The translations under genes were made by a program, and so were the position numbers. Positions 1 to 64,000 of a stretch of 64,000 bases of DNA are shown piece by piece (the first letter of the stretch is position 1; each line of letters begins with the position of its first letter). The stretch is from positions 1,984,001-2,048,000 of the forward strand of contig JAMWBK010000004.1 in the NCBI GenBank assembly GCA_029953675.1. Direction: 5' to 3'. The stretch is from Rhodosorus marinus CCMP1338. Its lineage: Eukaryota > Plantae > Rhodophyta. Under the pieces are notes generated by a model that searched no databases, was not told the origin of the DNA, and saw only the letters and a program-made list of their open reading frames with translations.

Positions 1-1144
1 CAAGAAAAGACGCGCTTTATAATTCAATGTTCCGCAGGGCGCATCCAAACCCAGCATCTCATCAACCTTGCTTAGGCGATCTCTCCCTCCCCCCTCAATC
101 CACTCCCCTAAGTCAACGTTCCAGCAAGCAAAAAAGGGGGAAAAAAGCATATCTGAACAGAGCAAAAATGCACCCGCCTCCCGAAACCAAAAAGAAAATA
201 GTTTTTGCTCGGCCATATTTTCACGGCCAGTAATACCTGGATTTTCAAAGGGGCTCCAACTTCTTATTCCTTGTCCGAAAATGATTAATCTTCATTTTTC
301 CGCCTATTAAGCCATCACACCCACCCCTGGAAAGAAACGCAAAAAGGTGGATATTGACTAGATTCAATCATTAAAGTCTCACCACCTGCCAGTCGCTCGC
401 CGAAGGTGGCCTGCGTGAAGCGTCTGAATGCTGGAGGATGTGTATGCATGTTGACCATATTGTCATTTAGCAAGATCACTATCTCTCAACTCTCCTTTAC
501 TGATTGAGGTGATTTTAAACATCAGTAATAGAACAAGCTCTTCGACTCAGAAGCAAAAGCTGAAGTAGGAGCACCTGGGCATAGCCCCCGAAAACTCGTG
601 GACCTAACAAGTTTTGCTTCTGAAAGCGTGAGGAGGATGTGGATCATATGAACAACAAAAGTGGCGCCCGCTTTTACTACGTTCTTACAAGCGAGCGCTT
701 GCGGTGTAGGTGTACCAGCCACGGACTAGCCACTGAAAGTGGAATACGGTAAACGGCTTGTTTAAAACAAAAAACTGCTCAAAGAGTTCACAGTCGAACA
801 AACGATAATATCCAAAGAACAACACTCAGTCCGAAAAGTGCGAACTGAAGGATAACCTTTGTATCGGCATGTTGCACTTTAGGATCGTAAACTCCGGCTT
901 GATGCAATCCTATCTTTCCCCTTCGGTGCCGTCCATCAACTTTTCCCGACGGCGGTGCTCGAGCAGGGGGGGTTTACTACCTAAAACTCCTTTCTCGAGT
1001 TTGGGTCGTGGCTGTGGGCTCTGTAAGGTGCTCTGCGGCTAGTAGGATAGGATGGGACGATTAGTCGAAGCAGAAATGATGGACAGTACAGCTCGGCATC
1101 TGGATTAATTGTTTACGGTACACCGAAGTTTTGGTGAAAAGAAA

Positions 1145-2573
1145 ATGAAAATCAAACCCCTGTCCAGGTCGGCCTTGGAATGGAGCGGGACTATTGATGG
1201 GAGTGGAAGCGGGTCCGGACCCCGGAGAACGACGAGGAATAGGGATCCTACGCTTCATCCTTTTGAGAGAGCTCGTGAAGAGCAACGGGCTCTGAACGCG
1301 GCCAAGCTGGGTCGCGTGTTTGCCAAACCGTTTGTATACTCTTTGGAGGGTCACGAGGATGGTGTTTACTGCTTTTCCAGGTCTAGAAAAGAGATTTCGA
1401 AAGTATGCTCGGGTTCTGCAGATGGTTCATTGAGGATTTGGAACCTTGCGTCAAGGAGGGAGGTAGCCACATGTGAAAATGCGCATGCATCCTTTTTACG
1501 CGGTGTTTCTGTAACTGCCGACGGCGAACGTGTCATCTCAGCTGGAGATGATAGGGCAGTACGAATTTGGGATACGACCAATGGTAAGCATGCGTAGATG
1601 ACACAAGTTAGAACCGAATTTTGCTGTAGGCGCGTTGGCTAAACGAACGCTGTGGTTCTTCTCTGCACTAGGAGAACGATTGAGTGAGTTCCTGGGTAAC
1701 AGTGCATTCTCAAGTGTCGACTGTCACTGGTCTGACTCAGTGTTTGCGACGTCTGGAGCTACAGTTGAGATTTGGGACGAGAACAGATCGGATCCCATCC
1801 AACGACTTGAGTGGGGTGCTGACTCGGTGACAAAAGTTCGGTTCAACCCAGTTGAAAAGGACATTTTGGCGAGCTGTGGTACGGACCGTGGAATAGGACT
1901 GTACGACTTGCGTCTGCAGACCCCTGTGAGAAAGCTCGTCATGGCTATGCGCTCAAATTCTGTTGCATGGAATCCCATGGAGTCCTTCAACTTCACCGTT
2001 GCGAACGAAGACCGTTATTTGTACACATACGATATGCGGAAGCTGTCAACTGCAACGTGCGTTCACATGGACCACATATCTGCTGTGATGGACGTTGATT
2101 ATTCTCCCACCGGAAGGGAATTTGTCAGTGGATCATATGACAGAACGATAAGGATCTACGGCGTTGGAAAGGGCCACGCAAGAGACGTTTACCATACTAG
2201 GAGGATGCAGAGAATATTCACCGTGTGCTACTCGGGTGATTCGGACTTCATCTTGTCAGGCTCAGATGACGCGGATATCAGGGTATGGAAGGCGAAATCT
2301 AATGCGCCAATGAAGCCTCTCCTTCCAAAGGAGAGAGAGGCTCTTAATTACTCAAACAAGCTGGTGCAAAGATACAGTTCAGTCCCCCGGGTTCGCCGGG
2401 TCGCCAGACATCGTCACGTTCCAAAGTATATTGTGAACGCAAACAAGACATTCGACATTATGAAGAAGAGCCAACAACGGAAGGACGATAACGTCAGAAG
2501 GAACACAAACCCCGAAAAAGCAAAACCGAGGAAGAGCGAGAGAAAGCTGCACATAGTTCGCGAACTGGAATAG
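1145..2573 (+). CDS. DCAF13: DDB1- and CUL4-associated factor 13 / Sof1 (U3 snoRNP WD40 protein), spliced
   Basis: N-terminus MKIKPLSRS...HPFERAREEQRALNAAKLGRVFAKPFV, WD40 repeats, HISAVMDVDYSPTGREFVSGSYDRTIRI, and C-terminal Sof1 domain (RRVARHRHVPK). Intron near 1585-1670. Confidence 0.93.
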
Positions 2574-4245
2574 GTGCTTCTCTGAATTACCACAATGTTG
2601 ATTTTTACTCGAGCATAGGAGACCAGGCCTCAGCGCGGTTGCGTAGATAACTGTATAAAATATGAACTATCTAAAAGCTCCACGACCAGTAAGCAAACTT
2701 TCCAAGCCCGTTGCTTTAGGATTTACCCGCACGGTCGACCAGTGAGGCTCCACTGCCGGTGAGCACGTTAATCACGCATTTCTTCAATCTTTGATGTGAC
2801 CATGCACAAAAGTCCGTGCGTATAATGCAGTAGCAGACCCGCTATCGGCTCCCTCCTAAAGCCTGTGGGAGTTGTACGAGAAAGAGAAACATTTCAGCTC
2901 CATCGTGGTCGACTTGGGTCCCGATCGTTTATTGGTTGCATTCCGTGACCGAGACAAATCCCTTAGCTTTGCTGATCTACGCTCCAGTGCCCACATGCTG
3001 TTGATCACGTGCCCCAATACGACGCAGTAGATTTGGAGTATGTCAATCTGAATATGTTAAGGGGGTCCCCATCGCTTGAAATCTGAAAGCTGGAGCACGC
3101 CAACGCTGGACACTACTGTGACCAGTGCCATCGAACGCTGCTCCCGACGCACATTGTAAGAAAGCGAAAACCAAACAGACTCAACCGTCTGGCAAACGCG
3201 GTTTCCTGGAGGCGGTTTTCTGAGAGGCGGTTTTCTGGCGTGTTTCGTACCCCTATTCCTCAAGTTCAGTGCTGCCTTCTAATGGCATCTACATTTCATG
3301 AAATCTCATGTCATGCTTATCTACCGCATCCTGCTTGGTAAACGCGAGCCAAGACAAGTTATCTCAGAATACCCCCCTCTCCCCCGACCCATTCCCATTT
3401 CCAACCGTTGGGAATCGAACTCACAACAATCAGTCTGACCAAAAAAAACGCCTACGCAGAACGACAACTCCGTAACGACAAAAAAAAACAAAAAAAAACC
3501 GCCGTATCCAAAACTGCGACCATGAATTTTCTTTAAAAACAATACACAAAACATGAATTATAATCTAAAAGATATATCCGTTTTTTTCAAAAAAACCATG
3601 TCCCATTTTGAAACCCTAACCCAAATCTTTCCCCAGTCTCAACAATTCTTCAGCCTTGGTCCCCCCCTCTACTCCATTTTCCTGCTTTTAAAATCATCCC
3701 CCCATCACAGCGGATTTAATTGTCCCCCCCTTCCCCACGTCCCCCCCACCCCCTATTCAATTTTTTTCAATTCACGTAGTCGTTAATGATTATCTCGAAA
3801 CCTCCGGAAAACCTTTAAAATGATGTCGTCTGAAGGTATTTCTTTTTAACATGAACGGCATTGTCATTGTTTTATTTCTTAGGGGTGGATGGTGATTTAG
3901 ATTTCGGCAAGATATTTTCTTGGAAATCCTTGTAAGTTTTTCCAATTCGATGGATTTGTCGGTTAATCTCGGGGTTAGGATATTGAAAACTATATAAGGG
4001 GGGGAGAGATTGATATGGGAATTTGATGCAGTTATAGGGTTGGAGTTAAAAATTGAAAAAAGAGTAGGATATAGAGAGGGAGAGTGGGAGAAAGAGTTCG
4101 GGAAGGGGGGTGGGGTTGTTTTTGAGAATTTGGCGGTCGGCGATGATGGGAAATGTGAAAGAAGATCTGTTTTCGGGAAGGAGAAGGGTTTGGCTTTTGT
4201 GTTGAAGAGGGTGCATTCTGTATGTTGGGAAGGTTTTGAGGGGTG

Positions 4246-4248
<3 letters not shown>

Positions 4249-4282
<34 letters not shown>
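4249..4282 (+). repeat. (GT)n microsatellite in the leader of the CURT1-like gene
   Basis: Direct reading of the gt run. Confidence 0.95.
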
Positions 4283-4285
<3 letters not shown>

Positions 4286-4389
4286 CTGGAACGTTTTGTT
4301 GTGGTCAAGGAGGGAACAGCAAAGCGTTTTTATATGTTTTGAGGTTTAGTTTTTTTGGGTTTTTTTTTGGGTGGTGGAGTGTTTTGACA

Positions 4390-5128
4390 ATGATTGGGTT
4401 TACGACTTCGTTTGGAGGGTTTGGAAAGAAAGGTCTTGAGAGGGCTACTTTGTCGAAGGGTGATAGGATTGCCTCGGTGCGAAGAGCTCGACGGGTGGTA
4501 GTGAGGAAGCAGGAGACTAAGTATGATGAGGTGATGCACAAGGAGAAAAAGGTAAGGGGATGATGATGATGATGAGCAATGGCCGTGTTTCCTACAATGG
4601 ATTGCTGTATCCATGCGTTTCGTTGTGGATATCGGCGGGTTTTTGGGGGGAGCTTGGAGTTGTGACCTAAATATTGATTTTGGTGTTTGCAGGAGGGCAC
4701 TCCGACGTACATTGACGACGTGTATATTCCAGATGATCTTAACGATATGGAGCCCGACTTTGCTGCACGGTTGCAAACTTTGGCCGAGGATATCTCTAGT
4801 CGGCCGCTCTATTATGCAAACGCGGGGTTGGTCGTTCTCGCGATGTATTTTGTTACGACAGCTCTGCATGGTATGCTTGTTGTAGTCAACCAGGTCCCGT
4901 TGGTACAGGACAGCTTTGAGACAGTACGTACCACCACGCATCTTGCATCTTTGAAAAGTGCGTTTGCAACCGTTTCTTAAGGCCTAAAAAGTGTACACAC
5001 AACTTGTCATCTTTCCTCAGATCGGATTGATTTACCTCCTTTGGTTCCTGATGGAGTTCGTTGGAGATTCAAATAAGCGGTCTGATCTTCTCGACCGTGT
5101 TGACTACTTTATGAAGAACCTGAAGTAG
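4390..5128 (+). CDS. CURT1: CURT1/CAAD-domain thylakoid membrane protein, plastid targeted, 3 exons
   Basis: Transit-peptide-like MIGFTTSFGGFGKKGL, then spliced exons ...VVVNQVPLVQDSFET / IGLIYLLWFLMEF...KRSDLL, matching the CAAD pattern PLxxxxFExIGxxYxxWF. GT-AG junctions near 4555, 4695, 4925 and 5020. Confidence 0.7.
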
Positions 5129-5736
5129 AAGGGAGTACGAAATATGATGGGCAGAGCGAAAAGAAAAGCACGCTTTGCTCTTCTCATCGGGTTTGGGGTA
5201 TCTTTTTAGTTTGTGTGATAATTGAAGGAGTTCATCGTTTCTCTTTGAGAACAAATACTGTAGTTTGTGACATTCTGTTCGAGTAAATGAGAAGATCCGT
5301 GGTTTCTAACATTGTTATGACTCGCTAGATACCCGAACGAACTGTTTTATGGAATTTCTACAGTGACAGCCGAGCGAGCCTTCTATTTCCCTGTGGGACT
5401 GCCGTGCTTCGGAATTCCTACGTGTTCGGACCTTCTTTGTTGTCGAATGAAACTTTTTCCCAGTCTACAGCTGATGTAGACCAAGCGTCTCCCAGGCTTC
5501 TCGCCGTTGAAAGCCCTCCAGGCTTTGCTGGCTTTTAGAACTCGGTAGATCGCCGCATCACGCTCAGGAACGAACGGAGAGCACGGCAGTAGTCTTCGGA
5601 CTTCGGGTTTATTGGGAAAACCACAAGAAAAGAAATAGTGTTCTTGGAGGGCCATCTTTCAAGAATATTTAACGAGAATCGACTGTGCTATTCTTTGCGA
5701 CTGAGTAGGTAGTCGTAGTCCCGAAAAGTTGATATC

Positions 5737-6259
5737 ATGGCCCAACCTATGAGGATTGCGATGACGCTGGATATTCAAGAAGGCAAGGTGAGCATAGATC
5801 TCGATAACAGCTGACCACTGATGATGCACATGAAGTCTGTGTGGATGGTTGAACAAGGCTTGCATATGTTCATCCTCAGCTCGAAGAGTATCATCAGCAT
5901 CATATCAACTCCTGGGCAGAAGTCGAAAATGCCCTGAGAAGCGTTGGGATGAGGAACCTCAGCTTATACAGCTGGGAATCGCGGCTGTTCTACTATGCTG
6001 AATACGTTGGTTCAATTCCATTCGAAGAAGCGTGAGTACTTTTCGATCTTTCCAATCAAAGATCCTGGAGGCAACTGCCCGTGCTCACAACCTTCTTTTT
6101 TGACTGATCCGACGACACATAGCTAGAATGGAGCAGTACGCGAAGATGCCAAGAGTGCAAGAGTGGGAGGCGCTTATGCACAAATACCAAAAGCAGCTCC
6201 CAGGAAGCACGGGTGATGTCTGGTGGCAACCAATGAAGGAAATCTACCATCAAGACTAG
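5737..6259 (+). CDS. L-rhamnose mutarotase-like protein (RhaM/DUF718 family), 3 exons, not in the ORF track
   Basis: Spliced translation: MAQPMRIAMTLDIQEGK / LEEYHQHHINSWAEVENALRSVGMRNLSLYSWESRLFYYAEYVGSIPFEEA / MEQYAKMPRVQEWEALMHKYQKQLPGSTGDVWWQPMKEIYHQD*. Both introns have GTGAG donors. The EY..H...W.EV, N.S.Y, W..M and WW..M.E.Y pattern is typical of RhaM. Confidence 0.8.
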
Positions 6260-7409
6260 CTGGAACCAGCCCTGCAGGCTTTAAGCAGTCGGCAACAACT
6301 TCCGGCGATATACTGCGACGTGGCCGGTTCTCGCGTAAATTCGCTGATGAAATCTTTCAGTCCGTACGCTACAGTCAATTCCCTTTTTGCTTGCCGAGTA
6401 GTAAATCCATTCCACTCGATCCAGCACAAGCATAGTCCCCCGTGATCCACCAACCAAACTATCAATGCCCGTAGCATGTTGTTCGTCCATTCTCATGATA
6501 CGAAACCATGGCATACTATCTAGCTTCAGAAGCCAGGGCCTATGATGAAATACACTGATCGCAGTTCAAAGTTCCAGGACCAAAGTCAGTCAAGAACAAC
6601 ACGCGTTCCATCCTCATCCCTAGTTTCCGCATTGATTTAAAGGTATTGGGGCAGCCCCATAAATACTGTTCGAAACGGTAAAAAGAAAATCGAATCCTGT
6701 TGGGACGCTTTCAATGGAGAACGGGGTCTCTAAGGTAGACACCCTTACCCGCGCGCTTCAAAAAGTCCTTGTATGATGTGGTACCTGGAAGCAATGTTCC
6801 AGCTTTTGGCACAGTGCCGCGGCTTGTTTGCCATGCATCCCAACCAACCAACGATACATCATCAACACTGCGGATGAAATCCGCAGTAGTGACGATGTCC
6901 TTGTTCACAGGCGAACGGATTAAACAAGGCAAGGCCATCAATGGCGCTGTGCACGCACCTCCAATGTGACCTCGGTGATCATACACCAGAGCTCGAAACC
7001 AAGGCCATTGACCACGTCTCCCAGCTGTTGAGAACGTTTACGAAAGTCAACACCACTTACTTTGCGCGGGAACGATCGACAAAACCGATGAAAACGGGCA
7101 CCAAACTCTGTGACAATGCAGTTACAAACCTCAGGGTTATCTTTCGTAAGCTCATCCGCATATAGTGTTTCAGTATGCCTCAGACTGCTCGCAGCAGATG
7201 ACGAATCTGCCACGAACCTATGTCAGTACATACCAGATGGCGTGCTTATGAGGGATCATCGCGCGGGGAAGGTGATTAAGGATTCTGCGAACTGACTAGT
7301 GAGGCCAGCACAAATTTTCAATCTTGTTATCTTACTGGAAACGCGCTTGGATTGAGAAATTTCAGACTGGAATGTATTAGGGGGGTTTTCCTGGCGTGGC
7401 GGTACAGAC

Positions 7410-9046
7410 ATGCAGTTGCCGCGAAAGCCGAATCCGGCTGGGCTTCGCCGGCGGCGTGGTGTATTGGCATGGGGGTTGATTGCCGCTTTTCTGGTTCTTC
7501 TTGCAACCTCTGCTTTGGTTTTTATGAGCTTTTCTGGCTCCAGCTCGCTGTTTCCCAACCTGGAGGCTGCTGAGGTGGACGAGGACGGCTTCGGAGAATT
7601 TGATTTGAACGAGGAAGCCCGCGAGAATCAAATTCCAGAGATAGAAGGGACTTGTGGAAAGCATGTTTCAAGCTTCGATCTGCAGAAGTTCCCGGGGCAT
7701 TCTCCGTTGGGGAAGTTGCTGCTGATGACGCTGAACGAGTCGTCGTATTGCGCACTTCCTTCTGCATGCAGATCCTATGAAGGGGCGTTGATACTACCGA
7801 GCTGGATTAAGGAGCACAGTGACAGCCTGAAGGCCTGTGGCATTGACATGGACAAGTTAACATTCTATGAGGAGATTCCATCCGAGCCTGACAACTACGA
7901 CCTCTTCGGACCAAATTTCCAGCGGTTTCATTTTCCGCACTTTATGCAGGACATGGTGCACATCGTCACGTTGTTTAACATAATTTTCAATTCATCGAGC
8001 TATCAGGTAACGGAGTGTACATGCCACGGACAGAAAGGTGGACCTTGTGCCATCAACGGCTTCGAAGGCTGGAACCCCGCCGTCGGAGTTGAACAGCCGG
8101 TGGAAGCTATGGACGAATCCAGCTGGGTAAAATCCTTTCTCCGGCTACTTCCATTGGAAGAGAATGGTGGGCCTAGTCTAATGTATCCTGAATATGCCTA
8201 TCCAGATGATGACAACTCCGAACCCAAGTGCTTCCGAACAATATTCGTGGGAAAACCAAAGAGAAGAGGATCATCTTTTGCAAGCATTCCGCCAGAGGAA
8301 AACCTGGTCTTTGGAGAGAACGCAATAGAGAAACTGCCAAGGACAGAATGTCCCGTAAGGATTGTCCTCATAAACAGAGAACCGCCGCAGGGACTGAGTG
8401 ATGGCAGGTACATCACGAACCTAGACGAAATAAAGAGCGAGCTACACCTGGAAGCTGAAAAGCGTGATATTGACGCGGAGATCATTGAAGTTGGGTTCTC
8501 GAATACTTCCTTCGAGGATCAAATTTCGACTATGAACAATGCGGACCTCGTGGTTAGCGTACACGGCGCAGAGCTTACGAATATCATTTGGATGAGGCAA
8601 GGTGGAAAGGTCGTGGAAATCCTCCCCTTCCTTTACGATCCTGATATCTTTGTGGAGATGGGGAATTGGGCCCGCTCAGAAGTTGTACAGATCTCTGCTG
8701 AGCCTGATGACGAGCGATTCACTAGCTGCGTCCTGTAAGTTTGTAGAAGAAGTTCCGCCTTTGTTTTGCGATCTGCATCCGCTTCTAAGCTGGAAAGCGT
8801 CCTTGTGGTACATGCAGACACTTTGGTGAGATGTGGGAGAAGGAAACATATCCTGCGTACCTAACGAAGTTTGAGGAGCTGGGGAAGCAGTGGCGAGATG
8901 GCAAGGAAATTGAGAGGAAGGATATCAAAGAATTGACGACGAGCTTTGTCGTGCGGACATGCCTTCGGGCTCAGAACCTCCACGTCGACAGTGCTTTTGT
9001 AGCCCGGCGTGCTGTATCGCGACTGGACTTTAGGTGTACGTCATGA
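7410..9046 (+). CDS. Glycosyltransferase family 61 (DUF563) type II membrane protein
   Basis: N-terminal TM anchor, HFPHFMQD motif and SFEDQISTMNNADLVVSVHGAELTNIIWMRQGGKVVEILP (GT61 signature). GTAAGT donor near 8734 and a probable last exon at about 8830-9046. Confidence 0.8.
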
Positions 9047-9666
9047 AGTATTCTCTTTCAGATCGCTTTATCTTGTACCTCGAATTAATTTGGAAGTTGT
9101 GGTGGAGAAAAGCAAGCGCCCCGAATTATGGTAAAGTCGGTCCAGGGTCGCTGCAATAGAGGACACGAAGAAGTCGCTGTGTGTTGCCGGTGAAATACTG
9201 CACCTCCGGGGTACACATCTTATGCACATATTAAACTTAAGTATTCAGGGGCATACCAATGCTGTTGTTCTTGTACTCAGCATTCGAGAAGTATTGACCA
9301 ATCTTGGAGCGTGCTGTCTACCGTACTGGAGTAGACGGCTGCTCAGATCACAGAAAGAACTGTCAATAGAGTCCAGAACTCATTGCGGATATTCGCTACT
9401 CACAATCACAGTCGCGCTGATGCTCGTAGGCTTCTAAGCAAATGTAAAGTTCGCGATCAGTAGCTTCAACCCACTCTGAATCGTTCAACAAATCTGTAAC
9501 CTCCTTCACATCTCAAGGAGAGTCGTCAATTTGGATACTACAGCTATGCGACACCCCAGATCGGCATAAGCCAGTCCCTGTCGAGCGTGGTCGATGTGAG
9601 ACCATTTATCTATCCAAGAGCTTCAATGATGTATGATACGAATGCTCTGTTGCACTAGCAAACTAC

Positions 9667-9960
9667 ACCGTCGTTTTGCTTTGACGGAATTGGTCCATAC
9701 CCCAATGCGAGTAAGCTCGCGTCCCCTCCGTTGTCCAATAAGAATAAGTTGGGCTGACACCGATGAGATCAGTGTGATCGGATCGAACCTGAAGATAAGG
9801 TAGCTGTAGTGACCGCCATACCGTCGTTTCATTCTGATTCTCTGATCCATACCACCTCAAGGACGCTTTCATACCCCCTCGCCCCGTCATTTGATCAGGC
9901 AGAATGTGTTCGGCTGACACCGACGAGATCAATGTGATCGGATCGCAGTTGAAGATGAGG
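9667..9960 (+). repeat. Diverged tandem duplication, about 155-160 bp period
   Basis: ACCGTCGTTT at 9667 and 9820. GCTGACACCGAYGAGATCARTGTGATCGGATCG at 9753 and 9913. Confidence 0.8.
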
Positions 9961-10094
9961 CCAGCGATGGGGGATGGTCAGATGGGGGATGGTCAAAAGG
10001 GGGAATGCGTTGGCTTTAGATAGAGTACTACTCGGCAGTATTCTGTGACTCGAGGAGAGAACAAGCTGAGCTTGAGATAAAGAGGTTTGAAGCT

Positions 10095-11392
10095 ATGAAG
10101 CGAACCACTGATTTGTGCTTTTCTAGCGGTCTAGGCGCGAAAAGTCCAGGAGCTCCTACCAAATCTGTCGTGGTCTGCAATGCGGAGAAAGGCCGCGGAG
10201 TTGTGGTTACGGGCGGGACTAAAGGGATTGGATTTGCGATGGCGAGAAAGTTTGCTAGCCTGGGTCATCGAGTGGTCATCTGCGGCCGTAGCGAAGATTC
10301 CTTGCGAGACGCGATGGAGGTGATGGATGGTGAGCCGTCTTCCCTCAGAGCAGTGCAAATGGAGCAACGCTCTGACTCTTCAGGTAGGTAATCCCATAGC
10401 GCTGAACTCATATTCTAATATTTTTATCGAAGGAAACGTCTACGGCATAAGTTGTGACGTTTCAGAGGCCAAATCAGTCGAATCGTTGGCGAATTTTGCA
10501 ACAGAAAAACTCGGTCGCATTGATATTTGGATCAACAACGCTGGCTCGAACGCCTATTCGAGGCGTGATCTGAGGGACTTGGATCCAGAACAAATCAAGG
10601 AGGTTGTGGAGACCAACATGCTCGGGTCACTCCTCTGCTCCAGGCAGGCACTTCGAACATTGGAGTCCCAAGACCCTGCTGGAGGACACATTTTCAATAT
10701 GGAAGGAGCAGGTTTGCGAATGCACAATCCGTCCAAAAAGGACCACAAAACAGCTGGGCTTATTTAGGTCGTGATACTAGGATCGTTCGGAGACGCCACT
10801 GCCACCTATGCAGCTTATGGAGCTACCAAAAGCTCCATCCCTCAGCTAACGGCCAGCCTCGTTGAAGAGACGAAGAAGTCACCAGTGGGATGTCATATTC
10901 TTAGCCCAGGAATGGTATACTTCACATCACGTTCCTACGCCCAGAGCAGGACAAAGCAACTAACGCTCTGATCATCCTTTGTAAAAACGAAGGTGCTGAC
11001 TGATCTACTCCTGTCCGATTCAACGGTCTTGTTTCGGCGATTCTTCAACCTCATCGCCGAAGAACCTGACACTGTAGCTGAGAATATTGTTCCTCGAATT
11101 CTTGAGGTTGGTTTCTAAGCTGTCAACGACGAGTGTGCCGGGCTCGGAACATAATCTCGTCTTGCTTCTTTCTTTTTTGGGAGTCCTGCCGTAGTCTAAA
11201 ATGGCGACGATCTTTGGATATTAGGTTTCAGGAACGAACAAGAAAATTAGGTTCCTAACGGTTCCCGGTGCGTTTCTGAAGATTGTAGTGAACGCTATAT
11301 TCAATCGGAACAAGTTCTTCGATGACAAGGGGGAGAGAATACCTGGTGACGACTCTGAGTTTGATGAGCAACGCGTGAAGAAGCAGTACTAA
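10095..11392 (+). CDS. Short-chain dehydrogenase of the NOL/NYC1 (chlorophyll b reductase) family, multi-exon
   Basis: TGGTKGIG cofactor motif, WINNAG, GGHIFNMEGAG, YAAYGATK catalytic motif, LSPGMVLTDLLL and FFNLIAEEPDTVA, which resemble plant NOL. Confidence 0.8.
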
Positions 11393-11625
11393 CCCCGTAA
11401 ACAAATGAATCGACGAGGAACTATATCAAGCTCTCAGCTCCGAGAGTCCTTGGACGCGGATGCAGGTCTTGAAGATTTCTGACAACCCTCGCTAATCGCC
11501 AAGACGAGCTTTTGTGTGTCGATGGCCTGGCCACAAGGGATCCGTTTACGGGTTCTACTGTATCATTTCGGATTCCGAATAATAATTTCATTTCTTTGTC
11601 TGTACACCCTCTTGAGAGGTCGACT

Positions 11626-12878
11626 TCACTCCTTAGAATTTTCGCCGGTTCCGGTGTCATTCCTCGATACGGCCAACTTGTCATCTCTCGCGATACGAAA
11701 CAGTTCTTCTTGCCTACATGAGTTCAAACAGGGAACGACGTCAGAGGCTAAAGGTGACCGCTCTGTTCGTATTGAATACCCAAGGGGCGTCTTCTTGCGG
11801 CTGGCGCAAAGCTATGCCCATTGTCGTGAACTTTTTGACGACCGAAGCGTCAGCCGACGCGAATTCGGGACCGAAACGAAAAAGATCGGTGGAGAAAATC
11901 CAAATCGAGAATGGGAACGAGCTCTACGTACTGTCTCAACATTTCCTCCTCCGTAATGCCGGATTCTGCCAAGCGTGATTTCGCGTTGTTCTTGCCTCTG
12001 GATCCCTGCGTGCAAACATGTCGGATTCAGCTTGGGATTGTTCTATATTCTGAAGAATGCAACTTGAGGCTACCTTTTCTCCTTCTTTGTGACGTTCATA
12101 CTCTTCGGCTACTTCATCGTGGAATTCTGGATGCAGTTAGCGTAAGCGATGAACAGTCTCAATCAGAAAACCCGTTTGCCAGAAAGGATGATCGGCGAAC
12201 GCTTACGGCCCAGTCCCAGCTCCATGAGGGCTTTGAGAACGTGCTCAGGGGTTATGGTCTTTTTGCTTTCCTTCTCGCAGACTTCATTGGCTCCGGAACT
12301 TAAAAGCTGGACGAACTCTGCGTCAACGACAAGTGGTGAAGAGGATTGAGGTTCAACTGACTAGTAGAGCTCAGCGTTTCCAAAAGTGAGGTCTAGCCTT
12401 TCGATCAACGCACCAGTGCAACATTCAGCTAAAAGCTCGCGAGCCTCCATGGTGAGTCTAAGGTCTTCACAAACCCAATGTCCAACGAAAAGCTTTTTGT
12501 CAGAACGGAAAGCTAAACGCGAAACCTGCGCAAGTCTGATGAGAGAAGCTCTTACCCAACGAAGCAGCCAGGTCATTTGCAAACTTGTTCACGGTCGCCT
12601 TCGGTAAAGCCACATCTTCCGCAGCTGCTTCAATTATTAAACGGCAAAACCAAAACCAAAAACAAGGAAAAAGAAAGACACAAGAACTCGTCAGAAAAGA
12701 AAATTTTACGCCCGCAACCAAAGCAGCCAAAAGAACACCAAACAAAAGCCACTCAGCCGAAAAGATCTCGAATCCCTTCCCCACCCAAGCAAGCCAAAAA
12801 AAGAAGGGGGGATCATCCCAATGAAAATAAGAGTGCTCAAAACTCACGTAGTTTGCCGTAACCCTCATGATCTCCCAT
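11626..12878 (-). CDS. DR1: Negative cofactor 2 beta / Dr1 histone-fold protein, multi-exon
   Basis: Spliced: MGDHEGYGKLPAEDVALPKATVNKF / EARELLAECCT / EFVQLLSSGANEVCEKESKKTITPEHVLKAL / SRLAESGITEEEMLRQ / QEELFRIAR. Confidence 0.9.
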
Positions 12879-14581
12879 TTCATCACAAGTCAAACCGTTT
12901 TGATACAAATCATAAAGAAAAAACGCAAAACCCAAAAACCACAAAAGAAATCCCCTAAGAACAAAACCCTAACCCTCCTAAAACGAATCCAATCCAATCG
13001 TCCTGTCACACCCTTGCCAAAACCAAAAAAAAAACAACAACAAAACAAATACACACAAAAGCCAAAACGAGACGGCCCGATCTTGTCAACAATTCTCCAC
13101 CCGCCCCGCTCATCATCTATTTTCTCTTGCCTAGCATCACAACTTCTCACCTCACAAACTTCGATTTAACTTCTTTTTCAATAATTTTTATGTAGTTATT
13201 CCCTTTTTTAGCGATTGTACTAAACTCTGATCTGTACTAAAGGAGTTTAGTCTGTGTACAATTAGTGTTCTTCGGCTTCCGGTGGACGTAGATATACTGC
13301 TTTTTTGTACCAAAACTTGAATATTTCGGTTTAATCACGTTTCCCCGCTCTGAGGAGGGGGGTGCGCTTTTGTGAGTTGGATCGTTTGGCGATGATAAAT
13401 GGACGTAATGATTTGATCAGTGGGTCTTACCGTGCTCGTCATCTTCCAGATAGTATCCCTATCAGTGTGCCCGCTGGTCATCAAGGTCAATACCTTGGTG
13501 TTAGCGATGAACTTGATAGATCCACGATCAAATCCTTTCCAAGAGGCACACGCCAACCACTGGTGGATACCATTCGAAGACGATCGAGCGGGATGATTCG
13601 ATTGTGCTGGACGTGGAGGAGGAGTCCCTTGCCCTGGCTCGCGAGGACATAGGAAAGCCGTTGGGGATCTACTCTGTGTGCCTATATTCCGGACAATAGT
13701 AATTCGAAAGAAAGTCAACGCAGTACCGTTAAAAAACAACACAGCACATTATGTCGAGACAAGGTCAGGTACTTCGTAGATGCTCTTAGGCATCACAGGT
13801 ACGCTCTTTTTGAAGATGTACTTAATCAGGAGATTAGCCTGGTGCGAGGTAAATGGCTTGCAGATAAAACCTGATGTGGTGGAGAAAGTTTTAGCCTGCC
13901 CAAGATGTAGACATCCTTTTCACCGCCGTTGTGAAAGAGTGTGGAATGCGCTTACCCACGAATGTTCTTTCTTGGCTAGCGATGGATAGGTTTGCTGTTC
14001 TCAAAGATATTAATCGAAACTGGCAAGGCTGTAGCAGCCTTGATTGCGTTTTCGAAAGCGTGTGGAAAGCGCTCACCCAAATCTGTTTAGCGGTGCCTGT
14101 CTTCAGCCGCTGTTAAGCAGGGGTTTTGCTTTTGCATAAGAAATTTATTTGGATTGGGTGCACTTGTAAAACGGATGTGTACTACTCTGAAGTAAGCGGA
14201 TGGCTTCGGTGTTGGGCTAGGGGCCGAGGAAGGATGATGGGATGCAAGTGTTAAGCTTCTAAAGACGAGCAGTTCCTATTTCATCAGATCCAGAGCAGAT
14301 CTGACTCCTGGATATCGTTTTTTTTTGTTTCTCGGAGAGCACGGCTCTTTAACGGAGAGAGCGAGTTCCAACACATCAAGTTTTCAGAGTACAAGTACTC
14401 TTTGCTGATCGAAAGCCTATTCATGTTCTCGTCTCCTCCAAAACAGTTTCGGATTTCTGACTGAAATCACATGCGTGCTAAACACTAGATGGAGTTAGTT
14501 TATAGCTACAGTAATATACTTGGGAACAGCACACTGCAGCATTTCAGGGATGTCCAAATGCACACTCGTACTAGGATATAA

Positions 14582-15499
14582 TCAGTAACCGTTTTGATAT
14601 GAGCGGAGGAGGCTAGAAGCAGTGCTCCTAATCGTCAACAACATTGCCTTGGTACTCTCCAGATGATCATGGATCTGTTTCCATCCGAAGACAAGGCTTT
14701 TTATCGTCCGTTCAATAAACTCATTGGTGGCGATTTGCTCTTCAGTATCATCTCTGATCCAAGTCAGCTCGGAGGACTTCATTGCTGTGAGGAGGGCCAC
14801 CCTTTTCGCATACCATGCCTCATCAACGCTATCATCACCGGCCGTGTTCCAAATCTCATCCACCTGCATGAAACCAAACCATTATCTGCTTTGAGAAACG
14901 GCCAATTCTGCTTTGCTCTGTAAACTAGGGATTCAGCCGGGGCATACAAAGCTCAAATCGTGCTGCAAGGACTCTTTGGCGTTCTGCGGAAATGCCTGGA
15001 GAGCCACCGCTTCGTGCCATCGATCTCGGTAAGGAAGAAGTATTTTTAATCGCGCTTTCAATCCTTCAGCAAGCACATCTTCGGTTCTCAATCCTTCCTC
15101 CTTGTCTTTCTTTTTGGTCGATTTTCTCAAGGTCGAAGCTGTCTCCTGATGACTTCGCTTTACGAACCGATGCACTAGCTCGACTTCTCCTACGAAAATA
15201 TGCGAAGATTTAGAATCAGATAACACATCCGCACTGCCGCAATCCAAGGACACGCAATCTAAAGTCTTCAGCTTGCGTCATTTCAACTTACCACCCGGAA
15301 AGAGCCCATGTGCCGCAGGTGACAGGTTCAAATCTTTTGCGGCTTGGACAAGACACGCTTGAGTCCATCCAAGCTCAGGAACTCTTTTCAGAGCTGCAGT
15401 TAGGAACTCATCCTCAATAGAGACCTTCGTACTCAACCCCCTCCATGAACTCGACAGCGAGTTTATAATTCGACCTGTGCGCAAGCCTATAAGGGACAT
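14582..15499 (-). CDS. COQ9: Ubiquinone biosynthesis protein COQ9, 3 exons
   Basis: LTAALKRVPELGWTQACL, LKARLKILLPYRDRWHEAVALQAFPQNA, VDEIWNTAGDDSVDEAWYAKRVAL and ELTWIRDDTE. Confidence 0.87.
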
Positions 15500-16431
15500 A
15501 GTCTCATGCGCTACTGCCTCATACACAGCGACAAACCAAATCAGGAAGACTAGTACACCTTATTCAGTGAGACTAAGATGAAAAACAAGGCCGAATCTCT
15601 AATATCCACGCAAGCTATACAGAAAGAGGCCAATCCCGCATGTTATTCTCCATCTTCTTAAAGTCATTTTTGTGTCTTTGAATATTTGTCTCCTCAGCTC
15701 AACTTACTAACATGAGAGATTGAATCTATCAACATTCATAATTGGTTGTAAGTTAATATATAAACTAATATAATTACAAAGAGTTTGCTACTTGGATTGA
15801 AAATTGAGCTACTTTTTAGGGAGTATCTTGTTCCGGTATAAAATAATTGGTTGAATTGTATTGATATAAATCAAATAATTAGATTACTCTCAATCAGAAT
15901 AAGCCGAACTTCTCAGTTGCTTGGCTAAAATGGATGTAAGTTTTTATATTATTTTTTCCGGAATACGAATATGAACCGGGTACAGGTAGCCCCTGGTTGT
16001 CAGGCACACGTGAATGCGCGACGCTCGTCATCTACTGAAACAAATTATCTTGGGACCTCTAGTTAGTTCATGCTTGTCAATGGATACTCATGCTGCATCG
16101 GTTGTACACGAGACAAGGCTGATCTCAGGATGACGGAGAATCTCGCAGACTTGAATGAATCCCAGAACGTGTCGCCCTTTCCAAGACGTGTTTGCAGACA
16201 TGACATTCTTGGCTCTTCTCTTATGTTCATCGAGTCCCTTCCGTCAACCACCGAGTATACACATCAAAACAAAAGGGAAGTACAAATAATACAACATGAA
16301 CGGGACACGGTACGGTACGACGGGCTGAGGCACTGCTCACAAGCAAAAGTCCCTCAGATTCTTCCAAAGGAGATCAACTCTGACATGCGCTCCCTCTCCT
16401 TGGCCGAAGCAGCAGTTCATGAGCCAGTTCA

Positions 16432-17783
16432 TCACCTACGCTTTTTCAGCTTTTTCTGCTTTGTCTTGGTTTTTGAGGCTTTGGCAGCCTTTCTGGTGTC
16501 AATATTAGCCTGCCTCTTTTTCTGTGCATCAGCCGTGTTTTTCTTCTGCTGCTTGATTCTTTGCTCCCATTTCTTTCTGCTCCTAAGCTTCTTCTGGTCC
16601 ATGCTCTTTAGCGACTTCTTCAAAAGCTTTGTATCGTCCAAAACCTTCTCTCCTTGAGCTCGCTTGATCATCTGAGGACAGAGGGCAGACAGCAAAGTCC
16701 ACGTGAGTAAGAGACGGGCGCTCTGATCCGAACCAACTGTATTCGGGTCCTACCTTTTCCATTTCGAAGGATTTGTCGCCCTGCTGCTTTTCCGCCTTTT
16801 CGAGGGCGTGAGTGAGCTTATCCCTCTTTCGCATGTGCACGCGGTTCTTCTTGCCACCAGTTTCCAAGCCTGCCATCGGTGCAAAACTAATGTCTTCTGC
16901 TGGGCGTGAGTTTTTGCTGGCCTCCGGCTCGCCAGTCCCTCTAGAAGATTCTTTCTCAAGTTTTGGCTTCTTATGCGAGGTTTTCTTCATGTCAGGATCA
17001 TCAACAGTTTGCGTTTTCCTTTTCTTATCATTTTTCTTCTCGTTCTTCTCCCTCTTGAATTCCCTCCTCTTGATTGCTCCTTCGTCATCAGCTTTTCTTT
17101 CCTTCCGCATGGCTGCAATCTGAATAGAATCCAAGGATCATGCATTAAGGAACATGATAAAAGCCTCGTGGACCTGTTTTTCCGCGTAGATGTACCTTTT
17201 CCTGAACTCGAGCGCGAAGCTCGCTGTTCCCGGCACGTTTTTCTTCATCGTCACCATCAGGACCTTCAGATTTCCTCTTTAATCCTCCAGTGCGCTGACT
17301 CTTTTTCTTCTTCTTGCCCTTCTTCTTCTTCTTCTTCTTCTCCTTCGTGCCTTCTACGTCCTCACCGGAAGCTTCGGCTTTACCACCTCCTTTCTCGACA
17401 GGTTTTCCCTTCTTCTCAACGTGGACTTTGTTCTCCGCGTAGTACACGTTGAAAGGGACCAAATCCACTAGTATTTCCAGAACTAGAAACCCCGCCGGAG
17501 CAGGAACAGGCGAAAACAAAACATTGCAAAAGAAGGCAAAATCAGTGAAACCAGCACCTGTGGAAAAGCTGCGAAAACAATACTGTCAATACCCATATCC
17601 TCAAAACTTACACTGGTCGTCTTCCTCCAGCTCCTCAGAGGTGACTTCCACCATCTTCAGTTTACTAAGATCAATGTGATCTTCCCCACACACACTTTCC
17701 TCGAAGCGCTGATCTGCAAAACCTGACCACTTCCCATCCAGCCTACAACTCGCGACATCCAACCGACCGTCACCGTCCGGCAT
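16432..17783 (-). CDS. SURF6: SURF6/Rrp14 nucleolar ribosome biogenesis protein, multi-exon
   Basis: N-terminal LEILVDLVPFNVYY (RRP14-like), Lys/Glu-rich middle and C-terminal DDTKLLKKSLKSMDQKKLRSRKKWEQR...KRQANI. Confidence 0.75.
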
Positions 17784-18338
17784 CTCCGAGTGACTCTTAA
17801 ATAGACTTAGTGTCTGCAGATTCTCATAAATATATAAAAAAGTAATACTGTTTTATATATTTTATTATTGATTACGAACCAAGTTTCAGGTTAATAGTCA
17901 CCAAGAAAACAATCGACCACGCATGGATGACGATTAAAGAGTGTATACAATCCCCTTCGGAACATAAAAGTGCTAAAAACTTAATCCTACTGATCCAATA
18001 GGATTATAACTGTCACGCACATCAATCCGCTATATGTAGAAGGATATATGGCGTGATGTTCTAGCTTAGAAGTATATACGAAATATATTTCTTTTTTTGA
18101 AGATATCTTGGAACTATTTTCTAGATTATAGAAAGTCTCTATATCTGGATTGCGCAGGAGTTCGGATGGGAGGGAGAATGTAAAGGTCGGGTTGTTGTTG
18201 GGAGTGAAGTGATGGGTTGGCAGCGTTTGGTTTTGGACTACTGTTAAGGAAAGCGTTGTAGGACATATTGAGCCTTTCTGTTTGATTTGCATTTGACATT
18301 GTGTTCTGATTCCGCTGTTGGGTGGGACGCGTAGGGAT

Positions 18339-21095
18339 ATGGAGGGCGATGAGCCTGGATCGCCGGTTGTTTCCGACGATGAGGCTGACTCAGACTTGGA
18401 GAAAGTTGAGTTTGAGGAGGTAGGAGACGAGGTAGGCTCCTTGAACCAGTTTTTGTACAGATTATATGATCTGATTAGGCCGTCGATGTAGCTTGCTGAT
18501 CCAATATGCCTATGGCTCAACCATGTCAGATTGATGGACTGATAGAGGAAGATGATAGCAGCAGTGATGAAGAAAAGAACACTATTGGAGATATTCCCAT
18601 TCGCTGGTATGATGGATACGACCACATTGGGTATAATCGCGAAGGGAAACAGATAATTCGAGGGAAAAGAAAGTCGCCCCTGGAGGAAATCTTGGACCCA
18701 AACGCGTGGCGTCGAGTCTACGATGAGAGGAACGACGAAGAACTTGTTCTCACAGACAAGGAGCTAGACGTGGTATCACGTATTCGAGCTGGACAGTGGG
18801 TTTTCTCAATGTCAGCATGGTAAATGGTTTAGCAAGGCTACTAATGCTTGATTACGTGACTTATGTTCAGGTACACTGGTAGAACAACAGAAGGAGATGA
18901 GGAAATAGTACCTTGGACGTCGAGCAAGATCGAGATTCATCCGCTTCCTGAACCGACAGAGCCAAAAAGACGCTTCACACCTTCCAAGCATGAGGCAGCC
19001 AAGGTAGAAAAGTGCATTGAGTCATGGCCAGCGTATACGTGGACTGTGGCTTTCAGCCTTCTTCTAATATTCTTGAGAAACGTTATCCAGGTCGTTAAAA
19101 TCGTGAGGGCAATACGAGCCGGGCTAATTGTAAAACCCGCAAAAGCCGAAAAGTATGGAAACCTGTACAGCTTCGACGTCTGGGAGGAAAAAGAGGATGA
19201 TGAAGAGAAGTCCAAGACTGAACAAGCTAGAGATTTGATGAGGATCCATGCACCAAAGGAGCCGCTTCCAGGTACTTCCAGCTGATTATCCTAGACAATA
19301 CCGCGATCGCCAGAAACTCAATGAGAGACGACTGTCTCTGCGTTTCTTCGCTTCGAATAGGACACGCAGAGAGCTACAATCCTCCTGCTGAGTACCTTCC
19401 AACGGAGCAGGAGAGGAAGGAGTGGGAGGAAGCCGAGCCAGAGGACCGAAAGACAAACTTTCTTCCAACCAAGTACGATTCGCTGAGGAAGGTTCCAGCG
19501 TACCCCACCTTTATCAGAGAGCGATTTGAACGCTGCCTTGACTTGTACACTGCCGTGCGAGTTCGGAAGGAAAAACTGAGGATCAACCCCGAAGATCTGA
19601 TTCCAAAGCTACCCAGTCCGGAAGAGCTGAAGCCTTTTCCAAACTATGTCAGCTGTTCTGCAACTTGCAAGTCTCCCGTCTTGTCAATCAGCATGCACCC
19701 TGCTGGCCAGTTTCTTGCAGCTGCATGTGACGATGGTACGTCGCTTTTCCCTTTCCCTCCGGCTGTCGATAAGTGTTTCCGAGAGGGCTGCCGAGACTTT
19801 GCGAATTGAACGCAGATGCGTGTACCGGAATGGCTACTGACTTCTTCCTCTGCACCTTATCTTTCATTTTAAGGTTTTGTTCGATTTTTCGAAGTTCCGG
19901 TGCTAAAATGCGTTGCTGAATGGCAACTACATGAGGAAGCAATTGTGAATGTGGACTGGTGCCCGAAACCCAACGTTCTGGTGTTTGCGGCTTGCGCGGG
20001 CCCCAGTGTTATAATAGGGAACGCGTGCAGCGAAGGTCTGGGAACCGAGGCGAACGCGATAGACTCCCGAGCTTTGCTAGCGGGTGATGAAATTGGAGAT
20101 AACGTCTCACAGGGGAACGAAGGGGAATGGACTGAAGAAGAGGACAAGAGCGTTGAAATCAAACTCAAAAGACGTGCCAGGGTGAGTTGTTTAGCCACTT
20201 ATCAAGAAGCGCGAATTGAGAGCAATGTCTCTAAGAGTTTCTTCTCAACCTCCCCCACTCACGGCGGCCAATCAACAGAATGTTGCGTGGCATCACGGTG
20301 GGGACTATCTGGCGTCTGTGGCCAGGGACACAACTGGCTCTTCTGTGGCGATTCACCGTCTCTCCAAGCGTCAGAGTCAAGTGCCATTCAAGAAGAGCGG
20401 GGCGAGCGCCCAAGTTGTATCATTCCATCCCTCGAGGCCTTTCATTTTTATCGCCTCGAAGCAGCATATTCGCGTCTACAACCTCCAGAAGCAGGTGTTG
20501 GTGAAGAAATTGCTTCCCGGGGCACGATGGATATCTTCCTTGTCTGTGCATCCATCAGGTACGGCCACCGCACTTCTCACCGCTAGCTTGCTGTTGCTTG
20601 CTCTAAGTACGACTGAGGGTGTAGAAATTCCCCTAAACCCGCATGTATGTGAAATCTGGATTGTTTCAGGAGACCATTTACTTGTCGCTACGTACGACAT
20701 GAAGTTATGTTGGTTTGACCTGGATCTCTCTAATTTGCCGTACAAGATACTTAGAAATCATGATGAGGCCATCCGCGAAGCGCGGTTTCATCCAAAGCTG
20801 CCCTTGTTTGCTGATTGTTCCGACGATGGCACAGTGCTCGTTTCCCATGGAATGGTTTACAACGACCTGCTGCAGAACGCCTTGATTGTTCCCCTTAAGC
20901 GAATAGACAAGAACTTGGCCGAGGTAAGGCAATGCCGAAAAGGTTCTACGACAAACTATTTTTTCTGAATAGCAGTTATCTGTTCAATAGACCCCAAAGC
21001 TTAGGGCTACAACCCTTGCATGGCATCCCAGCTTGCCCTGGCTGTTTACCTCTAGCGGGGACAAGAAGATTTACTTGTTCACAAACGTGAACTGA
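18339..21095 (+). CDS. BOP1: Ribosome biogenesis protein BOP1/Erb1, multi-exon
   Basis: [55 protein letters not shown] and WD40 repeats ending [20 protein letters not shown]. Confidence 0.95.
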
Positions 21096-22130
21096 TCATT
21101 TCACTTAACTAACCCATAGTACATAGCATTTCAGTTAAATTTTTTCATGTCAACATAGATTAAAAGAATACGAGAGGGCGTTCAGAGCCTCCCTTTCTCC
21201 ACCATCAGCGCAGTCAGTCAATAATTTTTCGTTTCAGATCGCTCAACTAAAATCGGCATACACACCAGAAAACAAGAGAAACCCAAGCCCTATCCTACAA
21301 GTACATTGACCAGCAGCGGATTGCCAGTTACATCATTCGTGTGGATTCCCGAAACGCAGATTGGCGCTTTAAACTAGGGGTGCACTGCATCCCGTAAGTG
21401 ATCAACCCGCCCTAAGTGGCATTAAGCACCAAGAATATCTCACCCAGCCGTTCTGGCCGTTGTCCATTGCTCAGGAGCTTGGTTGGATGCCCTAACCAAA
21501 TACCTTACTCAAACACAATATTTCAATATCGAGTAAAACCCCTTTCCAATAATTTAGTAATAATATCCAACTACCTAAAGCAACCCATACACTTTTTCAA
21601 CAGAAATTGATTCTTGCACCGTAGAATCCACTAGTTGCTCGAATACACAATCAATTACGCCGTAGCCGGCGAGGAGAGTTACCTATCTGGGGTTCTAAGG
21701 GGGACGTATATCGACTGAAGATGAACAATGTAGAGACCGATCGAGACGTGAGCTTCAACCCACAAGGTAAAGGGCGATTTTTCCGAAGCATTGCGAGTCC
21801 TGACGGCACTGTTGACGAATCGGGCAGCATTGGGGAAGCTGAAGGTTTTAGTGGCGGGTACTGATGCTCATACCTCAGGTTTCTCGAAGAAGGACACACC
21901 ATCCTCTTGTAAATTCTCTCACGGGTCAGCAGGTGGGTGCTCCTGAGGTTCCCTCTGGTCGCGCTTCAGGCTATTTGCCGCTCAGCAATCGTGTTCCAGC
22001 ATCCTATTGCAACCCCCCTCGAGCAGAGTTGTGGACGCTTTCCCCCGCTTCCTGCCAACCTTCGGTGCAACCCGCCACACACCGTTTCACCACGAAATCG
22101 GATTTTTTTCGTATACAAATTATATTCTAC

Positions 22131-22615
22131 GAATATTTATTTTATTTAAGTGAACGCATCGTATTCAATGAATATTATGTAATCTGCAAATAAGTATTTT
22201 TGTTTATGTACTAAGAATCTACGATCAAGCCCGTGGGAGTGGGACCATTGGGAGTCATCCATCTTTCCTTTACCCCGACGGGCGACAGTATGATGAATAT
22301 TTATTTTATTTCAGTAAACGCATCGTATTCAATGAATATAGTATAATCCAGAAATAACTATTTTTTGTTTATGTACTAAGAAGCTACGATCAAACACATC
22401 GGACCAGCGGCAGTCACCCACCTTTACTTTCCCTAACGGGCGACAGTAGTGTACAAGTTATACCCTCTATATATATTTTTATTTTTAAAATATTATGGTA
22501 TACCGTATATTTAATGTAATCTAGAAATAATTGGTCTGTTTACATACTAAAAAATGAAGGTAGAAAATTGGACGATTGGGAGTCACCCATCTTCACGGAG
22601 CGACGGGCAGAACAG
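22131..22615. repeat. Three diverged tandem units of about 164-175 bp
   Basis: GAATATTTATTTTATT...AACGCATCGTATTCAATGAATAT...TGTTTATGTACTAAGAA...GAGTCACCCA...ACGGGC at 22131 and 22295, with a more degenerate copy from about 22470. Confidence 0.85.
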
Positions 22616-23729
22616 AAACCCCCAAGCGAAGACTTGAAGATCAAATCTTGCTTAGACTCTCGATCCACCACCGAAAAAGATCAAACATCATTTTTCTACT
22701 TTAAAACAAAAATCCGGTGGTCACTTAAAAACTGAAAACCTTTTCTGTTTTCAATTTTATACGAAATTCGATGAGGGGAGAAGGGTCGGAGGGATGATTA
22801 ATATAATAAACAAAAAAGAAAAAAATCCCCTGTCCAAGGCCCAATGAGGACCACGAACATATATGCTGAAAATTGAAGAAAAAAATGGATATGCGCTTGA
22901 TAAACCCCTCGGAAAAACCGTAAAAGATTTGCAATCGCAAGTAATGAATTGGTAATAAAACTTGGTTTTTATTTTTTCTGCGTACATCGATTGGCGTATC
23001 CCAAAGAATCCGCTCTAAAAGTTTATAATATTCATTCCCTTTTCCTTATTTGCGACTTCTATTTGGATACTTCCCCGGAATCCTCTCTACGATTGGCTGA
23101 GCCCGCTGTGAACCATGTCCACCCAATCATATCACCAATATGCGAAACAGGCTATTTTCGGGGGTGTTTTCCTGGCCAGCGCAATCTTGGCCGTGTAAAA
23201 ATTTTACTCATTGGAATCGCGCGCTATTATCTCGCAGCTTGACGGGGAGGGGTTGAGAATTTTAAGGAAATTACAAACTCAAGCGACTGGTTCTGGCTTC
23301 CTTCTTCACCTCGAGGTTTTAGATCCCCCCAATGGGAAAAGGAACAATGCGGGATATCGTCCCTGGTGCACTGGATCGAAGGGTTATCCGAGTTTCAGGA
23401 AAGTCGATTTGCGGAGAGCTAGAAAGGTTTAGGGTGGGGAAGGAGGGGGGGGTTAGAAATGTAGGAGGAGCTGTGTGTGGGCATAGAAACAGTTTTTCTC
23501 TTCTTTTTTCATGTGGTCCGCGCGATTTGGGGTTTTCCTTGTGTGATTTTGTGTTTTGGAGCCGATGGGTTTGATATGAAAGGGATGCACGGGGTTTGGA
23601 GCGGGGTGGGGATGGTTGGGGGTGGTCGGAGAGGAGGCTTTTGGATTGGTCAGGGTTTTAGTAGTCTTTCTTTTGTAGAAGAGAAGAAAAGAAAGATTTT
23701 CTTGAAGTTCTTGAGATCGTTCAGAAGAG

Positions 23730-25022
23730 ATGACTGCGTTTGTATCGGGTGTTGGATTTTCATCGGTTAGTGCCCAGAAGACTGTCTGTGGCAGGAAGAC
23801 TTTCTCTGGAGCGAATGTGGTCGTTGCCAAGAGAAATGTGACCGGTCCGATGATGGCTATTGCCATTGGAAGGAAGGGATCCGTCGAGACCTACGCTGAT
23901 GAGCTCAAGGCTACCGCCGCCGCCATTGCTTCCCCCGGAAAGGGTATCCTCGCCGTGGACGAATCGACCAAGACCATCGGAAAGAGATTGTCTTCCATCG
24001 GCGTTGAGAACACCGAGGAGAACAGGCAAGCGTACAGGGGCCTCTTGTTCAACTGCCCTGGACTGGGAGAGTACATCTCGGGAGCGATTCTGTTCGAGGA
24101 GACTCTCTACCAGAACTCCGCCGAGGGAAAGCCTTTCGTTGACTGCCTGAATGAGCTGGGCATCATCCCCGGAATCAAGGTCGATAAGGGCCTCTCCCCC
24201 TTGGGCGGTGCAGAGTCGTTTGAGACCTGGTGCACTGGACTTGACGGACTCGCTGAGCGTGCTGCTGCCTACTACAAGCAGGGAGCCCGATTTGCCAAGT
24301 GGAGGGCTGTCCTCCAGATCTCGCCGAACACCCCGTCCAAGCTCTCTTTGGCTGAGAACTGCTGGGGTCTCGCGAGATACGCCAAGACCTGCCAGGATGC
24401 CGGACTCGTCCCCATCATCGAACCAGAGATTCTGATGGACGGAGACCACGACATCGCCAGGTGCGCGGAGGTCCAGGAAGAGGTGCTCGCCACCGTCTAC
24501 AGGTTCTGTGAGCTCAATGGAGTCTACCTTGAGGGCTCGCTCCTGAAGCCCAACATGACCGTCCCCGGAGCTGACTTCGACGGAACCACCTCCCCTGAGG
24601 AGATTGGTGAATACACCGTCCGCACCCTGCAGCGTCACGTAAGCATTAGCTTCTACATTCAGTCTTGCACCCCAGCTGTACCTGACCTCGTACGATCTTT
24701 CAATGCACAGGTGCCATCCGCGGTCCCCGGAATCATGTTCCTCTCCGGTGGAATGTCGGAGGAAGAGGCCTCCGTTAACCTCAGCGCGATGAACAGCATT
24801 GAGCGAAAGGGCCCGTGGTCACTTTCCTTCTCTTATGGACGCGCTCTGCAGCAGTCTTGCCTCAAGTCGTGGTTGGGGAAGGAGGAGAACGTCCCCGCCG
24901 CCCAGGAAGCCCTCCTCGCGAGAGCCCGCGCCAACTCCCAGGCCAACCTCGGAAAGTACGAGCCTGGATCTGAGAAGTCGCTCGACGCACAGGGCACCTT
25001 TGAGAAGGGGTACAAGTACTAA
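23730..25022 (+). CDS. FBA: Plastid fructose-1,6-bisphosphate aldolase class I, with one in-frame 72-bp intron (24639-24710)
   Basis: Transit peptide [70 protein letters not shown] and terminal GYKY. Confidence 0.97.
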
Positions 25023-26678
25023 GAAGTACCGGAGGCAGTTTAATTACGCAACTTGAACTCCTCAGTTTTTTTTTCTATAGAAACCAGGATGTGTTAAGAT
25101 GCATTAGGTGTTCAGCGTGAGTGAATTGAGGAGCGGATAACTCAACCAGGGATAATTAGAGGTTACATCTTTATTTTGAAAAAGTTCCCATTTGCCTCAA
25201 CAAGAGAGATGGTCGATGATCTCGACTTCTTTGCAAAATCCAAGAGCCATTGCCATTGTGACCACCCACACAGAAAGCCGACCTCCCGGGTCCGACCGAC
25301 AGATAAACAGCTTCCCTATTCGAGGTCATGGGAAAACCCCTATCCACCAGCTGGAAGAAACTACCAGACCATGGGCAACATCATTCTCCCGCTGTGAATC
25401 GCAGCATCAGATCACTTAGATCAGCATAGCCAAATCTGCTATCCGCGAAAATTCGAAACTAGCGGTGAACCTACTACACGTCGCACTGGAAAAGTCCTGC
25501 TGCAGAGAAGGCAGCTGGGTAGCAACCGATCCCCTGTCGACGGGGACTTTCTTCTGATTAAATTGCATCCAAAGTTTTGTTGAAGTGCTGAAGGGCTCAA
25601 CTATCCAGTTTCGTCTTGCGGCGGAAGTAGAGTCCTCAAGACCGTAGAAGTTGATCGTCAAGCCGCTGCATAGGTTGAATAGGACCGCCTATCGAGTACC
25701 CGAGTTACCAATTTTAGGTTGAGAATGACAGGTATGGACACACACTCCTTCAGAAGGATCCTTTTCGGTTCAGTTTCGGAAGCAATTTGTCCACCGTTCA
25801 ACAACGCCGTGCGTTCACCTCTAGGTTGGGTAGTCGCGAAATTCTCTAAGCTTCAGTCAATTCAATATTACTCCCCGTCAACCGCTCAGCAGAAAAGCAC
25901 ATTCTTTGGGAGGAAAGCAAAGCTAGAGGATGCTCAACCACCTTCATAATGTTTCTTCACTCTCAAGGTCCCAGTGGCAAAAAGGACAAAGTAGCCATAT
26001 CGCAAGCACTCGACACAAACGGCTTGGGCGTCTTGTTCCAGGACACAAGGAACATCTTGCCTATGACTACAGCATGGATCTTAAGAACTACCTCACTCCC
26101 TAGAGACCTTCCATCAAAGCACGAGTAGGGCCCTAGCGGGGCCATCATTAAGCTAGAGGCTAGAATTTCGAGGACCTTTCGTACAAGCAGGGTCGGAGCT
26201 CTCTTCCACGAACACGAGCCGGGGAAGGGCAACATAGCTTGACAGCAAATTTCTCTATTCAAAGAACACAGCTAGTCTGAAACTAAGAATGGGTACTTAT
26301 AACCATTGGATGTGAAGCCGACATACCTGCTCACCTGTGTAGAAGGATACTCATCGAGCAACCCCTTCAGCCAAGGCCATAGAAAGCCTTTAGCAGACTT
26401 TCCCGACTACTTAGGGACGTAGAAATTTTCATTCTCACTTTCTTGTCGAAGGGTAATAGCTTCGCTGCTAAAACAGTCGCAACATCTTCACTAGGGGAGA
26501 GGCGGAAAGGACGCTTGGAGGGTTCGCGTGCCTCACAAGATTGGGAGCTGAAGAGTATTTGAAGGTTGCCGACGAAGAGAGGGCAGATTCTGGCTTCCAA
26601 GTGATGGTGTGAAAACTACTTGGCAACCTTTGGTCTGGTTTTTGGTAATTTTTTTGTAGGTACTGAGCGAACACTAGG

Positions 26679-27885
26679 ATGAAGTTCAAAGGTATGGGAT
26701 TGCACACTATATTGTGTCATGTTGTTGTAGTCAGGGTCCTTTCCTTTTGTTCGGCTGTTGACGACTTTTGTTTTCTCGGCTTGTGTTTCTAGGCTGCGAG
26801 CCCGCCGGCCCTCTATGCTTTTTCAAGAACGCCCCGGTGTTGTTGATTGTCCTTTTCATCGTTTCTGTGTACAGCTCGGCTCTAATTTCGGGAGCAGCCT
26901 TGATTGAAACTACGGGAGGGTGGAAGGCGATCTTCTCGGTGTCCGTTTTTCACGTGATCTTCTTGGCGACAGTCGTAAACTTCTCGCTATGTGTGTTTGT
27001 TGACCCAGGACCTGTCCCACAGGTCTGGAAACCTGAAGATCTGGATCAGGAACCTGAAGAGGAGGAAGAGGACTCCGTTGCTGAATTGCTTCAACCACGA
27101 CGGATACTCGTGGATCCGCACGGAGTCATTCAAGCAAGAACTAGAAATCAGAACACCTGCTCCTTTTGCCGGGTACGAAAAGAGCCTTTCCTGTGATGAT
27201 GCGCGGACAGTAGGATGCTGCCCTCCACTGAATCCGTTGGATTTTCATATGTTCAGGTGTGGAAACCCGAGAGGACGCATCACTGTTCATCGTGCAATAG
27301 ATGCGTTTTGAGAATGGATCATCACTGTATTTTCGTGAACAACTGCATTGGCCTCATGAACCACAAGTACTTCTTTCTGTTTGTGCTTTACGGCCTATGT
27401 GGGTGTGTGCTCAGCTTCGCTATAGGGTATCCCGTTGCTACTAGATTGTTCTTCACGACGCAACCTGAAAATGTGCATTTCCCAGAAACGTTTAGTCATC
27501 AGTTGACTCGTAGCTCACTCCTGGGGCTCACTGTAATCATCGGCTGGGTTTTGAGCATAACGATGAGCTTATCCCTAACGGTCTTCGTTTGTTTTCACGG
27601 CTACCTAATATCAAGAAACAAGACAACTCTGGACAACATGTTTGATACCAGCAATGGCCTCTACGACATGGGAATTCTGCAGAATATCAAGTGAGTATTT
27701 GATCCTTCGGGATACATTCTTGTTGATGCCACATGATGGCTTCGGTCCACCTACGTGCTCACAGTGAAGGATCGATCCTGGGTTTTGTATTCAGGAGCGT
27801 AATGGGTCCAAATCCTTGGTTGTGGTTGATACCGACATCTGCAACCGTTGATGATGAGTATATCAATGGATACTCTCGATTGTAG
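26679..27885 (+). CDS. DHHC-type protein S-acyltransferase, 4 exons
   Basis: [39 protein letters not shown] (TTxE-like) and a last exon [13 protein letters not shown]. Four TM segments. Confidence 0.92.
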
Positions 27886-28563
27886 CATGAACTGTAACAA
27901 GTTATTGTTGGATTTCTCAATCAGCTTGTGAAGATCAACTGAAAATTTTCGGTGGTGGTTGATTGACCGTCGTCGGTGTACAGATGTTTTGAGGCTCCCG
28001 TGTATGTCCAATGGATACGTTGGTTGTTGGAACATTGCCGGCTGGACATAGTCGAGGTTTGAGCTCACTGACGCAGCGATTTCTTGGCTATTGATGTTGT
28101 TTCGGGAACACATTCAGGTATGTATGAAACACTCTTTAGTAGAGCCAAAAGTTGAATGTTCACCCTTTCGCCGCTTTTGCTTGCCTTGGGATCTCGTCTT
28201 TGGCTATGAGGAACTACTTGGAACTGGGAATCTCTCCGAGGAGCTGCAAGATGCATCACCTTTGCGGATAAGTTTCAATGTCTTTTGACAATTTCTGAGC
28301 ACTTCTATTTATTGCATCAGCCGGGTACCCTTTTGCTCTTGAAAACCAGCTCTTCAATTAACAAACGTGCGTTTTGGTTGTGCTTTCCAGGAGTTTGATC
28401 TTAATGTGCGTCAGGAGCGTCTACCAATTCCACCACCCCTATGGCATGCAAGATGGTGCAGCTTCAGTAGGTGTGAGTCATGAGATGGTCACGCATGTGT
28501 ATAGATTGGATCGTTTAGTTTCATATTGACATTGTATTTTTGTGTTTATAAAAAGGAAAATTG

Positions 28564-29457
28564 TTATTGCCTGGCTTTTTCCCAGGCGGACATGAAGCCA
28601 GCGAGAATCTTCTTCTCATCTTGAGGGGGGGGAAGAACTGCAAAGTGGCTGCTAACCATCGCTACCAGCTCGGTCTTTGAGGGATTGACTTTCAATCCCT
28701 GCAATTTATAGTGCTTGCGATATTTTCTTAGCGCGGGTACCTCCAGCTTCGAAAAGTTCACATTCGAGGTACCCTTTCTTGGATCGTCATTTGCGTAGGG
28801 GCTGCTTTCCTGACTGGCCGCTGCTGGTGAATCAGTAGTGGTGACGAGCGACGACAGCGACGATCCTTCCGCGTTGAGGTCAGTAGACTTTCGAGAAAAC
28901 TTTGGAGCGATCAAGGATCGATTTCCATCGTGGGGACGCTTCCTCTTTTCCGGTCCCGTGGACGAGCCTCTTTTTTGTCGCTTGTCTTCAGCAACTTGTG
29001 GCATCTCCGGAGGTGGAACAAAGTGGGCCCTCTCGTAAGGCTCCAAGTACTTCAAATAATGTAATCGAAGCCGAAAACCGGAGTCCGTACATGAAGGAGG
29101 CAGTCTAAGAGCGTCAGCAACCTCTTTCCACTGCTTCTTCGCAATCACGGCGTCCACTCCCCTCCGGCCGGTGACTTCCTTGTAAAGGATCCATAAGTCC
29201 AGCTCTTTAAAACCTGTAGAAGAGAGCGCAAGAATCAATCAGCGTCCGTCAGGTGTATTCTGTGCCAGAGCACCTCCTCATTTCTTCATACCTAAGGTTG
29301 GTAGCCGCTGTATGGGCTGCCCGACTGATGACATAAAGTTATGTAGATCATGATAGAAACCTATTCTTTCCTTGTTCTCATGGTCCGCATCCACCGCCTC
29401 TGCCGGAGTGTTCTGTTGAGGAAGCTTCGCCAGAATCGGTTGATTTCTGGCTGACAT
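28564..29457 (-). CDS. ARID DNA-binding domain plus C-terminal SAP30-type Sin3-binding domain protein, 2 exons
   Basis: MSARNQ...FYHDLHNFMSSVGQPIQRLPTLG / FKELDLWILYKEVTGRRG...WKEVADAL...LRLHYLKYLEPYE (ARID). VNFSKLEVPALRKYRKHYKL...SKTELVAMVSSHF (SAP30 Sin3-binding). Confidence 0.85.
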
Positions 29458-32400
29458 TGAGCGGCTTGGTCAGTACAGTTTCGCTGATCAGCACGCAATC
29501 TGCAGAGCCTCTTGCCCGGAGTCCCCCCGCAGGGTATCGCCACTGAACGCTTGCAGAAACCAAGTGGCTGGGAATGCAGTTCAGCTGAAAGGACGCCGCC
29601 TAAGGGTACACACACGGAGATCCTGTTCAGCATCGCGTAGCGAGGCATAAAGCCACTACGACCTCCAGATTCAACAAGCGACAAGAACTCGACAGGCAAG
29701 TTAATCTGACTCACCAGCCAACCTGTTCCCAGTTCTTCACTCAACCGAACACACCAAAGCCCGCCGTGCACTTCCGGCAAAAAAAAACAAAAAAACCCTG
29801 CGACCTTAGGCTGCAGCCAATCTCAGCGCAATCGCCATCCGTCCACACAAACCTCAATCCCCCTCCCCAAATTCCGACTCTCTCTCTCTCATCCAACTCA
29901 CTAACAGAGATTTGGTACTAAGACCATATCCTCCTTGCCATCTAAAACATACCAATCACCCACACACCCCCACCCCCCACCTCCCCCAACAACCTGTTCT
30001 CCTCGAAAAAAAGGAGGAAAATCACATCGAGGAATCCCTCTCCCGCTTGAAAGATTAGAAAACACCTGACATCTCAACAAACACACGCCTACTCTTCCCA
30101 CCCCATCCCTGGAGGGCACACACTGAAAACGACCCATTTCAACTTCTTCAATAAAAAAAACTGAACTCTCCCAAGCCAGCCAATCCCATTCAAATCAATA
30201 TCACAACAATCAACTCATTGACTCTTCCATACCATCTAAACATCTCCCCCTCAAAATCTCACTTTTATTTCAAGTTACCCTCATTCACAACATTCATCTT
30301 ACCCTACTATCAATATATAATACTTTGTATTTATAAAGTTAAACTCATATTTGACGTAAATGGTGATTTATTTCCCCCCCCTAAATCATAGAAGCTATGT
30401 CCAGCATTCTCGCGTTCGATGAGGGGTAACAAATTTATAGCTCGTTTGACACAAGGGCGGGTGGCTGATATTTACTAAAATATTATAAATATTCTTACTA
30501 TCCAATTATATACGAGTATGTGTGGTCGAGCTCACGACCGTGTTTAGAGAAATCCATACCGGTTGACGTAAGGATCTCAATAGCGTGATGAGTATTTCCA
30601 CCCCTCGGGGGCATCTCACGGGGCTCTCGATAGAATTTTTTCTTGTGTATTTCGGCTACCGGTTTAGAAAAAGCACGATGGCGGAATACTGGTATGGTTA
30701 TTATGATATTTAAGGTTATATTGAATCCTGTGATGAGGTGGGGTTTGTAGATGGGGGTTGTTGTTTTGGAGCTTTGAGAGTTGTGATAATGTTGCGGATG
30801 AAAAGGGGGTGCGGAGGACTTTTGAGAACGGAAGGAGGGGGTAAGGTTGGTTCATGGCATGCGGGGAACCTTTTTCTATAGAAAAATGATAGGTCTCGAA
30901 TTATCTGAAAAATCTTGTTCAGCTTTTTTTTCGTGTTTTGGAGGGGTGAAAAAAGATAGCGGTTTTTTTTATACTTTAGTACATTCTCAATTAGCTGTAA
31001 AATATTAGGGTTGGGGACGGAACCAATCGTTGAGCGTTACATGGGCACCGGCCGTTGCCGGTCTCCCAACCAGCAGGAGCACATTTTTCGTCCCTTTTTT
31101 GTGGTGAAAATTTGGTTGAGATTTGGTTCCCATTAACTGTAAGCTATGACTTTTTCTCATAGAATCTAGAAAGTTGTCAGGTCTCTTCCGCCCTTATGGC
31201 GCTCTTGGTCTCCGTTTGCGAGCTGCCTGGGAAGCATTGCGAATGACTTCAACTAACGCACGCACGCACTAGCCGCGATTTCTATGTTTAGAAAAGTTTC
31301 ATGGCTGTTCATTGCGCGCGATTCGCCCGAGAATCTCGAGAAGGAAAATGTGATATGCTGGGTACGCACAGAGCACTCGGTCCTGTTCAATTCGTTCCTT
31401 GCGTCGAGTGCAGTTCTCATTTCTCTGAGTTGTTAGCCCTCGACAAGAGGTCCTGTTCAATGCGATGGGAGCCGTATGACAGGCCCCTGCGTCGTCGCGT
31501 TTTGGAGATAGTATTTCCTAGGCGCCGCCGAGGTCAGGACGGGGTATAGCCTAGGGGCTTTACACGTGCATGGCACTTGACTAAGCCAGCTGGGTACAGC
31601 TCAGACAGGAGTGCAAATAGTCGGCACTGATGCGGATCTCAACAGCGTTTTAGTGTTCTGGTGCTGAAAGCGTGTCCGTGTTCTGATGCGTAAGATCCTG
31701 AGTCATATCTGCCGTTCTGCCTCAGTCCCTCTTCTCCTCGATGATCTCTTCCCAGCTTGATGACCAGTGTAGGACAGCGCAAGTGAAGTCGGTATCAATG
31801 CGTGTGCATGCATTGTCTTTCGACTCGGAACGGTTGGGGTATGCAGATCTTTGCGATCGTGCTCTGTCAAGAGTACTGCTTGGTTGGTCAAAGCTGAACT
31901 GCTTGGACTCATGAATTTTCAACTACTACCTCAGCAAACGGCCCGAAGTCGGCTATCAATCGCTACGAGGGGCCTTCATATTGCCAGACGACTCACCAAG
32001 CTGATGTAGAATGCGGGGATCCCAACAGCCTTGCCACTACGGGAACTACACGACCTCCCAAGACTGACACCGTCTTGGCAAACAAACTGGAGAACCGTTC
32101 TGACAGCAATCCTTGCGAGCGGTGAAACATATCTAGAAGATGAAAGGCTATCTCAAACATGTAAGAGCTCTACGGGATCTGAAGAAGGTCTCATACTAGA
32201 GGTGGCATCTAGACTCTGACCACGATATCTACGACCTGCTTGACAAACCGTGAAGACCGTTGTGAGATTCTTCAAGGGACGAATCAGCGGGACTAACAGA
32301 CCCAAGGGTTAATTAGACGGCTCGGCGAGCTCTAAATCCCACTTCTGCGACGAGACCTCCTCCTGTTCCCGCAGCTGTTTTACCGGATATCGATGGATCT

Positions 32401-32900
32401 GGAATCCACTTTCTAGGCGATGAATTCTCTACAACAGCAGCCCAGCCCCTGCCACATCCCAAGCACCTATTCAATCAATTGCGTTGGCCATTTTGATTTG
32501 TATATTGACTAGGTTGTATCCGTTTAGAATCTGGAGAATTCAATATTGAATTATGGTAGTTTTTGATTCGACAAACTGTCACAAGCCTAGTTTATAGTGA
32601 AAATCATGCTTGATCGGACCTAGGCAGGAGGACGCTAACCTGAGTCCTAGTAGAGTTGAGAAGATTAAGAGAAAACGGAAACAAAGGTCAAAGGTAATCT
32701 TACGCGAACAAAATATCAATACGTGGGACTTAATAAGCAGGTCAGCTGAGAACTGATATGTGTTGTTCGTTTGAGCGAAAACGTTGGTGCGTGGACGGGG
32801 TTTTTAGGGAAAGGAATCCACGAACCCCTGGTCATTGACGAGACTTCCCTTTCCAGCTGGGATGGACTGTATATGTTCATTGCAAGGTTCGACAAGGCTT

Positions 32901-33080
32901 GAAATCGAAGCCTTCCTTTTAAGGAGGTTAAGTGGTTATAAAGGATCCAAATGAGAGATTGTCTCTTAAATGGAGGACAGTCTGAAGCAAGGACGACCCT
33001 TTGAGGTCACTCCGGTAGCCGATTCGGCCTTCGAGAGATTGAAGATCCTAGTGACATCTGCTACTGCGTTGATTCTGCCT
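32901..33080 (+). mobile_element. Degenerate Ty3/gypsy RT-RNase H connection fragment
   Basis: EIEAFL..LSGYK followed, after disruptions, by KQGRPFEVTPVADSAFERLKILVTSATALILP, which resembles the gypsy F.WT.E...AF..LK..LTS.P.L.LP motif. Confidence 0.6.
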
Positions 33081-34794
33081 GGTAGGTGTTTGATTTCGTA
33101 ATCAAACACCTAGCAATTTTCTCCAGTTAACGTGGCATCCTCCTTGATGGGTTGTTCCAGCTGATTCGTTGTGTATATCCCAGCTTGTTTCAGTAGTTTC
33201 ACTGGATATTGGTATAATTTCTTTTTATCTCCTGGGTCTGTGGCTTGGTGAAACTCCTTCCACTCCGGGTCTGTCCCTTGAATGGTAGATCCGCTGGTGC
33301 TCGCGCAGAAGTTGTGGGAGAAGTCTTGTGGTTCCCTGGCTGGCGGACACTCGCCAGATCTGCACTTTTTCAAGGCCAAAGCCTAAGCTCCCTCAGAGTC
33401 TTCGATCTCCAAGACAGGCATGACATATTCGGGTTATTCAATGAACTGTCATTGGAATATTAGACCAGATGAGGCGAACAAGACCATATCCTCGCTAGAA
33501 ACAGCCCTCCTTTTCCTCTCCTTCCGCGCTGTAGATGGAGATCTTGCATGATATTGTATCCCTGGTTCCCGTAGCTCTTCGCCTGGGTGTGCATCGTAAG
33601 TCAGGGGAAGAAATCCCCTGAATTACGATGCACATTTCTTCATCAGCAACTTCATGCGACATCAGTATCTGTTGAAGGAACAACCTCTCCCCGTTGAGCG
33701 TGATTGCGATTCCCGCCAGTGAGGATTGCACGGTGGGTGCCAGTAGAGTGGCGGATTTTGTGGTTGAGGAGGCGGGCTAAAGAATACGTATGTGGACTTG
33801 ACACTCCCTTGTCCCTTTGCGGCTCGGCCCCTGCCTGCAGCTTCCGATCGCACTGCTGCGAATACTATGCGTTGGCATAAGGAATAGTGTATACAGAGGC
33901 GCTTACCAACCCTGAGGCTTTACAGCTGCGTGGACAAACCGATGAGCAAGCACAGACGGCAGAAGACTTCGGATTCCTAGATAGCGCTGGGGATGCTTTC
34001 TTGCGGGAGTGTTGCCGCCTCCGATCAAACCGATCCACCCCGCGGTTGTGTGAACGCGTATATTGATTGCTACCAGTCAATAAATAAATCAAGAAGCCCA
34101 ATAATTGATTGATTTCAGTTATTGTGACATTCCTTTTTACAATAGAATATAGGTCCAGATTTTTTTGATTGAAAGTGACGTTTTTTTGGCCGATATGACT
34201 TTTGACTGTTTTCTCGTTTAATTTGTATGGTTTTGGGGGGGGCTGCTCTTGTTTTCTTCGATTTCGAACCGAATTTTGGGGGGCGAATTTCGATGCTTTT
34301 GCGGCTGAAAAAGTGGTTTCTTTATCGCTTTTTTGGGGGGGGGAACGGGATGGGCATTTTGGGCATTTTTAGGTATTTTGGAAGAGATGCGTTGTGTTGG
34401 GATTTATAGTATGGAATGGGAGCTGCGGAAGGCTTGATGTAGATGAAAAGTTTTGTGAGCGGGACAAGGTGGATGAGTAGGATCGCTAGATATAGCGATT
34501 AGGAAGTCTGTGAATAGTTAACAACGATTAGACGTTTTGTGGATGACAAAGTTTTTCGTTGTGTGCGTGTGTTTGGATTTTGATATATTTCTTTCTCTAT
34601 TGGGGCTCCGGAGCGAAGGGGCTGGTACAAAGTAGACTTATTGTTTTGGCGGTAAGTGGATAGCTACTCCCCATGGTTGGGAAACTGCTTGTAGAAGCAA
34701 TCTCTTTGCTCACGTCTTTGTCTCCGTTGTTTTTGTTTTTTGGGGGGCTGGGCTTGCAGGCTGATCGCAAGAACGATCGGGGTCGCTCGGAAGG

Positions 34795-37753
34795 ATGAAC
34801 TTCTCCGAGTTAGAAGAGAGGGATGGATTACGGTGGTCTGCGTTGATCTGGCCATGGTCAAGGTTGGAGGCGACGCGGTCTGTGATTCCCTTCGCAGCCA
34901 TGTACACTCCTTTGAAAAATCTTCAGAATATGCCCCCGCTGCTCCGATATGAGCCTGTCAATTGCAAGACTTGTACAACACTGCTGAATCCCTACTGCCG
35001 TATTGATCCGAATCAGAAGATTTGGATGTGTCCATTTTGCAGCGGAAGGAATCCGATCCCTCCCCAATATTCTGAGATTGCTCAGAACAATCTGCCAGCT
35101 GAGCAGATTTTCACAACAGTGGAGTACATGCTACCCCGCCCGATGGCTCCACCCCCAGCATTTGTGTTCGTGCTAGACACATGCGTTTCTGATGCTGAGT
35201 TGAGGGTCGCCAAAGAGTCTTTGATGAAAGCAATCTCGCTGGTGCCACCGGAAACCATTGTCGCACTGGTATCGTTCGGGAAGAATGTCAACGTTCACGT
35301 TCTTGGCTTCACCGACTCGGTGAAGTCCTACGTTCTAAGGGGGGATAAGGATTACACTTCCCAAAACATAAAGGACCTCTTGAACCTCGGAATTATCGGG
35401 TCGCAGGTGAGACGAGCAAAAGTGAAGGATGCCTTGTCAAAACCGTTTTCAGCTTGCGCACCTTCCCGACGGAAGCTTGTAAATATAGTCGAAAGTGACA
35501 AGGTTCGGAGCATATTCCAGCTCTCAATGTTTCCCCAGAGCCAGGGCCCGGACTGCTTGATTTACCGATTGAGCTTCTTCGGTAGATTAGAGGGCTGGAA
35601 TACGAATTTAAAGTCTCCTATTGTTCGTGAGGAATTGGAGCTTCAACACGTGATTTCCTGAAAGGAGGCATGCGTTTTTTTGGTTGTTCTATGCAGGCTG
35701 TACAGGGAGGACAATCAGTAGCCGTTCAAGGAGCAACCCGTTTCTTGCAGCCAATCTCTGAGTGCGAGTTCATGTTTACGTCTGTTCTGGAGGACCTGGA
35801 CAAGGACCCATGGCCTGTGAAGCAAAATCAACGCCCCAAGCGTTGTAACTATACAGCCCTGTCGGTAGCAGTGGCATTGCTCGAGTCCTCATACCAAGGT
35901 TACGGGGCGAGGGTGGTTGCCCTTCTGGGTGGACCACCAACTCAGGACCCCGGAAAGGTTGTGAAGCTCGAGCTGGGCGACACTCTTAGGTCTCACGCGG
36001 ATATTGAACGCGACTACGCTCCATTCTACAGAAAGGCTGTTAAGGCATTTGACACGATCGCAACAAGGGCTGTGAACGCGGGCCATACGATCGATGTTTT
36101 TTCATGCTCCCTAGACCAAGTTGGGCTGTACGAGATGAGATCTTGTGTGGATCGAACCGGAGGATATTTTGTGACCTCAGAGGCGTTCAGCCACCCTATG
36201 TTCAAGAAGTCGTTCGAAATGTTCTTCAAATCAAATGCTGAGGGGAAGCTTAATATGGGATTTCAGGGGTCGATGGAGATTCACTGCTCCCGGGAAATCA
36301 AAATTGCTGGGGTCATTGGACCTGTAGCCTCGATGAACAAGTCCGGGAACAATGTGTCCCAAGAAGTCGAGGTGAGTTGCTCTCATCAAGCACCCATCAA
36401 GAAAGCGCCAGTATAGCAGGATCTTCTCTAAACACATTATCATTACTCCTATTATTGCGTAGTATGGGATTGGCGGAACAAACACATGGCGGTTGTGCTC
36501 GCTTGACCCGTCCACGACATTGTCGGCTTACTTCGAAGTTGTGAACCAGCACTCATCAGCGTTTAGGGAAGGCCAGTATAGATATGTACAGTTTGTCACG
36601 AAATACCAGCACGCGGATGGCACCTACAGATGCAGAGTATCTACGAACGCCGGTTTGTATGTCAATAGCTTGAGAAGAGGGACGGACAGTGTGGCCAGGG
36701 GTATCTGTGCATGTGTTTTAACAATGTCTTCAACTACGTTGATTCTTCAGGTGGACTGAGGGCTCCAATATTAATCAAGTGCGATCATCAATCGATCAGG
36801 AAGCTGCCGCAGTATTAGTGGCTAGACTATCAGTTTGGAAAACAGAGAATGAAGAAGCATTCGATATCCTACGTTGGCTAGATCGAAAGCTCATTCACAT
36901 GTGCTCAAGATTTGCCACTTTCGGAGAAACGAAGGAGGCTTTCTCTCTCCCCGTAAATCTGTCCTTATACCCACAGTTCATGTTCAATTTGAGACGATCT
37001 CAGTTCCTGCAGGTAGGTTTGCCGTTCTCACGAGCTGAGCCCAGTCATGATTCTTTTGGGGGGAGGGATGGCTACGAACTTGCCGCGTATTTGCAAATTT
37101 CTTTTCTATGCTTGAGACTAACATTCGGATTCACGCGTGTTTGTGTTCAGGTGTTCAACTATTCTCCGGACGAGACGGCCTACTATCGCTCATATCTGAA
37201 CAGAGAAAACACGGAGAACGCTCTTCTTATGATTCAGCCAACTCTTATATCATATAACATGAGTTCCCCGCCAGCCCCTGCGCTGTTGGATGTCTCGTCC
37301 ATCAAGCCCGACTCGATTCTATTGTTGGATACCTTCTTTTACGTTATTGTCTTCTGCGGTGAACGTATCGCTCAATGGAGAAAGGCGGGCTATCATGAGG
37401 ATCCTCAATACGCAGCGCTGAAGGCCCTCTTGGAGGCACCGAAAGATGATGCGGCGTCCATTATCGAGGAAAGATTTCCGTACTCCAGGTGCGATGAATT
37501 TTTTCTTGCGTGCGGATTGAACAATTCCGTCTTGCTGAGCCATTCTCACGTCCTGCTGGTTTTTAGATATATTGAGGCTGATGAGAAAGGCAGTCAGGCT
37601 CGTTTCCTTCTCGCGAAGTTGAATCCCTCGATAAGCTACAACAATGAGGAACAGGTTGGACAGCAGAGCCTTATATATACCGATGACGCAAGTCTACAAG
37701 TTTTCATGGATGCTCTCAAGGAGCAAGCTCAACAAAGCGTTCAGAATTCTTAA
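34795..37753 (+). CDS. SEC23: COPII coat subunit Sec23, multi-exon
   Basis: MNFSELEERDGLRWS...WP.SRLEATRSVIPF, Zn finger C..C...LNPYC...W.CPFC, FVFVLDTC, SLDQVGLYEM, DQEAAAVLVAR, FMFNLRRSQFL and SQARFLLAKLNPS. Confidence 0.97.
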
Positions 37754-38251
37754 GCAGAAGCCCACCGCGTTTTCAAGATGCTCGTCGTAGCAAGATTGCT
37801 AGTCGACAACCATTCTTCCTGCCTCCGCGAGTCTACGTTCATCGACAGGGCTCTGTGGAGCTGGTGGTTGTTTCGGAGTTTGCAACAACAAACCTCCTCG
37901 AGCATGCTCCTTGACCGCCTAATCTTTTTGACCCGCAAGCAGTCTTGGGATTGAGTACCCGTGCGCCTCTCGCGGGAGTGCGTAGTTGTTATACGAACAA
38001 GCAGCGTTTTTGATTCAGATTCTGAGCGTCTTCTGAACTGACTGCGCCAAATGTGGCTTTCGATTCGTTTTCCGATTCGCAAGTGGCTCAGACCACAAAG
38101 ACTAGGCAGGGCGTGTTTAGCGATTGCAAGAGTACATCAATATAATAGACCGGACTACTAGTTCTTCTGATCCATCTCTCAGGTGCCTTTTACATAGTTA
38201 TTTTTGGACGAAACTCTATACGCCTTCGATCCAATGTTAATGTGCGTTCAA

Positions 38252-38988
38252 TCAATTCATCTGTATATCTACAATACTGCCCTCGGTCTTGACAGTCCGG
38301 GGCTTCGTGGTTGTTCTATCCGTACTCTCTCGCATGCGCCTTTGGAGAAGCGAGATCTTCGCCTTCAATTCGCTAACTTCCTTCTTCAAGCTCTCGTTTT
38401 CAAGCTGAAGTGACTTGGTCTGTTCCAACTTCCTCTGCCTGGATATTTCTGCAGTTCTGCGGTTCTTCATCAGCCTGTAACAACAAGGCGTTTGACAGTT
38501 GGAATGAGTCTTTTTGGATGTCGGAAAGAACGGTAATCAACGCGCTCAGCTTACCTGTGCGTACGTCTCTCCTCTGGCGTCATGCCAGGAGTGGGTCGTC
38601 GCCCACGCTTTCTCCTCGGTTCAGTCAATTCTTTTTCCTTTTTAAACATCAAATTATCCTCAGCGAGTGCAGCCACTCCTAACAGGAGCTCTACACCTTG
38701 GGTTGGGCCACCATCGGCTTCCGACGGCTTTAAAATGCTTCGCCCATCCTCACGGAATCCGCTCGGGGATACGCCCAGAGCCATCTCCCCCACAGACGAG
38801 GTGGAAACATACGATGTCGGGCTGTCTGGAAATCCAAACTCCTCCCATTTTCTACTGCCGCCCATGACATGCTGCTCGACCATCGGATCAATCTGCAGGC
38901 CTGGCACGCCGCGGACTTGAAAAGCGCGATGCTCCGGATACGGTAGACTATAGCACGCAGGCACTTTCAGGTTTCCATTCATCGCCAT
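38252..38988 (-). CDS. bZIP transcription factor, 2 exons
   Basis: Basic region split by a GTAAG intron: EERRTHR / LMKNRRTAEISRQRKLEQ, followed by the leucine zipper LQLENESLKKEVSELKAKISLLQ. Confidence 0.85.
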
Positions 38989-40970
38989 TGGATCACAACC
39001 TCAGCTCAGAACTTTGCTATTCTCAAAAACCAAACGTCGATCCGCAACCAACCTTCCCATCTTCACCAGCCAGCACATTCAGATCGGCTAGCAATGTCCT
39101 GCCACAGCCTTCAAGAAGCCTACCCGCTAGAGACCACAATTTCTCTCTCGATGGAAAACTGATGATATTCATATCAATGTTTATGTTAGGGGGCTTCAGC
39201 CCCCTAACATAAAAGTCACATCAAGACTGCGTGCAATCTTAGTCGACCCCTCCATAATCGAATTTCACAACAATGATTTGAAAAACGTTACATTTTGTAG
39301 CCCATCAATAGCATGACAACTGTTGTTGGGGGGGCTGATGTTTTTCCCAAACTGCGACTGATTACTAATTACCCTCGATAGACAATACAGTTTCAGGCAT
39401 ATACCCTAAAATGGTTTACCAACGCTGAAAGAAACGAATATTTTTAGCGCTAGAATGCGGTATTTTTTCAATTGATTTTGATGAAAGAATAACAAAACAA
39501 TTGTAAACGAAAAACGGCGCTTCTGAAGATGTGGATATGTAATTGGTCTAAGGGGAATCTGACGAATCTTTAATAATGAAAATAAGATAGAAGTATCTGG
39601 AACGTCTAAGGTTTGTTTATGCTTGATTGGATGTTTAAGGAATACAGTGGAGTCCGCACTCCCGATGCCGTAATTGGTTGGTTGAATAGTATATTGTATA
39701 ATGGAATTATTATACTATATATTCTCTCAATCTCCAATTATAGACGATTATCTTCTCCAGAGATTCTAGAAAAGTTTGCAATAAAAATATATTCATAATT
39801 TAATCACTTCTGTCCAGTGGTTTATCGACAGACCAGCGGGAATTCGATTAGATTGAAATTTCTTCTACATTTCTATTTCGGTAGTTCCGGTGAGAGGTGG
39901 GAAAAGTTGCAGCTGTTCAGGAAGGTGCTACGAGCTTGTGGGAGAAGACGCCAAAACAAAACAAAATCCAAAAGCTTGAGACTTTACCTCTCGGAACTAA
40001 AAAAGGAATCAGACAGCCTCGAATTCAGGTTGTTGCGGGCAGGAGCTGATGTCCCGAATCAGACAATTTTCTACTACACCACATTAGCAAGGAAATGAAG
40101 CAAATCAGCCACTCGATTGTGACGACAGCTGTATGAATCGGTTACAGGTGCAGAATCCCTGTTCTCCGGTGGGGATGGAGTTTAGAGGGGGTAGTACTCA
40201 GGCAGACCCGCATGTTTTCGATCCGTCGGTAGCCTGTCCGAAACGTCAAGCAATGTTTTTTTCACCATCGGTATCGGAATCTAAGTGCTGGCGGAAGCAG
40301 TTTGCGAGACGAATCACCAAATGTTCCATATGCGGAATTGGTGCGGATTCGAACGCTTGGTGAAGGTCCTCCCAATGGGGGCCAAGGGGTTAGTTGAGTA
40401 GAGGCAGTTGGTGGCACGAGTGTCTTTGGCAGTGGACAGATTGTAAAGTTGCGCTGTTGCGGCTAGCTTTCACTAACCGACTCCTTTGGACCACAGTCCA
40501 CCTTATGTGCGCGGAGTCAATTCGAGCAGAGTTCAGCACCCTAGCAGATTTTTAACTTGAGAAAGCTGAATCAAATCGAGACGCCCTTTTCAAAACAAGA
40601 GTGACATTTGCGTCCTGGTAACATCAACCTTTGCGAAAATCTGTTCTACTCCTTGATTTGCGAAGCTCTCGCTAAGCAGGACCCCAAACCTCAACCCTAT
40701 TTAACGCGCATTCCGTGTAAGAATGACTTCAGCTATTTTTCTTGAGCTCAAACATTCACAATTTGTCTCGGGCGACGAACCCACCTCTTTAATAGATATT
40801 GGTTTCCTTTCCAAGTCCTTCCCGTCCAGCTTTGCTGTAGCTTGCTGTAGCTTGCTGGGTTGAGACTCTCGTGAAAACCGAGGAGATAGCAAAAGCCGTT
40901 CACGTTCGTATTGAGTGTCCTGTGGCACCAGGTTGCGGTATAGATAAGTGCAACCACTCTACGGCCTCCA

Positions 40971-41960
40971 TCAGGTGATTCCTGGTGGTTGATTGGCAGG
41001 TGTGCTTGTCTTTGGGGCTGCACTATTCTGGTTGATGTTATTCCCTCGACCGGAGCTGTCGGCCGGCGGTTCCTTAACCAAACGGTCGTCAGCTCGAACA
41101 GTCTCTTTCATAACGCGCCTGTTTCTCTCGAGAATACCATACAATAGTCTATCAACTGTTTGTCTCTCTACAATGGCCGCCTCACTCTCATCCTTGTCAT
41201 CACCCGCATCGGAGCCCGCTCCGTAGGATGGCTTCCAGGAATACCAGTCTCCTTGCTCAGAGGGAATCTGGACAAAAGGTAGTACGTCAGGCGGTCTACT
41301 CGGACCTACGTTACAAAGCGCAGCAAGCAACACGCAAGTATGACTTCCTACCTTCTCCTGCAACGCATCGAACGCGTTTCGCAGGTGGTACATGCTCTGG
41401 ACTATTCGTGTAGTAAGAACTGAATGCGCCTTGGGTGATTCATACGCGACGCCGTTCATAACGTAGTAGTATGCAAGAGTTGTCACAGTTAAGTTCTCCG
41501 CTCTCTCAAGTTTGGCGATAACGAACAGTAACGGCTCATTGGTAAGGTCGTGAACCACTTCATACAGAATTCCTGGAACCTATTTGTCAAAGTCAATGAC
41601 AAGCGGGCTAGGTGAGAAACCAAAAAGCCCCTAGAGAAGCTTAACAATGCGAGTATCCATTTGGCGATCCGGGCGTCCTAACCGGGCGTGCTAAGAACAA
41701 CCCAGACCCTTAGAGTCGAACGTATTTCATTTCAACTTCATTCAAACAAAACCCGACACAAAAAGTGGTGTACAAGAGACGCTCACATTCTCAAAAGCAG
41801 ATATTTCCAACCTCTGCATCTTGTACTGCTCATTCAGGCATAATCGATTGTAGAATGGGGACCTCGCAAAGTACTCTAACACCGTGTCCTTGTTCAAAGG
41901 AAAGTAAGACAACCAGACCTTGTCATTCCATGACAACGAAGTCAGCGATTCCTCACCCAT
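40971..41960 (-). CDS. MED6: Mediator subunit MED6, multi-exon
   Basis: LSWNDKVWL...LNKDTVLEYFARSPFYNRLCLNEQYKMQR / EPLLFVIAK...YYYVMNGVAYESP...RIVQSMYHLRNAF. Confidence 0.9.
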
Positions 41961-42323
41961 AGTTTCAATCCTTTCTCCCTAAAGTGCTTAATATTACCCT
42001 ATGTATAAAACAAAAAAACATACTGAAAGCAATACTCCCCTTAGGAACGATCCGAAAGCTCTTCCCACACCCCTCCCAGTCCATCCCCATCCCAGAGAGC
42101 AAGCACTCCCAAAACCCGCACCTCTAGTACAATTAGTACTGACCAAATTTATACCATACTTCATATTTTAGAGTTGTATAACATCCATTATATTCGATAT
42201 TTGATATTAATTCAAAAAACTTATCTAAATCATAGGCGTTATTCATAATTAAACCTATGTTAGCCACGTATACGAAAATTTTAGGAATCGTCCATGTTTT
42301 AAGTGATATTCTTAGTATTGGGG

Positions 42324-42756
42324 GAGCAACGAACGTTGTCATCATGACGCAGCTGATTACGAAAGCGTTCCAGGTTAGATCCATCTGTCGTATCACTTTA
42401 GGATCAGGTACGGGAGTTTTCACCGGCAGCATGAATCGCGGGGTACCCACTTGAAGACCTAGCAAATACTCGAAGACACCGAGCTGTCAGAGCGATCCGC
42501 GAGTGGTACAACGACGATAACTGTACGGGGAAACCATCCCTTGGCAACGCTGATCCCTGCTATTTGGTTAAGCCACGACAAGTTAAAATCAAAGTAGACG
42601 CTTCAGGCCAGGTCATAGCAGGTCTGTAAATGAGTAACCCGCGATTCATACCGGCGGGGAAAACTCCTGTACCTGATCCTAAAGTGGTACGATAGAATGA
42701 TCTAACCTGGAACGCTTTCGTAATCAGCTGCGTCACGATGATGACGTGCATTGCTC
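42324..42756. repeat. Imperfect inverted repeat: arms about 42324-42461 and 42618-42756, spacer about 155 bp
   Basis: TGACGCAGCTGATTACGAAAGCGTTCCAGGTTAGATC...TTTAGGATCAGGTAC.GGAGTTTT occurs on both strands. The ORF track shows TQLITKAFQVRS...TLGSGTGVF on + (42257) and on - (42560). Confidence 0.9.
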
Positions 42757-44122
42757 TCTCTTTCTGGTAAGACACTTGATCAAGGATCAATTTCTTACCA
42801 GTATCCTGAACTCCGCGGTCAACAGACCCAACTGACAACCTCGGTTGTATGAACTAGGGAGTTAATCATGATTAAGGTTTGCTGCTGTAATGTAGTCTGG
42901 GTGAAGAACTGCTTGGAATCACTTTTTGGGGATTTGGATTTGGCGGGAAACACTATGGCTAGTACATGAAAGGATGGATTACTATTCATACAATTGAAAC
43001 TAATCAGAAGTGTCCTGCAGTTCGTAGGATTCTCGGGATGCTTCGGCAGTGATTGGCTCTCATCCTCAATCAACTTGACACAAGCTTGATTGTCTATCAC
43101 TAGTCTTGCTTCCGGTGCCACAAATCGTAGCTCCGCTACTACCTGCAACCCCCCCCAATCCCATTTGCATGGTGCGGTCTGGTGCAGCCGTCAGTTCCCC
43201 CGCTTCCGCCGTTGATGTCGCTCTTGTTCTCTGTTCCCTTCTCCCACAACCTATGATACAATTATAGGGGCGGCTTCAAACAAAGGTATTGATTCGGGTG
43301 GAATCGCAATCACGTAAAGAGTCCGGAATGACAAGAACTAGCTGTGTTGGAAGCAGAGCAAGATCATAAATGTGGCATTGATGCCACATTGATGCCACAT
43401 TGAGTGGCGCTAATGAGGGGTTTTCTTTCGAAACTGCGGAAGATCGAACCAAAGCAAGTCAGCAAAGCCGACGAAACTCCGATCACCTGCACGATGTGAC
43501 GGTGCTTAGTACAAAGTTCGCCCTGATCTAGCTGGTGTTCGGGAGCTCTGCTCTAAAAGTTCTTGTATCTTGAAGAGTGTACCGCTTAGTAGTCCTAGTC
43601 ATGTTGCTTTCGGTTCCCGTTTTTCCGAGCGCGTTCATCGCCCGAGCATAACTTTCATTGATACTGACGATAAATGAGTTCTACAAATATCTACCAGCGG
43701 ACACCATCAACTTTACCTGCCGTCGAATCGCTTACTGTATAAAAGAGGCATCGACCAGCAGAGCCATCATAACTTAGCCTCCTAATTGTCGAAGGAAAGA
43801 GCGCCTCTCATTTAACTGCCTTCAAGTTCCAACGCAAAGCCCTGGAGGGCTCTCTCACGGGTTGGGAGAATCTCCGGAGGCTGTCGCCATCAATCAAAAC
43901 CCTGGGGCCATCCTCCCTCGTTGATTTCAGTCAACTACCCAGATGAAATGAGGCCGAAAACTCCACTTATCCTCTTCCAGTGAATGATGGTATCGATACG
44001 AGAGTCCGCGGACATCATCGCATGGGATTGACCAAATTCCATTACCCGTTCCGCCTTCTTCGCCTTCTTCGCCTAGTCACGCCACAACAAGTCGAACTTA
44101 CTTGTGGTTTCCAAGCGTTCTC

Positions 44123-45933
44123 TCAGACATCTGAGTTGGATGTTGTCGGTACTTGATCAGCAGCGGGCGGGTTGCTGTCCTTGTACGCATCCTGCACTAT
44201 CTCCCTCCTCAACTTTTGGTACTTCACGATATTGTACAAGACCACTCCAACTAGGCATATTGCAAAACCCAAAAAGTTCATCTTCGTTATCTCGTTGCGA
44301 AAGAAAAGCCAGGAGGCTAAGATAATGAAAGATGTTCTAGCAACTCCCGCAATAGTTAGTGAGATCGCTGAAGTATACCTGCGGTGGTTTCCAAGTCAAC
44401 AAGCAAAAGCGTTAGCTGGCGGTCAACAGGGTCAAGCGATCGGGACACAACGACTTACTTGACAGCGAGCAAGTTAAAAATGTCCAGGTTAATGGCTAGG
44501 CATCCGCCAAGGAGAATTATAAATAACGTCTTTGCCAAATACCCTGGATCGGATAATTGGTCAATATGTCCAACTCGAAGGTACAACGAAACCGCGGAAG
44601 GGATCAACAGCAGCATACCAGATATTGGTGTTTGTAGATATAGAATCTATTGGAAGTCCCAAAGTGTGAAACGTACGAATATCTGAGAAGATTGCAACGA
44701 TATCAAGAACTGAAACTGAACTAACCTGCACAGAAGACAAGCCTTTGAAAACTTGCTCCTTTGCACTCTGCGGCTTGTGCGCCTGTTCCTCCTCCCCGAT
44801 CCCCAATGACGGTCCGTCGGGATCATCAGTTGCCGCGATAGAATACGCTTCGTTCGTATCATTGCCATCATTCGGTACTGGAACACTTCCGTCAGCTGCT
44901 ACCAAATGATCGGAGAAAACGGCGAGGCTTTCAGTGTGGGTTGGCACGGTGAACAAAGGACGGACACGACGTATCCAGTCACAGACCAAGTGCTGCGTAC
45001 CTTCGTTACTCTGAGCACCCTGAATCAGGTACTGTGAGATTACAAGCTTTGTGGAACCCATGAAGACAGCGACCATAACAGTGATAAACCCGACAACCGA
45101 AAAATTCGCCTCCCCAACACTAGATATTGCTAATCCGATACATATTAGCAGGACAAGTCCCATCTGAAAGTAAGAAAAGGGTTCCAGGCCAGATAAGACA
45201 GACAGCAACATAACGACTGCGGGCATGGAGCTCTTGCACATTTCAACAAACGTCGCTTCCAGATATACGAACGCGACATTAGAAAGTCCAATATCCTAGC
45301 AAAGCACACACGTCGACGAAAGTTTTCAGCCGTACATAACTGGCTCGCTCCTCTGCTGGCTCAAATATCAATACATTTGACTTACCAGAGCGACCAAAAT
45401 TGCATACGGCACCAACTTGTACCAGTAGACTTGTTTGTCAACCTCAGGCTTCTCTATAACCCTGAAAACGTGCATGGCTATGCTCAGGCATCCGAAGATG
45501 AGTATCATGTGCGAACAAGTTACTACTAGAGGGAAAGGAAAACCCCTTTTTACGAGGAGAAAAATTACAATATCAGCAATTTGCAAACAGACAGAGAGGA
45601 GTCTTTAAAGAGCGGTTGCTGACCATCCTCGGCAGTTTTCAGGAGAATCATCGTCGCAGACCCTTGGCAGCGAAAAAACCGAATAGACTGGTCAAGTCAG
45701 CTCCAGCAAAAGCTCAATCCAAGAGAACTTGTTGGCAAATGTGTGATGTCTGTGCGACACGGTGAAACTCACTGAAATATCCATTTGTTATAAATTACGA
45801 GCGACCCAGAGAACGACCAACTCAGAAGTATGATAAACGCAATCAAGGCAACGCTCCGGAGCAGTTGACTGGAAATCCACCTCCTATTCACCGAACCACT
45901 GCCATTGGCAGTTTCCGAATTGTCCGAATCCAT
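44123..45933 (-). CDS. SLC35/TPT-family nucleotide-sugar transporter (SLC35C2-like), multi-exon
   Basis: SLVIYNKWIF, GFPFPLVVTCSHM, MCKSSMPAVVMLLSVLSGLE, LTLTISGVARTSFIILASW and GFAICLVGVVLYN. Confidence 0.85.
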
Positions 45934-46325
45934 TGTCCTTAACAGAAAAAGGAATCCAGGCGCTTCCCTCCCCACCTTCGCTCCTTAATGAAAGTAGTAT
46001 ACTTCTCAATCGCTTCACATCCTCTAAAGCTGCGGAGCCAGTCGCGAAGAACCTTCAAAAGAGGACCAAGCCTTTCTCCAAACCCCTCCCCACACAACGC
46101 TCCCCTCAGATCCCGCTCTTTTCCTGAGCTTTTATCCTCACAGGAGCCCCTAAACCCCCCGGCAAGGATGGATTTCAAAACTTAAGCTTTACCTGAACCA
46201 AAAGAATACGAACTATGTCCTTCTTTCTTCGCGGACATACGTCTTCAAAGTCCCCGAGCCCACGCAAACCGTCAAATCTTCTCTTGAGCTTCACGATCAG
46301 CTGGAAGCCCTGGACACGTTGACTG

Positions 46326-46689
46326 TCCCACTTTTGGATTTGGAATTTTGGATGAATTTTCTGAAGACGAAGGATTCGATGATAAAACAGTATGTGCCCA
46401 GCTTACGCGTCTGCTAGGACAATGAATCAGCTAGTTCAGTCTCTGGTTGTACACCTTCACGTCTTCTCAGAGAGCTAAGTTCTGGTGAAAGCCCTAGCAT
46501 CCCACTTTTGGGATCTGGAATTTTGGAAGAATTCCAGAAAGGGGGTTGGAATTTTGGAAGAATTTTCCGAACGCGAAGCATTCGGTGAGAAAAAGTTACG
46601 TGCCCAGCTTCTTCGTCTGCCAGGACAATGAATCGGTTCAGTCCCTGGTTATATACCTTCACGTCTTCTCACAGGGTGAAAGCCCTAGC
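46326..46689 (+). repeat. Tandem duplication, 174 bp period, with an internal ~27 bp duplication in unit 2
   Basis: TCCCACTTTTGG..GGAATTTTGGA...GTGCCCAGCTT...GGACAATGAATC...ACCTTCACGTCTTCTCA...GGTGAAAGCCCTAGC starting at 46326 and at 46500. Confidence 0.9.
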
Positions 46690-46830
46690 CGCTGCTGTAC
46701 ACATTGCAGGACAGCTCGAGGAACCTTTGATCGACACCGGTTCTATGTCGGCGAATCGCAACGACCTAGTGACACTGAGCTGGCTGCATACGCTGCCAGA
46801 TGCGCACTTTCCTGAACCTAAGCCATAACT
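46670..46830 (+). pseudogene. Possible degenerate retropepsin (retrotransposon protease) fragment
   Basis: VKALAAAVHIAGQLEEPLIDTGSMS fits the V.I.G....LIDTGS retropepsin active-site pattern. Short match only. Confidence 0.4.
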
Positions 46831-47877
46831 TCTACATGGGGCTCAGGATTTCTGGTGGACAACCGCCCGATGTTCTCCTACCACATCTGGTCTGCGTTCA
46901 GTGCGTAGGTGCTGTCTGGTGTTTATTCATCATTTGTTCAGAGGCCAGCTAGATGTCCTCCCGTGCTGCAGTTCACTATCATATGGCCGCTGAGTTCGAC
47001 GGCAGCCGCCAACTCATCCTACATCTGTCCGTGATCTTTTTTTAGAATTAGCTCTGCGAAATATATATTGTTTAAGAAAAAGAAAGAGGTTTCAAACTGA
47101 AAAATGAAGATAGTTCTAACTAGTTCGAATTAAGTACTTGATTTAGGATTGGATGGTCACTTAGGGAGATGACCGTTTCGAGCGTGCTGGAGAGCGCTCC
47201 GATGAAAACCTCTCTTTGAAACTACAGTGCAGAACCAGTTATGGATGTTGGTGATGGGATGCGAACCATAGTTTTTTAAGGACACAAAAAAACAAAAGAT
47301 CAGAGGCGATGCGCTTCCGCTGGGCTACAGTCCAGATCCGCAAGCCCAGCCACTTGGCCCTTTTCCAGTGCGAACAAACCGGAGATAAAGCCCAAGATCG
47401 AGTCTTAGATTGTTCACTTTACTTAAACCCGCGGTTTGAACTTCAAGTATTGAGGCAAACCTGATGATGTCTAGTCCATACTCTCCCCTCGAGAAGTTCG
47501 CCACCAGACTTTGCCCGGTCTTGAATTCCAACCCCTCTTCTCCTCTCACCTTGGCAAGGTAGAAAGTCCACCTCCATAAGCAGTATCTAAAAGTAATCAA
47601 AATATAAAACATCATTTTGTATGGCTGAAAATGGGTTTTCAATTGAAAGAATTAGATAAGAATTTTGGCTTAAGAAGAGAGGAGAGCCCGCATAGCTCTG
47701 AATTATGATTTTTGGTAGTAATTGACGTGATATCCTGTTCGCAGCAATGAGATGACGTGGATCGATGGACTGCGCAAGGGTTAGGGCGGGTTTGTTTGCA
47801 AGGTTGAGGGTTGATGCAGCTAGTGCTCTATCTGTTTTTGGTTGTGTTAGCTGGAATTTGAAGCAGGTTTAAGATCT

Positions 47878-50327
47878 TTGAGGAGAAAAATCATGACATC
47901 TTTCAGACCAGGATTACCATTTTCAGAGGAGGTTGAGGGGTGTGAAGTTGTACCTGGGGAGACTCGGCCTCGGAGGAGCATGTTTGGAAGAAAGCAGCTT
48001 GTCGAACATGTAGAAGAGACGACGAGGTTCAAGTGGAAAACAGATGCTAAGGGACCGTTTGAGGTCTTTACGCATGCTTGCGACTTGTATCCTGATTTGA
48101 ATGCTTTTGGGAGATTCGCTGGTGACGGCTTTGATTTTATGACTTTCAAGGATGCCAAAGTTCAAATTATAAAAATCGCTGATGGATGCAGGAAGTTGCT
48201 GGGCGTTGGAAAGGTACGTCGAAAACAACAGAGCTTTTGGGGTTTACGTTAGTCTGTTGCGGTTGCTAGTGACCTCATCCAACTACCCGCAAGGCTTCCT
48301 TGTGGTTGGATTTCTGACACTGTTTCTTGCCTGTCTCCTTTTCTCGCAGGGGCAATCCCTGGGCCTGTTCAGCAAGAACCGACTCGAATGGTCGTTAACG
48401 AATTTCGCTGTCAATGGCATTGGAGGAGTCTCTGTTCCTATCTATGATACTGCGGAACCGAGTACGATTTCATTTATTATCAATCATTCTGCCATTTCTG
48501 CCATCCTCCTCACTTCGAACTTGGCGGACCGACTCCTCGCCATACAGGAAGTTTGCCCGAGCATGAAGAAGCTTGTTGTAATGGATGACGACGATCCTGC
48601 CGCGGTCAGCTCGGTAAAGAAAAAGTTTCCAGATCTTCAGGTTTTCGCTTTCCAAGAGCTGGTGGATGCGGGCAGCCCATCTGCTGAATTTGAACCAACA
48701 TCCAGGGAGGCTATGGGCCAGATCATGTATACTAGCGGCACTACGGGAGAACCTAAAGGGGTCATCCTAACGAACCGGAATTTTGTTGCGGAAATTGCTA
48801 CACTGCGAATCACGGAAGACTTCTTTGATCTTAGCATGGAGCCTGGGGATGGATGTATTAGCTACCTCCCAAACGCACATATCTTTGCGCAAGCGCTAGA
48901 GATTACCCTCAGTTCTTTGGGAATGTGTATATACTTCACATCGGTGAGTCACGGTGCTTACCATGATTGGTCTGCATATGGTCTGTGCTAGCCAGCTCAC
49001 GGTGTTTCTTTGTCAATGTTTATCAGGGCAACGTCAAGAATTTTCTGAAAGAGATGCAAGCGATCAACCCACACTGTCTACCGTCAGTCCCGAGGATTCT
49101 AACTCGGTTCGAGGACACTGTCAAGTCGAAGGTTGCTGCTAGCTCTCGAACAAAGCGTCTTCTGTTCCATGCTGCCTTTCGAATCCAGTCATTCTGTTTC
49201 TTCCGGCTTCACTTCCGGATTCCTTTGTTGGATTCTCTGGTATTCAACAAAATTCGCGATGCGCTTTTCTCCAACATGAAGCTGATGTTCTGTGGTAGCG
49301 CTCCCCTTTCGAGAAAGACGCAGAGCTTTCTCAACATCGTCTTCAACTGTCCTGTAATTCAAGGTAGGCACGGGTCCTCTTTTACGAACCGCGTCAAAAG
49401 TCATGCTTGCCTCCTTAACTGGAAACGGACCTTTTGCACCTATTCTGTTGGACTGCTTCTAGGATTTGGTATGACCGAGACTTGTGCTGCAGTCGCAGCA
49501 ACTCATCCAGTTTATGGACTCCCAGGAAGCATAGGTGGTCCGTTGCCGAACACTCTGTTCAAGCTCAAGGACTGCGTGGAATGTGGCTACGCAGTGGCGG
49601 ACTTACCAAACCCCAGAGGCGAGCTCTTGATGAAGGGGAGCACGATTAGTCCTGGCTACTACAAGAACGACGAGGCGACCAAGAAGGAGTTCACAGAGGA
49701 CGGGTGGTTCTCCTCAGGGGACATTGCGCAGTTGAACGCCGATGGATCCTTGAGCATTATCGACAGGAAGAAGAACATCTTCAAGCTGGCGCAGGCCGAA
49801 TACGTCGCTGTCGAGCAGGTAGAGTCTGTATTTGGAAGGTGCTCGTACCTTGCCCAGATCTGGGTGTACGGCGACTCGTCAAAAGCCGCCCTCGTCGCTG
49901 TTGGAGTTCCGAGCAAGATTGAGACTTTTGAATGGGCTTCGGAGATGAACATCGGTGGAGACCTCGACGATATTTGCAAAACCCCTGAGTACACCGAGAG
50001 AGTTTTGAAGGATCTCGAAAGTTTGCGAGCCGAGCACAACGTAAGTACAAGGACATCAAACTGATTGCCGGATTATCGCACAATCACTCATGACCTTCTT
50101 CGTTTTCTGACTCTTGTTCTGGCACTCCTCACTGTGTACGAACCCTATAGTTGAAGGGGTACGAGCGGATTAAGAAGATCCACTTTGAGACTGATGTCGA
50201 CGAACTGGGCCAAGGTTTCACGACTGAGACTGGCCTGGCCACCCCGTCCATGAAGCTAAAGAGACCTCAACTGAAGAGGAAATATCAGAAACAGATTGAC
50301 GTCATGTACGCAGAGCTGGGACAATAA
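47878..50327 (+). CDS. LACS: Long-chain acyl-CoA synthetase (LACS), multi-exon
   Basis: IMYTSGTTGEPKGV AMP-binding motif, SYLPNAHIF, GFGMTET, RGELLMKG, EDGWFSSGDI, IIDRKKNIFKLAQAEYVA and TPSMKLKRPQL. The start may instead be Met 47893. Confidence 0.95.
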
Positions 50328-51299
50328 GGAGCCCCTTGCTCAATATTTCCTCACTGTATTTGTGCTCTGTGTGTTTCAAGCACTGTATGAGGGTAGGAAG
50401 CAGTGTCCAAACCCCATCCGATCCCGAACTTTCAAACGTGCAACGAGACTGAACACGAAACTGCTAATCCTTCCGTACTCACTAAAAGCTCAATGAATTT
50501 TTACTCCAAAACCATCCCCAACCGAAAAGCCCTTCAGATTTCCCAGCGAATTGGGATTCAAAAATCAGTAACGACTGCTAGAAAAAAAATGAAAATCCAA
50601 TTTTGCTTCCCTGAGCCTGTCAACCGTGCAGCCATTCGCAATATATCCAAACCCTCCTGGAACGTTCATTCGCCTCGTAGAAATACCTTTTTCAATAACT
50701 CCATGCTCGTTCAATGCTCCTTCTGACATCCTTTTCCCCTAAAAAGACCAAAAAATAAAGATAATTTTGCCCAACCAACATGAAGAAAAATATAATTTAT
50801 TAATTAAAAACCCAAACCGACAGTCTGTCATTTAATGATTTTGTCTGCTGGAACAACCCTGATAGGGACCCGACAGTGTCCAAGTCCGCACCCCCGAAGC
50901 TACAGGAGTTAAAAGAGGAGCAGCAGTAGGAGACGCCAACACTGTTGCTGACAAAGGCGTTCGGATTCCCTTCAGTGGAAACCTTATGGTTACGGGATTC
51001 TTGAATGGGAAGAAGCAAGCCCTCCTGATCGATACCGGAAGTAGCCATTCCGTTCTGCGAGGCATACCAGACGCCACTCCAATAATCCCAACTCAACACG
51101 GGAGTTTGGACACCGCTTCCCCAGGCGCATCAATAGAGATTCTGGGGGAAGTGAACGTAATCTTACAGCTAGGTGATCACAACTTCAACTGGCAACCCTA
51201 TATTGTGGAAGAAGCCACTAGCCCGGGGTACTTAGGGAGAGATTTCAAAAATACAACGCGCAGCTGAATCTACAAAACCAGACCCTGACACTGAAACCT

Positions 51300-51423
51300 A
51301 AAGACCCTGAAGAACCTGAAGACCCTGAAAAACCTAAAAACCCTGAAAAACCTGAAAAACCTGAAAACCCTGAAAAACCTGAAAACCCTGAAGAACCTGA
51401 AAAAGAACCTGGAGAACCTGAAA
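51300..51423 (+). repeat. 9-bp minisatellite (CCTGAARAA-like) encoding PE(K/N/E) repeats in the hairpin loop
   Basis: KPKDPEEPEDPEKPKNPEKPEKPENPEKPENPEEPEKEPGEPE on the + strand. Confidence 0.9.
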
Positions 51424-51800
51424 TCTCTCCCTAAGTACCCCGGGCTAGTGGCTTCTTCCACAATATAGGGTTGCCAGTTGAAGTTGTGATCACCTAGCTG
51501 TAAGATTACGTTCACTTCCCCCAGAATCTCTATTGATGCGCCTGGGGAAGCGGTGTCCAAACTCCCGTGTTGAGTTGGGATTATTGGAGTGGCGTCTGGT
51601 ATGCCTCGCAGAACGGAATGGCTACTTCCGGTATCGATCAGGAGGGCTTGCTTCTTCCCATTCAAGAATCCCGTAACCATAAGGTTTCCACTGAAGGGAA
51701 TCCGAACGCCTTTGTCAGCAACAGTGTTGGCGTCTCCTACTGCTGCTCCTCTTTTAACTCCTGTAGCTTCGGGGGTGCGGACTTGGACACTGTCGGGTCC
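51420..51800 (-). pseudogene. Retrotransposon aspartic protease (pol 5' end), in the -1 frame relative to gag, cut at the fold-back junction
   Basis: Frame open from 51800 and overlapping the gag stop at 51737. LMVTGFLNGKKQALLIDTGSSHS...GEVNVILQLG...YLGRDF. Confidence 0.88.
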
Positions 51801-52514
51801 CTATCAGGGTTGTTCCAGCAGATCCTTTGTGTATGCCCCTTCTTCCCGCAGTAGTTGCAAACAATGTTGGTGTAGTTACGCTTCTGCAGCGCTTGCGTTC
51901 CGGGTTGGTAAATGCGTCCGGACCTGGTTCCCCTGCTTACAGTGGTCTGGGGCGTTGCCATTTTTTGGGGAAATTTCTCTTCCCATCTGGAAGGTTGGCT
52001 GGCTGCCTCAGCTCCCTCAATTTTTAGGGCAAGTGCCTGTGCCGCCTCAAAATCCTAGCACGTCCTGTATGTAGATGTATTTCTTGACCCCGGGTTTAAG
52101 GCCTTCGACGAAGCGGTCGAATTTCTCTGAATCCGAAATCTCTCCCACCTGGATCAGGCATGTGTTGAAGTATGCCGTATACGCTGCGACCGTCGTCTTC
52201 TGCTGCGCCTTTGCAAGTTGCTGTTTCGCGCGGATCTTGGCGTCTGCCGGGTAGAACTGGGCTTTGAGCGTATATTCGAAACCCTCGTAGGTCGTTGGTT
52301 TCCGGTCGTCCGGAATCAGTGACCACCAGTATGAGGCGTCGCCAGTCAAATAACCTTCTGCTAGGGTGATTCGGTATTCGTCGTCGTCGACGGGTAGCCG
52401 CGCCAGTTTGAAGTATGTTCTTAGTTGATTCAAGAACGTACTTATGACTAGGGCGTCACGTCGCCCGTCATAGGCTTTCGGCTGCGGAGCCTGCATCTTG
52501 ATGAGTGATGCCAT
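51737..52514 (-). pseudogene. Ty3/gypsy gag (capsid plus CCHC knuckle) with one frameshift near 52055
   Basis: PKAYDGRRD...FLNQL..YF...YLTGDASYWW...F...LKAQF...KFDRFVEGLKP. It continues in another frame as DFEAAQALALKIEG...CNYCGKKGHTQRICW. Confidence 0.88.
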
Positions 52515-52565
52515 CTGCGGGTTGTCAGGTTGTCAGGTTGTCAGGTTTTGGGCTCCCTTCTGCTG

Positions 52566-52583
52566 CTCCTTGCGATGAGACCA
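52566..52583 (-). promoter_or_regulatory. Primer-binding site TGGTCTCATCGCAAGGAG
   Basis: Begins with TGG 3 nt after a ...GTATCA LTR-like end. The complement reads like a tRNA 3' end: CT-CCTTG-CGATGAG-A-CCA. Confidence 0.65.
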
Positions 52584-52586
52584 AAT

Positions 52587-52926
52587 TGATACGTTCTTCG
52601 TTAGCGCGTGTCAATGATCCAAAATACTTTTAAATTCCCTTTTGTTTTTATCTTTTTTTTCTATCTTGGATACCTCCCTCTACTCTAATCTTAAGGAGGA
52701 AGGTCGTAACTTCCGTATTTATAGCCTTCGGGTTCATGACTTGGGTATGTTAGACTACTATTATTAGCCCTGTTCGTACAATATCTTGCCCACTGGGCGC
52801 ATCATAGACTTACTATATTTTGTACCCATGGTGGTTATTTTTAGCTCACCAATATGTTAGCCAGATGTCATGTCAGGACGTCACATCGGGTAGCACGTCC
52901 CAGGTGTCCCCCTGCGTACTGCGTCA
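52587..52926 (-). repeat. Putative 5' LTR (about 340 bp, TGA...TCA termini, TATAAATA box near 52716-52723)
   Basis: Minus strand TGACGCAG...GCTATAAATACGG...GAACGTATCA directly precedes the PBS. There is no second copy in the window to confirm the boundaries. Confidence 0.55.
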
Positions 52927-53561
52927 ATTATTCCAGAATTCAAGATCTACTTTCTCCTAATTACTCCCGAATTAGGTAGTTTATCCCAAAACTAACTTTC
53001 CTTTTCTAACTCTGGTTCTTCTTCCTTACTTTGCTTTCTTCTCTCTACCTTCAAGCAAGCTAACCTCGAAAGCATTCTGGATTCCATCGTATTTATGCGC
53101 TTACTTCATCGGGATTGTTGAAACGGTCAATCGTGACCATGCGGTTTCAACACGTAGCAGGGCTTTCACACATCGTAATATATACAGTAAAACCGATACG
53201 CACATGGCATACGATGGTTGGATGCTGAATCATAACGTTACTGTTTAAAATGGAGGAAACAGTTTGAACAGTACAAGATTTCGATCATCTTCACATTATA
53301 TTAGAGTATTTAAGTAGAAGATATCGGGACCATTAGTCAGTGGAACAATAAAGAAGGTACCGAAGTTTGGAGGATGAAACTGAGGTCAAGGTCAGGAATC
53401 CTTGAAAATTCCAACAGGGAGCAATACCGACGAGACTAAAATAAGTGGTGTACCTCCATAGATTCTGGCACAGATCGAGCATAATTTAGGTCAGCCGGAT
53501 ATGGCTAGAAGGTTGAACTTGCTTGGAAGGCAGACGCGTCACATTGGGGACCGTTTATGGA

Positions 53562-53623
53562 GACAGACTGTCCTCAATAGTATAAAGACAAACTGTCCTG
53601 AAAATACTAAAAGACAGACTGTC
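53562..53623. promoter_or_regulatory. Cluster of three GACA(G/A)ACTGTC palindromes upstream of delta-COP
   Basis: Copies at 53562, 53587 and 53613, plus a variant GACAAGCTGTC at 53676. Function is inferred only. Confidence 0.5.
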
Positions 53624-53853
53624 AGTTCGGTTTTTTTTATTAATGAATTATATTTAGTGGGCTCGTCTTCATATTGACAAGCTGTCTTTCGTTTTTTGTT
53701 TTTGGTTTTCTGTGTTTTGGATCGCTCTTCGGAAGGTTTGCCTAATAAGGCCTTTTTTTCTAGGGGGTGGGAGGGGGAGGAGGGATCCTAGACAGGTAAG
53801 GGATTTGGAGGATGAGAGAAGGAGGGAGGATGAGAGGGCATGCTGTTTTGGTT

Positions 53854-53884
<31 letters not shown>

Positions 53885-54048
53885 TGTGGGGGGGGAGGGG
53901 GTTGGTTGGGAGACTGTTTTTTTGATCGATTGTTTTGGGGGATCTTGGGTGTGGATCTGATATCTGTGGATCGTTTGGGGACGGGGGATTAAGGAGGTTG
54001 GCGTTGGGGGTGTTATTGTTTTGGTGTTTTTTTGTCATTGGAGGAAGG

Positions 54049-56509
54049 ATGGTTGTGTTGGCTGTAGCGATTACGACAAAGGGAGGCAAGCTCTTGCTGT
54101 CTCGTCAGTATATCGATATGAGTCGGATTCGAATTGAGGGGTTGTTGACGGCTTTTCCGAAGCTTGTTGGGACAGAAAAGGAGCATACGTATGTGGAGAC
54201 ATCGTCTGTGCGCTACGTGTATCAGCCTGTAGAGCAGCTTTACGTGATGCTGGTGACTACGAAAATGTCGAATATTGTTGAGGACCTTGAGACTCTTCGT
54301 CTCCTAGCGAAGATTGTTCAGGAGCATTCGCCTCAGTACGATTCTATTAGTGAAAAGGCTGTGAACGATACTGCGTTTGAGATTATCCAGGCTTTTGATG
54401 AAGTCATTGATTGGGGAGGCTACCGAGAAAACGTAAACCTCGACCAGGTAGCCCAGTTCACTACAATGTTCAGCAACGAGGAACTTCTCGCGAAGAGAAT
54501 GGAGGAAATGAAGATCAAGGAGGCTACAACTACTATGGAAAAGAAGGCTGCGGTCTTGAAGCAACAGAAAGGGGACGACAAAGTCTCCGCAATCGGAAAC
54601 GAACTCGGGCGGTTTATGGAAAAGACTGGGTTGGGCGGTCTTGCAAACGACCTTGGCTTTGCTCACCAGAGAGGAGCCGGAGGAGCTACTCAAGGATTCG
54701 GTGACGGAATTTCAAGTGAAAGCTACCAACGGTACGTACCATCTGAGAGATGCACTCAAACGCAAATTCAAATGCTACCTTCGGCACCAGTTTCATGCAG
54801 CTCCAACCGGAGCAGATCAATTCATCAATTCCAAGCTATGTGCGTTTTCACATCTACGCAAAGCCACTTTGGACGGGTCTCGATCAGATCTCTTCGATTG
54901 TACAATTTCTCTCGTGTTGGAGTCCCTTGGACCGTAGTTAATCGACTACAGTCCACAGAAGGGATGTCCTATCAGACATCCCTTCTGCCACTGCCGTCAC
55001 CTCTTCTCGTCGAAAATGTGTAGCAGGGATACCGCGTGTAGGGTCTTACGCTTCGTATCGAGCATCCGTTATGCCTCATACGAGCGTGATCCATCCATGC
55101 CCTTGTTTGCTTTCGCTTCGATCTTCATTGCATTGATTTGTTGATCTCCTTCTCGAAAGCATGTATCCCTCAATGAGCGCCTTCCTGATACTGATCCCTT
55201 TTGTTCGATCTTCAATATACAGACAAATGGGTGTTGGCGAGATGGGTGGCATGGGAGGCGGGATGGGAGGAGGGATGGGAGGAGGGATGGGAGGCGGGAT
55301 GGGTGGTGGAATGGGTGGTGGAATGGGTGGTGGAATGGGAGGCGGTATGGGTGGTGGTATGGGTGGTGGAATGGGTGGTGGTATGGGTATGGGAGGTGGA
55401 ATAGGAAGTGCAGCAGCGCCAACACAGGCGAAACCCAGTGGAAGTGGTGGAAGGGGTATGACTTTGAGTAAAGGAAAGAAGCAAGATAGCTTCCTGGAGC
55501 AGATGCGGGCGGAGGGAGAGATGGTGGATGCGCTTCCTTCGATGATGAAGAAGCCAACGGTAGCTGCGGCGGCTGCGCCCTCGATGGGATACGCGCCGGT
55601 CTCTGAAGCAGTTCATCTGACTACGATCGAGAGGTTGACCCTGAAAATGTCCAAGGATGGCGGTCTTGAGAAGCTTGAGGTTAAGGGAGACCTTTCCATG
55701 GCAATTTCTGATCCGGAGAAGGCTTCGATTCGTGTTCATGTAAACTTAGGTATTTCACTCTCCAGAGAAACACCTCGTGGTAATTTGCGCTGAGACTGTT
55801 ATGATCAATGAGCTCATTGCCCCTGCTTTCTGTGTTGCAAACTGCAGGCGATAATACCAAGTTCCAGCTAAGACCGCATCCTAAGATTGACAAGACGCTG
55901 TTCTCTCAAAAGAAGGTTTTGGGCTTGAAAGGGGACCCCAGCCAGAAGTTCCCAATCGGCAACCCATTGGAAATACTGCGCTGGAGAATGGCTTCTACTG
56001 ATGAAGATGATATCCCTATCAACATCAGCTGTTGGCCGTCTGAAGGAGGGAGTGAGTGCCATGTGAATCTTGAATATGAGCTTGTTAAGGCCACAGAATT
56101 GAGAAATGTGATGATAACCATACCTGTGCCTTCCTCGGGTAAGTCTTCGGAACACACACGCTCACAAAGATCCGTCTTTGCTTAACCGCATCTTCGGTTT
56201 CAATGGAAATTTTCAGGAGGAAGCTCGCCGTCTATTGGGCAGGTTGATGGTGAATACGAATTCAACGCGAGAACGTCGTCATTGATATGGATGATCCCCG
56301 TTATTGATAGTTCGAACTCCAGCGGAAGTTTCGAGTTCACGACAGGGCCTGCTGACTCGAATTCTTTCTTCCCAGTAACAGTGTCGCTCACCTCTAAGGC
56401 AACCTATGCGCAGATTGCTGTCACGGGATGCGCCAATGCTATATCGGAAGAAAGCGTCAAGTTTTCTCAGGAAGTTTCGTTGAGTACGGATGAGTTCATA
56501 ATTGTCTAA
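54049..56509 (+). CDS. ARCN1: Coatomer subunit delta (delta-COP), multi-exon
   Basis: MVVLAVAITTKGGKLLLSRQYIDMSRIRIEGLLTAFPKLV...QHT-like YVETSSVRYVYQP, KSNI-like MSNIVEDLETLRLL, and a mu-homology domain (FQLRPHPKIDK, LRWRM, INISCWPS, SGSFEF). Confidence 0.96.
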
Positions 56510-57269
56510 AGATCCTCTCTTACCTACTTTTCTTACAAGTTACAATCTAGAAAGAAGAACTCGATATACTAAAAGTTCACGTTCCTCTTCCGCCCTTTGT
56601 TGGAATCGCAAAGTCTTTCCTCCCGACCCGAGAGCGCTGTACGCTGATGGAGAACTGGCCTTTCTCATCGGCCGATCGCCAGCGAATTTTTGTTTGGTTC
56701 GTACTTTGATAGAGGAATCTGGAGTACCGAGCAGTGTCTCCTTGAACTGGGTTTGCGGCTCCGCCAGCTTTTTTCTTCGATCTTGGGTGCCTACTGACAA
56801 GCACCCAGGTTGACCCAGACCGTGAGAGCCCGTTTACGCAAGATTTTGCCCTGGCTCTAGCAGCCGGGGTGTCTGGGCGCCCCTTGTACGCATAGCACAG
56901 CGGGGATCAGAACGTAATTCTGCTCACGCCTGTCCCTCCTGGCCAAAGACTTGCGGCCCTGGCAAATATACTAGTGAACAGGACTGTTGCTATTATCGAA
57001 TCATCAAAAGTATGCTCTAGTTTGACGCCGCAGAATCACGACTTTGGGCCATCTTGAATCCTCACCCTTGGCAGCAGATTCTTTGCGTATACTTCAAAGC
57101 TTGGCGGACGAGTGGCTTTCGTCGTAGCAGAGCATAGTGTCCCAGTACGAGAAGTTGGCGCGCTAGGCGTTCTCGTCCAAAAAAGTGAGAGAATTTACAT
57201 GGGGAAGAATGGATATTGTAGTTCTTCCGAATACCTTGGCAACAATTTCTATATGCATGTCAGCCCGAG

Positions 57270-59743
57270 TTACTGGCTGAACGATACCACGGGGAAGTGC
57301 CTATGATGAACAAATTTCAAGTTCACCGAAATTTCCTCCTGCAAGAACATTTAAAGCAATCGAAGAGTTAGTCTTAGCTAAAGATGACATTGATCTCACA
57401 GGAACGTTGAGTAACAGGAAATAGCTCAGTGTACCTTTGATCCCAAAATCTTGCTTGCTCGAATGAATTCCACAGAGTTTGCGATCGCAGTTTTCGCGAG
57501 ATCCCGAACCTAAAAGCACAGGGTGCGAAAAAAAAATTCGGGCGATTCAATCCCCTGTGTGTTTCGAGTGCACAAGACAGTGCTGCGATACCTCGTCATG
57601 AAACCATTGCCCAATTGACGTCCATTGGACGCACAACCTGCTCGCCTTTTCAAAGTTGCTCCGTGCACTTTTTAGCAATGCCGCAGCATCTTCAATATCG
57701 CGTTTAGACCTGGTGAAGCGGAAGCGCAATCGTACGTGAGCACAAAACGCAAAGGCCAAAGGGTCCTGGCATACACTGGAGCTTACGAATCCCGCGTTGC
57801 CACAAACTCTGCGTAGGTTAGGTATGTGGGAAGCCCAACGTTCGATTCGGGCGGCTCAAATCGATCGTGGTACCACTTGGACTCGCTACCAAGCTGCGAG
57901 AGCGAGTTTGGATGCCAGAATACGTTCGCTCGTCGAAGGGTTATTTCCATTACCCTACTAAGATCCATTCTCCCTTCGTCAAAGAAGCGTAAAAACTGCC
58001 GCAAAGGGCTTTGGTTGCTAGCGTGGGAGTGCACTTGTACAGAAATTTCCATCAGGTTGATGAGGTTTGTATACACCGCGTGCAGTTCAAAGTTCGAGTA
58101 GAGGTCGCACTCAAACCCTAGCACTAAATGATGAGTTACAACGAAAATTGTCACCTCAAGAGACAGGAGCGTCGCGTCCAGAGCCCTTGATCCGTTCTTC
58201 CCAGCTGACGGAAACAGGAACGATTTCTTCTTCTCGCTAATAGATGCTTTTGCGTAAAGTTGCCGAATTATCTCGATCGAAGCCTCCGATGCGTTTCCGG
58301 GAATCGATTCAGTTGGTCCCTCTTCATCAGCATTGGGGGGTAGCTCCTTATCTCGCTTCAGCAGATTAAGAACCCTCAGCAATTTTCGCCTCTGTCGAGC
58401 TCTATTCCGACAAAGAGTTTCTAGGAGAAGCATGATCGATTGGTGAAGTGACTAGGCAACCAACAAGATAACCGATGACACACCGTCAGCCCTTCAAGGT
58501 CAAGCAAACAAAGTTAAAACGGGTCTTGGCGTCTCACCGAGCCAAAAGTTTCTATCCGAACCTTGTCGCCGATCAGTTTCGTTACCAGAAACGGATCGAC
58601 AATCATCCTCTGCAGAATACTTCTCGACAATGTCGTCGGTCTCAACCTCGAATTATACAATGCAATCATGTTCAGCGTATATGTCATCATGCACCCGGAC
58701 ATCACGTTCTCTTCCGAGAGGTATTTCTGAAGTAGGCGCGAACAAAGAGAGCTTTGAGCTGAAGACGGTTGGCTTGACGCGCGTTGGTTGTACCGCGTAG
58801 GTTCATTGCTTTAGATGGTTTCTGGTTGGCCAGCCTATGCGGCTGCCGATGCTTAAGAACCCTTCCCACGTTGCTGCGATCTGTCGAGTTCGCTTACCAC
58901 AGACAATGTACACATCTGGATCAGCTGGTCCAGATTTCGTTCGTAGTAGTCGTAAGCTTCTTCGGTTGACAGGAAGGTAGTGCTTCTGGGAGGTGATGTA
59001 AGGATGAGGTGTCTCGTAACTCTCTCGTCGAAGCCTGGAGCAGGTACTTTTGCCATCGTTTCCTTGGACTTTCGCAGGACCTCCATGGTGTGTTGCAGTT
59101 TGGAGATGACCTCCTCGGGGTAGTCCAGCTGCTGGCATTGAACCATGCAGATCAGAGAACCATGGTACAGTGCTCGCCACACGATTCTATTTCGAAGAGC
59201 AGAAACATAGGGATCTGAAGTTTGCGCTGGCAGTTCTGCGTAGGCGGCAGTGGCGAGGTTTGCGTTTTCTTCGATGGACAGGATTGGAATCAGTGGAAGC
59301 CCGAAATTCCCCGCGAGGAAGTCTTCATCGTCTGTGGTCGTTTTTCCGCCAGCGATGATGTCCTTAAGCAGGGAAACGCGCGTCGCAGTCATGCGAAGGA
59401 GCGCATTCAAGAGTGGTGACCTGCACTCCTCCATCCGCAAGAGATACACGCTCGCGTAGATCGTTTGAGGCAATGTGTGGGCCTCCAACCAAACGGCTTC
59501 TCTCCTCAGAAACTCGTCTGCCAACGATACAAGCTCTTCGGGGCTCAAATTCCATTTCAAATCTACATCGTAAGCGCGTACTCGATCTCCAAACCCCACA
59601 TCCATTTTGGGATTCATCAACCCAATCGCGGCCATCGAGTCCTGTAACGAGAAGTCCTCTCCGTGGATAAGCTCACCAACTTCCATCCTTTCCACTGCCT
59701 CCTCCAAGAACCCGGATACATCCAGATAGTCCTCATCGCACAT
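57270..59743 (-). CDS. NAA35: NatC auxiliary subunit NAA35/Mak10, multi-exon
   Basis: FLEEAVERMEVGELIHGEDFSLQDSMAAIGLMNPKMDVG, WLEAHTLPQTIYASVYL, LGFECDLYSNFELHAVY and last exon LKFVHHRHFPVVSF*. Confidence 0.9.
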
Positions 59744-60712
59744 TTCGGCAAGAGAGCCGGGTAGTAAAGCTGCTGGTCCACAACCTCACCAAAACTCTCC
59801 AGCTAACCTACATACAACATTCAGCTGTCCGCCTCCCCCGAAACACGAAATGAATGTCCAGAACGATCTTCAAACGGAGAACAAAGTCGGATTACTTTTT
59901 AGCCCGATCCAGAAACCTCAAGAGTTCATTGACTTCACACCGGCCCCAACCAGTTCCTTATCCACTAACCGAAGAAGTCGGTTCCTCAGTTCCTCTGTTC
60001 TTGTTCTTAAAAATCAACTTTGCTTGTTCTCACCTCTGCAAACGCGTCCGCTTCATTCTCAACAAAGCCTTCGCCTGGGGGATTCGCGGTCCAAAGCCTT
60101 AACCTCGGCCACGAATATTCAGGCTTTCCCTACTTAGCAAGCCCCTACCCAGCTTCTCTAGACAACAACCTCCTAAATGACGAAGCAAAGGGTATTGTAT
60201 TCCACAACGCAGAAGACAGTCTCCTCTACAGACTAAGTCAATGATGTACAGTCCTCCAGATTGCTCGAGGAATGCGTCCCCATCCGTGTCCGGTTCAAAG
60301 TGGCACTGCGTGTGGACTGTTCGCATAGCTGGAGGGAGGACTATGAAACAGTTATTCCAGTCGGAACAGTCAAAGGAATACGCTGTTTTGCGCAGTACGG
60401 CACCTGTCCAGACTAGACTTTACTAGGTCTGCCACTTCTTCGTGTCACAAACCACCGAACTGGCCGGAATACCGGCTTGTGGAACACGTCACGGGGAGGT
60501 GGGTAGATCTATGTGCACTTTCACGGAGCATCCGCCAGTGCTTTCTTGAGCATCCTGACAGCTTGGCGCCCTTCAGTATTTTCTGTGCTGAACTTTGGCA
60601 GTCTAGCGTAGCGACCCTAGCGTCCCCCCCGGAGTGCGAGGTCCTTCCGTCTTAGCCTCTTGTCCGATTTGCTTCTATCTCGCAACGAAAGTGTTGGAAA
60701 GTCAACCAATAG

Positions 60713-60772
60713 GACAGACTGTCCGACGAAAAGACAGACTGTCCCTATCGAGAGATGATAAGACAGACTGTC
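60713..60772. promoter_or_regulatory. Second cluster of three GACAGACTGTC palindromes
   Basis: Exact copies at 60713, 60733 and 60762. Confidence 0.5.
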
Positions 60773-61641
60773 CTTCCGTTGTTAAGGTGAAACTCCCTCA
60801 GAGGATCCTAGTGTTCTGCCTCACAGACTTTATTCTCTTTTTGTAGAAAAACTAAAAATATCACGATCACGTATTCAACTTTGATTGATTGGACTGACCC
60901 AAAAAGATTTTCTCGCGGCAAGCGGCTTTCTTTGCGCGGGTTGGAAGGGGGCTGGAGGGTTCACGAGCGAATCGTGTTCCGGTGTTATACTATTTTTTGG
61001 TAGTCTCTGTTTGGCACATTTGTGTTACTCCCGCAGTTCTATTCATCTGGATCTACTTACGAGGCGATGGCCTAGTGGATGGCCAGTCTCTGGTCGTATC
61101 CTCGGCTTAGTCTTTGATAAAGCAGCACGGACATGGGCAAAGCACAGTGAAGCATAGAGATGTCGAGCTCTTCTATCACGCGAGCCGATAATTGTCAAAC
61201 GGGTAGTCAAACGGGCTGATCAAGATCTTCGCGGACTAGCTGTTTCAGCTTCTTGGTCGCTCTTTATCATTTGCGCTGGTGGTGCTGGTGTCACTTCCAT
61301 AGGAGTAAGTGACACCAGCTGGAGCCATGAAGTCGATTCTCATTGTTTCGTCACGCTGAGCTTGCCTGAGCAAGATGTCTCGGCAAGTGGCATCGATCGG
61401 TCATGGCATGGGCCGGCAAACTTGTAACAAGCTATTGAATTTGAAGCTCTTTGTTGTGCTAAATCATACAATGGATGATTTTTCGACGAGATGAGAGGAA
61501 CCAGGCTGGCAGCGGATTTGCGGAGACTTTTCCGGCATTAGTTTACTAATGTTAAATAAGCTGTTTGGTCTCGTTTATGTATTAGACATTCACCGACCGC
61601 CTGCGTCATTGCTAGAATGCCTTGTCATATAGGTCGATCTG

Positions 61642-62077
61642 TCATGATTTTCCTCTGCACAGGTCCATAAGCTGTATCGCGTTGGTGCCGTATTGCGTAT
61701 CCCCGCATGACTGTTGCTCTCCAAGAGTATACAATTGTTCATCCCTACGTACTCAACAGGAATGAAAGGCTCATTCTGTTGGTGTTCAATGACCTTACTG
61801 CACCCTTTTTCTCTCCTTTCTCCTCCCTCAAATGCCGAAGATACGGGCATCGCAACCTATGTTTGACCAGTGAAGATTTGTACATATATTTAAGGCTGCA
61901 GTCGCAAACATACGGCCTCTCCTTTGTATGTATCCGAATATGCGTCTTCAAATTGTACTTCTTGGAGAACCTCTTCGCGCAGTTGTCAAATGGGCAAGCA
62001 AACGGTCTGCTCCCTACATCTCCTCTGACATGAGCAGGGCTCAACGATTGATCAGCGGCCTCCGCGAGCATCTGCAT
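61642..62077 (-). CDS. Small C2H2 zinc-finger protein (3' end uncertain)
   Basis: RPFACPFDNCAKRFSKKYNLKTHIRIH-TKERPY-VCDCSLKYMYKSSLVKHRLRC. Probable GTAAGG intron near 61797. TATA-like TTTATATA near 62141-62148 on the minus strand. Confidence 0.85.
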
Positions 62078-64000
62078 GTTGTGTATCACACCTACTCCTA
62101 CAATAAAACGCTCTACCAGCCCACCCCACCAACACCGCGTATATAAACGCGCTAGCTCCCCTTAATCTAATTACACACTACGCACGGTACGCGGCACTTA
62201 CTCCCTACCGCAACCCCGCCAATGCTGAAAACAAAAAATTGTACCACTTAATAAACATCAATTTGGCCTAGCTCAATTGATGTCCACTTTCAATTTGACG
62301 TTAAGAAAAACTAACAGAAGCGGAGAGGGGATAGGGAGGCCATGGTAACCCAAACCAGTCTTGTTTACGAGTTGAATGCCACTGCAAAGTGACCACTTTG
62401 ATGAGAATGAAGGCCGCCCCGGGGGGGAGGGGGAGAGGGGGGGTTGGTGTTCATGAACGTATGTGCGGGAAAGGAACGAACTGGAGTTGCTAGAAGGGGG
62501 CAAGAGGCATGCCATGGGAACGGCTGGCGAAGGGGGGTTGGTTTTTTTCGGGGCTAAGCGAGTTTCTAGGTTCTCATCCACGTTAACGCGTTCTATCAAA
62601 TCTCTCCCACCAGAATTCTGGAAGACTACAATTGTGAGAAGAGAAAAAAAGAAGAATCTTGAACGGATGATAGGCAGTCAGTCGAGTCTAAATTATTGGA
62701 AATGATTCGTTTTCGGAAAATCTCGTACTCTTTTTACGGAATTCATGCTCTGAAGCACAACAAAAAGAGCGGGAGGAGGGGAAAGTTTTCTAATTGCAAA
62801 ATTTTTACAAAGGGCGTCTTGGGTGATCAAGTTAAGGTGTTGACTCGCATACGTGGAGAGGGGTGGATAGGAGGACGATTTACATGGAGTATGGGTGCAT
62901 TTTGATTGCTTTTTCGAAATAGAAAAACTCGCGCGTTAGGGGTTGTTGGATTGGATGTACGTGGAGAGCCGTCGGAGCCAAAAGAATGGAAAGAGGGGAG
63001 CAAAAATAGCGAGAAAAGAAAAAGGTTTTGAAGGTTTATTCCTCACTGAAATTGAGTAAGTATTGAATTTTTTTTTGTGGATGCTACCAGTGCGCAGGGG
63101 TGTGTAGCCCGAAAGGAGCAAAAAAAACACCACCGTTTGTTAATGAATCAAGGGGAAAATTGTTAAGTGCTGTATTCACATCCACAAGTTTTCATGAAAA
63201 ATACTTGAGGTATCTGGAAACCCAGAAAAGAGAAACACTTACAGAATTCCGTATACTGATTGCTTCATCTTTTTTAAGGGGACGGGCGCTGGTTTTTGTA
63301 GGACGGATGGGAAAAAGTTTCCTCTGAATGAAAGAACGAAATGGAGCTGTCTTTTGTCTCTTTTTAGTGGGAGGGCTGGTCGAATTGGTGATCCCAAGGC
63401 TATATCTGCGAAAATGGATTAGGACAAAAACAAAAATGTCGATGTAATATAATAGTTAATTTTTAAAATAACTTTGAAGTTGGGTAGTTGTCCGTTTTCT
63501 CTGCGCATCTAAATTCCACCTCTTACCCCTTCAAACTTTAAAATTATTCATGTCGCTATAGCTAATATAGAAGAAAAACAGAGGAATTCGGGACATTGGT
63601 GTCCATCTCAGAGCCCCAAACTCGTAGCATCAAGTAGTTGAGCTTTCGGGCATTGAGAATTCACCTATTCCCGAATAAAAATATGTCGAATAGGTACTTC
63701 CAATACAGTATCGACCGCGCTTTCTTTTGTCGCATTCGTTTTCTGTTGGGGTTCGTTTTTTAAAAGAAAACAAACTCATTCCCTGTCGCCTCGCCACAGC
63801 AAACTTTTAGCCAGTCCTTTCAGCAAAAGACAAAGGTAGTGGAACAACTTTTTGTAAAAGTTTCTCTACTGTTCAGCTGAGCGGGGGCTATGGGCCGATT
63901 CCAAAAAAAAATCTACCGTAATACTAGAAAATATCCCGCGCGAATCCGGTGTCCGCCGGGGGGACCCGGGGGGAAAAAGATTGTGTTCAGATTTGAAAAA

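Follow-up and report, generated by a model that had tools for sequence, protein, structure and literature searches.

How transposons are first recognized and silenced is an open question, and natural inverted duplications are among the few proven triggers of silencing, the example being Mu killer. How red algae control their transposons has hardly been studied. Within the 64-kb window (the whole stretch of DNA that was analyzed), a rearranged retrotransposon of a red alga carries an inverted duplication of its own coding sequence, and it was proposed in an earlier note on this DNA that the locus could act as a hairpin silencer of the Mu killer kind. Is it such a device, or a by-product of DNA repair or replication? 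It is a clean candidate for the former, with one perfect 404-bp hairpin, defined junctions, a likely promoter and a small host genome of about 31 Mb. If it is a silencer, LTR retrotransposons outside plants would gain their first natural "killer" locus, and siRNA-based transposon control in Rhodophyta its first functional support. The analysis takes as its default position that it is most likely a neutral by-product rather than a selected device. Whatever its function, the locus is a neat illustration from nature of a probable microhomology-primed fold-back duplication within a coding repeat of low complexity, and RAD52 is reported to be missing from its lineage.

The Locus and Its Host

The element is flanked by two housekeeping genes, encoding an acyl-CoA synthetase and delta-COP. 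The delta-COP protein is 100% identical in amino acid sequence to a Rhodosorus marinus MMETSP protein, in agreement with the red-algal host suggested earlier. At the nucleotide level the gene is only 88.6% identical to the R. marinus MMETSP transcript; the window thus comes from a sister strain or species of that MMETSP R. marinus. The acyl-CoA synthetase gene, which is of an expressed type, lies upstream of the left arm of the inverted repeat on the same strand, with a mere 516 nt between its stop and the arm and an orientation fit for read-through. The remainder of the window is gene-dense housekeeping DNA without further retroelement genes. A decayed relic at 33142–33315 is the sole other trace of the element within the window.

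For Rhodosorus, a single published nuclear assembly was found, that of CCMP1338 (PMC10250338). NextDenovo assembled it from ONT reads, and three rounds of Pilon polishing followed, for which 100-bp reads had been mapped with bowtie2. The fold-back structure at 50844–51822 is known from one assembly. In a protein index that also lacks the host aldolase ORF, and hence does not cover the host genome, no exact record was found for the gag ORF, for the 136-aa and 93-aa ORFs across the arm/loop boundaries or for the 74-aa ORF of the gag C-terminus. The features of the locus are listed below by position; L001 and, further on, L003 and L004 are related Rhodosorus marinus MMETSP transcripts.

50775–50843, plus strand: flank block X′, matching 53601–53675 in reverse complement at about 84% identity
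50844–51247, plus strand: left arm, in which the gag C-terminal end and the protease up to ...GYLGRDF are copied in sense
Gag part of the left arm, plus strand: starts at the last Cys of the CCHC knuckle, with the gag stop at 50927–50929
51031–51042, plus strand: protease DTGS motif of the left arm
51247–51251: A5 run with a 1-nt frame change, at the arm/loop boundary
51248–51293, plus strand: first part of the loop, continuing the left arm without a break into the native protease C-terminus (QKYNAQLNLQNQTLTL)
51294–51418, plus strand: remainder of the loop, about 12–14 units of a 9-nt tandem repeat (AAACCTGAA) encoding KPEKPENPE...
51414–51423, no strand: fold-back junction 51418/51419, with 4–5 nt of microhomology, TGAA(A)
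51419–51822, minus strand: right arm, comprising protease, gag stop and gag C-terminal end, contiguous with the upstream gag
51635–51624, minus strand: protease DTGS motif of the right arm
51739–51737, minus strand: gag stop, after which the protease follows in the next frame
About 51859–51818, minus strand: CCHC knuckle (zf-CCHC, E 0.009, below the Pfam cut-off)
51823–52514, minus strand: rest of gag, with its ATG at 52514–52512 and a Ty3-capsid domain
52049–52052: frame change in gag, at a homopolymer (plus-strand A4)
52514–52047, minus strand: gag capsid region (Pfam Retrotrans_gag, E 2.8e-12; Ty3_capsid, E 1.9e-11)
52571–52583, minus strand: PBS-like 13-mer TGGTCTCATCGCA, exact in L001 (nt 100–112)
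52587–52978, minus strand: part of the putative 5′ LTR (R/U5), of which the block 52978–52912 matches L001
52979–53600, minus strand: possible upstream LTR (U3), of putative extent
53601–53675, minus strand: flank block X, paired with X′ in inverted orientation

A Truncated Ty3/Gypsy Element

Both gag matches, Retrotrans_gag and Ty3_capsid, exceed the curated Pfam cut-offs and bear out the original assignment to the gypsy group; a PDB sequence search with gag gave no match. Pfam aspartyl-protease matches are weak and stay below the cut-off (E 5.5e-4). The protease is 64–65% identical to that of the Rhodosorus relatives L001 and L004, and in L004 it is fused to the reverse transcriptase (RT) within one ORF. 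Gag (258 codons) and protease run without stops; two 1-nt frame changes, each at a homopolymer, are their only disturbances.

This copy has no RT, RNase H or integrase, and the flanks leave no space for them. A sensitive self-BLAST of the window likewise revealed no direct-repeat LTR partner and no 3′ LTR. The truncation described in the earlier note is therefore real in all four parts. The order PR–RT–RNase H–integrase is not found in the window copy, which, without the last three, is a fragment of a Ty3/gypsy-type element and not a complete member.

The Inverted Repeat and Its Single Fold-Back Junction

The two arms reported before were recovered by the repeat search: each is 404 nt long, they are 100% complementary and 171 nt lie between them. 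They form by far the longest, and the sole perfect, inverted repeat in the window, and a perfect match of this length cannot have arisen by chance. The domain matches and the positions of the arms also confirm the overall arrangement that had been noticed, with minus-strand gag and protease running into an inverted copy of the gag end and protease. As a folding prediction, the proposed hairpin holds as well: RNA across the locus would form a perfect 404-bp stem, with an MFE of −909.5 kcal/mol.

The loop had been taken for a spacer, a view that has to be given up. It consists of the protease C-terminus and the PR–RT linker and, like the left arm before it, keeps the order of L001 and L004 as far as 51406. 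Nucleotides 944–1434 of L001 align to 50842–51322 in one HSP, straight over the arm/loop boundary, while L004 aligns with nt 753–1273 to 50846–51365 and with nt 1301–1341 to 51369–51406. At the protein level, the loop frame QKYNAQLNLQNQTLTLKPKDPEEPE... aligns to residues 136–204 of the L004 ORF (E 6e-15), which then continues through a Pro/Glu-rich linker of about 130 aa into RT. Judged by these alignments, the 9-nt repeat of the loop is the family's own Pro/Glu-rich PR–RT linker. The sense copy ends in this linker at 51418, about 90 codons short of the RT start in L004, and the homology of the minus-strand copy to L001 and L004 stops at 51421.

Since the loop is the native, sense continuation of the left arm, 51418/51419 is the only fold-back junction. 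Its microhomology keeps the register of the 9-nt repeat and equally matches the reverse complement of the protease end (GATTTCA). At the left junction, 50843/50844, there is no clear microhomology.

LTR, Primer-Binding Site and Flanking Blocks

The block 52978–52912 is 82% identical to nt 11–76 at the 5′ end of transcript L001 and is thus transcribed sequence. Position 52926, at which the LTR had been supposed to start, falls inside this block, so that the 5′ boundary of the LTR should lie further out. The following 320 nt or so (52911–52594) have no counterpart in L001 and contain the TATA (about 52707–52714) that had been read as the promoter; this reading is unlikely, the motif being downstream of the point where the L001 transcript already begins. 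Minus-strand TATA-like motifs that start at 53184 and 53097 are located upstream of the L001 5′-end equivalent. With 82% identity in the R-region block versus 68% overall, the LTR promoter may still work.

The PBS-like 13-mer follows 2–3 nt after ...TATCA, which precedes it in L001 too, and this ...TATCA (about 52587) is plausible as the putative 3′ end of the LTR. A tRNA scan detected no tRNA gene in the window, and no tRNA cognate to the 13-mer was found. An Rfam search gave no match.

Outside the arms, block X′ carries the palindromic motif GACAGTCTGTC as well as AATAAA/ATTAAA motifs. Its homology to X ends exactly at the outer edge of the left arm (50843/50844), and it may belong to the host and not to the element. 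Block X adjoins 25-nt tandem units at 53561–53623 and is situated about 150–200 nt upstream of the match to the delta-COP transcript 5′ UTR (about 53818). The two blocks were considered as LTRs and rejected, as they are inverted and not direct. For terminal inverted repeats of a DNA transposon or MITE, neither a target-site duplication nor further copies were seen.

Relatives of the Element

In an exhaustive HMMER search, the closest public relatives all came from R. marinus, at 64–80% amino acid and 66–76% nucleotide identity. Word-indexed protein searches returned P0001 only, the other Rhodosorus fragments being accessible solely to the exhaustive search. The first word-indexed search was probably swamped by the low-complexity Pro/Glu tail. 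No near-identical family member was present among the public relatives or within the window.

The Rhodosorus Ty3/gypsy (Metaviridae) transcripts L001, L003 and L004 have the same gag as the window copy, at 64–80% amino acid identity. Like it, they have pol in a shifted frame behind the gag stop, together with the protease motifs and the Pro/Glu-rich PR–RT linker, and L001 shares the PBS 13-mer. Unlike them, the window copy has nothing beyond the linker and carries the inverted duplication. It represents a different, anciently diverged sub-lineage, for which synonymous sites are saturated. Against L001, pN is 0.12–0.20 and pS is 0.76–0.94 (saturated), from which it follows that the copy descends from a lineage under selection. 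Exact runs in common with L001, the sole relative so checked, do not exceed 12 nt within the arms and loop or 17 nt elsewhere. L001 was also weighed as a silencing target and ruled out, with 68% nucleotide identity and saturated synonymous sites.

Overall, the family looks like many diverged, low-copy sub-lineages. Related copies, rearranged and degenerate ones included, are transcribed in sister strains. A 30-mer across the junction had 0 matches in metagenome_contigs, a collection without MMETSP data, from which the gag profile failed to recover L001; the negative result for the 30-mer is therefore uninformative. The viral_contigs search retrieved nothing.

Origin of the Fold-Back

The locus is probably a young, non-autonomous Ty3/gypsy remnant that was shaped by a microhomology-mediated fold-back duplication and persists as a neutral by-product of repair or replication. 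We infer the fold-back mechanism, its recent age and the order of events from the arrangement itself. On the minus strand, the 5′ LTR, PBS, gag and protease would extend down to 51419, where they abut the oppositely oriented plus-strand fragment 50844–51418 with the gag end, the protease, its C-terminus and part of the Pro/Glu-rich PR–RT linker. The event may have started from a DNA end or nascent strand that stopped within the 9-nt repeat of the linker (...CCTGAAA-3′). This end could have paired with TTTCA 171 nt upstream, in the GRDF codons of the protease, and backward extension from there would have duplicated protease and gag end over 404 nt. At 50843/50844, a further switch or join would then have linked the copy to flanking DNA again, with RT, RNase H, integrase and the 3′ LTR presumably deleted in the same event.

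Two hallmarks of fold-back are found at the locus, namely a spacer that is native and contiguous with one arm, and a microhomology of 4–5 nt at the turn-around. Yeast provides documented cases both of foldback inversions via single-stranded hairpins and of inverted duplications that microhomology primed at breaks (PMC7467729, PMC11724301). Foldback inversions in yeast, cancer genomes and human disease resemble the locus in their short native spacer and few-base microhomology, the spacer being whatever lies between the site of priming and the broken end (PMC7467729, PMC11724301). Such inversions usually give dicentric or terminal rearrangements or very short (5–34 bp) insertions, whereas here a small internal 404-bp duplication was rejoined to normal flank and about 3–4 kb of element sequence was lost. 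Stylonematophyceae are reported to be without RAD52 (PMC10250338). In our opinion, this absence might favor microhomology-mediated events.

The undiverged arms (100% identical) point to a recent event, as was proposed from the start. Together with the coding sequence that is free of stops and has only two homopolymer frame changes, they speak for the youth of the copy. They also bear on the idea that two independent, convergent insertions of the same active element into one intergenic region were followed by two trimming deletions. The tail-to-tail order of the two partial copies is formally compatible with this history, but it would need a rare family to insert twice within 3 kb, two deletions on top, and copies that are 100% identical over exactly the part they share, and a second LTR fragment is absent. 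Identical arms and a microhomology junction favor fold-back over this scenario, which we regard as extremely improbable.

What a simple fold-back in situ leaves unexplained is that X′ ends exactly at 50843/50844, and this counts against it. It would be accounted for if a double-strand break in the center of a putative pre-existing imperfect palindrome X′...X had captured a rearranged cDNA or element fragment: the blocks are inverted partners (84%), and the homology of X′ stops at the edge of the insert, as it should if the break had been there. Integrase, moreover, did not make the left end of the insert, as this is not an LTR end. The fold-back itself would in that case have been produced by template switching or self-priming of reverse transcriptase, and the product would be functionally just as inert. 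Nevertheless, the right-hand boundary of the insert cannot be placed on the sequence, and the right copy has U3-like sequence upstream of the transcript start, so that the source would have to be a full cDNA or an integrated copy. Such a capture appears unlikely. Less likely still is an artefact of assembly or polishing, in which long-read chimeras created the palindrome or short reads homogenized its arms. Reads of 100 bp such as Pilon used for CCMP1338 (PMC10250338) map equally to both arms and could erase small differences, and both frame changes sit in homopolymers, a typical leftover error of ONT assemblies. However, the structure is internal to the window and is flanked by unique genes, over about 50 kb on its left and 11 kb on its right. 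Beyond its 404 nt, the right arm runs into new, coherent element sequence (gag, PBS, LTR), whereas a fold-back chimera at the read level would mirror the left flank, and the microhomology at the junction makes biological sense.

Could the Locus Act as a Silencer?

A neutral fold-back duplication, our preferred reading of its origin, can still be asked whether it silences. In the proposal modeled on Mu killer, a transcript started in the LTR or reading through from the acyl-CoA synthetase gene would yield 404-bp dsRNA, from which a Dicer-like enzyme would cut siRNAs. The siRNAs would then act in trans on intact members of the same gypsy sub-lineage. To this model as a whole we give a low probability. 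The perfect 404-bp stem and its 171-nt loop provide the structural prerequisites. The counterpart of the L001 transcript's 5′ end exists here and is relatively well conserved, the gene upstream on the same strand is of an expressed type, and the family is transcribed in sister strains, rearranged copies included. Thus, with the conserved 5′ R block and transcribed related copies, a hairpin RNA may well be produced. Moreover, the youth of the copy suggests that close relatives are probably found elsewhere in the genome. The red algae Chondrus and Asparagopsis are reported to encode DCL and AGO (PMC12026948), which lends the proposal some plausibility; no literature linking Rhodosorus to Argonaute or Dicer was found.

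Against these points, no near-identical target was found among the public relatives: they reach 80% amino acid identity at most, and the runs shared with L001 in the arms and loop are those of up to 12 nt given above. The AATAAA/ATTAAA motifs just before the left arm may stop read-through, diverged low-copy sub-lineages would narrow the target range, and inverted TE fragments are common by-products, which sets a low prior for a selected function. A real silencing effect of this candidate locus is accordingly rated as improbable. Slightly more doubtful again would be the full claim, that this unicellular red alga has, at the locus, an active, self-generated source of hairpin RNA by which the element's own Ty3/gypsy sub-lineage is silenced in trans. 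If transcription and small RNAs are absent, the locus is an ordinary rearranged transposon remnant.

The natural precedent is Mu killer of maize, which is likewise a natural inverted duplication of a partial transposon that gives a hairpin RNA if transcribed (PMC3440606). The locus resembles it further in having a flanking gene upstream that is oriented for read-through. Mu killer, however, derives from a DNA transposon (MuDR TIR and mudrA) and forms a hairpin of about 4 kb, while the present source is an LTR retrotransposon and the 404-bp arms consist of gag end and protease, not of promoter or LTR. For Mu killer, trans-silencing and siRNAs were shown genetically; for the present locus they are putative.

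Antisense nested or tandem insertions of EVD in Arabidopsis are similar in combining sense and antisense copies, potential dsRNA and silencing of the family (PMC11624286). There, the inverted parts are the LTRs of two insertions about 2–2.5 kb apart, and the hairpin idea is an untried proposal (PMC11624286), whereas the locus is a single copy with an internal fold-back of coding sequence. In maize Ac/Ds, an inverted duplication that arose as a by-product of rearrangement triggers siRNA-mediated de novo silencing (bioRxiv 10.1101/2020.01.07.897926). That rearrangement was driven by transposase, through alternative transposition of a DNA element, and its silencing was observed; the fold-back described here would instead stem from template switching during repair or replication.

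Structure of the inverted duplication

Transposon-derived inverted duplications are a known kind of structure, and the locus adds another example. A repeat search of the 64-kb window returned a perfect inverted repeat (50844-51247 and 51419-51822; 404 nt per arm, 100% complementary, 171 nt between the arms), as the earlier note had described it, and chance cannot account for a perfect match of 404 nt. RNA folding of 50800-51870 predicts an unbroken 404-bp stem (MFE -909.5 kcal/mol). The original observation is confirmed, with changes to its anatomy: a native loop, a single microhomology junction and a shifted LTR boundary. The only other inverted repeat of at least 60 nt in the 64 kb is an older pair flanked by the Med6 and TPT genes (42324-42460 and 42620-42756; 137-nt arms at 86%, 159-nt spacer), which has no recognisable coding content or retroelement similarity.

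The 171 nt had been described as a loop; alignments to related retroelement transcripts cross the arm/loop boundary and show it to be native element sequence. On the plus strand, the left arm ends ...GYLGRDF and, past a frame change, reads on as QKYNAQLNLQNQTLTLKPKDPEEPEDPEKPKNPEKPE..., where the pol of the Rhodosorus marinus transcript contig L001 has ...GYLGRDFLNYYQAKLNLPNQMLLLKPEEQPEEQPEEQPEEKPE. The nucleotide alignment of L001 944-1434 with window 50842-51322 passes the boundary without a break. In L004, a contig from a different MMETSP sample, a 511-aa ORF comprises protease (...GRDFLQQYNAQLDLVKQALTL), then a Pro/Glu-rich linker of ~130 aa and then reverse transcriptase (RT). Its nucleotide alignment covers window 50846-51365 and 51369-51406, and the loop reading frame matches its residues 136-204 (E 6e-15). 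Both contigs are collinear with the left arm and the loop, up to 51406, while homology of the minus-strand copy to them ends at 51421, which points to a single turn-around junction, 51418|51419, between two segments.

50844-51418, plus strand: sense fragment (gag end, protease, protease C-terminus, ~40 linker codons)
51419 to at least 52978, minus strand: antisense copy abutting the sense fragment (protease, gag, PBS, LTR)

The sense fragment stops inside the linker, ~90 codons short of the RT start in L004. The linker consists of 9-nt units repeated in tandem (AAACCTGAA, 51294-51418), and the sequence across the junction reads ...GGAGAACC|TGAAATCTCTCCC. The junction TGAA(A) keeps the register of this repeat and equally matches the protease end (GATTTCA) in reverse complement, a microhomology of 4-5 nt. 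Fold-back priming or template switching leaves just this signature, microhomology plus a spacer of native sequence from priming site to end, and would have produced the inverted copy at 51418|51419. Foldback inversions and inverted templated insertions formed in this way are documented in yeast (PMC7467729, PMC11724301). RAD52 has been reported missing in Stylonematophyceae (PMC10250338), and a link between its loss and microhomology-driven events is speculation.

Coding content and relatives

The assignment of gag and protease to the minus strand of a gypsy-type element holds, as the following features attest.

From 52514, minus strand: gag, matching Pfam Retrotrans_gag and Ty3_capsid, both above cut-offs
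~51859-51818, minus strand: CCHC knuckle after the gag capsid region
51739-51737, minus strand: gag stop
Past the gag stop in another frame, minus strand: protease with DTGS
52049-52052, plus-strand A4 run: frame change
51247-51251, A5 run: frame change

Gag and protease contain zero stops, and the two 1-nt frame changes, each in a homopolymer run, may reflect either genuine mutation or indel errors left over from long reads; in the latter case both genes are fully open. The closest public relative, L001 (protein P0001), is a transcript with an intact 254-aa gag, 73% identical to the window copy in amino acids and 68% in nucleotides, and, like that copy, has pol in a shifted frame behind the gag stop. 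Between the two, synonymous sites are saturated (pS 0.76-0.94) and pN is 0.12-0.20, which argues for anciently separated lineages, both under selection. An exhaustive search yielded 3235 gag relatives, only five of them at E 1e-30 or better; these and a close sixth fragment (P0200) all come from R. marinus MMETSP transcriptomes, and several are degenerate. The decayed remains of a gag C-terminus and zinc knuckle from a related element at 33142-33315 (minus strand, upstream of Sec23; 45% amino acid identity to P0001 residues 176-234, 73% nucleotide identity to window 51807-51877) show older insertions of related elements in the genome.

The 5′ end of the element

L001 (nt 100-112) has the PBS-like 13-mer of the window copy (TGGTCTCATCGCA; 52583-52571, minus strand) without a change, and in both it lies 2-3 nt past ...TATCA, the position expected of an LTR end and PBS; a tRNA scan of the 64-kb window found no cognate tRNA. 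Window 52978-52912 (minus strand) and L001 nt 11-76 share 82% identity. The LTR start formerly placed at 52926 falls within this transcribed block, and therefore the element reaches further right. The TATA box proposed at ~52707-52714 is an unlikely promoter, as it sits in a ~320-nt segment without L001 counterpart, downstream of the point where that transcript already begins. TATA-like motifs starting at 53184 and 53097 on the minus strand appear better placed. A second LTR, which would fix the true LTR start, did not turn up in repeat and self-comparison searches of the window.

Host and genomic setting

The window is gene-dense housekeeping DNA (Sof1/WD40, GT61, class-I aldolase, ARID/SAP30, Sec23, Med6, TPT, acyl-CoA synthetase, delta-COP, Mak10/NAA35), with no further retroelement genes elsewhere in the 64 kb. 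The locus occupies the gap from the acyl-CoA synthetase stop (50327) to the delta-COP 5′ region (~53818), both genes being on the plus strand. The downstream ORF encodes the delta-COP N-terminus, and its protein is 100% identical to P0003 from JGI sample 3300017118, the source also of P0001 and named there Rhodosorus marinus (MMETSP), in agreement with the red-algal host suggested earlier. Compared with the counterpart transcript L002, window 53933-55254 is 100% identical over the N-terminal 203 aa but only 88.6% identical in nucleotides. From the latter value, the window belongs to a strain or species of Rhodosorus close to, but not the same as, that MMETSP strain; the two values together indicate strong purifying selection and substantial divergence between same-named R. 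marinus strains.

Several simple repeats were also recorded. The delta-COP 5′ region contains a (GT)16 microsatellite (53857-53888), and shortly after the delta-COP longin region a 12-nt tandem repeat (GGTGGAATGGGT, ~12 copies, 55221-55412) encodes a run of Gly-Gly-Met-Gly. Two copies of an AT-rich 71-nt direct repeat (22131-22201 and 22295-22365) match at 87% and lie 164 nt apart.

Origin and silencing potential

The R. marinus CCMP1338 assembly, from which the window may derive, is chromosome-level (31.2 Mb, 15% repeats) and was built from ONT reads with NextDenovo, followed by three rounds of Pilon polishing with 100-bp reads (PMC10250338). Although such polishing could have removed small arm-to-arm differences, an assembly or polishing artefact is highly improbable: a fold-back chimera within reads would give a mirror image of the entire left flank, whereas beyond the right arm come gag, PBS and LTR sequence that is new and coherent, and the locus has unique genes to either side. 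The 56-70 nt directly left of the left arm (X′, ~50775-50843) match the reverse complement of ~53601-53675 (X) at 84% identity. This pair brackets the entire retroelement-derived segment, and X′ loses its homology precisely at 50843|50844, the outer edge of the left arm. Since X′/X are 84% identical but the arms 100%, the two pairs do not stem from the same event; possibly, a pre-existing imperfect palindrome or MITE-like sequence was broken at its centre and retroelement DNA was captured or inserted there.

The transposon-derived duplication was originally read as a possible hairpin silencer comparable to Mu killer. Its geometry fits dsRNA formation, the 5′ regulatory region is plausibly intact, a co-oriented gene lies upstream, the copy looks young, and Rhodosorus transcripts show the gag family to be diverse and expressed. 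The duplication is a reasonable but unproven candidate source of hairpin RNA. However, no near-identical target was found, the public relatives being 64-80% identical in amino acids; exact matches to L001 run to no more than 12 nt in arms and loop and 17 nt elsewhere. A 30-mer across the fold-back junction had zero hits among metagenome contigs, a collection lacking the MMETSP transcriptomes. Moreover, plus-strand AATAAA and ATTAAA motifs close before the left arm may end the upstream gene's transcript. DCL and AGO have been reported in other red algae (PMC12026948), while the literature yielded no evidence of Argonaute or Dicer genes for Rhodosorus. A real silencing effect of the locus is unlikely. 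It lies in a lineage whose transposon silencing is unexplored.

The blocks X′ and X carry the palindromic motif GACAGWCTGTC. This 11-mer, GACAG(A/T)CTGTC, has its X′ copy at 50819-50829 and clusters in intergenic DNA, within 25-nt tandem units at 53561-53623 upstream of delta-COP and in three copies at 60713-60772; in this genome it might serve in regulation or protein binding. One of the close R. marinus MMETSP gag relatives, contig L003 (96-750, JGI 3300017118), is a mosaic of same-family gag pieces of opposite orientation (gag 1-80 in sense; gag 83-109 and a divergent gag 115-168 in antisense; zero-spacer palindrome 116-159), which may be a real transcribed rearranged TE locus or an assembler chimera.
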